DNA of 24,000 bases, from positions 7,932 to 31,931 of the forward strand of contig JAACFF010000016.1 of the NCBI GenBank assembly GCA_009937635.1, in the 5' to 3' direction. Source of the DNA: Chloroflexota bacterium. GTDB taxonomy: Bacteria; Chloroflexota; Anaerolineae; Promineifilales; Promineifilaceae. A model generated the notes under the pieces. The model saw nothing but the letters and a program-made list of their open reading frames with translations. It was not told the origin of the DNA and made no database searches. This document shows, piece after piece, positions 1 through 24,000 of the stretch. The translations under genes and the position numbers were made by a program. How positions within the stretch are numbered: position 1 is the stretch's first letter; every line of letters begins with the position of its first letter.

Positions 1-951
1 CTGTGGGATGCAGAGACGGGCACCTTGTTACATGCCATACCCGGCCCAAGAGATCGGGTGCATTTCCCCGCCTTTAGCCAGGACGGCCGGAAATTGGCCG
101 CGGCCAATCAAGATGACGGCCTCACCCTTTGGGAGACCGACACAGGACTGGAACTGCTTTCTCTGGCAAGTGATGCGCCGGTTGCAGCGGTCAGTTTTAA
201 TGAAGACGGCACAAAAATAATCGCCGGTGGTGAAGAGGGTATGATCCATGGTTGGAACGCTCTCACCGGGGAGCGCTTATTTGACCTCGACGCGGGTGAG
301 GAGACAATCATGAAAGTGCGCTTTGTTCACCCGGGTGTGATTAATGCCTGGGATCAGAGTGGCTTGGTAACCGCCTGGGATGCGTCAACGGGCAGTTATT
401 TGGGAGAGCTTCAATGTCCAAACGAGGTTCAAATCGACGCCGATATCTCCGCAGATGGGCGGCTAATTGCCGTAGCCTGCAACCAGGTTTTCCTCGCCGA
501 GGTAGTAGATGTGCCCAAGGCGGGCGAGTATCTTTACAATTTGGCTAACAATGATATGGGGGAACCGACCGGCGTCGCTTTTAATCCCGACGGGTCGATC
601 CTGGCTACCGTCGATTCCGTTGGTTTGGTCTCTCTCTGGGATACGGAAACGGGTAAGCGGCGCAGAAGGGTATCCGGGCCGCAAGCTTATCTTGGGAAAA
701 CGATGCACCAGGGCGGCCGTGGTGGTTACGGTACGACGTTTTTAGATTCGACTGGTTGGCGGCCTTTGAGTGGGGTAGATATCAGTCCGGACGGCCGTTA
801 CCTGGCCACCGCCGGCTCAGAAGGAACGATCAACGTCTACATCTTGCCTCTCGACGATCTGATCAGTGCCATCCGCTCTCGTCTCTCGCGCGATTTAAGC
901 GATGCCGAGTGCCAGACCTACTTGAATTTGCCCGAATGCCTGCGGGAGTAA
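1..951 (+). CDS. WD40-repeat protein, C-terminal portion (5' end lies beyond the left edge)
   Basis: Frame 1 is open from nt 1 (LWDAETGTLLHAIPG precedes the first Met of ORF 25..951). It shows repeated WD40 blade endings (LTLWETDTG, IHGWNALTG, VTAWDASTG, VSLWDTETG) and SPDGRYLATAG-type strands. Stop TAA at 949-951. Confidence 0.85.
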   Translation: MWDAETGTLLHAIPGPRDRVHFPAFSQDGRKLAAANQDDGLTLWETDTGLELLSLASDAPVAAVSFNEDGTKIIAGGEEGMIHGWNALTGERLFDLDAGEETIMKVRFVHPGVINAWDQSGLVTAWDASTGSYLGELQCPNEVQIDADISADGRLIAVACNQVFLAEVVDVPKAGEYLYNLANNDMGEPTGVAFNPDGSILATVDSVGLVSLWDTETGKRRRRVSGPQAYLGKTMHQGGRGGYGTTFLDSTGWRPLSGVDISPDGRYLATAGSEGTINVYILPLDDLISAIRSRLSRDLSDAECQTYLNLPECLRE

Positions 952-976
952 AGAGCACTTCAAGAAAGCGCGCACG

Positions 977-1321
977 ATAGCTTCACTTTCTTCCGCGGAT
1001 ACTTCGTTGGCTACAGCCGCCGTGGATGGGACAGTGGCTGTATGGGATGCAGCCAGCGGCGAATCATTGCTAAACCTCCCCGGTTATCGTGAAGAGGTGT
1101 TTTTTCCGGCCTACAGTCCCGACAGCGAGCAGTTAGTCGCCACCAACCGGGAAGGGGGTATTACTGTATGGAATGTCGAATCAGGGAGTGAATTGTTGGC
1201 CCTGGATCGGGGAGATTTTCCCGTTGTTTCCGCTGCCTTCAGCCCCGATGGATCGCAACTTGCCACCGCGGGTTGGGGAGGTGAAGCCAATATTTGGGAT
1301 GTGGCCAGCGGAGAACGATGA
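977..1321 (+). pseudogene. WD40-repeat gene remnant with no N-terminus, ending mid-repeat
   Basis: WD40 similarity (SADTSLATAAVDGTVAVWDAASGE, GGITVWNVESGSE, FSPDGSQLATAG, ANIWDVASGE) begins right after the upstream gene's stop, with only a TTG at 1007. It stops at TGA 1319-1321 in the middle of a blade. Weak WD-like similarity (SFTPPGVTATCAS) continues in another frame to about 1480, suggesting frameshift decay. Confidence 0.6.
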
Positions 1322-1624
1322 ACGAACTGCAACTTATTCCCTCCACAGTCGTTGCCAGTTGGATGCAAGATCTTTTACGCCGCCTGGGGTCACGGCGACA
1401 TGCGCGAGCACCACAAGTGGTGGTTCCGCCACCTGCCGCACGTCAGCGGGTCATCTACGGGCATCGCCTACAATTGGTGGCAGTATATTCTTGACCCCAA
1501 TCTCGTATAAAACTCATTGATATTCCCCCGACAAACAAGGGTAGTCCAATGCAATTGGCGCACAGCATGGCATTTCCAACCTTGGAAAAGCTCTGCATGT
1601 ATCGCTGCCCTTCCGAGGCTATTG

Positions 1625-1667
1625 TAGTCAGATAGTCGAATAGTTGAGTAGTCAAACCCTAGACTAT
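1625..1667. repeat. Four tandem 8-nt units TAGTCNNA plus one inverted copy
   Basis: The units are tagtcaga (1625-1632), tagtcgaa (1633-1640), tagttgag (1641-1648) and tagtcaaa (1649-1656). After ccc comes tagactat, which contains the inverted core gacta. The array sits in the non-coding gap between the WD40 remnant and the 3' end of the methyltransferase gene. Confidence 0.5.
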
Positions 1668-1688
1668 TTACTTGCCCCTCGCCCTTCG

Positions 1689-2225
1689 CTACTCACCACT
1701 TTTAAAACTAACGGCCGAATAGATTTGATGCAGGAAGCGGCTGGGCCTGGTCTCCAGAAGGCGGGTGTCGACAAAGCCATTTTGCCTGGCAAGCTTTTCC
1801 CAAGTTGGATAGGACAAGGGGTGGGGGACCCAGAAGTTGCCGCGATCGACATTGTATTCAACCAAAATCAAACGCCCTCCTGGCCGGAGATAATTGTAGA
1901 TCAGTTGCAAAACTCCATCTTTATGCCGCTGGAAATGCAAGGCATTGGCTATTACCACGCCATCGAGAATGGGTAGGTCAAGCGGGCGCGTAAAGTCGGC
2001 CGTAAAGGGTTGCAAATTGGTGCCTGGAAAGCGATCGCGCACCTCCCGTTCCTGGCGCTGCAGGGCGCTTTTCTTTTTGTCAATGGAATAAATATGTGCA
2101 GTCGGACCGAGCAGTTCGGCCAGAGCCAACGTAAAAGCACCGCTCCCCGATCCTAGATCCGCCCAGATGCCACCCGGGTCAGTGATTCCATCTCGTAAAA
2201 GGGCGACGTGATCGCTGTGGTTCAT
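1689..2225 (-). CDS. Class I SAM-dependent methyltransferase
   Basis: 178-aa ORF with ATG start. Motif I is ADLGSGSGAFTLALAE, an acidic residue ends beta-2 (IYSIDKK), and the post-I/II pattern is LRPGGRLILVEY. Confidence 0.85.
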   Translation of the reverse strand: MNHSDHVALLRDGITDPGGIWADLGSGSGAFTLALAELLGPTAHIYSIDKKKSALQRQEREVRDRFPGTNLQPFTADFTRPLDLPILDGVVIANALHFQRHKDGVLQLIYNYLRPGGRLILVEYNVDRGNFWVPHPLSYPTWEKLARQNGFVDTRLLETRPSRFLHQIYSAVSFKSGE

Positions 2226-2327
2226 AGGCCAACGTGGCGGTTCTGCGTACAGATCAAAGAAAGGGTACCCAGTGAATATCTGAAATACTTACTGTAAACA
2301 AGTTGATAGACAGTTACGAAGAGAATA

Positions 2328-2465
2328 TTATACAGTATCATGCTCGACGAAACCGGATTCAAGAACACCCAGTTTCACACCTCGGCCAAATGGGCGGGCA
2401 CGAGCCTGGTGACGGCCGTGAAGGGAAATAATCATAAACAAAACAATTAATAAGCGGTGCGCCAT
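2328..2465 (-). CDS. Candidate small protein (45 aa) with hydrophobic N-terminus
   Basis: Not in the supplied ORF track (<60 aa). ATG at 2463-2465 is preceded by GAGGAG with a 5-nt spacer. It translates to MAHRLLIVLFMIISLHGRHQARARPFGRGVKLGVLESGFVEHDTV with TAA at 2328-2330. It shares the strand of its neighbours. No recognisable family. Confidence 0.3.
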   Translation of the reverse strand: MAHRLLIVLFMIISLHGRHQARARPFGRGVKLGVLESGFVEHDTV

Positions 2466-2581
2466 GCCCGCTCCTCGTTTAAGCCTTCATCGATCTTTTT
2501 AATCTCTCCGCCACCTCAGGGCAAGTTCTTGTGCACACCCTTTCAAGTTAAGGGGCCATGATCACATTCACAGTCTGCACC

Positions 2582-3100
2582 TCATCCAAGATTCAGGCGC
2601 AAAATGTCGTTCATCCGAAATCCAAAATCAAATGATCCGATTACCAATCCGATATTGATCGCCGCATTCACTATTGCGGGCAGGCGTCGTTGGTTGAAAA
2701 CTTTTTGCAGATGCTGGCTGGCTACTGCCAGTGCGCCAAATGACAAGAAAGTAAACGGAAGCGGGAAAGAGTAGCGGCCAGTGATTAGTGAAAAGAGAAG
2801 ATTGTGTAGCACTCCATTCACAAAGAAAACCACGACTGCTGCCAGCTCCCTTTTCCGCCTCCCACCCAGAAGTAGATAAAATCGAAAACAGAAGTAGCTG
2901 ATCCCTGGATTCCAAACCCGCCAGAAATTGTGGAAACCTGGTTCTAGCCAGCAGGTCAGAAATCCGCGCTTTACGAAAAACCAGTCGTTAACATGATCTT
3001 CAAACCCGCGAAGCCTTAGATATCCCGTGTAGTCAACAATAAACAACTTATGGGAGGTGCTTAAGCGGGTTTTTGTATCATCGAGAAGGCTCCGACCCAT
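2582..3100 (-). CDS. MBOAT_2-like (wax-synthase-type) membrane acyltransferase domain protein, unusually short
   Basis: 172 aa and hydrophobic. It has the FWRVWN motif followed by the conserved His context VNGVLHNLLF, typical of the MBOAT_2 domain. Only about 60 aa precede the motif, so it may be N-terminally truncated. It lies 24 nt downstream of the hydrolase gene. Confidence 0.6.
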   Translation of the reverse strand: MGRSLLDDTKTRLSTSHKLFIVDYTGYLRLRGFEDHVNDWFFVKRGFLTCWLEPGFHNFWRVWNPGISYFCFRFYLLLGGRRKRELAAVVVFFVNGVLHNLLFSLITGRYSFPLPFTFLSFGALAVASQHLQKVFNQRRLPAIVNAAINIGLVIGSFDFGFRMNDILRLNLG

Positions 3101-3124
3101 TAGCTTATCCGCTCCATACCAGAC

Positions 3125-3994
3125 TTACGGCGCCATTTCAAGAATCGCATCAATCGCCACTTGGGGCGCATCCAGGTGAATGTGATGGCTACTACCTTCT
3201 GCCAGGATAAATTTGCCTGACTCAGATTTGCCGGACAACATCTGGCTCTCTTCATTCCAAAATTGACGAAATGCTGGTGCATATTCGCCGAACCCAGGTT
3301 CTGGCTCTGTCGCTCCAATCACAGATAAAGGGAGCTCGCCGAAGGTACTGATCTCAGCAACTCTATCGGCCGTCCGTCCGAAAAATTGCTCATTCTCTGA
3401 TGCGATAGCGTTCAAGAATGGTGCACTTGCTCTGATTTCTGGATCCGAGGATGCACGCGCCGCATCTGCTGCGTCCCGCAGAGCTAGCATTTCTTGATTA
3501 AATAGCTCGCGAAGTTCAGGAAATCCCTCGCCCATCATCCACGCAAGCGGAGGAGGATCCAGTAAGACCAACCCCGTTACCTCTTCCGGGTTACTGTGGG
3601 CATATACTTGCATATTCAACGCTCCCAGAGAATGCCCAACTAGAAGAAAGGGGCCGTCCTCGCCCGAGTTTGCCAGCAGCAGATGCAATTCATCTGCTGC
3701 TCTCTGGCTATCACGCGGCATCGGACCAGGTTCACTTTGACCATACCCGGCCCGGTCATATGCGCAAACCCTGGTTTCATGACCAAGCGACTCGATGAAT
3801 GCTGCCCAGCCTTCGGTGTTCTCGCCTAAGCCCGTATCAATCACAATCGTCGGTTTTCCTGTTCCAGCACAATGAATGAAGAGGCTATGTGTTCCAATAT
3901 CTACCAGTTCATCACGCGACGCTTCAGACAAAGGACTGCAATTCACTAATAACAGTAGCAATATGGAGACAAAAATTGTCGATCTCTTGTTCAT
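3125..3994 (-). CDS. Secreted alpha/beta-fold hydrolase
   Basis: 289 aa with an N-terminal signal-like segment MNKRSTIFVSILLLLLVNCS. It has the nucleophile elbow GHSLGA, an HG-type oxyanion region (IVIDTGLG) and a C-terminal SSHHIH catalytic His region. It is a paralogue of ORF 16946..17959. Confidence 0.85.
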   Translation of the reverse strand: MNKRSTIFVSILLLLLVNCSPLSEASRDELVDIGTHSLFIHCAGTGKPTIVIDTGLGENTEGWAAFIESLGHETRVCAYDRAGYGQSEPGPMPRDSQRAADELHLLLANSGEDGPFLLVGHSLGALNMQVYAHSNPEEVTGLVLLDPPPLAWMMGEGFPELRELFNQEMLALRDAADAARASSDPEIRASAPFLNAIASENEQFFGRTADRVAEISTFGELPLSVIGATEPEPGFGEYAPAFRQFWNEESQMLSGKSESGKFILAEGSSHHIHLDAPQVAIDAILEMAP

Positions 3995-4014
3995 CTTTAT
4001 AGGCTCCCGTATAA

Positions 4015-4254
4015 CTATGATATTTGGTCGTTCCTTTCGAGTTGTTCAACAGAAAGCAAGGGCAAGTTTAAATCTCGAATCTTGGTCAGCAAGCCATGTA
4101 GACTAGGCCGATCCTGTACGGCACCAGTTAATACCGTATTGCCATCTTCACAGGTTAACTCAAGATCCATGAACCATTCTGACCATTTCTGATCTAGATG
4201 GCCTTTTACCCTGATGCGGTAACGTTTCTCCGCGCTCTGCTGTTTAGAGTTCAT
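4015..4254 (-). CDS. Small conserved hypothetical protein (79 aa)
   Basis: The pattern YRIRVKGHLD..WSEWF....L....G.T.LTG.V.D...LHGLL.KIRDL.LPLLSV matches a recurrent uncharacterised small-protein family I recall from Actinobacteria and Chloroflexi genomes. GGGAG lies upstream of the next gene, 20 nt downstream, indicating an operon. Confidence 0.7.
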   Translation of the reverse strand: MNSKQQSAEKRYRIRVKGHLDQKWSEWFMDLELTCEDGNTVLTGAVQDRPSLHGLLTKIRDLNLPLLSVEQLERNDQIS

Positions 4255-4433
4255 TTATCGAATTCCAGGGTTTCTTTTACCTAGATGATAGAAGTGGAAC
4301 CTTCAGAAGTCATCCCCTAAATAGGGTATTTGCGGGAGCTTATTTTGACTTCTGGTGTAAATCCCTCTATGGCACTGTGGAGAGTTTAGATTTGGGGTAG
4401 GGTGAGAAGGAGATATCTAGGAAGAAACCAAAT

Positions 4434-7109
4434 TCATACTAGTTTCAAATCCCTTGCCCGATCAATGGCTTCTAAACGCCGGTGGACGTTTAGTTTTTGG
4501 TAAATATGTTTGATATGGGTGCGTGCGGTGCTTACGGCAATGAATAGTTCCGTAGCGATTTCATTGCTTGACAAACCAGCTACCAGAAGCCGCAGCACCT
4601 GTAGTTCGCGTTCGCTCAAGGGCTCCACCAAAGATGATGCATGCGGCGCTTCTGACTTTTGATGGCGCTTGTTTCTTTGTTCCAAAGTTGCCAGCAATCC
4701 CCCGATATATTCCGGGAAAAGCCCTTGTACGGCCATCGTCCGCAACAGTTCTCCTACAGGTAGGCCTTCACGAATAAACGTGTTTACAAACCCATGGGGT
4801 TCGGCTAGTCTAAGCGCCTGCTTCATTGAGCGTATAGCGTCAGACTTGTTGCCTTGTCGATTGGAGAGTAAAGATCGGGCGACATGAATCTCGATCACCC
4901 TTCCCATGGCGCCGGCATTGTGGGCAATTTCCAGCAGCGTGTCCAACAGATGGATAGCTTGGTCAAAATCCTTTCTGGCATCGAGAACTCGTGCGAGTGC
5001 GAGGTAATATTGCAGATTCTGGAAGCATATATCATCGGCTGCGCTTAAACTCATTTCTTCAATATGCTGCATAGCACGCTGGATATCTTCCTCCGCCAGG
5101 TGCAGCTGGATTGCTAACAAGGCCCCATCAAGGCGGGCCCAAGAGGTCACACCGGCAGCGACTTCTCTGGCCTTTTGTATGGCTTCTCCAGCCCTTTTAT
5201 GATCCTGGGTCGCCAAAAGAGTGTTGACGTAGAAGTAGAGGCCATCCAGAATAGCGTTGGCATTTCCCCACCTTTCACTCAGGTCAAGCCCGGTCCGTGC
5301 ATGATATATGGCGGCATCCAGATCGTTCCACTCCAATAATACGCCGCTCAGAAAGGAATGAAGCAATCCTAATGCTGGGGGTTTCCAACCCCCTCTGCGA
5401 GTAGGCCTTTCAGCATCGTCCAGAATCTCCCGGAATACGGCGTAGGCATCTTGCAATTCCCCGCGCAGAGTTAAAGCATATCCTTTGAAGCACGCAGCAT
5501 AAATAGAGGCGAAATTGTCGCCAGATTTCCTGCTGACCTCCTGCGCTTCTGAGTAGGCTTTGATCGCCGCAAGTAGATCTCCCTCCCATCGATATGCCAG
5601 CCCCAATATCATCAAGGCTAGACCCCTGGTCATATAGTCTTCATCTGGCAAGTTCGCGAGCCCTTCTTGCGCATATTGCAGGACGTGAGTCTGATCGCTT
5701 CTAAATGCTGCAATGCCGCTGCGGATAGTCGCGATCTGACCTGCAATATGTCTGTTCATAGAGGAATTAGAGAGGACGATTTCGGCATTTTGTAATTGTG
5801 CTTCGGCAGCATCCAGTTGGCCGGTAAACAAGGAGATCCACGCCTGGGCGACACTGAGCCTGGGGTGGGAATTGAAATAATTTTCGGGCAACCTGTCTAG
5901 CCAGGCGACAACCGTCTGAATCTCACCATAACTGATTAGGTTGATAGCTCTGCTCTCTATCAGGCTGGCCGTGCGATCAAGATCACCAACTGTGAATGCG
6001 TGGTTGATGGCTTCGTGGGGTAATTCATGGGCTTCAAACCAATAACTGGCGCGTTGATGAAAAAGATGTAAGTCCTCGGAATAAGCTCTTTTGAACCTCG
6101 CCCGAAGCAAATCGGCGAAGAGAGGGTGGTAGCGAAACCACTCCCTGTTGTCGTCCAAGGGGGTGATGAACAAGTTGTTTTGCTCTAATTCGATGAGTAA
6201 CTGGTAACAATTATCCATGCCCGTCACTGCCTGGCATAGAGAAGCGGTTAAGGCATCGAGAATGGATGTCTGTAGCAGGAAATCTTGAATGTTTCTTGAT
6301 TGCCTTTGTAGCACTTCCTCCATCAAGTAATCGGCGATATACCGGTTGTCGCCTGCCAAATTGGCAATAAAAGTATGTTTGTCCATTTGGTCGCGCATGG
6401 ATAGAGCTGCAAGCTGCAAGCCGACGATCCAACCCTCGGTGCACTTGTCTAAAAGTTCAATATCATCTTTTGAGAGATCGAGTCCCATTGACCTGTTCAT
6501 GAAAGCTTCTATTTCTTCTGGAGTAAAGCGTAGGTCCGCCGTGCGAAGTTCGTTTAATTCCCCTTGCCCCCGCAGGCTGCCAAACGGCAAAGGAGGATCT
6601 GCCCGGGTAGCGATGATAAGGTGCATTTGTTGGGGTAGATGGTTAATTATAAAGATCAAGTCATCGTGGATTGTTTTCCCGCCAATCGCGTGATAATCAT
6701 CTAGAACCAGCGTGAAGGAAGAAACAGCCTCCGCTATTTCGTTAATCAGGCCTGACAATAACAGTTGTATTGGCGGCGCTTGTGGGGATTTCAGGCCAGC
6801 AACTGCCGTTGCGCCAAAACCAGGTTGGAGTGCATCAAGGGCAGCGACGACATGAGTCCAGAACCGGGTTGAATCGTTATCGCCACTATCTAGAGTAAGC
6901 CAGGCAACTGGCCAATCACAGTTTCCCGCCCAATCACAAAGAATGGCTGTTTTGCCAAAACCTGCAGGAGCGGAGACGAGCGTGAGCTTGCCATTCAGCC
7001 CGGCTTTCAACTTTTCGATGAGGCGCGGGCGCTGGATGAAAGTCGGCCGCAACCGTGGAATATGCAATTTAGTTTGAAGGAGTACATCGTCCACATAAGC
7101 ATTATACAA
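4434..7109 (-). CDS. LAL/MalT-type large ATP-binding LuxR-family transcriptional regulator
   Basis: 891 aa. N-terminal LLQTKLHIPRLR...RPRL is followed by Walker A SAPAGFGKT and Walker B-like LVLDDYH. The middle is long and TPR-like helical. The C-terminal LuxR HTH is LSERELQVLRLLVAGLSSNEIATELFIAVSTARTHIKHIYQKLNV. Confidence 0.9.
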   Translation of the reverse strand: MYNAYVDDVLLQTKLHIPRLRPTFIQRPRLIEKLKAGLNGKLTLVSAPAGFGKTAILCDWAGNCDWPVAWLTLDSGDNDSTRFWTHVVAALDALQPGFGATAVAGLKSPQAPPIQLLLSGLINEIAEAVSSFTLVLDDYHAIGGKTIHDDLIFIINHLPQQMHLIIATRADPPLPFGSLRGQGELNELRTADLRFTPEEIEAFMNRSMGLDLSKDDIELLDKCTEGWIVGLQLAALSMRDQMDKHTFIANLAGDNRYIADYLMEEVLQRQSRNIQDFLLQTSILDALTASLCQAVTGMDNCYQLLIELEQNNLFITPLDDNREWFRYHPLFADLLRARFKRAYSEDLHLFHQRASYWFEAHELPHEAINHAFTVGDLDRTASLIESRAINLISYGEIQTVVAWLDRLPENYFNSHPRLSVAQAWISLFTGQLDAAEAQLQNAEIVLSNSSMNRHIAGQIATIRSGIAAFRSDQTHVLQYAQEGLANLPDEDYMTRGLALMILGLAYRWEGDLLAAIKAYSEAQEVSRKSGDNFASIYAACFKGYALTLRGELQDAYAVFREILDDAERPTRRGGWKPPALGLLHSFLSGVLLEWNDLDAAIYHARTGLDLSERWGNANAILDGLYFYVNTLLATQDHKRAGEAIQKAREVAAGVTSWARLDGALLAIQLHLAEEDIQRAMQHIEEMSLSAADDICFQNLQYYLALARVLDARKDFDQAIHLLDTLLEIAHNAGAMGRVIEIHVARSLLSNRQGNKSDAIRSMKQALRLAEPHGFVNTFIREGLPVGELLRTMAVQGLFPEYIGGLLATLEQRNKRHQKSEAPHASSLVEPLSERELQVLRLLVAGLSSNEIATELFIAVSTARTHIKHIYQKLNVHRRLEAIDRARDLKLV

Positions 7110-7200
7110 GGAAAAATAAGTTGACAGATTCAGTTAGAGAACCGGCTTAAAGGGTACGGGCCATAAAGTTGTTTTGACGGCAAGCGAATGTTAAGATGGG

Positions 7201-7416
7201 ATGCCAATGAACAGCTATCGCAATATCTTGCTGATTGAAGATGATCCGGCCGTCGCGCGCAGTTTGATTGATGGGCTAGAACAAGCCAACTTTCAGGTTA
7301 CGTGGCAAGAAAACGGCCGTGACGGCATCGCCTATGCCCACGATCGCCGCCCTCACCTGATTACCCTCGACGTGTGCCTGCCGAAGTCCTCTCCAACGCT
7401 GACGTCTGCGTGCTAG
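7201..7416 (+). pseudogene. Response-regulator receiver domain fragment (N-terminal ~60 aa only)
   Basis: NILLIEDDPAVARSLIDGLEQANFQVTWQENGRDGIAYAHDRRPHLITLDVCLP is a receiver domain running up to the phospho-Asp strand. Similarity is then lost (KSSPTLTSAC, stop). There is no alpha4-beta5 region and no output domain. Confidence 0.7.
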
Positions 7417-8138
7417 GACAGAAAACGGCCGGGCAGTTATTTTGCGGTGACAATCTGCTGCAAGAAATCGTGTGGGTCAACCAGCGTAAATGCCTGGTCA
7501 TTGGCGTACTGACTGAGTTGGAAGTGACCAATCCCGCTCTACGCAACCAGCTTCGCCCCAACGAAGCCTTCTATTTGCCCATCAGTACCGCGATCAATAA
7601 CCTGTTCGATGAGCCGTCGTCGGTGCAAATCACGGCCCACGTCACAGATGAAAGCCGTATGGTCGAGGCACGCTGCCAGATCGTCGACTATCTGCGCTTG
7701 CGTCATGCCATTGGCAAAGATGAAGTTGGCCAATGGGAGGATGACATTGAATTGACGGCACGCCAGGACATATTGGGGGCCCAGCAGCAGGCAGCCCGCA
7801 CCTTCTCATTTCTGCTGGCGGCAATGGCTGCGGTCTCCTTATTGGTAGGCGGGATTGGCATTCTGAACGTGATGCTGGTTAGCGTCGTCGAGCGCACGCG
7901 CGAGATTGGGGTGCTCCTGGCCGTCGGCGCCCGGTCGCAGGACATAGTCACCCAGTTTTCGCTGGAGGCAATACTCATCAGTGGCTTTGGTGGCCTGCTG
8001 GGCGTTGCCGTAGGCGTATTGAGCATTCCGTTGGTGGTCAATTTCAACCAGGGCGTGGCGCTGCTGGCGCCGGGTAGCATCCCCCTGGCTTTGGGCATTG
8101 CTCCGCCCAGCGTGTTGTCAGCCACTAGAAATCGTTGA
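7374..8138 (+). pseudogene. MacB/FtsX-type ABC transporter permease, 3' fragment with decayed C-terminus
   Basis: It starts inside the periplasmic domain (ADVCVLGQKTAGQLF) and lacks TM1. The FtsX core is SLLVGGIGILNVMLVSVVERTREIGVLLAVGARSQDIV. The expected C-terminal YPA..AA.L.P.EAL signature appears only in other frames (SAQRVVSH; LNTPAEAIEM near 8166-8195), implying frameshifts. No ATPase gene is adjacent. Confidence 0.75.
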
Positions 8139-8209
8139 TGAGCTTTTACTCTATGTCGGTATTCAGCTAAATACTCCAGCTGAAGCAATTGAAATGTGGT
8201 TACCACAGA

Positions 8210-10252
8210 CTATTGCGTACCGACAGAAGAGGCTACCAGATTTCTGACCTGGGCTAGCAAATCATTTTGTTTAGCATTACCCTTATCAATAATATATTGG
8301 ACACCGCCGTCAAGCTGCTGGCGATCTTCGTCGCTTAGATCCTTGGCCGTAATGACGATGATCGGGATCGAGCGATTCTCCTCATTCTGACGTAAAGCCA
8401 GCAAGAATTCAAAACCGTCCATCACCGGCATCATCAAATCTAGCGTAATCAAATCCGGTTTGCGCTCTGATACACGCTGCAGGCCAATAGCGCCGTTTTC
8501 TGCTTCCGATACATCCCAACCATTTTCCTCAAATGTGCGGCGTTGCAGCGTACGTGTTGGCTCGTCATCTTCAACCACCAGGACATGTCTCGTGCCCTTG
8601 GGGAGGGTGTATTGGCGGACCGTCTGCAAGAGTAATTTGCGATCAATCGGCTTGGTCAACGACTCTACTGCACCAAGCGTGTAGCCCATATTTTTGTCGG
8701 CTACTATCGACGCCATGATTACCGGGATGTTCTCCAACTCGGGTTCCGCTTTAAGCTTTTGTAACACAGTCCAGCCATCCATGTCAGGCATCATAATGTC
8801 CAGCGTAATCAGCGATGGCTTCAGCTTACGCGCCAGATCCAATCCTTCTGCTCCGCTGCCAGCTGTCACCACGGCATGGCCATCCAACTTCAGTGTTCTT
8901 GAAATAAGATCGCGGGCAATAGGATCATCATCAATGATCAATATAGAAGATTTCGCTGAAGTGATAGAATCAGCGTCCGCAGCAACATCGATTGATGCGG
9001 CCTTAGCGGCTTCCAGCGCATCCACCTTAGCCGGCAACTCTATGGTGAAAGTCGATCCTTCACCCACCTCACTTGTCGCTGTGAGATCACCACCCATCAT
9101 TCGGCAGAACTTCTGACTAATGGGCAGACCCAGACCTGTTCCTCCAAAGTTTCGCGTTGTCGAATCGTCAGCCTGGGAGAAAGCTTCAAACACGTGGTCT
9201 ATCTTGTCATCGGGAATGCCTATACCCTCATCGCTAACGCTGATAAAGATCTTATCGCCGTCATCGTGCTTCTCTCGCATTGCAGCGACAGTGATCGTAC
9301 CCTCATTTGTGAATTTGGCTGCGTTTGAAAGTAAATTGAAAAGAACTTGCCGGGTCTTTGTCAGATCAGCCCGTATGGTTCCCAGATCTTCGGGAAAGTC
9401 AGTGGCCAGAAGATTGTTGTTTTTGTCGATAAGTGGTTGAACTGTTGACATTGCCTCAGACAGCATTTGCCGGAGATCGAAGCGTTCTAGATAGATGTCC
9501 ATTCTACCGGCTTCGATCTTCGAGAGGTCAAGGATGTCGTTGATCAAACCCAGGAGATGCCGGCCAGCGGCATTGATCTTTTCAAGGTCTGGGACCATCT
9601 CATCATAGCCATCGTCCTCGGCGTCTTCGGCCAACATTTCGCTGTAGCCGATGATGGCATTCATTGGCGTGCGCAATTCATGGCTCATATTGGCCAGGAA
9701 AGAACTCTTCGCCTGATTAGCATTTTTTGCTTCCTGCGTGGCCTGCTCAAGCTGTGCCGTTCGCTGCCGGACAACTTCTTCTAAATCGGCTTGATATTCT
9801 TGCAGCGCACGATTTTTTGATTGGATCTCGGCCATCAGCTCATCACGCCCTTTCCGGGCCATCATCGCCTTTAGTCTGGCGATGATTTCTGTGGTAGGTG
9901 GCTGCACGATGTTCAGATATTTTTGTGCACGTACAGTTTGTTGCGCATTGCCGGTGGGCAAAAAGCGGACATCGTCAAAGAATTGGGTCAATAATTGGGT
10001 CTCAGACACGTCCGCCATCTCGCCAAATTCGAACACGAGTGCGTTCTGTCCGACTTTAGTCGATAAACCGACAACAATCGTGGTCGATTGAGCGGTCCGC
10101 TGCAACGCCCGGCTAATCGTCGAAGCAATCGTTGCCAACCGCGTGGCCAAAATTCCATCGCCGGAAATGGTTTCAGCGATCACCTGAATCTTCTTACGGA
10201 CGTCGGTGATTGAGCTTTGTTCGCTGATATTGATCGTGCCAATGGGTATCAT
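8210..10252 (-). CDS. Hybrid sensor histidine kinase (N-terminal degenerate RsbT-like domain, coiled coil, HisKA, HATPase, REC, REC)
   Basis: 680 aa. H-box is [24 protein letters not shown]-box is [11 protein letters not shown], and G-boxes are VSDEGIGIP and [11 protein letters not shown]. The two receivers are ILIIDDDP...[13 protein letters not shown] and VLVVEDDE...[13 protein letters not shown]. Its ATG abuts the TAG of the upstream PP2C gene. Confidence 0.9.
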
Positions 10253-10867
10253 CTACTTGCGATACCGCACGACAAGACAGGTGGCATCATCATATTGTTT
10301 GCCATAATTGCGTACGATTTTTCTGGCAACAGATCTCGAGCTTTCGTAAATGAGTTGTGGATACTCACTTAATTCGAAACGGTCTTTAATGCCATCACTA
10401 TAAAATGTGAGCACTTCTGTTTCATCCAGCTGAAGTTTTTGTTCTCTAGGGCTTCGCATGCGGCTGCCGACAACGCCCTCAGTCGAAGGTAGGCGGATTG
10501 AGCGAGTGCCGAATTTGCGTATGACAGTATTGCCAACCCCAGTGTAACGCAATTTCCCGCTCGCTAGATCAAGGCTGGCTAATCCGACTGCCGCGCCAAT
10601 GGAACCTCGGATCGCCTCATGCAAGCCTAAAAGGGTGCTAACTACATCTTCTTGCCATTCTGCATCTAAAAAAGTTCGAATTTGCACAGCTATGTCATTA
10701 GCATTAGGTCCATGACCGAGAGCATCGACAATCGCCAAGAACACGGACCCATTACGGGAGCGAACGATGGCGTCATCTCCGCTAACCAACTCGCCAAAGC
10801 ATGGACGGGCAACGGAAGCGTACTCCAGCTCGTCTACATTGCCAAAACTTTCATCAAGCATAACCAT
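10253..10867 (-). CDS. rsbX: RsbX-like PP2C/SpoIIE-family serine phosphatase
   Basis: 204-aa single-domain protein with GDDAIV...LAIVDALGHGPNA and a C-terminal YSDGI...DD(A)T pattern, typical of RsbX-type feedback phosphatases. It sits directly after the RsbT gene. An AGGAA SD precedes the ATG. Confidence 0.8.
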   Translation of the reverse strand: MVMLDESFGNVDELEYASVARPCFGELVSGDDAIVRSRNGSVFLAIVDALGHGPNANDIAVQIRTFLDAEWQEDVVSTLLGLHEAIRGSIGAAVGLASLDLASGKLRYTGVGNTVIRKFGTRSIRLPSTEGVVGSRMRSPREQKLQLDETEVLTFYSDGIKDRFELSEYPQLIYESSRSVARKIVRNYGKQYDDATCLVVRYRK

Positions 10868-10892
10868 TTCCTATTGTTGTTCTCAAATTCCC

Positions 10893-11303
10893 TTATCGGC
10901 GACGCCATTTTCTGATCTGCACCGTCGTGCCCTGCCCCTCAGCGGAGTGAATCTCGAATTCATCCATCAAGCGCTTGACACCTGGAAGGCCAAGCCCCAA
11001 TGTGCCGCTAGAACTATAATTATCGGCTACGGCTTGTTTAATATCGGCAATGCCTGGTCCTTTGTCCTGGGCGACGATTTCAATACCTATTTGGTAGCCC
11101 TTCTCGATCCGATCGATGATTATCTCGCCCTTGTCTGCGTACTTGATGATATTGCGAGCTAACTCAGAAACGGCCGTTGCAATCATCTGCGTTTCGACTT
11201 CGGCAAATTCTATCTCCTTAGCAAACCTACGGGCTTCCAGTAAAGCTCGGGCAACATCTTGTTCCTGAATAATCGGAACACGTCTCTTATCTGATGACAT
11301 CAA
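10893..11303 (-). CDS. rsbT: RsbT-type serine/threonine protein kinase (HATPase_c_2, stressosome switch kinase)
   Basis: About 135 aa. N-box is IATAVSELARNIIKYA, G1 is DKGPGI and G2 is GLGLPGVKRLMDEF. Size and position after RsbS match RsbT. The track start is a TTG at 11303 and the ATG at 11300 is the more likely start. Confidence 0.9.
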   Translation of the reverse strand: MMSSDKRRVPIIQEQDVARALLEARRFAKEIEFAEVETQMIATAVSELARNIIKYADKGEIIIDRIEKGYQIGIEIVAQDKGPGIADIKQAVADNYSSSGTLGLGLPGVKRLMDEFEIHSAEGQGTTVQIRKWRRR

Positions 11304-11333
11304 CCTTTTCCGTAAGTTCGCCCAGATTCAATT

Positions 11334-11717
11334 TTACTTTTGATCCTCAACGAGACCAAATGCGTCGTCCAGATTAAATGCGGCCAGGATGCCCTCTACA
11401 TCGGCATTTAGCTCGATTAATGCTGATACGACGCCCGGTCGCATGCCGGCTACTATCGATCGCGCGCCCATCAGAGAAACCATCGACATTGTATGCCTGA
11501 GCGCCTCAAATTCCTCCAAATCTAATATTTGGAGCCCGGATAAATCGAAAATGACTGCTTGAGCGCCCGACCGCTGTAAGAACTCAAGCAAATCCGCCCG
11601 AAAACGGCGAAGTACGTCATAGGTCAAATCAACTTGAATTGAAGCTACAATGCAATTGCGCGAAAGCTGCAGAGGAATTCGAGCTGAGTTTTCCGCGCCC
11701 AACAAATCAAGAGACAA
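11334..11717 (-). CDS. rsbS: RsbS-type single STAS-domain protein (stressosome scaffold/antagonist)
   Basis: 127 aa that aligns without gaps to B. subtilis RsbS as I recall it (RIPLQLSRNCIVASIQVDL... vs KIPILKLYNCLLVSIQWEL...; LMGARSIVAGMRPGVVSALIELN vs [23 protein letters not shown]). TTG start with GGAGA 6 nt upstream. It overlaps the rsbR stop by 11 nt. Confidence 0.9.
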   Translation of the reverse strand: MSLDLLGAENSARIPLQLSRNCIVASIQVDLTYDVLRRFRADLLEFLQRSGAQAVIFDLSGLQILDLEEFEALRHTMSMVSLMGARSIVAGMRPGVVSALIELNADVEGILAAFNLDDAFGLVEDQK

Positions 11718-12606
11718 GCTTTATCTCCATACCAAGACGATTGTAAGCATCAGATAAGGCATCTTTCATGGTGGCAGTCGTCTTAACCGTGCCAACCTCG
11801 ATACCCAGTTCGACAATGGTCTGGGCAATGGCTGGGGATACGCCGGAAATAGTACAGGAACAGCCCATTAAACGAGTAGCTTTGGTAATCTTTATCAAAT
11901 GGTTAGCAACGGCCGTGTCGACCACCGCAACACCACTGATATCCATGATGAACACCCGCGCCTGGGTCTCGGCGATTTTTTCCAGCGCCGCGTTCATGAT
12001 ATCCTGAGCCCGTTTAGAATCAACAATCCCGACGATCGGCAGCAATAAAATGCCACTCCAAATTTGGGTGACCGGTGTCGACATCTCCATCAGCGATCTG
12101 CTTTGCATGGCCATGGTCTCGTTAACGTGCTGCGAGTAGGTTTCGACGACCACGGCCGTGTCCATGTGCACCTGCTTCATCAGGGCTTTCAAGGTGTCAG
12201 AGGGACCATCCCCGGATCTGTTTGCATCAACAACTTCCGTGAATAATCCCAGAAAAACATTCATGGCCGCAAAATAAGTGCTGAGTGGTAGACCGATCCG
12301 CGCATGCGTGGTTCCTACCCGTTGTCGGCTGCTCATGTACTCATCGTCAATTTCGGCCCGAAAGAATTGGTGCCAATAATTAGTAACCAATCCCTCGACA
12401 CGCTTCTGAACCTGATCATCAGAGAAATATTCGTCATACTCCGGTTGGGTTCTGAGCCAGTCGTAGAAATTATGGACATGTTCCGATATCCTATCAATTA
12501 CAGCGCCAGCCAAATCTCGGATCAAATTGAGGTCATCTTGGGAAATCTGATATAGTTCACGTAATGCTTCCGGATCCAGCCCGGAACCCCTTCTTTCTTC
12601 AATCAT
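11707..12606 (-). CDS. rsbR: RsbR-type stressosome sensor with N-terminal globin-coupled-sensor (protoglobin) domain
   Basis: The N-terminal globin-coupled sensor signature is VHNFYDWL...VTNYWHQFF...RVGTTHARIGLPLSTYF (putative proximal His). The C-terminal RsbR STAS is STPVTQIWSGILLLPIVGIVDSKRAQ...MDISGVAVVDTAVANH...GVSPAIAQTIVELG. I place the start at ATG 12606 (AGGAGGA SD 8 nt upstream) rather than the track's TTG at 12639. Confidence 0.85.
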   Translation of the reverse strand: MIEERRGSGLDPEALRELYQISQDDLNLIRDLAGAVIDRISEHVHNFYDWLRTQPEYDEYFSDDQVQKRVEGLVTNYWHQFFRAEIDDEYMSSRQRVGTTHARIGLPLSTYFAAMNVFLGLFTEVVDANRSGDGPSDTLKALMKQVHMDTAVVVETYSQHVNETMAMQSRSLMEMSTPVTQIWSGILLLPIVGIVDSKRAQDIMNAALEKIAETQARVFIMDISGVAVVDTAVANHLIKITKATRLMGCSCTISGVSPAIAQTIVELGIEVGTVKTTATMKDALSDAYNRLGMEIKLVS

Positions 12607-12668
12607 TAGGATGCTTCCTCCTATCTTTTTCCGCTGCAAATTTCAGCCATTTTCGTCAAAAGACCTTT

Positions 12669-14531
12669 CTACCGGGTCTGCAAGTGGTTCATGGCGAAAT
12701 TAACACCATTTTGCAGGGTTCGTTCGGTGCTAATCCCTTCAAGATGTAAATTGAGTTCAGTAAGTTCCACCGCAACTTGGGGTTGCAGACCGGTAATCAC
12801 AACCTTGGCACCAAGTAAATTCGCCTTTTTGGCAACGCGTATCAAGCTCATTGCCACTGCTTCATCGAGACTCGGAACCCCGGTCAGATCCAGGATGGCC
12901 ACTCTCGCCGATGAGGTATAAAGTCCCTCTGTCAGTAGTTCGCTGGCGTTGCCCAGACGGCGTTCGTCAAGCTCGCCAACTAAGGGCATGACGACAATAT
13001 CATCAGTCAAGGGTATCATCGGTGTTGACAGGGCGTCGATAGCCGCGTTCTGCTGGCGAATAAACTGCTTGACGGACTGGCGCATTGAATCAAAGCTTCT
13101 GGATAAATCGCCAATTTCATCTTTGCGGTCCGTATTGATCGTGATGTCCAAATTGCCGTCCGCCAATTCGCTCGCATTTCCTGCCAGCGTCTCCAAGGGA
13201 CCGGTGATTGACCTGGAAAAGATAATAGCCAGGATCACAATGAGGATCAGTAAAATGATCGAACTGATAAGCAATGTTCGGCCCAATGTTTGGGCAGGGG
13301 CAAAGGCTTCAGCTTCATCAATTTCACTCATGATGACCCAGTTCACGCCTGGTATCTCGAGCGGCTTATATGATGACAGGACTGGGATACCGCGATAGTC
13401 GGGGAAAATGGCCGTTCCTGTTTCACCGGCCTGTGCGGCGCGCGTGCCATCGGTCATGACCTCTTGTAAGCCAATGCTGCTGTTCAAGTTACGAATTTGA
13501 TCGATGGTCTCTTGCTCCGTACCGGTTTCTTGCAGGAGGTCAAAATACTCATCGCTATCCTCAATAAGAAAGCGCGATTGATTGCGTATTGTAAGGTCAT
13601 CACCTACCAGGTAGGTTTCTCCCGAATCACCAAGGCCCATCTGGTTCCACGCCTGGCGGTTGGTCATAATGTCATTAATGCGATCGACGGGCATCTGAAA
13701 TAGCAACACGCCGATCTTTTCGCCGTCATCAAAGATGGGTGAGGCGATGAAGGCGGCCGGGGCATTATAAGAAGGGGCATAAGGATCAAAATCGACCATG
13801 TAAACAAATTCACCTTTGCCTGCGTCCAATGCTGACCTGAATGCTTCAGCGAAATTCGTATCGCTATAAGGCCCGTCGAGCAGCGAAGTGCCATAATCGA
13901 CTTCTTTGAAGACTGTATAGACGATATCACCTTCCGTATTGGCCAAGAAGATGTCGTAATATCCAAAAGTATCCAGGAAGTTGCGGATGATGGGATGATA
14001 AAGCTCGTGTGAATCACTATAACGGCTGCCATCGCCAGGATTATCCAAAAGATGCTTGGAGCCTACCTCAAAGGGATTAGAGGCAATATAAAGATCCTGC
14101 AATAGTTGCGTTGTGGTCTCTTCTGGCCAAAACTCGTCTACGCTGACGCTACTCTGTAAATTGGGAATAAGCCGCGAGAGATACTCCTCCGAATAATAAC
14201 CCCGAAGCTTGTTGGCCGCCTCGCCCACTTCTTCTTGAGAGCGATCCAGCTCGGAGTCGATTTCTCGATAGCTATCGTCAAAGGCCTTGGTCGCTTCAAC
14301 GATCATGCGATCTTCAGAAAGCGTCACGACCTGACCGCTTATTTGCTGGAAGTAGTCTTCAATCTGGTTGGCCTTCATTTCGCGCACGGCCGTCAGTTTG
14401 TTAAGTGATTCTGCTTGCAAGGCGTTCTTGGCGATGGTAAAGCCGATGAAGCCGGTTACACCTACAGCTACAATTGCGATGGCAATGAAGGCTATTAGCA
14501 TTTTCGTCCGGATTCTTAGATTATTGAGCAT
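12669..14531 (-). CDS. Transmembrane dCache-like / HAMP / STAS receptor (membrane-anchored RsbR paralogue)
   Basis: 620 aa. TM1 is about aa 11-33. The ~380-aa extracytoplasmic region has Cache-type motifs (KLTAVREMKANQIEDYF, YDIFLANTEGDIVYT, GVLLFQMP, YRGIPVLSSY). TM2 is about aa 419-438 and HAMP about 439-492 (PLETLAGNASELADGNLD...DEIGDLSRSFDSM). The RsbR-like STAS is about aa 500-615 (STPMIPLTDDIVVMPLVGELDERR...ILDLTGVPSLDEAVA...ITGLQPQVAVELTELN). Confidence 0.85.
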   Translation of the reverse strand: MLNNLRIRTKMLIAFIAIAIVAVGVTGFIGFTIAKNALQAESLNKLTAVREMKANQIEDYFQQISGQVVTLSEDRMIVEATKAFDDSYREIDSELDRSQEEVGEAANKLRGYYSEEYLSRLIPNLQSSVSVDEFWPEETTTQLLQDLYIASNPFEVGSKHLLDNPGDGSRYSDSHELYHPIIRNFLDTFGYYDIFLANTEGDIVYTVFKEVDYGTSLLDGPYSDTNFAEAFRSALDAGKGEFVYMVDFDPYAPSYNAPAAFIASPIFDDGEKIGVLLFQMPVDRINDIMTNRQAWNQMGLGDSGETYLVGDDLTIRNQSRFLIEDSDEYFDLLQETGTEQETIDQIRNLNSSIGLQEVMTDGTRAAQAGETGTAIFPDYRGIPVLSSYKPLEIPGVNWVIMSEIDEAEAFAPAQTLGRTLLISSIILLILIVILAIIFSRSITGPLETLAGNASELADGNLDITINTDRKDEIGDLSRSFDSMRQSVKQFIRQQNAAIDALSTPMIPLTDDIVVMPLVGELDERRLGNASELLTEGLYTSSARVAILDLTGVPSLDEAVAMSLIRVAKKANLLGAKVVITGLQPQVAVELTELNLHLEGISTERTLQNGVNFAMNHLQTR

Positions 14532-14663
14532 ACTATTTGGAAATTCCTTGTGACAGATCTGGACGCCAATTGAACGGTAGCACTCGCATTTTGGCTTAAC
14601 AAGTATATCACCTGCCGCTTGAAATGACTAATATCATAGTCTGGAATATGGGGCAATCGCATA

Positions 14664-15030
14664 CTAACCTGACAGCACCTTAACAAGATAATCTTCATTC
14701 CAAGCCGCTTGAAGTCTCTTGGCTTTGATGCCACCTTTAGCTGCCTTCTCCTGTTTAAGCAGATTAAGCGCCATATGACACATGACCGCCAGGTTTTGGT
14801 CCGTATTCCCTGGCGGACACGACTGTCATCTTCACGAAAAGCCACATCCAAGACCCAGTGCAGGCTGTTTTCGATTTCCCAATGACAGTGTCTTGGTCCG
14901 TGTCTGTAACAACAGATGCACTCCTCGCTTTGGTGGTATTCCGTTACGTTATAACAAGTGTGCGGTTGTTGAAGATGCCCCAACAACAAGTTCAAGCGGA
15001 TGAAATCAAAGTCAAAGAGGGTGGGTATTT
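14664..15030 (-). mobile_element. ISAs1-family (H-repeat-associated) transposase 3' remnant, frameshifted
   Basis: HWEIENSLHWVLDVAFREDDSRVRQG is the conserved C-terminal ISAs1 transposase motif. After a 1-nt frameshift near 14805-14812 the family C-terminus continues in another frame (NTDQNLAVMCHMALNLLKQEKAAKGGIKAKRLQAAWNEDYLVKVLSG, stop at 14664-14666). The N-terminal two-thirds of the transposase is absent. Confidence 0.7.
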
Positions 15031-15540
15031 GTGGTTAGCCATGGCCACCTGGATCTCACCCATGGCATCGCCCATACTCAGTTCCATAGCCAGCTTGCGT
15101 GCCTCGTCTGGCTCGGTCGTTACCTGCCCATGGTAGAGGTCTGGGGCCAGGACGACGTAGCCTTCTTCGGCAAAGCGCCGCGAGACGTCTTTGATGTGCT
15201 CGTTGAGGCCCCACCATTCCTGGATGACGATGATCGCCGGCTGTGCCTTTTGGCCAGGCGCATGGGCCAGGTAGCCCATCAGCTCTGCCCCATCAGGCCC
15301 GGCATAGGTGACAATACCTGTTTCCAGTTCGCCGCTTGCACTGAGACCGGGTTCGGGAGGTGGTTGCGTCGAATCGACGACGGGAGGTGGTGTGCGATCG
15401 GTTACTGGGGTACAGGCAGCGAGCAGCATGTTAGCTGCTGCGCTGCCCAAAACGGCCGTGGCTCTGATGAGAAATTCACGCCGGTCGACACTTCCCACCT
15501 GCCGTTCGCGCACCAGTTCCATGAGTTCAATTCTGTTCAT
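14992..15540 (-). pseudogene. Dienelactone hydrolase-family protein, Tat-signal lipoprotein type, C-terminally truncated by the IS remnant
   Basis: ATG at 15540 with an AAGGAG SD. It has a twin-arginine signal SVDRREFLIRATAVLGSAAANMLLAAC and a DLH N-terminal half, IIVIQEWWGLNEHIKDVSRRFAEEGYVVLAPDLYHG. Similarity to the intact paralogue (20134..20967) ends near nt 15037, before the nucleophile GFCFGG region, and unrelated sequence runs to the stop. Confidence 0.7.
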
Positions 15541-15910
15541 TTGTTGTCTCCTTTTCACAAGCTTGTGTCCCCCCTGGCAAACGGTGCCGGTTAGTAGCCA
15601 CCCATTGATAGACTGCGCGTTCAAACTGCTTGATGCCGGGTACATGATAAAGCGTAGCAAATGGCCGTGCCCACCAAATATAGCGCAGTGCGCTATTTAC
15701 TGCTGCTGCGCCACCGGAAAGCCCACTATCATCAACAAACCATGCTTGGGTTATTCCATCACGCTCTGTAAGGCCAAGTTTTGCCATTTGCTCAGGGATA
15801 GATTGCCATGGAGCAACAGAAATACGGAAATGTGACCACGTCTGCACGAGACGAGCCGTTTTCACTCAAAAACCACAATCGCCATCAATTATGAGTAGAG
15901 GCTTTCTCAT
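15527..15910 (-). CDS. DCC-family (DUF393) thiol-disulfide oxidoreductase with in-frame TGA at the second Cys of CxxC (candidate selenoprotein, or a nonsense pseudogene)
   Basis: ATG 15908-15910 has an AGGAG SD 8 nt upstream. It translates MRKPLLIIDGDCGF-TGA(15866-15868)-VKTARLVQTW... in the same frame as track ORF 15527..15865. The downstream part has DCC-family features (FVDDSG..GGAAAVNSALRYI, YQWVATNRHRLPG). The family motif DGxCxxC is here DGDCGF[TGA]. Confidence 0.55.
15832..15865 (-). promoter_or_regulatory. SECIS-like hairpin immediately 3' of the in-frame UGA
   Basis: mRNA after the UGA reads GUGA AAACGGCU CGUCU CGUGC AGACG UGG UCAC. The upper stem is CGUCU/AGACG (15849-15853 with 15839-15843) and the apical loop CGUGC contains GU about 19-20 nt after the UGA. 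The lower stem is GUGA/UCAC, or alternatively GGCU/GGUC with a bulged U. The geometry resembles the E. coli fdhF SECIS as I recall it. Confidence 0.4.
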
Positions 15911-15982
15911 GTTTATTACTCCTGTGTTATGGTTCTATACCTATAATACTAGAAACAATAGTAAAATAGCCACCAGGCCCCG

Positions 15983-16597
15983 CTACGCAAACGGCTGGCG
16001 GATAACCGTCTTCAAATTCTCCGGCGCGGCGCGGCGGGGATCGCTGAGATAAATCTCGTGGTGTTTGCCACGCGGCCGGCAGCCGATTTCGTTGATGTAC
16101 TGGTGAATCCTGGCGATAGTGGGCGCTTCGTCGGCGTAGGGGCCGATGTGCATAATCTGCGCTGACGCCCCTTCATGCAAGCGCTCCAGGCGTACTTTGT
16201 CCAATGCTGGCGGGTTTTTCTTTTTAGCCGTCTGCGCCAGCGCTCTCTCTACCATTTCTTGACTGACTGGTTCCGGCTGCAGGATCATCATCGTCCACAA
16301 CCAATCGGCCTTCTTCTCCACGCTGAATTGGCTCATATCCTCCACCCACCACAAGCCTTGCAGAGGCATGACCACGTAATCGAGCCCCACTGTCCCCTTT
16401 TTCATCATAAACTTCAGAGCATAAGCCACCGCGTATAAGGTCTCCACCGCATCCTTATATTCCTGAGCTATGTTAGGATCGCCACGGCCGTCTATCATCA
16501 AGTAGTTCAGCGGCGGCACATCAACACGCACCACCAGCTTCGCCCCTGGCCGGTACAATGCTTTCCATTCTTTCTTTAAATCGATCTTTTTCATCAC
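15983..16597 (-). CDS. GyrI-like small-molecule-binding domain protein
   Basis: About 203 aa. DLKKEWKALYRPG...PPLNYLMIDGRGDPN...YALKFMMKK...PLQGLWW...IMHIGPYADE...GKHHEIYLSDPRRAAPENLKTVIRQP matches the stand-alone GyrI-like family. The track start is GTG 16597 and the ATG at 16594 is equally plausible. Confidence 0.85.
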   Translation of the reverse strand: MMKKIDLKKEWKALYRPGAKLVVRVDVPPLNYLMIDGRGDPNIAQEYKDAVETLYAVAYALKFMMKKGTVGLDYVVMPLQGLWWVEDMSQFSVEKKADWLWTMMILQPEPVSQEMVERALAQTAKKKNPPALDKVRLERLHEGASAQIMHIGPYADEAPTIARIHQYINEIGCRPRGKHHEIYLSDPRRAAPENLKTVIRQPFA

Positions 16598-16619
16598 GTT
16601 TTCTCTCTATCTAGCAATC

Positions 16620-16661
16620 AGGAATCAGGTGTCAGGGGCCACCCCCTGACACCTGACTCCT
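16620..16661. repeat. Long GC-rich inverted repeat (hairpin) in a divergent intergenic region
   Basis: Perfect 14-bp arms tcaggtgtcagggg (16625-16638) and cccctgacacctga (16643-16656) flank a 4-nt loop ccac. The stem extends to 16620-16661 with one mismatch. The flanking direct repeats are aatcagg x2 and tgacacc x2. Confidence 0.6.
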
Positions 16662-16945
16662 GACACCTCAACCCTCGGTACCAAATATTCTAGTACTAGA
16701 AATAACTAACTATCACCATTTTGTCAAGATAGAGACCTCTGTATTTTGTATAGGGGTGATAATTGTTTCCTCAAAAACGAATCAATTATCGATGCTGGCC
16801 ATATCTCACGAAACCCACAGTTCTTTTGCGGTTAAAAATTGTTGATCTGGCGGGCCATGCCGTTTATGATGTAGGAAAGTGACATGATGGTGGCTGATGC
16901 GTAGATGCGGGTGAGGCTATTGGGGGAAAGGTACAGAGCTGAATA

Positions 16946-17959
16946 ATGGACGAAAGAAGGAAACCAAGGAAACTGTGGTGGCTAAAGCGGCTGTTGAAGG
17001 GATTAGCGATCTTGATACTTGTGCTGCTCGTAGCCGGCTTTGTGTACCAGACGGGGACCAATTTCCTTGCTGCCCGCGCGAACCCCCCGTCGGGACAATT
17101 GGTAGATGTCGGCGGGCGCCGGATTCATATTGTCTGTACGGGTGAGGGAAGCCCTACTGTGATCCTGGAAACAGGGCTGGGAGATAATTCGACAATTTGG
17201 GCGCTTGTGCAGCCCGCGCTAGCCCAAACGACCCAAGTCTGTGCCTATGATCGTGCTGGTCTTGGTTGGAGCGACGATGGGCCACGGGACAGCGCGACGA
17301 TTGTGCAGGAGTTAAAAGCTTTGTTGACCAACGCCGCCATTGCGCCACCGTATGTGCTTGCCGGCCACTCTATTGCCGGGCTACACAGCCGGCTCTACGC
17401 CCATACCTACCCTGAAGAAGTCGCTGGCATGGTCCTTATTGATGCCTCCCATGAAGAGCAGCTGGAGCGTTTGCCTGTTGAGTTGATGGCAATGGCGAAA
17501 CAGGAGAAGATGATCCTCACCGTATGCCGTATCATTGCTCCGCTGGGTATTGTGCGCTTAATGGGCGTTTTCGATCACAGTGCGCTTCCTCGCGACGTTC
17601 AGCCCGCGGCTGATATGTTGAGCTATCAAAACCGGTTATGCCGCTCAATTGTTCAAGAAAGCGATGCTGTCGAGGCTAGTGCGGCGCAGTTGGCTGGCGC
17701 GGAATCGCTGGATGATATGCCTTTGGTGGTATTGACGGCAGGTCAACTACCTAGCCTTAATGATTTACCGCCCGGCGCGACCCCAGAATTGGTGCAGGAG
17801 ATGCACGCCGTCTGGCAAGAGTTGCAAGCAGAGCATGCCGCGCGATCTGGCAACAGCAGCCACATCATCGCCGAGAAGAGCGGGCATTATATCCACATTG
17901 ACCAGCCACAGTTGGTTATCGAAGCAGTCAATCAGGTTGTGAACGAGGTACGGAAGTAG
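16946..17959 (+). CDS. Membrane-anchored alpha/beta-fold hydrolase (paralogue of 3125..3994)
   Basis: 337 aa with an N-terminal TM (LAILILVLLVAGFVY). TVILETGLGDNSTIW...VCAYDRAGLGWSD...LAGHSIAGLHSRLYAHTYPEEVAGMVLIDAS is collinear with the other hydrolase (TIVIDTGLGENTEGW...VCAYDRAGYGQSE...LVGHSLGA...). The C-terminal His region is SGHYIHID. Confidence 0.85.
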   Translation: MDERRKPRKLWWLKRLLKGLAILILVLLVAGFVYQTGTNFLAARANPPSGQLVDVGGRRIHIVCTGEGSPTVILETGLGDNSTIWALVQPALAQTTQVCAYDRAGLGWSDDGPRDSATIVQELKALLTNAAIAPPYVLAGHSIAGLHSRLYAHTYPEEVAGMVLIDASHEEQLERLPVELMAMAKQEKMILTVCRIIAPLGIVRLMGVFDHSALPRDVQPAADMLSYQNRLCRSIVQESDAVEASAAQLAGAESLDDMPLVVLTAGQLPSLNDLPPGATPELVQEMHAVWQELQAEHAARSGNSSHIIAEKSGHYIHIDQPQLVIEAVNQVVNEVRK

Positions 17960-18218
17960 AGACGTCCTGAATCATAGTTGCTGTCTTTATGAAATGGCTG
18001 GAGCGATCACCCGGCAGTTACGATCAAGGCATTCAGCTTTTAACCCTAAACAGGCTGCAGCCGCTGAAGGAGCGTATCGTCGTGTAGTGTCCTTCTGCAT
18101 GATATTGATCGCTGCATCCCTTGCGGCGCTTGTGTGCTACAATGCCCCGAAGGGGCGATCACATTGCGGTAAACGGCTGGCAACTGACAGCTGATGCCTG
18201 TCACCTAATGAGGTTATT

Positions 18219-19310
18219 ATGACGGAAGATATCTTGAAGGAAATAGCAGTTGCAGGGCTTATCCTCGCAGTCGCGATCATCTTGAGCCTGTTTGTGGGTC
18301 GCTTGTTAACCAGAATCGTAACCCGCTACTCTCGTCGCACCGGCTCGACCCTGGATGATGTCATTGTAAAGGCGGCCATGTTTCCGCTGAGAGCCGGTAT
18401 CCTGGTATTTGCGATGGAATTTGCGCTAAAGCAGCTTTCGTTTGTGCCCGTTGAATGGGCAGAGACATTGTCCCGCATTTTCTTCGTGGCTTATGCTCTG
18501 CTCTTGTTTCTCTTTTTGTACCGCCTGTTGGGGGGGGTGGTGATATGGTACGGCCGTGAAGTAGCCCACCGTACGGAAACGGAGCTGGACGACAAGTTCC
18601 TGGATCTATTTCGCCGTATGGCGCTGTTGGCCCTAACGATCGTGGTCATCATCATGATCCTGGATCGCTTCAACATTGAGGTGAGCGCCCTGATTGCCAG
18701 TTTGGGTATCGCTTCACTGGCCGTGGCTCTGGCGGCCAAGGATACCTTGGGCAATATGTTTGCCGGGCTTTCTATCATGGTCGACCAACCCTTTGCCGTG
18801 GGCGACCGCGTGGAAATATTGGACATCAACACCTGGGGTGATGTGCAAGAGATCGGTCTGCGTAGCACCCGCATCCTCACCCGTGACAACCGCACCGTTA
18901 CTGTTCCCAACTCCATCATTGGCCAGGGGTTGGTAGTCAACTATTCCATTCCGGAAAACAGGTACCGCGTACAGACCCATGTGGGCGTGGCCTATGGTGT
19001 CGATGTGGAAGAGGCTCGGCAGGTGATGATTGAAGCCATACGCCGGCAAGATTGGGTGATGAAGGATGAGCGGATTGAAGCGCTATTCTTGGAATTTGGC
19101 GACTCAGCCCTCATTTTTCGTATCCGTTGTTGGATTAACCATTACCTGGAAACCCGTCGTGTCCTCGATAATATGAACACTGCCCTCTACAATGCTCTCA
19201 ACGATGCAGGCATCGGTATTCCCTTCCCTCAGCGAGGTTTACATATGGTTTCCAACGTGCAAGTGGAGCGCGTTAATGGCCTTGACAGAGGGGCAGGAAG
19301 TAATCAATAA
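18219..19310 (+). CDS. MscS-family mechanosensitive ion channel
   Basis: 363 aa with N-terminal TM helices. The pore helix and beta-domain signature is SLGIASLAVALAAKDTLGNMFAGLSIMVDQPFAVGDRVEI...GDVQEIGLRSTRILTRDNRTVTVPNS. Confidence 0.9.
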   Translation: MTEDILKEIAVAGLILAVAIILSLFVGRLLTRIVTRYSRRTGSTLDDVIVKAAMFPLRAGILVFAMEFALKQLSFVPVEWAETLSRIFFVAYALLLFLFLYRLLGGVVIWYGREVAHRTETELDDKFLDLFRRMALLALTIVVIIMILDRFNIEVSALIASLGIASLAVALAAKDTLGNMFAGLSIMVDQPFAVGDRVEILDINTWGDVQEIGLRSTRILTRDNRTVTVPNSIIGQGLVVNYSIPENRYRVQTHVGVAYGVDVEEARQVMIEAIRRQDWVMKDERIEALFLEFGDSALIFRIRCWINHYLETRRVLDNMNTALYNALNDAGIGIPFPQRGLHMVSNVQVERVNGLDRGAGSNQ

Positions 19311-19326
19311 TTCAACGCATTTACCC

Positions 19327-19953
19327 TCAAGTGACCAACAAAATGATAATTCGCAGCCCTAAGGCGATCACGATCAAGTTACCGGCAACACTTGTCATGC
19401 GCTGAAAGCGAGGTGAAAGGTGTTGGTTGGCCAGTGCGCCCAGGCCGGCCAACAAGGTTTGCCAGGATAGGGAGGCCAACGCAGCGCCAAGGACAAACAC
19501 AAGCCTGTCCGCAGCCGTGATCGTCGCTTCTGCGTCCCGCCCCAAGATTAGCGCCCCAAAATAGGCTATCGTCAGCGGGTTCAATAAGGTCAAACCCAAG
19601 AATCGCAAATAGATTCGCGGCAGGCCGTGATTGTTTTCAACTGTTGGTTTAGCATCTTGCCCGCCGTCAATTTGTCTGGCCTGCCGCAAACCAAATGCAC
19701 CTAATGCCAGAAGCACAATCGCGCTGGCTATCTGTAACCACAGCGCGTAGGGAGCCAGGGCCATGGCCAGCGTTGCCCCGGCGATGACTGCCAGCAGGGC
19801 ATAGATGAAATCGGCCGTTGCCGCGCCTGCACCAGCCATGAATCCCGAGAGGAAGCCGCGCCTGAGACCCATATCGACGATAAGGATGGCGATGGCTCCC
19901 ACGGGAATGGCGATTCCATAGCCTGCTAATACGCCTTCCCAAAATGCTGTCAT
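19327..19953 (-). CDS. LysE/ArgO-family amino-acid (metabolite) exporter
   Basis: 208 aa, about six TM segments, with the N-terminal LysE pattern FWEGVLAGYGIAIPVGAIAILIVDMGLRRGF..G...G.GAATAD. Convergent with the MscS gene. Confidence 0.85.
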   Translation of the reverse strand: MTAFWEGVLAGYGIAIPVGAIAILIVDMGLRRGFLSGFMAGAGAATADFIYALLAVIAGATLAMALAPYALWLQIASAIVLLALGAFGLRQARQIDGGQDAKPTVENNHGLPRIYLRFLGLTLLNPLTIAYFGALILGRDAEATITAADRLVFVLGAALASLSWQTLLAGLGALANQHLSPRFQRMTSVAGNLIVIALGLRIIILLVT

Positions 19954-20133
19954 ATCGAATGTGGGTCTTAATCGCTTCCGTTTTCTATCGTTTCCAGGAT
20001 GTTCACCGGTTTCGTTTTCTTTTCGGGCATAATTCCTGGTTCAAGAAAAGTCTGCTGCCCGTATAGAAGTGACTCAACCGCGAATGTCCATGGTTCCCTC
20101 TTGCTTGATTTGGATAGGAGAAGGGCTGGTGCG

Positions 20134-20967
20134 CTACTCGCTGGCCATGAGGTTCTTCTCAAGGAAAGCCAGGGTTTGCTGCCATGCCTCTCTCGCAGGG
20201 CCCGGCTGATTGTAGTTCTCTTCATTCAAGAAGGCATGGCCTACGCCAGGGTAGATAGTGATCTCATTCTCGATGTCCAGAGAATTAAGAGCTGCTTCAA
20301 ATTCCAGCACTTCAGCGGGAAAGATGGTGTTGTCTTCTTCGGCAAAGATGCCGAGAACCGGCTGCGCTTCGGTCAACGGCCGCAGCAAATCAGGTTCGGT
20401 GACCACAGCGCCATAGTACATGATTGTCAGCGCCAGATTCTCAGATTGGCGCAGGCCTAGCTGCAAGGAATGGCCCCCGCCAAAGCAGAAGCCCATGGAA
20501 GCGACACGCTGCGTGTCAACAGAATCGAGGCTGCGCAGGTAGGCCAGGCCGCTGTCGACATCTGTCTCCACTTGCTCTTGCGGCGTTGTGATGCGCAGCC
20601 AGAGCGCACGAGGAAAGGCGGCCGTTACATTGCCACGGTAGGCGTCGGGCGCGAAGACGACGTATCCCTCCTTGGCCAGGGCATCGGCTAATAGGGTGAT
20701 GCCCTCGTTTAATCCCCACCATTCGTGGATCAACAAGACCGCCGGGTGGGGCCCGGGTCCCTGCGGTGTGGCCAGATAGCCATATAGCTTTTGACCATCG
20801 ATATTTTCGTATTCTATGTTGGCAACGTCGGCCGTGTCGCTGCCAAATAGGCTGTCAAAGATGATCGCGCCGGCAAAAAGGGCGATAAGGAGCAGAAAGA
20901 GGGCAAGAAGCGCAAGTACGATGCGCTTCAGCCAGGTCATGAATCTTGACGAATTGCCTTCGGCCAT
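20134..20967 (-). CDS. Dienelactone hydrolase-family protein, membrane-anchored, intact
   Basis: I start it at ATG 20967 (GGAGGA SD 8 nt upstream). The track's 363-aa ORF extends 5' over the decarboxylase gene's 3' end with no hydrolase similarity. It has a TM anchor IVLALLALFLLLIALFAGAII and the DLH motifs LLIHEWWGLNE, nucleophile GFCFGGG, and GVGHAF. Confidence 0.85.
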   Translation of the reverse strand: MAEGNSSRFMTWLKRIVLALLALFLLLIALFAGAIIFDSLFGSDTADVANIEYENIDGQKLYGYLATPQGPGPHPAVLLIHEWWGLNEGITLLADALAKEGYVVFAPDAYRGNVTAAFPRALWLRITTPQEQVETDVDSGLAYLRSLDSVDTQRVASMGFCFGGGHSLQLGLRQSENLALTIMYYGAVVTEPDLLRPLTEAQPVLGIFAEEDNTIFPAEVLEFEAALNSLDIENEITIYPGVGHAFLNEENYNQPGPAREAWQQTLAFLEKNLMASE

Positions 20968-21026
20968 GTGAATATCCTCCAATTGCAGATCGATTCTTTG
21001 TCGTGGTGAGACAAGCTGGACCAATC

Positions 21027-22430
21027 TTAGTACATTGCGTCTTGCAGCGCCTGCCAACAAATTTCGGCATCCTGCATTTCTGTCTGCCAGTTGGAAAAGG
21101 CGGCGCGCATGGCGGGGATGCCTTTGTACTGGGTGGGAGTGAGGTAAACACGGCCGTCGTCGCGCAGCCGCGCCAGGATCTGCTGCACCTGGATCATCGT
21201 TGGTTCGCCGGCCAAAGTGAAACAAGTGACATTAAGATTGACCGGGGCCAGCAAGCGGAATTGTACTGAATCAGCAGCTTGCTGCCCCAGCCATTCAGCC
21301 TGGGCGCAGTTGCGTTCAACGATATCCTGGTAGCCGGTACGGCCGTAAGCCATTAACGTCATCCATGCCGGTAAGGCGCGAAAACGGCGTGAGTTTTGTG
21401 GCGTCCAATGGACGAGGCCGGGTGTTTCGTCCGCACTGGTGGGGCCAAGATAAACGGCCGCATTACGGAAGACGGCGAGCTGTAGATCGGGGTGGCGCGA
21501 GAACTGCATCGCCGAATCGTAAGGCACGTTAAGCCATTTGTGGGCGTCAATGGTGATGGAATCGGCCGTTTCCATGCCTGCAACCAATTGCGTGTAGCGA
21601 GGCGAGCAGGCAGCGAAACCGCCAAAAGCGCCATCCACGTGTAACCAGAAGTTAAAATTGTTTTTCAGACGGGAGATCGCCTGCAGATCGTCAAAATCAA
21701 CCGTGTTCACCGTGCCCGCATTGCCCACGACCACACATGGCTGGCCCTCAAGAGCCTGCAATTGTTGCGCCAGTGCGGTCACATCTACCGCCTCCCGGCC
21801 GGGCAATGTGGGGATTGGCATCACCTGCCTGCCCATGCCCAGCATGGCCAGGGCTTTATAAATGCTGGAATGGGGCGTCGCCGAAAGAACGGGCAGTGGT
21901 TCCAGGCTATATATCCCCTCTTCTGCGGCATCGATGCCATGTTGCAAAGCTGCCCATTGTCGCGCCTGGGCCAGCCCCACGAGGTTGCTAACAGTGGCTC
22001 CGCTGACAAAGGTGCCCCAAAACGTTGAGGGCAGGCCAAACATCTGGCGTAGGAGATGGATGGTCTCTTGCTCTACCTGGGGTGCGATGGAATCTTCATT
22101 GGCGGCGACATTCTGATCGTAGACGGCCGCCAGCCAGTCGCCCAACAGCGCGGCAGGGGTGGCGCCTCCGGTCACGAAGCCCAGGTATCGTGGACCGGCG
22201 CTGCCAGAGAGACCTGGACCATATCGGGTTGTGAACTGCGCCAGGGCTTCTATGGTGCCTGCGCCATTTGCGGGTAACTTGAGGTGCCAGGCATTTTCAA
22301 AGTGCCTGGTACCTGGGTTCATCGCAACTGGCTGGGTGGGCAGGTTGTCGAGAAAGGCAATGGCCTCGCGAACGGCCGTTTCTAGTAGCTGCTTTCTATT
22401 TTGTTGATCATTGCGCAGGGTCTGGTCCAT
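21027..22430 (-). CDS. Group II pyridoxal-phosphate-dependent decarboxylase
   Basis: The PLP-lysine motif is [17 protein letters not shown], with upstream [14 protein letters not shown] and [18 protein letters not shown] start it at ATG 22430, 28 nt after the cupin stop. The track start at 22499 would overlap the cupin gene. Confidence 0.85.
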
Positions 22431-22458
22431 GAAATATAGCTTCCTATTCCTGGTCGCG

Positions 22459-22824
22459 TTAGATCCAGACGTCGTTTTCGGCCGTGAGATTGCCACCACT
22501 GTCCCCAGTGTTTACGACGCCGCGCGGTTCGACGAGCAGAACGTGACATTCTTGCTGCGCATATGGCCTGTGTTCGACGCCTTTGGGCACGACGAACATC
22601 TCGCCCGTGGATAATTCAACCTTGCCGTCACGAAATTCAATCGCCATCGTGCCCTCCAATACCATAAACAGTTCATCGGTGTCCTGGTGATCATGCCAGA
22701 CGAATTCGCCTTGCAGCTTCACCAGTTTGAACTGGATCTCATTCATCTCGGCGATTATCTTAGGTGACCACTGCTCGCTAAACTGCGCCAGCTTCTGCTT
22801 AAGATTGACGGGTGTATAGTTCAT
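22459..22824 (-). CDS. Cupin-domain protein
   Basis: Cupin motifs are [20 protein letters not shown] and [17 protein letters not shown] 22824 overlaps the ridA TGA (ATGA), indicating translational coupling. Confidence 0.8.
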
Positions 22825-23198
22825 TTCATCTCCGCGATACACTCAATTTCGACCAGGGCATCCAACGGGTTTTTCCTGACGGCAATAGTGGTTCTCGCCG
22901 GTCTATGCGCGCCAAACATCTGCGCATAGACTCCGTTCATGCCCTGGAAATCGGCCATATCCTTGAGAAAAACGGCCGTTTTGACCACATTTTGCAGCGA
23001 CAGTCCCAGACCGTTGAGCACGACAGCGAGATTGCTTAAAGCTTGCTCTGTCTGTTCTTCAATCGTTGACCCGACCAGTTCCATGGTCTGGGGATCGAGC
23101 GGCGTCTGACCGGAGCAGAAAACCAGCTTCCCCACTTGAGTGGCATGACAATAGGGGCCAATGGCCAGCGGCGCTCCAGAAACAGTATGAATTTGCAT
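22821..23198 (-). CDS. ridA: RidA/YjgF-family reactive enamine-imine deaminase
   Basis: 125 aa. [28 protein letters not shown]...[12 protein letters not shown]...[35 protein letters not shown]...LVEIECIA is collinear with RidA, including the conserved Arg. Confidence 0.9.
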
Positions 23199-23489
23199 AT
23201 TCTATCCTCTAAGTTTTTCTTGATAGGGGCGTCGTACAGTGAATCCCACCGCTGTGCATTTGTGTTCCAGTCTTGGGCACAGCCTGCGCAGAAAAATGCT
23301 TTTCTGTCAGGGCAAAAAGACATGGCCATGAAATGCGACGGACGGCCGCATTGGCCACAGAGATAACGCCAATGCTAGGAACAACGCGGTGCGGCCGATC
23401 CCAAGCCAAAAACGGCCTCTCGCGCAGCATAAGCGGCTTCAGCTTCACTGATTTGATCGCAATAAACACAATTCATGCCCGATATGGTA

Positions 23490-24000
23490 CTACCACCGTT
23501 CCCAATGAACAATCTCATCCAGAACCCTGCGGCCGCTCTTGCGTGGCGATCGATCGCGCGGATCTGACTCAGGCGTAGGATAACCAAACGAGATCGCCCA
23601 AGGTACGGCACGATCATTGGGAATGTCGAGTGCAGCACGCGTCTTGTCTGGTTCGTAGATGGTTGCTAAACAGGACATGATGCCTTTTTCCCACGCGGCC
23701 AGAATCATATTCTGGCTAGCGCGACCCAGATCAAAGGGCGTGGTAAGCGTGGATGGATCGTGCATATCCTCGACAGTCATCACGACGGCAAAAGCCGCAC
23801 CGGCCAAATGTCCGCACCAAGGACCGCACACACTAAGAGCTTGCAACGTGTCACGTTCAGTCACGACGATGAACTGCCAGGGCTGGCGATTCTTAGCGGA
23901 AGCGGACAGCCGCCCTGCATGAATAACCTGTTCAATCTGCTCACGAGGGACGGATTCAGCAGCAAACTGTCGCACCGCGCGCCGGTTTTTGATTGCATTG
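23490..24000 (-). CDS. Nitroreductase-family protein (5' end lies beyond the right edge)
   Basis: The frame stays open upstream of the track start (NAIKNRRAVRQFAAESVP is the typical nitroreductase N-terminal RR.VR.F motif). Followed by AGRLSASAKNRQPWQFIVV. Stop at 23490. Confidence 0.85.
   Translation of the reverse strand, partial: NAIKNRRAVRQFAAESVPREQIEQVIHAGRLSASAKNRQPWQFIVVTERDTLQALSVCGPWCGHLAGAAFAVVMTVEDMHDPSTLTTPFDLGRASQNMILAAWEKGIMSCLATIYEPDKTRAALDIPNDRAVPWAISFGYPTPESDPRDRSPRKSGRRVLDEIVHWERW

Follow-up and report, generated by a model that had tools for sequence, protein, structure and literature searches.

How does a stressosome that lacks a sigma-factor branch pass its signal to an output, and which inputs feed it? 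These questions are raised by six genes in a Chloroflexota contig (JAACFF010000016.1), which we analysed within a window of 24,000 nt. All six are co-directional on the minus strand, running from 14531 to 8210, and encode, in order, a dCache-HAMP-STAS receptor, a globin-RsbR, RsbS, RsbT, RsbX, and a hybrid histidine kinase. A sequence-only reading of this stretch had proposed a single unit of six genes, and its coordinates and spacings (5' to 3': 29 or 62 nt, an 11-nt overlap, 30 nt, 25 nt, and 0 nt, from the ORF coordinates) agree exactly with the ORF listing. Its domain assignments were likewise supported by profile search, with every Pfam call exceeding the curated cut-off—dCache_1, HAMP, and STAS in the first product, Protoglobin and STAS in the second, STAS in the third, HATPase_c_2 in the fourth, SpoIIE (PP2C) in the fifth, and HisKA, HATPase_c, and two Response_reg domains in the sixth. 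In the rest of the window, Pfam scans covering the larger ORFs detected neither a sigma factor nor an HPt domain nor an intact response regulator, in line with that reading; the sole receiver remnant there is a 69-aa plus-strand fragment at about 7207-7416. The gene-neighbourhood survey that it had suggested, once run, found the same gene order in other phyla, and the locus itself was recovered from several metagenomes, such that the arrangement is not due to chance. Together, these predictions support an operon of the stressosome type whose output is two-component and for which the window contains no sigma branch. The unit is flanked by a candidate sigma-70-like promoter some 70 nt ahead of the first gene (14602-14630, minus strand; TAGTCA-17-TATACT, extended TG, 9/12 matches) and, directly after the kinase stop, by a weak candidate hairpin with a T-rich tail (8195-8207, minus strand; 5 pairs, 3-nt loop), both of them consensus matches only; such hairpin sites are as frequent in the region as expected from shuffled sequence. 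The surroundings also contain gene debris: truncated hydrolase and FtsX genes, a transposase-like fragment, and the receiver fragment.

Judged by sequence, the core of the operon is a Vibrio-type globin-coupled stressosome module. The globin-RsbR (11707-12639, minus strand; 310 aa from a TTG, or 299 aa from the ATG at 12606 chosen in public gene calls) joins a Protoglobin domain (3e-29) to a STAS domain (1e-13) and is orthologous to the stressosome sensor of V. vulnificus, matching VvRsbR (7O0I chain B, 'anti-anti-sigma factor') over residues 22-306 with an E value of 1e-99. Both phospho-threonine positions are retained (VDT 240-242 and AQT 272-274), and the His in 'GTTHARIG' aligns with that of VvRsbR 'GEIHARVG'. 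RsbS (11334-11717, minus strand; 127 aa), a putative single-STAS scaffold, has V. vulnificus RsbS (7O0I, E 7e-18) as its closest solved relative, with RsbS of B. subtilis and Listeria next. At the position of B. subtilis Ser59 it carries Leu67, whereas the alignment places Ser in Bacillus and Listeria and Gly in Vibrio. The loss of this phospho-serine had been noted earlier as one element of a combination not known to be described; the fact stands but is not new, as the residue is absent in all 12 globin-RsbR loci examined and its absence was previously reported for V. brasiliensis (PMC4976288). RsbT (10893-11303, minus strand; 136 aa; HATPase_c_2 7e-15) is a predicted GHKL serine/threonine kinase with intact boxes (N-box E47..N51, G1 D80xGxG, G2 G103xGxP) and 6463 homologues, many labelled RsbT by their sources. 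It is followed by a single-domain PP2C phosphatase of the RsbX type (10253-10867, minus strand; 204 aa; SpoIIE/PP2C 3e-11) with the motifs DALGHG, SDG, and DD all present, and rsbX comes after rsbT in every related locus.

The first gene (12669-14531, minus strand) encodes a membrane-bound RsbR paralogue of 620 aa, listed in public databases as a 610-aa version starting at Met11. Its two transmembrane segments, the only ones among the six products, fall at about residues 11-33 and 419-441 (hydrophobic segments 5-35 and 413-447). Between them lies a predicted extracytoplasmic dCache domain (PF02743, 1e-14, 55 bits against a cut-off of 45; matched part 13332-13964, aa 190-400), and the second is followed by HAMP (PF00672, 2e-13, profile positions 2-52 of 53; 13068-13220, aa 438-488) and STAS (7e-12; 12744-13022, aa 504-596, from Pfam and comparison with solved structures). 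The best solved relatives of this STAS domain are RsbR (E 1e-17) and YtvA (1.7e-14), and the NCBIfam YtvA_fam model matches linker and STAS together at 8.7e-23; the earlier assignment of an RsbR-type STAS to a dCache-HAMP receptor is thus upheld. At both RsbR phospho-sites the alignment places Glu (Glu557 and Glu589), with 'SLDEAVA' set against Listeria RsbR 'VVDTMVA' (T175) and 'VAVELTE' against 'IAQTIVN' (T209). YtvA likewise carries Glu at these positions (E168/E202; PMC3019169), and the shared residues suggest that the receptor would serve as an accessory sensor that cannot itself be phosphorylated, a role put forward for YtvA of Bacillus. With RsbS, YtvA alone formed no stressosome, and its signalling role was positive only (PMC3944199). 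The analogy is not uniform across the receptor family, however, where the phospho-site columns vary among E, S, P, Q, A, and D.

In a different view of the receptor, it merely shares the operon and acts outside the core, either as a separate membrane antagonist that captures or releases RsbT on its own or as an RsbV-like partner of another kinase. Sites not conserved as Thr would exclude the protein from the RsbT/RsbX phosphorylation cycle, a dimer that spans the membrane may fit poorly into a closed particle, and in one related locus (L002) another HAMP-PAS-STAS membrane protein sits a few genes away, outside the module. We nevertheless consider this possible but rather doubtful: the STAS domain and linker are nearer to RsbR and YtvA than to the TM1442 antagonist (RsbV/SpoIIAA-type; 3e-4), YtvA is itself a non-phosphorylatable RsbR paralogue able to work within stressosomes, and the receptor gene lies immediately upstream of globin-RsbR-S-T-X in 9/9 independent contexts, which, where labelled, belong to Chloroflexota, Latescibacterota, Planctomycetota, and Acidobacteriota. 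The receptor-STAS protein is a conserved and widespread module, not peculiar to this operon.

At the output end, the hybrid histidine kinase (8210-10252, minus strand; 680 aa) is predicted to be soluble and consists of an N-terminal domain that we call psiT, a helical linker, HisKA, HATPase_c, and two receivers. Pfam and a motif check locate the HisKA (DHp) domain at 9506-9712, with phospho-acceptor His190, and the HATPase_c domain at 9026-9367; the receivers span 8243-8944 (Response_reg 6e-46 in two stretches; REC1 at aa 437-545, REC2 at about aa 557-670). His190, the N, G1, and G2 boxes, and the receiver residues Asp485 and Asp605 are all intact by motif.

The psiT domain (9848-10252, minus strand; kinase aa 1-135) matches no Pfam or NCBIfam family, and weak RsbA_anti_sig matches were found in 7/35 members. 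Its kinship to RsbT was invisible to all sequence-versus-sequence searches and emerged from profile-profile comparison and a structure model. In hhalign, the psiT family aligned with the RsbT family across the entire fold except the ATP lid (probability 97.5%, E 7e-12); about 20 residues are missing at the lid, the G1/G2 boxes are lost, and the N-box Asn has become Arg. The AF2 model (pLDDT 90.8, pTM 0.85) returned only RsbW, UsfX, or SpoIIAB among its top 16 Foldseek matches in the PDB. These comparisons bear out the earlier suggestion of an RsbT-like pseudo-domain at the start of the kinase, and we regard psiT as a predicted degenerate RsbT/RsbW/SpoIIAB fold without catalytic motifs.

Could the kinase be an unrelated neighbour, placed beside rsbX by rearrangement, so that the six genes do not form one pathway? 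The debris around the locus would fit such a history, as would the closest complete genome, where one copy of the five-gene input module (L001) has no kinase or other co-directional output gene after RsbX. Against this, the kinase start codon abuts the RsbX stop codon both here and at a second locus in the sister genome, and psiT is itself an RsbT homologue. Scanning 185,579 species genomes with the psiT motif alone recovered 16 loci, in 15 of which the psiT protein directly follows R-S-T-X; conversely, among nine loci located by means of other genes, eight encode a protein beginning with psiT after RsbX. We thus judge a chance neighbour to be very improbable. One psiT protein (L013) has no stressosome genes within 5.8 kb upstream, and together with L001 it indicates that the linkage is strong, not absolute. 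An exhaustive search placed psiT at the N terminus in nearly all of 100 representatives, heading kinases, hybrid kinases with or without Hpt, PAS/GAF-kinases, and PP2C phosphatases. As with the receptor, psiT is a conserved, widespread module and not peculiar to this operon.

Five of the six genes here share the published Vibrio-type architecture (Heinz 2022, PMC9237108), in which HisKA/REC phosphorelay proteins come after a globin-RsbR RSTX module; the membrane receptor and psiT are the additions. The sequence-only reading had taken the whole combination to be undescribed, which is too broad given this match, the known RsbS trait, and the recurrence of the combination elsewhere, but for the receptor-STAS protein and for psiT we found no description in the searchable literature. 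In V. vulnificus, rsbX is co-transcribed with the downstream kinase gene (PMC10436020). No VvRsbT-VvD1 interaction was detected, and phosphorylation of the output by RsbT was preferred over stable binding (PMC9237108). The known RsbT-receiving module, RsbU_N with a coiled-coil linker, is found on PP2C, GGDEF, and kinase outputs (PMC12143880), and most proteins downstream of globin-type modules lack RsbU_N (PMC9237108). By adjacency and by analogy, we infer that psiT is an RsbT-receiving adaptor, a functional analogue of RsbU_N, and it may explain how stressosome complexes signal to their outputs.

The reading that we favour, at a probability of roughly 0.6, is a Vibrio-type globin-coupled stressosome with an extra membrane input and an RsbT-related output adaptor. 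Globin-RsbR and RsbS would build a STAS-domain core that holds RsbT, and RsbX would reset this core by taking phosphate off RsbR. The receptor would supply a second input, its outward-facing dCache domain sensing a ligand and HAMP relaying the signal to a STAS domain that probably depends on the globin-RsbR/RsbS core, as the YtvA analogy suggests; if incorporated, the receptor would also bring the complex to the membrane. A change in heme ligand (O2-type) or in the dCache signal would release RsbT, which may then bind psiT on the kinase. Because psiT is joined to the DHp helix by the helical linker, such binding could alter the linker and switch His190 autophosphorylation, with phosphotransfer to the two receivers and on to partners encoded elsewhere.

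Two other roles for psiT bear on the last steps of this scheme. In the first, psiT mimics RsbT and docks the kinase on the STAS core (RsbS/RsbR), the kinase being sequestered there until a change in the state of the core releases or activates it, with RsbT as competitor or phosphorylating trigger and not as the ligand that psiT binds. The overall RsbT/RsbW/SpoIIAB fold is kept, and the main known partners of this fold are STAS proteins (RsbV, SpoIIAA, RsbS), with complexes among the Foldseek matches. Moreover, the nearly invariant R38, S44, and R48 lie, in the AF2 model, on the helix lining the former nucleotide pocket, which we take to be the face approached by STAS in SpoIIAB-SpoIIAA complexes. 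Yet the deleted lid and G1/G2 region presumably formed much of the STAS-contacting surface in SpoIIAB-type complexes. In the known pathway logic, moreover, outputs are switched on by free RsbT by way of an adaptor at their N terminus (PMC12143880), and we consider docking on the core unlikely. In the second, which we rate as quite improbable, psiT is no more than a remnant that serves structure or dimerisation, or its binding partner is unrelated, and RsbT transiently phosphorylates the kinase on Ser/Thr, as proposed for VvD1 and reported for a Moorella diguanylate cyclase. This would suit an RsbT that is catalytically intact by its motifs, alongside an RsbS and a receptor STAS without canonical acceptor residues. 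However, phosphorylation and docking are compatible, and psiT might provide the dock for phosphorylation; a mere remnant would not be expected to stay almost always N-terminal, nor to keep about 30-40% identity and near-invariant residues across many phyla and effector types, as psiT does.

The six consecutive minus-strand genes between 14531 and 8210 were recovered in an ORF listing exactly where the sequence-only reading had placed them, with the spacings it had given (29 nt, or 62 nt from the ATG of the public call, then an 11-nt overlap and gaps of 30, 25, and 0 nt). Pfam supported every domain named in that reading, each over its curated cut-off—dCache_1, HAMP, and STAS in the first product, Protoglobin and STAS in the second, STAS in the third, HATPase_c_2 in the fourth, SpoIIE/PP2C in the fifth, and HisKA, HATPase_c, and two receivers in the sixth. 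Among the six products, only the first has transmembrane segments, two of them, lying on either side of dCache. Likewise, Pfam scans of the window's remaining larger ORFs bore out the reported lack of a sigma factor, an HPt domain, and an intact response regulator. The unit has a promoter-like site at one end and a weak hairpin at the other, both of them consensus matches only, and the identical locus is present in several metagenomes.

In our assessment, the locus is a true stressosome operon that belongs to the published Vibrio type and is enlarged by two conserved modules: a membrane receptor at its start and, within its last gene, a degenerate RsbT-like domain that we call psiT. The globin-RsbR matched its V. 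vulnificus counterpart, VvRsbR (PDB 7O0I chain B), with an E value of 1e-99 over 285 residues, against 5e-28 for Listeria RsbR. Its Protoglobin match reached 3e-29, and the histidine of its 'GTTHARIG' motif, which aligns with that of 'GEIHARVG' in VvRsbR, is probably the proximal histidine. Both phospho-threonine sites (T171 and T205 in B. subtilis) are kept in this protein, at VDT 240-242 and AQT 272-274, so RsbT and RsbX still have a substrate. RsbS matched the RsbS of 7O0I at 7e-18, followed by those of B. subtilis (5e-14) and Listeria (2e-13). RsbT, encoded after RsbS, matched HATPase_c_2 at 7e-15 and has intact N, G1, and G2 boxes on motif inspection, and RsbX matched SpoIIE/PP2C at 3e-11 across its entire 204 residues with the metal-binding motifs kept.

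This arrangement has close precedents. Modules with a globin-RsbR and RsbS, RsbT, and RsbX have been surveyed in Proteobacteria, Lentisphaerae, Bacteroidetes, and Cyanobacteria, with eleven downstream architectures listed, HisKA/REC phosphorelays among them (Heinz 2022, PMC9237108), and in V. vulnificus rsbX is co-transcribed with the downstream kinase gene (PMC10436020); five of the six genes thus represent an already published architecture. Like the V. vulnificus and V. brasiliensis systems, the operon combines an orthologous globin-RsbR, an RsbS nearest to VvRsbS, and an rsbX directly after rsbT (PMC9237108, PMC4976288, PMC10014275) with an RsbS that lacks the Bacillus phospho-serine and a sensor kinase gene after rsbX, a non-sigma output of the kind known to be co-transcribed in Vibrio; neither rsbU/V/W nor sigB is found in the window. 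Unlike them, it begins with a membrane-bound dCache-HAMP-STAS paralogue of RsbR. The absence of RsbR paralogues is a listed feature of the Vibrio type (Heinz 2022, PMC9237108), whereas the first gene here encodes an RsbR/YtvA-type STAS domain. The output also departs from VvD1/VvD2 of V. vulnificus, being a psiT-HisKA-HATPase-REC-REC protein with no VvD2-like response regulator adjoining. The locus is not categorically new; its receptor and psiT are the parts that we did not find described.

One of the three individual claims to novelty, concerning RsbS, was also already in the literature. The phospho-serine is indeed missing, Leu67 aligning with Ser59 of B. subtilis and Listeria, but such a loss was known before from V. 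brasiliensis (PMC4976288). The same column is glycine in the RsbS of V. vulnificus, a member of the stressosome of solved structure (7O0I), which makes Ser59 a Bacillus/Listeria-type feature rather than a defining one for all stressosomes. In the RsbS alignment across the comparison loci (L001-L030), the column held L, Y, G, A, R, or P in 12 of 12 with a globin-RsbR—a trait, then, of the entire sampled globin-RsbR group—and Ser (one Thr) in all 12 with other RsbR types. Because B. subtilis RsbS with the S59A substitution still signals (PMC3944199), loss of the phospho-serine is compatible with function. In these alignments, the RsbS phospho-serine tracks RsbR type, a pattern suggestive of two mechanistic classes of stressosome.

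The first added module, the receptor (12669-14531), had been read as an extracytoplasmic sensor carrying an RsbR-type STAS domain, and our searches agreed, on a broader scale than anticipated. Its C-terminal 120 residues best matched solved RsbR (E 1e-17) and then YtvA (1.7e-14), with far lower scores against RsbV-like antagonists, and the NCBIfam YtvA model aligned with its linker and STAS domain at 8.7e-23. Glutamates occupy both RsbR phospho-sites (E557 and E589), as E168 and E202 do at the corresponding positions of YtvA (PMC3019169). The family comprises 3860 matches, and among the best 120 of these nearly all share the architecture, at ~50-60% identity, and residues other than Thr, acidic ones included, predominate in the two phospho-site columns. 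Public gene calls of the receptor begin at Met11 and yield 610 residues, compared with 620 for the ORF in the window.

B. subtilis YtvA offers the nearest parallel, being likewise an accessory sensor that is encoded beside a phosphorylatable RsbR and pairs an RsbR-family STAS domain and helical linker with glutamates at both RsbRA phospho-threonine positions. Whereas YtvA is a cytoplasmic LOV protein, the receptor is a two-pass membrane protein with an extracytoplasmic dCache domain and HAMP, and its gene lies within the stressosome operon. Membership in the YtvA family was rejected (there is no LOV domain, and the NCBIfam score of 81 falls far under the cut-off of 250), and we regard the receptor as, at most, YtvA-like in how it may work. 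A second parallel is P. aeruginosa SiaA, in which an extracytoplasmic sensor and HAMP also feed STAS/GHKL/PP2C partner switching and whose NCBIfam model matched the TM2-HAMP region of the receptor at 3.8e-15; the cytoplasmic module of SiaA is a PP2C phosphatase, in contrast to the RsbR-type STAS co-antagonist found here. Chlamydia RsbU is a further partner-switching PP2C phosphatase of receptor type, with a periplasmic Cache domain and HAMP. In a rival reading, the receptor-STAS protein would work outside the stressosome core. YtvA, as an accessory RsbR paralogue, forms no stressosome with RsbS alone and has a solely positive signalling role (PMC3944199), and the receptor gene lies directly upstream of globin-RsbR-RsbS-RsbT-RsbX in nine of nine independent contexts inspected, the labelled taxa being Chloroflexota, Latescibacterota, Planctomycetota, and Acidobacteriota. 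That the dCache-HAMP-STAS gene is conserved suggests direct wiring of an extracellular chemoreceptor into the stressosome in many uncultured bacteria; if true, this would open a defined, ligand-addressable route into a complex for which natural signals have been hard to identify. No Cache/HAMP-type RsbR in a stressosome operon was described in the literature we searched, the coverage of which was incomplete.

Public databases label members of this family (the 120 listed homologues, P0001-P0120) as 'methyl-accepting chemotaxis protein' or 'HAMP domain-containing protein'. We rejected the first identity for the receptor, which has no MCPsignal match and ends in a STAS domain; the sensor-HAMP part accounts for this misannotation. 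By eye, we saw no amino-acid-binding dCache motif in the receptor. In two unrelated relatives, the receptor gene is directly preceded by genes for an ammonium transporter, PII, and glutamine synthetase (L002:1955-7993, L003:846-5727, and L030:1098-4247 of the comparison loci), which may hint at a nitrogen-related extracellular input. A further membrane STAS protein, of Tll0287-like-HAMP-PAS-STAS architecture, is encoded in L002 and L003.

The second module, psiT, occupies residues 1-135 of the hybrid kinase, and its earlier designation as a pseudo-RsbT domain proved correct by profile-profile alignment, an AlphaFold2 model, and Foldseek. Direct sequence searches with the kinase N-terminus were all empty—BLASTP against the window's own RsbT, phmmer against the PDB, Pfam at E values up to 10, and a word-indexed search of 5.8 billion proteins—and the domain was detected only by exhaustive HMMER and by profile and structure methods. 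Exhaustive HMMER yielded 100 representatives, nearly all with the domain at the N-terminus or starting just a few residues in, and a profile of these aligned with a profile of RsbT homologues (hhalign) at 97.5% probability and E 7e-12 over the full RsbT length. The predicted structure (pLDDT 90.8, pTM 0.85) found RsbW, UsfX, or SpoIIAB in all 16 of its best PDB matches by Foldseek, with probability 1.0 and TM scores of 0.55-0.70. While psiT shares the helix-strand order of these proteins, it lacks their N-box Asn (Arg in psiT) and, through a deletion of ~20 residues, their G1/G2 boxes and ATP lid. Also unlike these free-standing proteins, it forms part of effector fusions and has no evident sigma partner. 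On the basis of the motif losses, psiT is a pseudo-kinase domain rather than an active member of the GHKL anti-sigma kinases. No Pfam family matched any of 35 members, and the NCBIfam RsbA anti-sigma model gave weak matches in 7 of the 35. In the kinase proper, the catalytic residues are kept (H190, N310, D341xGxG, G371xGxG, D485, and D605).

Two other identities were considered and rejected. RsbU_N gave no match to psiT at E values up to 10, nor to any of the 35 members, and the predicted psiT model is alpha/beta rather than a helical bundle. The Nostoc hormogonium kinase HrmK aligned with our kinase from residue 64, mostly over the kinase core, with an NCBIfam score of 297, far under the cut-off of 725.

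The effectors headed by psiT are diverse, including plain histidine kinases, REC-REC or REC-Hpt hybrids, PAS- and GAF-kinases, PP2C phosphatases, and PP2C-HATPase_c_2 fusions. We scanned one genome from each of 185,579 species for the psiT motif alone, written as a degenerate DNA pattern ('MIxLG...ATRLATxxSE'), and found 16 loci, distributed among Acidobacteriota, Gammaproteobacteria, Dehalococcoidia, Syntrophobacterales, Flavobacteriaceae, Myxococcota, Pirellulaceae, and Desulfobacterales; as the pattern matches ~15% of known psiT members (by regex count), these are a sample and not a census. In 15 of the 16, an RsbR-RsbS-RsbT-RsbX set comes directly before the psiT gene. The sole exception is a Dehalococcoidia psiT protein (L013:5827-7634), in which no RsbR, RsbS, RsbT, or RsbX gene was detected in the 5.8 kb upstream. 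Approached from the other side, through the receptor or RsbT, the gene after rsbX starts with psiT in 8 of 9 loci, the exception (L001) having an input module without an output; one of the eight, in Cylindrospermum stagnale PCC 7417, encodes a psiT-PP2C output. This strain, Luminiphilus, HTCC2080, and Catenovulum sediminis are cultured organisms with psiT. The neighbourhood survey called for in the sequence-only reading also recovered the window's functional order—receptor-STAS, globin-RsbR, RsbS, a fused RsbT-RsbX, and psiT-kinase—on an Acidobacteriota contig (L009). Most relatives of the receptor-bearing module instead have a psiT-PP2C-RsbW-like output together with an RsbV-like STAS protein, making the kinase output of our operon the rarer variant.

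The signal output of stressosomes beyond Bacillus and Listeria is an explicit open question, and psiT—conserved, RsbT-homologous, and located at the N-terminus of the protein directly after rsbX in many phyla—is a concrete candidate for this step. In RsbU_N, a four-helix bundle with a coiled-coil linker, RsbT binding stiffens the linker, whereupon PP2C, GGDEF, or kinase effectors become active (PMC12143880); no other RsbT receiver is named in the literature that we could read. RsbU_N is absent from most outputs of globin-type modules, and an interaction between VvRsbT and VvD1 was not detected (PMC9237108). Like RsbU_N, which heads PP2C phosphatases, the GGDEF protein MtG of Moorella, and some proteobacterial histidine kinases, psiT is an N-terminal domain of ~80-135 residues with a helical linker after it (in the AlphaFold2 model, the helix of residues 121-132 leads towards the DHp domain) and is fused to interchangeable effectors, PP2C and kinases, beside stressosome genes. 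Given this shared N-terminal place, effector range, and set of gene neighbours, we propose, by analogy, that psiT may be the functional counterpart of RsbU_N. Unlike the four-helix bundle, it is a GHKL-derived alpha/beta domain homologous to RsbT itself, and RsbT binding, proven for RsbU_N, is only presumed for psiT.

Under the mechanism we envisage, RsbT freed from the core would bind psiT. Its homology to RsbT makes a pseudo-dimer like those of RsbW and SpoIIAB an appealing arrangement: a duplicated, inactivated RsbT would pair with free RsbT as half of an RsbW/SpoIIAB-type dimer and, via the helical linker, would switch the fused effector, whether histidine kinase, PP2C phosphatase, or PP2C-RsbW fusion. 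In a rival explanation, RsbT acts solely by phosphorylating the kinase, as Heinz 2022 proposed (PMC9237108). Alternatively, psiT could be an RsbT mimic that docks on the STAS core. The most far-reaching reading—that psiT is the general, hitherto unrecognised RsbT-receiving domain of non-Bacillus stressosomes and that, with the dCache-HAMP-STAS subunit, it would turn the stressosome into a membrane-tethered device integrating an extracellular ligand with intracellular O2/redox signals—is tentative, with a probability that we put at roughly one in three (0.35). If true, it would account for both the missing RsbU_N and the missing stable contact between RsbT and output in Vibrio-type systems. On its own, the window is a modest finding, of value for the two unannotated modules it exposes; their distribution points to the receptor and psiT as widespread, unannotated parts of stressosome signalling, not found described in the literature searched, and psiT speaks to an acknowledged gap, namely the route of RsbT to non-RsbU outputs.

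Several variants of the module were seen among the comparison loci. A single ORF of 366-370 aa, in which the kinase domain precedes that of the PP2C, fuses RsbT and RsbX in two genomes of Acidobacteriota and on two contigs from metagenomes (L009:671-1783, L014:1566-2678, L029:9214-10320, and L030:9303-10403), so that switch kinase and feedback phosphatase would be a single polypeptide. In three loci with a non-globin RsbR (L010:1-1389, L020:164-1510, and L024:5146-6732), the RsbR gene, encoding 448-528 aa, does not head the operon and is instead divergent from RsbS-RsbT-RsbX-psiT-kinase. The closest complete Chloroflexota genome (CP070688.1) holds two copies of the RsbS-RsbT-RsbX set, L001 at ~2.53 Mb and L027 at ~0.53 Mb, with products that are 97%, 89%, and 95% identical between the copies. 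The receptor and globin genes, but no kinase, accompany one copy; in the other, a psiT-kinase 70.6% identical to ours abuts rsbX, and a masked N-run stands at the position of the upstream genes. This may represent either duplication with division of labour or an effect of assembly or masking.

The surroundings of the operon show further features. At 4434-7109, on the same strand and ~1.1 kb downstream of the kinase gene, lies a large MalT-like LuxR-family regulator with TPR_MalT and a GerE helix-turn-helix and without a receiver domain; it has no evident operon link and is not kept beside the module in other phyla. Gene debris is found on both sides of the operon, at 14516-15660 and at 7207-8138. 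Upstream, it comprises an ORF without a Pfam match that has an ISAs1-transposase-like motif (HWEIENSLHWVLDVAFRED) and a dienelactone hydrolase gene cut to its first third, a full copy of which is at 20134-21225. The downstream debris, on the opposite strand, consists of a truncated MacB/FtsX gene and a piece of a receiver domain 69 aa long. Together, these flanking remnants suggest past rearrangement around the cluster.

Follow-up and report, generated by a model that had tools for sequence, protein, structure and literature searches.

Organization of the locus

The window, the whole 24,000-nucleotide stretch of Chloroflexota DNA analysed here, carries a run of reverse-strand genes in the order Cache-HAMP-STAS (first), globin-RsbR, RsbS, RsbT, RsbX, and hybrid histidine kinase, which either overlap or are separated by gaps of 0-30 bp.

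12669..14531, reverse strand: dCache-HAMP-STAS gene, probable membrane paralogue of RsbR; intact open reading frame of 620 aa, stop codon included
11707..12639, reverse strand: globin-coupled RsbR with phosphorylatable Ser208 and Thr242 (Pfam Protoglobin and STAS)
11334..11717, reverse strand: RsbS, a single STAS domain (top PDB match V. vulnificus RsbS, 7e-18)
10893..11303, reverse strand: RsbT-type serine kinase (Pfam HATPase_c_2; N-box and G-box motifs seen)
10253..10867, reverse strand: RsbX-like single-domain PP2C phosphatase (Pfam SpoIIE, 3e-11)
8210..10252, reverse strand: hybrid histidine kinase (Pfam HisKA, HATPase_c, and two receiver domains)

The globin-RsbR matched V. vulnificus RsbR (PDB 7o0i_B) with E=1e-99, while RsbS carries Leu67 in place of B. 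subtilis Ser59, and the placement of the RsbX gene after rsbT fits the RSTX module (PMC9237108). The start codon of the hybrid histidine kinase, the presumed target of RsbT, abuts the rsbX stop. Its ~160-aa N-terminal domain matches no known family and likewise follows rsbX in 12 of the 14 related operons from GTDB; a Pfam search found no RsbU_N in this N-terminus, in agreement with PMC9237108.

Two database proteins (P0001 and P0002) are 100% identical to the dCache-HAMP-STAS protein and were called from the second ATG, giving 610 aa. Since L5, I7, R8, and K10 are kept in 620-aa homologues, the first ATG is favoured as the start. A promoter and terminator scan returned a weak promoter-like site upstream of the gene, at 14630-14602; beyond this site the scan revealed nothing, with counts near the shuffled expectation.

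A dCache-HAMP input half is coupled to STAS through a linker of fixed length

A sequence-only reading had proposed that the first gene encodes a membrane receptor with the topology TM1, Cache-like ectodomain, TM2, HAMP, and STAS. Hydropathy, Pfam, and an AlphaFold2 model (mean pLDDT 83.9) all agree with this arrangement.

14433..14501, reverse strand: TM1, aa ~11-33 (Kyte-Doolittle 19-aa windows, peak 2.74)
13278..14432, reverse strand: extracytoplasmic sensor, aa ~34-418 (Pfam, AlphaFold2 model, Foldseek)
13218..13277, reverse strand: TM2, aa ~419-438 (Kyte-Doolittle peak 3.47)
13068..13217, reverse strand: HAMP, aa ~439-488 (Pfam HAMP 438-488, 50.9 bits, above the cut-off)
13020..13067, reverse strand: helical linker, aa 489-504, ending in the RsbR junction motif Q-x3-I-x-A-L-S-T-P
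12672..13019, reverse strand: RsbR-type STAS, aa 505-620 (Pfam STAS 45.5 bits, above the cut-off; phmmer; structure match; neighbour-joining tree)

The N-terminus preceding TM1 is basic (RIRTK; three K/R in aa 1-10). The sensor combines a double Cache fold with a long stalk helix and an additional helical insert (aa ~75-189); Pfam dCache_1 (PF02743) matches aa 190-400 at 55.1 bits against a cut-off of 45. Modelled with a pLDDT of ~85-95, this ectodomain matched the ligand-binding domains of PctA, CtaA, Mlp37, and DctB in Foldseek (probability 1.00), and ~60 of its residues are invariant across phyla. No amino-acid-binding motif was evident in it by eye. The sensor was also considered as that of P. 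aeruginosa SiaA and rejected, as the SiaA match spans only the sensor end, TM2, and HAMP (aa 337-493); the same identification failed for a PP2C-fused homologue (L013), whose similarity to SiaA lies in HAMP and PP2C (255 bits, below the 700-bit cut-off).

In the model, the helix at 411-457 runs unbroken through TM2 into a HAMP domain whose PDB matches include HtrII and Af1503, and the overall fold is that of dCache ligand-binding domains joined to the STAS domains of RsbS, RsbR, and YtvA. The linker aligned with 'QKSALQELSAP' of Listeria RsbR and 'QSRSLMEMSTP' of the globin-RsbR. Thus, a dimeric-type dCache plus HAMP stands where a soluble N-terminal sensor is usual, and a helical linker of fixed length connects it to an RsbR-type STAS domain. 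The described members of the RsbR family are soluble and cytoplasmic, whereas this protein has two transmembrane segments around a 385-aa ectodomain.

Of 69 homologues, 67 have a distance of 30 aa from HAMP 'DEIG' to 'LSTP' and two have 7 aa more, which argues for rigid HAMP-STAS coupling. This spacing bears on an alternative in which the protein is a passive tether or scaffold: the STAS domain would bring the stressosome to the membrane in the manner of Prli42 in Listeria, no ligand signal would pass to RsbT, and the Cache domain would serve localisation or an unrelated function. We regard this as improbable, since a spacing that is either fixed or extended by one heptad is a mark of conformational transmission rather than of a flexible tether, and the invariant ectodomain residues likewise speak against it.

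The STAS domain is of the RsbR type

When the STAS domain was compared with PDB sequences using phmmer, it matched Listeria RsbR (2e-18), V. vulnificus RsbR (2e-15), YtvA (1e-14), and RsbS (7e-13), and its model superimposed on the B. subtilis RsbS structure with a target TM-score of 0.90 and an rmsd of 1.6 A. The ungapped alignment to the STAS domain of the adjacent globin-RsbR, noted earlier from the sequence, was reproduced (31% identity over 124 aa, E=3e-21). The RsbR junction Q-x3-[LI]-x-[EA]-[LM]-S-[TA]-P ... P-[LI]-[VI]-G is present as 'QNAAIDALSTPMIP...MPLVG', aligns ungapped with both Listeria RsbR and the globin-RsbR, and is kept in all 14 GTDB homologues.

A neighbour-joining tree (Poisson-corrected, 300 bootstraps) had SpoIIAA and RsbV as outgroup. 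The STAS domain fell inside the RsbR-type clade in 276/300 bootstraps and with RsbS in 3/300. It formed a deep branch of its own; in the comparison made for the tree, it was ~28% identical to the globin-RsbR STAS and ~25% to RsbS. Together with the junction motif, this placement bears out the view of the protein as a membrane receptor with an RsbR-type STAS output.

Among NCBIfam profiles, the top match of this region was YtvA_fam (NF052652), which scored 81.1 bits over aa 484-607 (cut-off 250); the match was limited to profile positions 117-240, that is, linker plus STAS, and lacks the full-length combination of LOV and STAS. A SulP/SLC26 transporter STAS was ruled out, as there are only two transmembrane segments and no Sulfate_transp match. 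A search with linker plus STAS alone returned 14 matches, mostly fragments at contig edges.

The separate deep branch, ~25-28% identical to both core STAS types, would also suit a membrane STAS partner that works outside the stressosome core. Its dimer would bind free RsbT, RsbS dimers, or RsbX in a ligand-dependent manner, as a sink or release site competing with the soluble stressosome. We consider this reading rather unlikely, though worth weighing; retention of the RsbR-specific junction between linker and STAS and of an RsbS-like fold argues against it.

Positions equivalent to the RsbR phospho-sites

Both positions corresponding to the RsbR phospho-sites are occupied by Glu:

12963..12965, reverse strand: Glu523 codon (equivalent to B. 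subtilis RsbRA T171, Listeria RsbR T175, YtvA E168)
12861..12863, reverse strand: Glu557 codon (equivalent to B. subtilis RsbRA T205, Listeria RsbR T209, YtvA E202)

The earlier assignment of Glu to both positions is upheld by ungapped alignments to PDB 9o5l (T175E) and 2mwg for Glu523 and to 9o4h (T209E) and 2mwg for Glu557; Glu557 also fills the antagonist phospho-Ser position at the start of helix 2 in SpoIIAA and RsbV. Of the two residues originally named, only E557 was correct: E589 aligns with Listeria T241 and globin-RsbR T274 in the 'AQTIV' helix, which is no phospho-site position, and the true match to T171 is E523. The globin-RsbR, believed to have Thr at both positions, has Ser208 opposite Glu523 and Thr242 opposite Glu557.

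RsbR-family proteins carry Thr or Ser at the T171 and T205 positions, unlike the protein described here; YtvA, with the same Glu exception, is still counted as a member of the family (PMC3019169; PMC3944199). The Glu pair has a precedent in YtvA E168/E202, for which mimicry of phosphorylation has already been suggested (PMC3019169). A YtvA-like ancestry of the Glu/Glu STAS was considered and rejected, since the two formed a clade in only 70/300 bootstraps; the lack of specific grouping indicates that the Glu/Glu state is convergent.

Glu occurs at both sites in 32 of 121 aligned family sequences. Elsewhere in the family Pro, Asp, Ala, Gln, and Ser are common and Thr, Asn, and others also occur, with Ser or Thr at the second site in ~19% of members. 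Free variation at both sites argues against selection for phosphomimicry, and the description 'constitutively phosphomimetic' can be kept for this lineage only. As far as alignments can tell, the general trait of the membrane-paralogue family is loss of phosphorylatable residues, not phosphomimicry. The partner globin-RsbR has Ser or Thr at both sites in 15/15 operons and the membrane paralogue at neither site in 14/15, a pattern that suggests a division of labour between a phosphorylatable globin-RsbR and a non-phosphorylatable membrane paralogue.

These observations bear on both alternatives. The variable former phospho-sites suggest relaxed constraint on regulatory features, as a passive tether might show, and the protein lacks the sites by which RsbT normally acts on core subunits, which would fit a partner outside the core. 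In Vibrio-type stressosomes, the RsbR phospho-sites were mapped elsewhere, to S178/T182 (PMC4976288); the dCache-HAMP-STAS protein keeps Ser502 at the S178 position, so its phosphorylation is still conceivable. In Listeria, the T209E substitution of RsbR maps to the interfaces between dimers, and it leaves the core with less RsbR (PMC12154155, preprint).

The STAS-output sensor occurs with stressosome genes

The distribution of the sensor was surveyed in GTDB species genomes, using the best 80 loci bearing it. Within this sample, all 14 sensors with a STAS output lie beside genes for globin-RsbR, RsbS, RsbT, and RsbX, compared to none of the 66 sensors with other outputs (PP2C, MCP, or kinase; Fisher p=6.6e-16). 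The co-occurrence with rsbS and rsbT that the sequence-only reading had proposed as a check is thus clearly borne out. Twelve of the 14 genes are directly upstream of the stressosome genes and two are ~1-1.2 kb downstream of the kinase gene. The loci belong to Gemmatimonadota, Acidobacteriota, Bacteroidota, Deinococcota (Trueperaceae), Desulfobacteraceae, an unclassified deltaproteobacterium, and Chromatiales, in addition to the Chloroflexota of the window; a further locus (L161) likewise encodes a membrane paralogue with rsbS and rsbT. Judging from gene arrangement and conservation, the gene is evidently transcribed together with a complete Vibrio-type O2-sensing stressosome module and has stayed firmly linked to it in evolution.

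Close homologues bear names such as 'methyl-accepting chemotaxis protein' and 'anti-anti-sigma regulatory factor/HAMP domain-containing protein'. Such names would suit a wrongly annotated chemoreceptor, or else a generic anti-sigma-factor antagonist, whose position beside stressosome genes is due to chance. This explanation is effectively refuted. Chemoreceptor identity was ruled out by a C-terminus that is STAS and has no MCPsignal (PF00015) match, the generic anti-sigma antagonist profile TIGR00377 scored 19.8 bits against a cut-off of 53.45, and the association with stressosome genes spans several phyla.

The dCache-HAMP-STAS family is spread over at least seven phyla and forms at least 117 clusters when grouped at 90% identity; its present annotation goes no further than 'HAMP domain-containing protein' or 'methyl-accepting chemotaxis protein'. 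The membrane paralogue is present in ~27% of related globin-RsbR operons and absent from ~73%; its absence from these and from Vibrio suggests that it is dispensable for the core mechanism. Across at least 578 species, the sensor module is also coupled to PP2C, MCP, and kinase outputs, as would be expected of a real ligand sensor and not of a passive tether. PP2C is the most frequent output, in 39 of the 79 closest homologues of the sensor, and since these phosphatases are free-standing partner-switch components rather than core subunits, their prevalence favours a partner outside the core. Conversely, at one locus (L003) the STAS domain fused to the sensor is a genuine globin-RsbR-type one with Thr/Thr, which suggests that the sensor is meant for the place of an RsbR.

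Proposed mechanism and significance

What RsbR proteins sense, and how the sensor alters the STAS core, are long-standing questions about stressosomes. To our knowledge, light (YtvA) and O2 (the Vibrio globin) are the only defined inputs. Within the literature that could be searched, we came across no account of an integral-membrane RsbR paralogue.

Because the gene always adjoins a complete O2-sensing stressosome operon, its product probably provides an extracellular input to a normally cytoplasmic complex. On balance, we favour the reading that it is an integral-membrane paralogue of the stressosome co-antagonist RsbR, which contributes a ligand-gated STAS domain to a mixed core. Its STAS dimer would occupy a share of the RsbR positions in this RsbR/RsbS core, which would be made mainly with soluble globin-RsbR, and the HAMP-TM-Cache module would form a 'turret' that fixes the complex to the membrane. 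An extracytoplasmic ligand, once bound, would signal to the STAS domain by way of TM2, HAMP, and the coiled-coil linker, altering the hold of the core on RsbT and, in turn, signalling to the histidine kinase. As Glu523 and Glu557 are non-phosphorylatable, this subunit would be regulated by ligand-driven conformation and not by the RsbT/RsbX cycle, which would act on the globin-RsbR. In this lineage, though not family-wide, the two Glu residues may imitate phosphorylation and restrict homotypic packing.

More tentatively, the paralogue may be part of the particle itself, with the megadalton complex embedded in the membrane via a few turrets and a defined extracellular small molecule, acting through HAMP on the STAS core, gating the release of RsbT to a histidine kinase. 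A closed pseudo-icosahedral particle could present few turrets to a flat membrane, which implies sparse incorporation or a different assembly. The same geometry would disfavour many membrane-embedded subunits, a point on the side of a partner outside the core, and how a closed particle accommodates them is a structural puzzle that the proposed mechanism raises.

If the particle is indeed embedded in the membrane and gated from outside, it would be the first stressosome to take its input from a classical ligand-binding receptor domain, and the first into which a signal passes across a membrane. The ectodomain can be screened for ligands, for which the PP2C, chemoreceptor, and kinase versions of the sensor are possible reporters, and the transmission path from HAMP through a fixed-length coiled coil to STAS is well understood and rationally mutable.

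Comparison with known systems

YtvA of B. subtilis and RsbL (Lmo0799) of Listeria share the order of sensor, helical linker, and RsbR-type STAS. YtvA further resembles the present protein in E168/E202, which correspond to E523/E557 in an ungapped alignment, in being an accessory input beside canonical phosphorylatable RsbR proteins, and in its family profile being the top NCBIfam match of the STAS region. It differs in being soluble and sensing blue light via a cytoplasmic LOV domain, whereas the protein described here is integral to the membrane, with an extracytoplasmic dCache and HAMP. YtvA alone with RsbS builds no stressosome and is a positive modulator only (PMC3019169; PMC3944199), an observation that would fit a partner outside the core; against this, YtvA, as the closest functional analogue, is reported, in a work cited by PMC3944199, to be incorporated into stressosomes with other RsbRs. 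The membrane paralogue may similarly modulate the system in an accessory role and depend on a canonical RsbR partner.

The remaining five operon genes correspond to the O2-sensing stressosome of V. vulnificus and V. brasiliensis. In both, output is through a two-component system, with an RSTX module followed by a sensor kinase lacking RsbU_N, and the Vibrio RsbS is reported to be without the B. subtilis Ser59 site, as is RsbS here. The Vibrio system is stated to have no RsbR paralogue, unlike this operon with its extra upstream gene for a membrane-bound one; a survey of globin-RsbR loci catalogued downstream modules only (PMC9237108).

Stressosomes are described as cytoplasmic complexes (PMC11821858; PMC3944199), and membrane association of them exists, as shown by Prli42 of Listeria (PMC9840623). 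Prli42 associates stressosome components with the membrane through RsbR, as the present protein would. It attaches RsbR1 to the membrane but barely affects stress sensing (PMC9840623), which lends some credit to a passive tether. However, Prli42 is a ~30-aa membrane peptide without a sensor domain that binds soluble RsbR, whereas in the present case the membrane protein is an RsbR paralogue in its own right, with a large ligand-binding ectodomain.

Sensor-HAMP-PP2C phosphatases, such as P. aeruginosa SiaA and RsbU-like proteins, also connect a periplasmic sensor, transmembrane segments, and HAMP to partner switching, although the output here is a STAS partner and not a phosphatase. Finally, the dCache_1-HAMP chemoreceptors and kinases PctA, Mlp37, and DctB share the topology and fold of the input half; unlike these receptors, the protein encoded here has no MCP signalling or kinase domain, and its ectodomain is ~100 aa longer owing to the helical insert.

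The operon and its first gene

The membrane RsbR paralogue is encoded by the first gene of a tight minus-strand operon, in which genes overlap or are separated by gaps of 0-30 bp.

Genes of the operon and Pfam domains of its first product
14531..12669, minus strand: dCache-HAMP-STAS protein, a single intact ORF of 620 aa
aa 190-400 of this protein: dCache_1 (55.1 bits, cut-off 45)
aa 438-488 of this protein: HAMP (50.9 bits)
aa 504-596 of this protein: STAS (45.5 bits)
12639..11707, minus strand: globin-coupled RsbR (globin-RsbR), second gene
11717..11334, minus strand: RsbS, third gene
11303..10893, minus strand: RsbT kinase, fourth gene
10867..10253, minus strand: RsbX-like PP2C, fifth gene
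10252..8210, minus strand: hybrid histidine kinase with two receiver domains (Pfam), sixth gene

Identical proteins in public data carry Chloroflexi/Chloroflexota MAG labels, and several samples yielded contigs with the same locus. The globin-RsbR matched the solved Vibrio vulnificus RsbR (7o0i_B) with E=1e-99. The hybrid kinase (8210-10252, minus strand) begins with a domain of ~160 residues (aa 1-160) that matched neither Pfam nor RsbU_N. Twelve of 14 related GTDB operons keep this domain behind rsbX, at 27-38% identity, and it is a candidate for RsbT docking.

Directly upstream of the operon (14516-15660, minus strand), we observed ~33 aa left over from the C-terminus of an ISAs1-family transposase, scoring 44 bits (below cut-off), and an ORF for a dienelactone hydrolase whose match is limited to the initial third of the DLH profile. 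Taken together, the two look like an old insertion scar, and the same arrangement was present on contigs from other samples (L162-L164). Two further ORFs in the window were fragment-like, a MacB/FtsX-type permease without its N-terminal part (7374-8138, plus strand) and a 172-aa ORF whose MBOAT match is confined to the C-terminal third of that profile (2582-3100, minus strand).

A two-transmembrane receptor with an RsbR-type STAS domain

Hydropathy analysis identified two strong hydrophobic segments (aa ~11-33 and ~419-438), the first preceded by a basic N-terminus, RIRTK. An AlphaFold2 model built with 30 homologues as input (mean pLDDT 83.9) had a sensor half comprising a long stalk helix, two PAS-like modules and an additional helical insert, and an inner half in which TM2 and HAMP formed one continuous helix, followed by a long helix (472-502) and a canonical STAS domain. 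Foldseek searches of the PDB matched the model to the dCache ligand-binding domains of PctA, CtaA, Mlp37 and DctB, to full-length YtvA and Listeria stressosome RsbR, and to B. subtilis RsbS (target TM-score 0.90, rmsd 1.6 A). Because hydropathy, Pfam domains, model and structural matches agree, the topology proposed in the sequence-only reading is correct: this is a receptor with two TM segments, an extracytoplasmic dCache domain, a HAMP domain and an RsbR-type STAS output. Across the homologue alignment (aa 471-504), the HAMP 'DEIG' motif and the 'LSTP' junction were exactly 30 residues apart in 67 of 69 proteins and 37 residues apart, exactly one heptad more, in the remaining two, as would be expected of a continuous coiled-coil transmission element.

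Several comparisons placed the STAS domain with RsbR. Its closest solved relatives by sequence were Listeria RsbR (2e-18), V. vulnificus RsbR (2e-15) and YtvA (1e-14), with RsbS proteins ranking after YtvA and a SpoIIAA-like protein reaching only 2e-3. The NCBIfam YtvA-family model matched aa 484-607 with 81 bits, while the generic anti-sigma-antagonist model scored 19.8 bits, below its cut-off of 53.45. The protein also carries the junction motif Q-x3-[LI]-x-[EA]-[LM]-S-[TA]-P ... P-[LI]-[VI]-G, which is common to RsbR proteins and missing from RsbS. In a neighbour-joining tree of 53 STAS sequences, in which all sequences except YtvA, RsbRA, SpoIIAA and RsbV were taken from database or search outputs, all RsbR-type STAS domains, including the dCache-HAMP-STAS family, formed a clade in 276/300 bootstraps. 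The family itself was monophyletic in 251/300 and grouped with RsbS in 3/300. It forms a deep, separate branch, with ~28% identity to the globin-RsbR STAS and ~25% to RsbS.

Phospho-site positions are acidic in the window protein and variable in the family

As a reference for the phospho-sites we used Listeria RsbR mutant structures from the PDB (T175A/E and T209A/E), whose positions equal B. subtilis T171 and T205. Since the alignment to these chains was gapless (query 490 to chain 142), Glu523 (codon 12965-12963) is the counterpart of Listeria T175, and Glu557 (codon 12863-12861) that of T209. Both sites are therefore Glu, and the earlier observation was largely right, with one residue mis-assigned: Glu589, named as the second site, aligns with Listeria T241 and globin-RsbR T274 in the 'AQTIV' helix and is not a phospho-site position. 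The gapless match between the two neighbouring STAS domains was real (124 aa, 31% identity, E=3e-21), but the globin-RsbR has Ser208 and Thr242 at these sites, and not two Thr residues.

Published work on Vibrio-type systems found that they do not retain the B. subtilis RsbS site and, by in vitro mapping, placed the RsbR sites at S178/T182, where the linker ends (PMC4976288). The window globin-RsbR retains their equivalents, Ser187/Thr191, while the membrane paralogue retains Ser502 but has Ile506. Window RsbS (11334-11717, minus strand) has Leu67 at the B. subtilis Ser59 position, and 13 of 14 RsbS proteins (window plus 13 related GTDB operons) have L, A, V, G or R there instead of Ser/Thr. 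Since RsbS lacks a Ser59-type residue, the globin-RsbR is the only subunit that retains canonical phospho-sites, even though the operon encodes both RsbT and RsbX.

For the wider family, the query was aligned with the 120 database clusters nearest to it; the dCache-HAMP-STAS architecture is present in 117 of these.

Residues at the two sites (query + 120 clusters)
Site 1 (T171 equivalent): E 39, P 30, D 19, A 10, T 5, N 5, S 3
Site 2 (T205 equivalent): E 58, S 19, P 14, Q 8, A 8, D 4, T 3

Glu at both sites occurred in 32 sequences, with a concentration among close relatives, which (at ≥79% identity) were all E/E or D/E. Across 15 operons, the globin-RsbR had Ser/Thr in 15/15, and the membrane paralogue lacked Ser/Thr at the sites in 14/15. 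Judged by this variability and the 14/15 count, the family-wide trait is thus loss of phosphorylatable residues with an acidic bias, and strict phosphomimicry is not the rule. The exception, with Thr at both sites, was L003 (10001-11938), from a Trueperaceae MAG (CP070651.1). There, a Cache-HAMP sensor is joined to a STAS domain 63% identical to that of the window globin-RsbR, which clustered with globin-RsbR STAS domains in 300/300 bootstraps, and the gene lies downstream of the operon, ~1 kb past its kinase gene. In L003, then, this sensor has been fused independently to an RsbR STAS of the canonical kind.

Acidic residues here also have a precedent. YtvA carries E168 and E202 at exactly these positions, for which phosphothreonine mimicry was suggested earlier (PMC3019169); in an ungapped alignment to 2mwg, E523 equals E168 and E557 equals E202. 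With E/E not general in the family and this precedent in YtvA, the phosphomimetic emphasis of the sequence-only reading was overstated; the membrane RsbR paralogue and its co-occurrence with stressosome genes held, so that this reading is partly supported.

STAS output coincides with an adjacent stressosome operon

Using patterns drawn from the ectodomain, we scanned one genome per GTDB species and found the sensor encoded in at least 578. Among the 80 best loci, 79 could be scanned for post-HAMP domains: PP2C (39), MCP signalling (19), STAS (14), and histidine kinase or PAS combinations. All 14 STAS-output genes adjoin a globin-RsbR/RsbS/RsbT/RsbX cluster, compared with 0/66 loci with other outputs having such genes within 10 kb (Fisher p=6.6e-16). 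Twelve lie directly upstream of the cluster in the same orientation and two (L003 and L037) ~1-1.2 kb beyond the kinase gene. These loci came from Gemmatimonadota, Acidobacteriota, Bacteroidota, Trueperaceae, Desulfobacteraceae, a deltaproteobacterium and Chromatiales. In the converse test, anchored on globin-RsbR in metagenome contigs, 15 of 55 informative loci had the membrane paralogue directly upstream. Because only 27% have it, the paralogue is an optional accessory of this operon type.

The ectodomain and HAMP (13278-14432, minus strand; compared across L001-L080) together form a module of high conservation in which ~60 residues are invariant, among them Y171, H175, H179, W295, R316 and R320. 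A ~100-aa helical insert makes the ectodomain longer than a typical dCache_1. At the metagenomic locus L161, the downstream module comprises an RsbT-PP2C fusion, a PP2C/kinase protein and a small STAS, with no hybrid histidine kinase. Its dCache (428 aa) and STAS (151 aa) parts were called as two genes (4632-6456), which could be due to a frameshift, misassembly or a genuine split.

Proposed role and comparison with known stressosomes

We propose that the STAS dimer fills some RsbR positions in a mixed core made mainly of soluble globin-RsbR and RsbS, with the Cache-HAMP module as its turret, anchoring the particle at the membrane. Ligand binding would alter STAS packing and hence RsbT retention, and released RsbT would act on the hybrid kinase. 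The RsbT/RsbX phosphorylation cycle would work on the globin-RsbR, as sole holder of canonical sites. The main rival is that the protein stays out of the core and acts as a sink at the membrane, taking up RsbT or RsbS under ligand control; YtvA alone forms no stressosome with RsbS and is known solely as a positive modulator (PMC3944199). Geometry supports the mixed core, since one membrane cannot take all turrets of a closed particle, a limit that fits the invariable co-occurrence of the paralogue with a soluble RsbR. In Listeria, T209E, at inter-dimer interfaces, cuts RsbR content to a 1:1 RsbR:RsbS core (PMC12154155, preprint). This result suggests that a permanent acid at E557 would work against homotypic RsbR-RsbR contacts and make sparse incorporation more likely.

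We found no description of an integral-membrane RsbR in the literature searched, outside which lay early comparative work (Pane-Farre et al. 2005, and later stressosome reviews); a published survey of globin-RsbR loci covered downstream modules only (PMC9237108). As far as searched, the membrane paralogue is thus undescribed although widespread in environmental bacteria, and it offers the stressosome field a ligand-tractable transmembrane input. Among known systems, Listeria RsbR1 is tethered to the membrane by Prli42 (PMC9840623). The window module corresponds to the 'Gram-negative type' O2-sensing stressosome with two-component output (PMC4976288, PMC9237108), and Vibrio is stated to have no RsbR paralogue, consistent with the membrane paralogue being optional.

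Follow-up and report, generated by a model that had tools for sequence, protein, structure and literature searches.

Two kinds of described system lie close to the gene reported here. Cys-form proteins of the DCC1-like family (DUF393; PF04134), such as YuxK of B. subtilis and DCC1 of Arabidopsis, carry a C-x-x-C motif. The catalogued CxxU selenoproteins, among them the SelW-like (PF10262), AhpD-like and GrdA proteins (PMC13188914, Table 1), have selenocysteine (Sec) at the C-terminal place of a CxxC-type motif. Cys homologues of these exist, and the evidence for them is of the same kind as that used below: a conserved UGA, its alignment with Cys, and a bacterial SECIS element (bSECIS). The bSECIS model of Zhang and Gladyshev, as summarised in PMC13188914 (Fig. 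2A), has an apical loop of 3–9 nt, an upper stem of 4–16 bp, a G in the first two loop positions, 16–37 nt from UGA to loop, and a minimum free energy (MFE) at or below −7.5 kcal/mol. Decoding of Sec has been documented in Chloroflexi (PMC1794560, PMC5389517).

The minus-strand gene described here shares the domain of the first group and the evidence of the second, and it differs from the catalogued CxxU selenoproteins in belonging to another family, PF04134. Very probably its in-frame TGA truly encodes selenocysteine and has an mRNA hairpin of its own. Judging from comparison with related sequences, we put the probability at roughly 85% that positions 15910–15527 encode a full-length, 127-residue DCC1-like thiol oxidoreductase with the motif Cys12-Gly-Phe-Sec15, its UGA being decoded as Sec. 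All coordinates refer to the window, the whole 24-kb stretch of DNA that was analysed. The gene has the following features.

15919..15923, minus strand: Shine-Dalgarno AGGAG, read from the sequence, 8 nt 5' of the ATG
15527..15910, minus strand: CDS of a 127-residue DCC1-like (DUF393) protein with a proposed Sec at residue 15, from translation and Pfam
15875..15877, minus strand: TGT for Cys12, which opens the C-G-F-U redox motif and does not vary among 109 aligned family members
15866..15868, minus strand: in-frame TGA, proposed codon for Sec15, at the place where Cys-form homologues have the second Cys of CxxC
15834..15857, minus strand: SECIS-like hairpin, from core pairs in 27 of 27 sequences, covariation and fold energy
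15557..15559, minus strand: TGT for Cys118, a third Cys near the C-terminus, in an invariant column of alignments A1, A4 and A5

The start ATG (15910–15908) opens 14 codons, MRKPLLIIDGDCGF, ahead of the in-frame TGA at 15868–15866. A GTG (15865–15863) stands immediately 3' of that TGA, the frame remains open for 112 further codons, and the gene stops at a second TGA (15529–15527). The AGGAG bases are unchanged in the nearest relative, L087, which is 96% identical. A scan around the DCC gene for promoters and terminators gave none above shuffled expectation. The AGGAG, the ATG, the TGA and the 112-codon continuation had all been reported in the initial annotation, and sequence reading and translation find each of them in place. 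Its assignment of the gene to the DCC family also held. With the TGA read as Cys, the product matches positions 3–112 of the 113 in the PF04134 profile at E = 2e-13, scoring 51.8 bits against a gathering cutoff of 27.8, and the TGA takes the place of the second Cys of D-x-D-C-x-x-C.

The likeness to Cys-form PF04134 proteins covers the same domain over its whole length. The family motif D-x-x-C-x-x-C appears in the window as D9-G-D11-C12-G13-F14-U15, its last Cys replaced by UGA, and in the family alignment of 109 sequences D9, D11, C12, G13, F14 and C15 are invariant. Every family-invariant residue is kept in the window protein (D9, D11, C12, G13, F14, residue 15, Y101, R108, P112 and C118), and the D-x-D-C-x-x-[C/U] motif, an invariant Tyr, Arg and Pro, and the C-terminal Cys are common to both forms. 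Identity to the Cys-form homologues P0002–P0006 reaches at most 61%. The difference lies in the second Cys of the motif, which in the window is a UGA followed by a SECIS-like hairpin, whereas the Cys forms have no such hairpin.

Scanning a single genome for each GTDB species gave 24 close loci of 52–68% protein identity, all of them from Chloroflexota of Ardenticatenaceae, Promineifilaceae or 'Candidatus Leptofilum' type. Codon 15 is TGA in 23 of these species-representative genomes and TGT in one. The same codon is TGA in four distinct metagenome homologues (57–60% identity), and L087, a 648-nt metagenome contig with ~96% DNA identity to the window, has not only the TGA but also the GTG next to it and the hairpin. 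Besides L087, each of the 27 Sec-form sequences in alignment A2 has the TGA; NZ_OZ244997.1, NZ_OZ245005.1, JACKBQ010000001.1 and JAWKPA010000012.1 are among the relatives with Sec-form genes, whereas GCA_020634195.1 carries the Cys form. Approximately 49 other homologues have TGC or TGT at the aligned codon. Cys codons are found in all Actinomycetota homologues, in some Thermoflexales, and in the close clade members P0002–P0006 and L024. A protein search yielded five full-length close homologues with DGDCGFC and nine others that public gene calls annotate with scattered internal starts 3' of the motif. Where the DNA 5' of these N-truncated calls was read, four of four show ...PLLIYDGDCGF-TGA-EKTARLVQTW... 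in one frame.

The reading frame is conserved on both sides of the TGA. On the 27-sequence DNA alignment, mean pairwise differences over the 10 codons 5' of the TGA are 0.091, 0.036 and 0.452 per site at codon positions 1, 2 and 3, a third-position bias from which it follows that this stretch is translated in this frame. The median dN/dS over the gene is 0.18 (Nei–Gojobori). Of the 28 family genes examined, 18 have TGA as their true stop, as does the window gene; UGA is therefore not reassigned globally, and we rejected that explanation. Two outcomes that the initial annotation had named as telling against Sec, namely Cys codons in all orthologues and a gene in decay, were not borne out: orthologues with TGA predominate among the close genomes, and the third-position bias, the low median dN/dS and the retained invariant residues speak for a gene under constraint.

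Past the UGA, the core of the hairpin consists of a 5' arm CGUCU (15853–15849), a loop CGUGC (15848–15844) and a 3' arm AGACG (15843–15839). It begins 12 nt past the UGA and places the loop at a distance of 17 nt. In the window copy the stem is extended by GGCU (15857–15854), which pairs with GGUC (15837–15834) around a bulged U at 15838. The window sequence alone does not fold unusually (z = +0.76 over 71 nt; −8.8 kcal/mol for the 28-nt hairpin), which is why the argument is built on related sequences.

That comparison shows the five core pairs forming in 27 of 27 Sec-form sequences (alignment A2). The third core pair (48–58) is U-A in 17 sequences, G-U in 8, A-U in 1 and U-G in 1; it covaries because the third base of an Arg codon and the first base of a Thr/Ser/Ala codon change together, and the metagenome scan supplies a C-G variant. 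At the loop-closing pair (51–55), found as G-C in 13, C-G in 11 and U-G in 1, a synonymous Leu position changes jointly with a Gln/Glu codon. Pairing holds in 91.6% of all cells, versus 25–44% when the 3' partner is slid by 1–3 columns, and none of 500 shuffles reached the observed covariation score. The synonymous sites of the stem in alignment columns 57 and 60 hold an invariant G. Cys-form clade members (L024, L088, L090 and L092) form 0–4 of the five core pairs, and MFE values are −2.5 to −6.3 kcal/mol in the Cys forms versus −7.3 to −13.8 in the Sec forms. Fold z-scores after the codon separate 31 TGA from 49 TGY genes with a Mann–Whitney p of 2.5e-6, for sequences that are not phylogenetically independent. 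Both compensatory change and absence from the Cys forms are thus found in the family of the window hairpin, which, on this comparative evidence, is an RNA-level feature and not a by-product of the protein sequence.

The window hairpin falls within the bSECIS model on all four counts, with a 5-nt loop, a G at position 2, a spacing of 17 nt and −8.8 kcal/mol; the stem taken for this comparison is the 5-bp core plus the 4 bp around the bulged U. The energy limit is reached by 26 of 27 family members, and the family consensus loop, G-GUG-C, matches the model pattern N1-G-U-N-N2. Likeness to the bacterial SECIS model takes in a loop of 3–5 nt of this pattern, a stem of 5–11 bp and an MFE at or below −7.5 kcal/mol. 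Position agrees with the E. coli fdhF type as well, since the hairpin lies within the CDS directly past the UGA, 17 nt from it to the loop. In sequence, by contrast, it is unrelated to the fdhF element and represents a candidate SelB site only. The window copy is among the weakest in the family, with C-C at the loop-closing pair and U-U at the pair below the core, and the hairpin of L087 has an MFE of only −4.2 kcal/mol versus −8.8 in the window. A scan of 15400–16000 against Rfam at E ≤ 10 returned no SECIS family, only chance-level matches, which weakens membership of an existing Rfam family and not SECIS function.

The hairpin drawn in the initial annotation stands in part. Its CGUCU-CGUGC-AGACG core is present, all 27 sequences keep the pairing, and compensatory changes make two pairs covary, as its check on covariation had looked for. 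The outer GUGA/UCAC helix is confined to the window and L087, is missing from the other 26 relatives, and was rejected as a conserved feature. As for the SECIS prediction that it suggested, the published bSECIS limits agree, and no Rfam SECIS covariance model matched.

Components of the Sec machinery were sought around the gene and its relatives. ARAGORN, which an 8/4-type tRNA-Sec may escape, found no tRNA-Sec in the 24-kb window or in 35 related loci. Pfam annotation of the 24-kb window gave no sel genes among its ORFs, and tblastn with E. coli SelD and SelA as probes had no matches in 1.59 Mb of related loci including flanks. An 8/4-type tRNA-Sec has been reported for Chloroflexi in the literature.

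The conserved TGA, the Cys homologues and the covarying hairpin together support the earlier proposal of Sec at the second Cys with a SECIS behind it. We hypothesize that the UGA at 15868–15866 is decoded as selenocysteine under the direction of this CDS-internal mRNA hairpin, with its 5-bp core 12 nt past the UGA and a GU in its apical loop. Like the elements of other selenoprotein genes in bacteria, the hairpin would bring SelB with its Sec-tRNA(Sec) to the ribosome. The product is predicted to have a thioredoxin-like fold whose first helix begins at C-x-x-U, and may cycle between selenol/thiol and selenenylsulfide states. For the window protein we infer SelB-dependent insertion, selenium incorporation and this redox chemistry. 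Structural evidence comes from the Cys homologue P0002, whose AF2/AlphaFold model (pLDDT 87.4, pTM 0.79) has the CxxC between strand 1 and helix 1, the place that it takes in proteins of the thioredoxin fold. Foldseek matches of this model in the PDB are nearly all thioredoxin-fold proteins or close kin, all weak (best E = 0.02, TM 0.3–0.45). A PDB sequence search with the family profile gave thioredoxin-fold matches that are marginal only (E = 0.09 and 0.49) and found no solved structure of a DCC1-like family member.

The surroundings of the gene in the window bear on how intact it is.

14992..15540, minus strand: dienelactone hydrolase (DLH) fragment, matching the Pfam DLH profile at positions 3–77 of 217 only
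14516–14995: ISAs1 transposase remnant, adjoining the DLH fragment and lying past it

With its start at 15540, the DLH fragment shares 14 nt with the DCC gene, as described earlier, and the profile match confirms that it is truncated. Pfam annotation identifies several gene fragments elsewhere in the window besides the IS remnant. On one rival reading, a TGY-to-TGA nonsense mutation killed a Cys-type DCC gene in a locus already in decay: a single substitution leads from TGT or TGC to TGA, the adjoining gene is cut short beside the ISAs1 remnant, and further fragments lie in the window. This pseudogene is very unlikely, however, given that 27 other sequences have the same TGA at 52–68% protein identity (~94% in L087) with frames intact on both sides, and that differences 5' of the TGA fall mostly at third codon positions. 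A lesion would not be conserved in this way across species-level genomes, which contradicts a nonsense mutation at the level of the family. A somewhat better case can be made that the selenoprotein family is real and that relaxed constraint and a weakened SECIS are costing the window copy its function. Window and L087 show a dN/dS of 0.40 (8 synonymous and 11 non-synonymous changes), and no other of the 310 pairs gives so high a value. Two hairpin-flanking pairs are gone (the C-C and U-U mentioned above), the conserved Glu after Sec has become Val and Tyr8 has become Ile, the men/mqn context of relatives is absent at the window, and the neighbouring gene is disrupted. Set against these signs are an intact frame, start, Shine-Dalgarno, TGA, set of five core pairs and complement of ten invariant residues. 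The dN/dS is still below 1, though from 19 changes only, and the alternative 4-bp stem extension makes up for the lost pairs in reaching −8.8 kcal/mol. On account of the weak hairpin, the Val after Sec and the IS-damaged locus, we nonetheless leave a small share of probability with a copy in decay, unlikely as we consider it.

Two further explanations would accept a functional gene and dispense with Sec. Translation could begin at the GTG at 15865, as in the ORF track supplied with the window, to give a 112-residue protein that has no CxxC. In both the window and L087 a GTG does stand directly 3' of the TGA, and public gene callers annotate N-truncated products for the family. The corresponding codon is GAA or GAG, and no start, in the other 26 Sec-form genes, so re-initiation at GTG is not the family's mode of expression. 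Moreover, the gene-caller starts scatter over different internal Met/Val positions, and purifying selection acts on the 14 upstream codons, which come with a Shine-Dalgarno and an ATG and contain the catalytic motif; of all readings we hold this one to be the least probable. Alternatively, the UGA could be read through with no Sec, by hairpin-stimulated near-cognate insertion of Cys or Trp or by some other recoding. The searches of the window and of 1.59 Mb of related loci, in which Sec machinery was not found, are what favours this. Yet the codon falls on the redox Cys of a CxxC with Cys-form homologues, the classic Sec/Cys pattern, and the geometry fits a SelB-type bSECIS, with 17 nt of spacing and a small loop that has G-U at its start. 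Independent lineages converge on this geometry with different sequences, and Chloroflexi are known to include Sec decoders (PMC1794560, PMC5389517). Readthrough of this kind is thus highly improbable, and Sec insertion at codon 15 remains our preferred reading.

Evidence for the same arrangement extends beyond the clade of the window. The Thermoflexales-type loci L043, L048 and L054 share the TGA at this codon and follow it with a 5-bp hairpin of their own, loop CGUGNN, at the same distance. Metagenome contigs scanned for exact DGDCGF-TGA yielded at least 120 matching stretches, from which 80 loci were analysed. Among those listed, 13 of the 80 are further homologues of the window protein with TGA, including the Thermoflexales-type L127, L156 and L167 and a divergent member, L133, at 34% identity; 5 more, on five contigs, make up a separate DCC subfamily with the pattern WDGDCGF-U-RR..AW.RRHD. 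This subfamily and L133 have strong hairpins of 7–10 bp with a G-first triloop 16–17 nt past the UGA. Lineages other than the window clade have differing hairpins ~16–18 nt downstream of a TGA at the same codon, and representatives of the scanned TGA lineages were confirmed as PF04134.

Gene neighbourhoods in relatives offer a possible lead to function. Sixteen related loci have a menH-like gene upstream, on the strand of the DCC gene. The four copies checked with NCBIfam (L002, L007, L014 and L026) match TIGR03695 above its cutoff, and in four loci a gap of 19–81 nt separates the end of the menH-like gene from the DCC gene. In L014, menE and menH are fused. In the Cys-form locus L092, genes for an AMP-binding protein and an alpha/beta hydrolase lie upstream, the arrangement expected for menE plus menH. 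The UbiA-type prenyltransferase family includes MenA, and the Cys-form locus L090 has a menA-like gene of this type. In L001 and L006 the DCC gene has mqnE, mqnC and a VitK2_biosynth gene around it. A 2026 preprint describes fusions of DCC1-like domains with vitamin-K-carboxylase-like HTTM domains. The window copy has no men or mqn genes alongside. We tentatively suggest that the Sec DCC1-like proteins could constitute an uncatalogued family of several lineages, each with its own SECIS, whose function is perhaps linked to menaquinone (vitamin K2). The CxxU protein would in that case act as a selenol/thiol oxidoreductase linked to quinones.

The gene looks like a Sec variant of a Cys oxidoreductase family that is absent from current catalogues. 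A catalogue of May 2026 with 119 prokaryotic selenoprotein families and subfamilies (PMC13188914) contains no PF04134, DCC, DUF393 or YuxK entry, and no NCBIfam model, for selenoproteins or otherwise, matches the window protein. A full-text search of the openly accessible literature for selenoprotein or Sec together with DUF393 or DCC returned no paper. If our reading is right, the bacterial selenoproteome would gain one more family. Public gene calls for this family would be systematically N-truncated and lose the catalytic CxxU motif, so annotation pipelines would need a rule or a model for it. The family would also provide a natural Sec/Cys pair among poorly characterised oxidoreductases, which marks residue 15 as catalytically important, and the recurrent menH, menE, menA-like and mqn neighbours may serve as a functional lead for DUF393 proteins.

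The DCC1-like (DUF393) gene at 15527-15910 (minus strand) encodes a third cysteine, Cys118 (window 15557-15559), within a C-terminal P-G-G-T-x-x-C motif, and this residue is invariant among 109 family members. It lies beyond the Pfam domain match on the window protein, and its placement in the AlphaFold2 model of a Cys-form homologue is of low confidence.

The dienelactone hydrolase (DLH) gene that overlaps the end of the DCC gene had been described as truncated in the initial annotation, and this is borne out: the reading frame is cut after ~180 residues and abuts what is left of an ISAs1 transposase, which matches NF033564 over positions 271-303 of 314. A complete DLH paralogue is present elsewhere in the window. 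When the nearest relative at 96% nucleotide identity, metagenome contig L087 (positions 397-648), was compared with window 15290-15540, similarity was lost within ~15 nt of the DCC gene end. The breakpoint falls close to where the DCC gene stops, a short way into the downstream gene that overlaps it; in L087 this downstream gene is an unrelated lipoprotein-like ORF at the place occupied by DLH in the window. The locus had also been called rich in pseudogenes, with which apparent fragments of three other genes in the window agree. Separately, consecutive partner-switching or signalling genes occupy a run on the minus strand.

Features of the window
25-1321, WD40 protein split across two ORFs, apparent gene fragment
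2582-3100, C-terminal part of an MBOAT gene (profile positions 200-327 of 337), apparent gene fragment
7374-8138, MacB/FtsX permease without its N-terminal part, apparent gene fragment
8210-14531, minus, signalling run of a hybrid histidine kinase carrying two receiver domains, a SpoIIE phosphatase, a HATPase_c_2 anti-sigma-type kinase, a STAS protein, a protoglobin-STAS fusion and a dCache-HAMP-STAS sensor
14516-14995, ISAs1 transposase remnant
14992-15540, minus, truncated DLH gene, in the same orientation as the DCC gene
20134-21225, complete DLH paralogue

Menaquinone biosynthesis genes, absent around the window copy, recurrently adjoin the DCC gene at related loci, in Sec and Cys forms alike. 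A menH-like gene lies upstream at L002, L007, L008, L011-L014, L018, L021-L023, L025-L027, L029 and L046, with TIGR03695 scores above cutoff in all four copies checked; at L007 and L026 it is solitary, with no full men operon around it. Other DCC neighbours are a menE-menH fusion (L014), a UbiA-type (menA-like) prenyltransferase (L090), an AMP-binding and alpha/beta hydrolase gene pair (L092), and mqnE/mqnC/VitK2_biosynth genes (L001, L006).

The Thermoflexales-type Cys form L031 (TGC) retains a hairpin closely resembling that of its Sec-form relative L043. The resemblance could be left over from a recent replacement of Sec by Cys, or high G+C (0.80) alone could account for it.

Among the matches listed from a pattern scan of metagenome contigs, a divergent second subfamily (L135, L150, L163, L166, L172) likewise carries TGA at the second Cys, as does another divergent DCC case, L133. 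Pfam confirms representatives as DCC1-like. The subfamily has the signature WDGDCGF-U-RR..AW.RRHD...PYQ..PSPPMT (U, TGA codon), and its five members bear strong hairpins of 7-9 bp with a G-first triloop ~17 nt downstream of the TGA.
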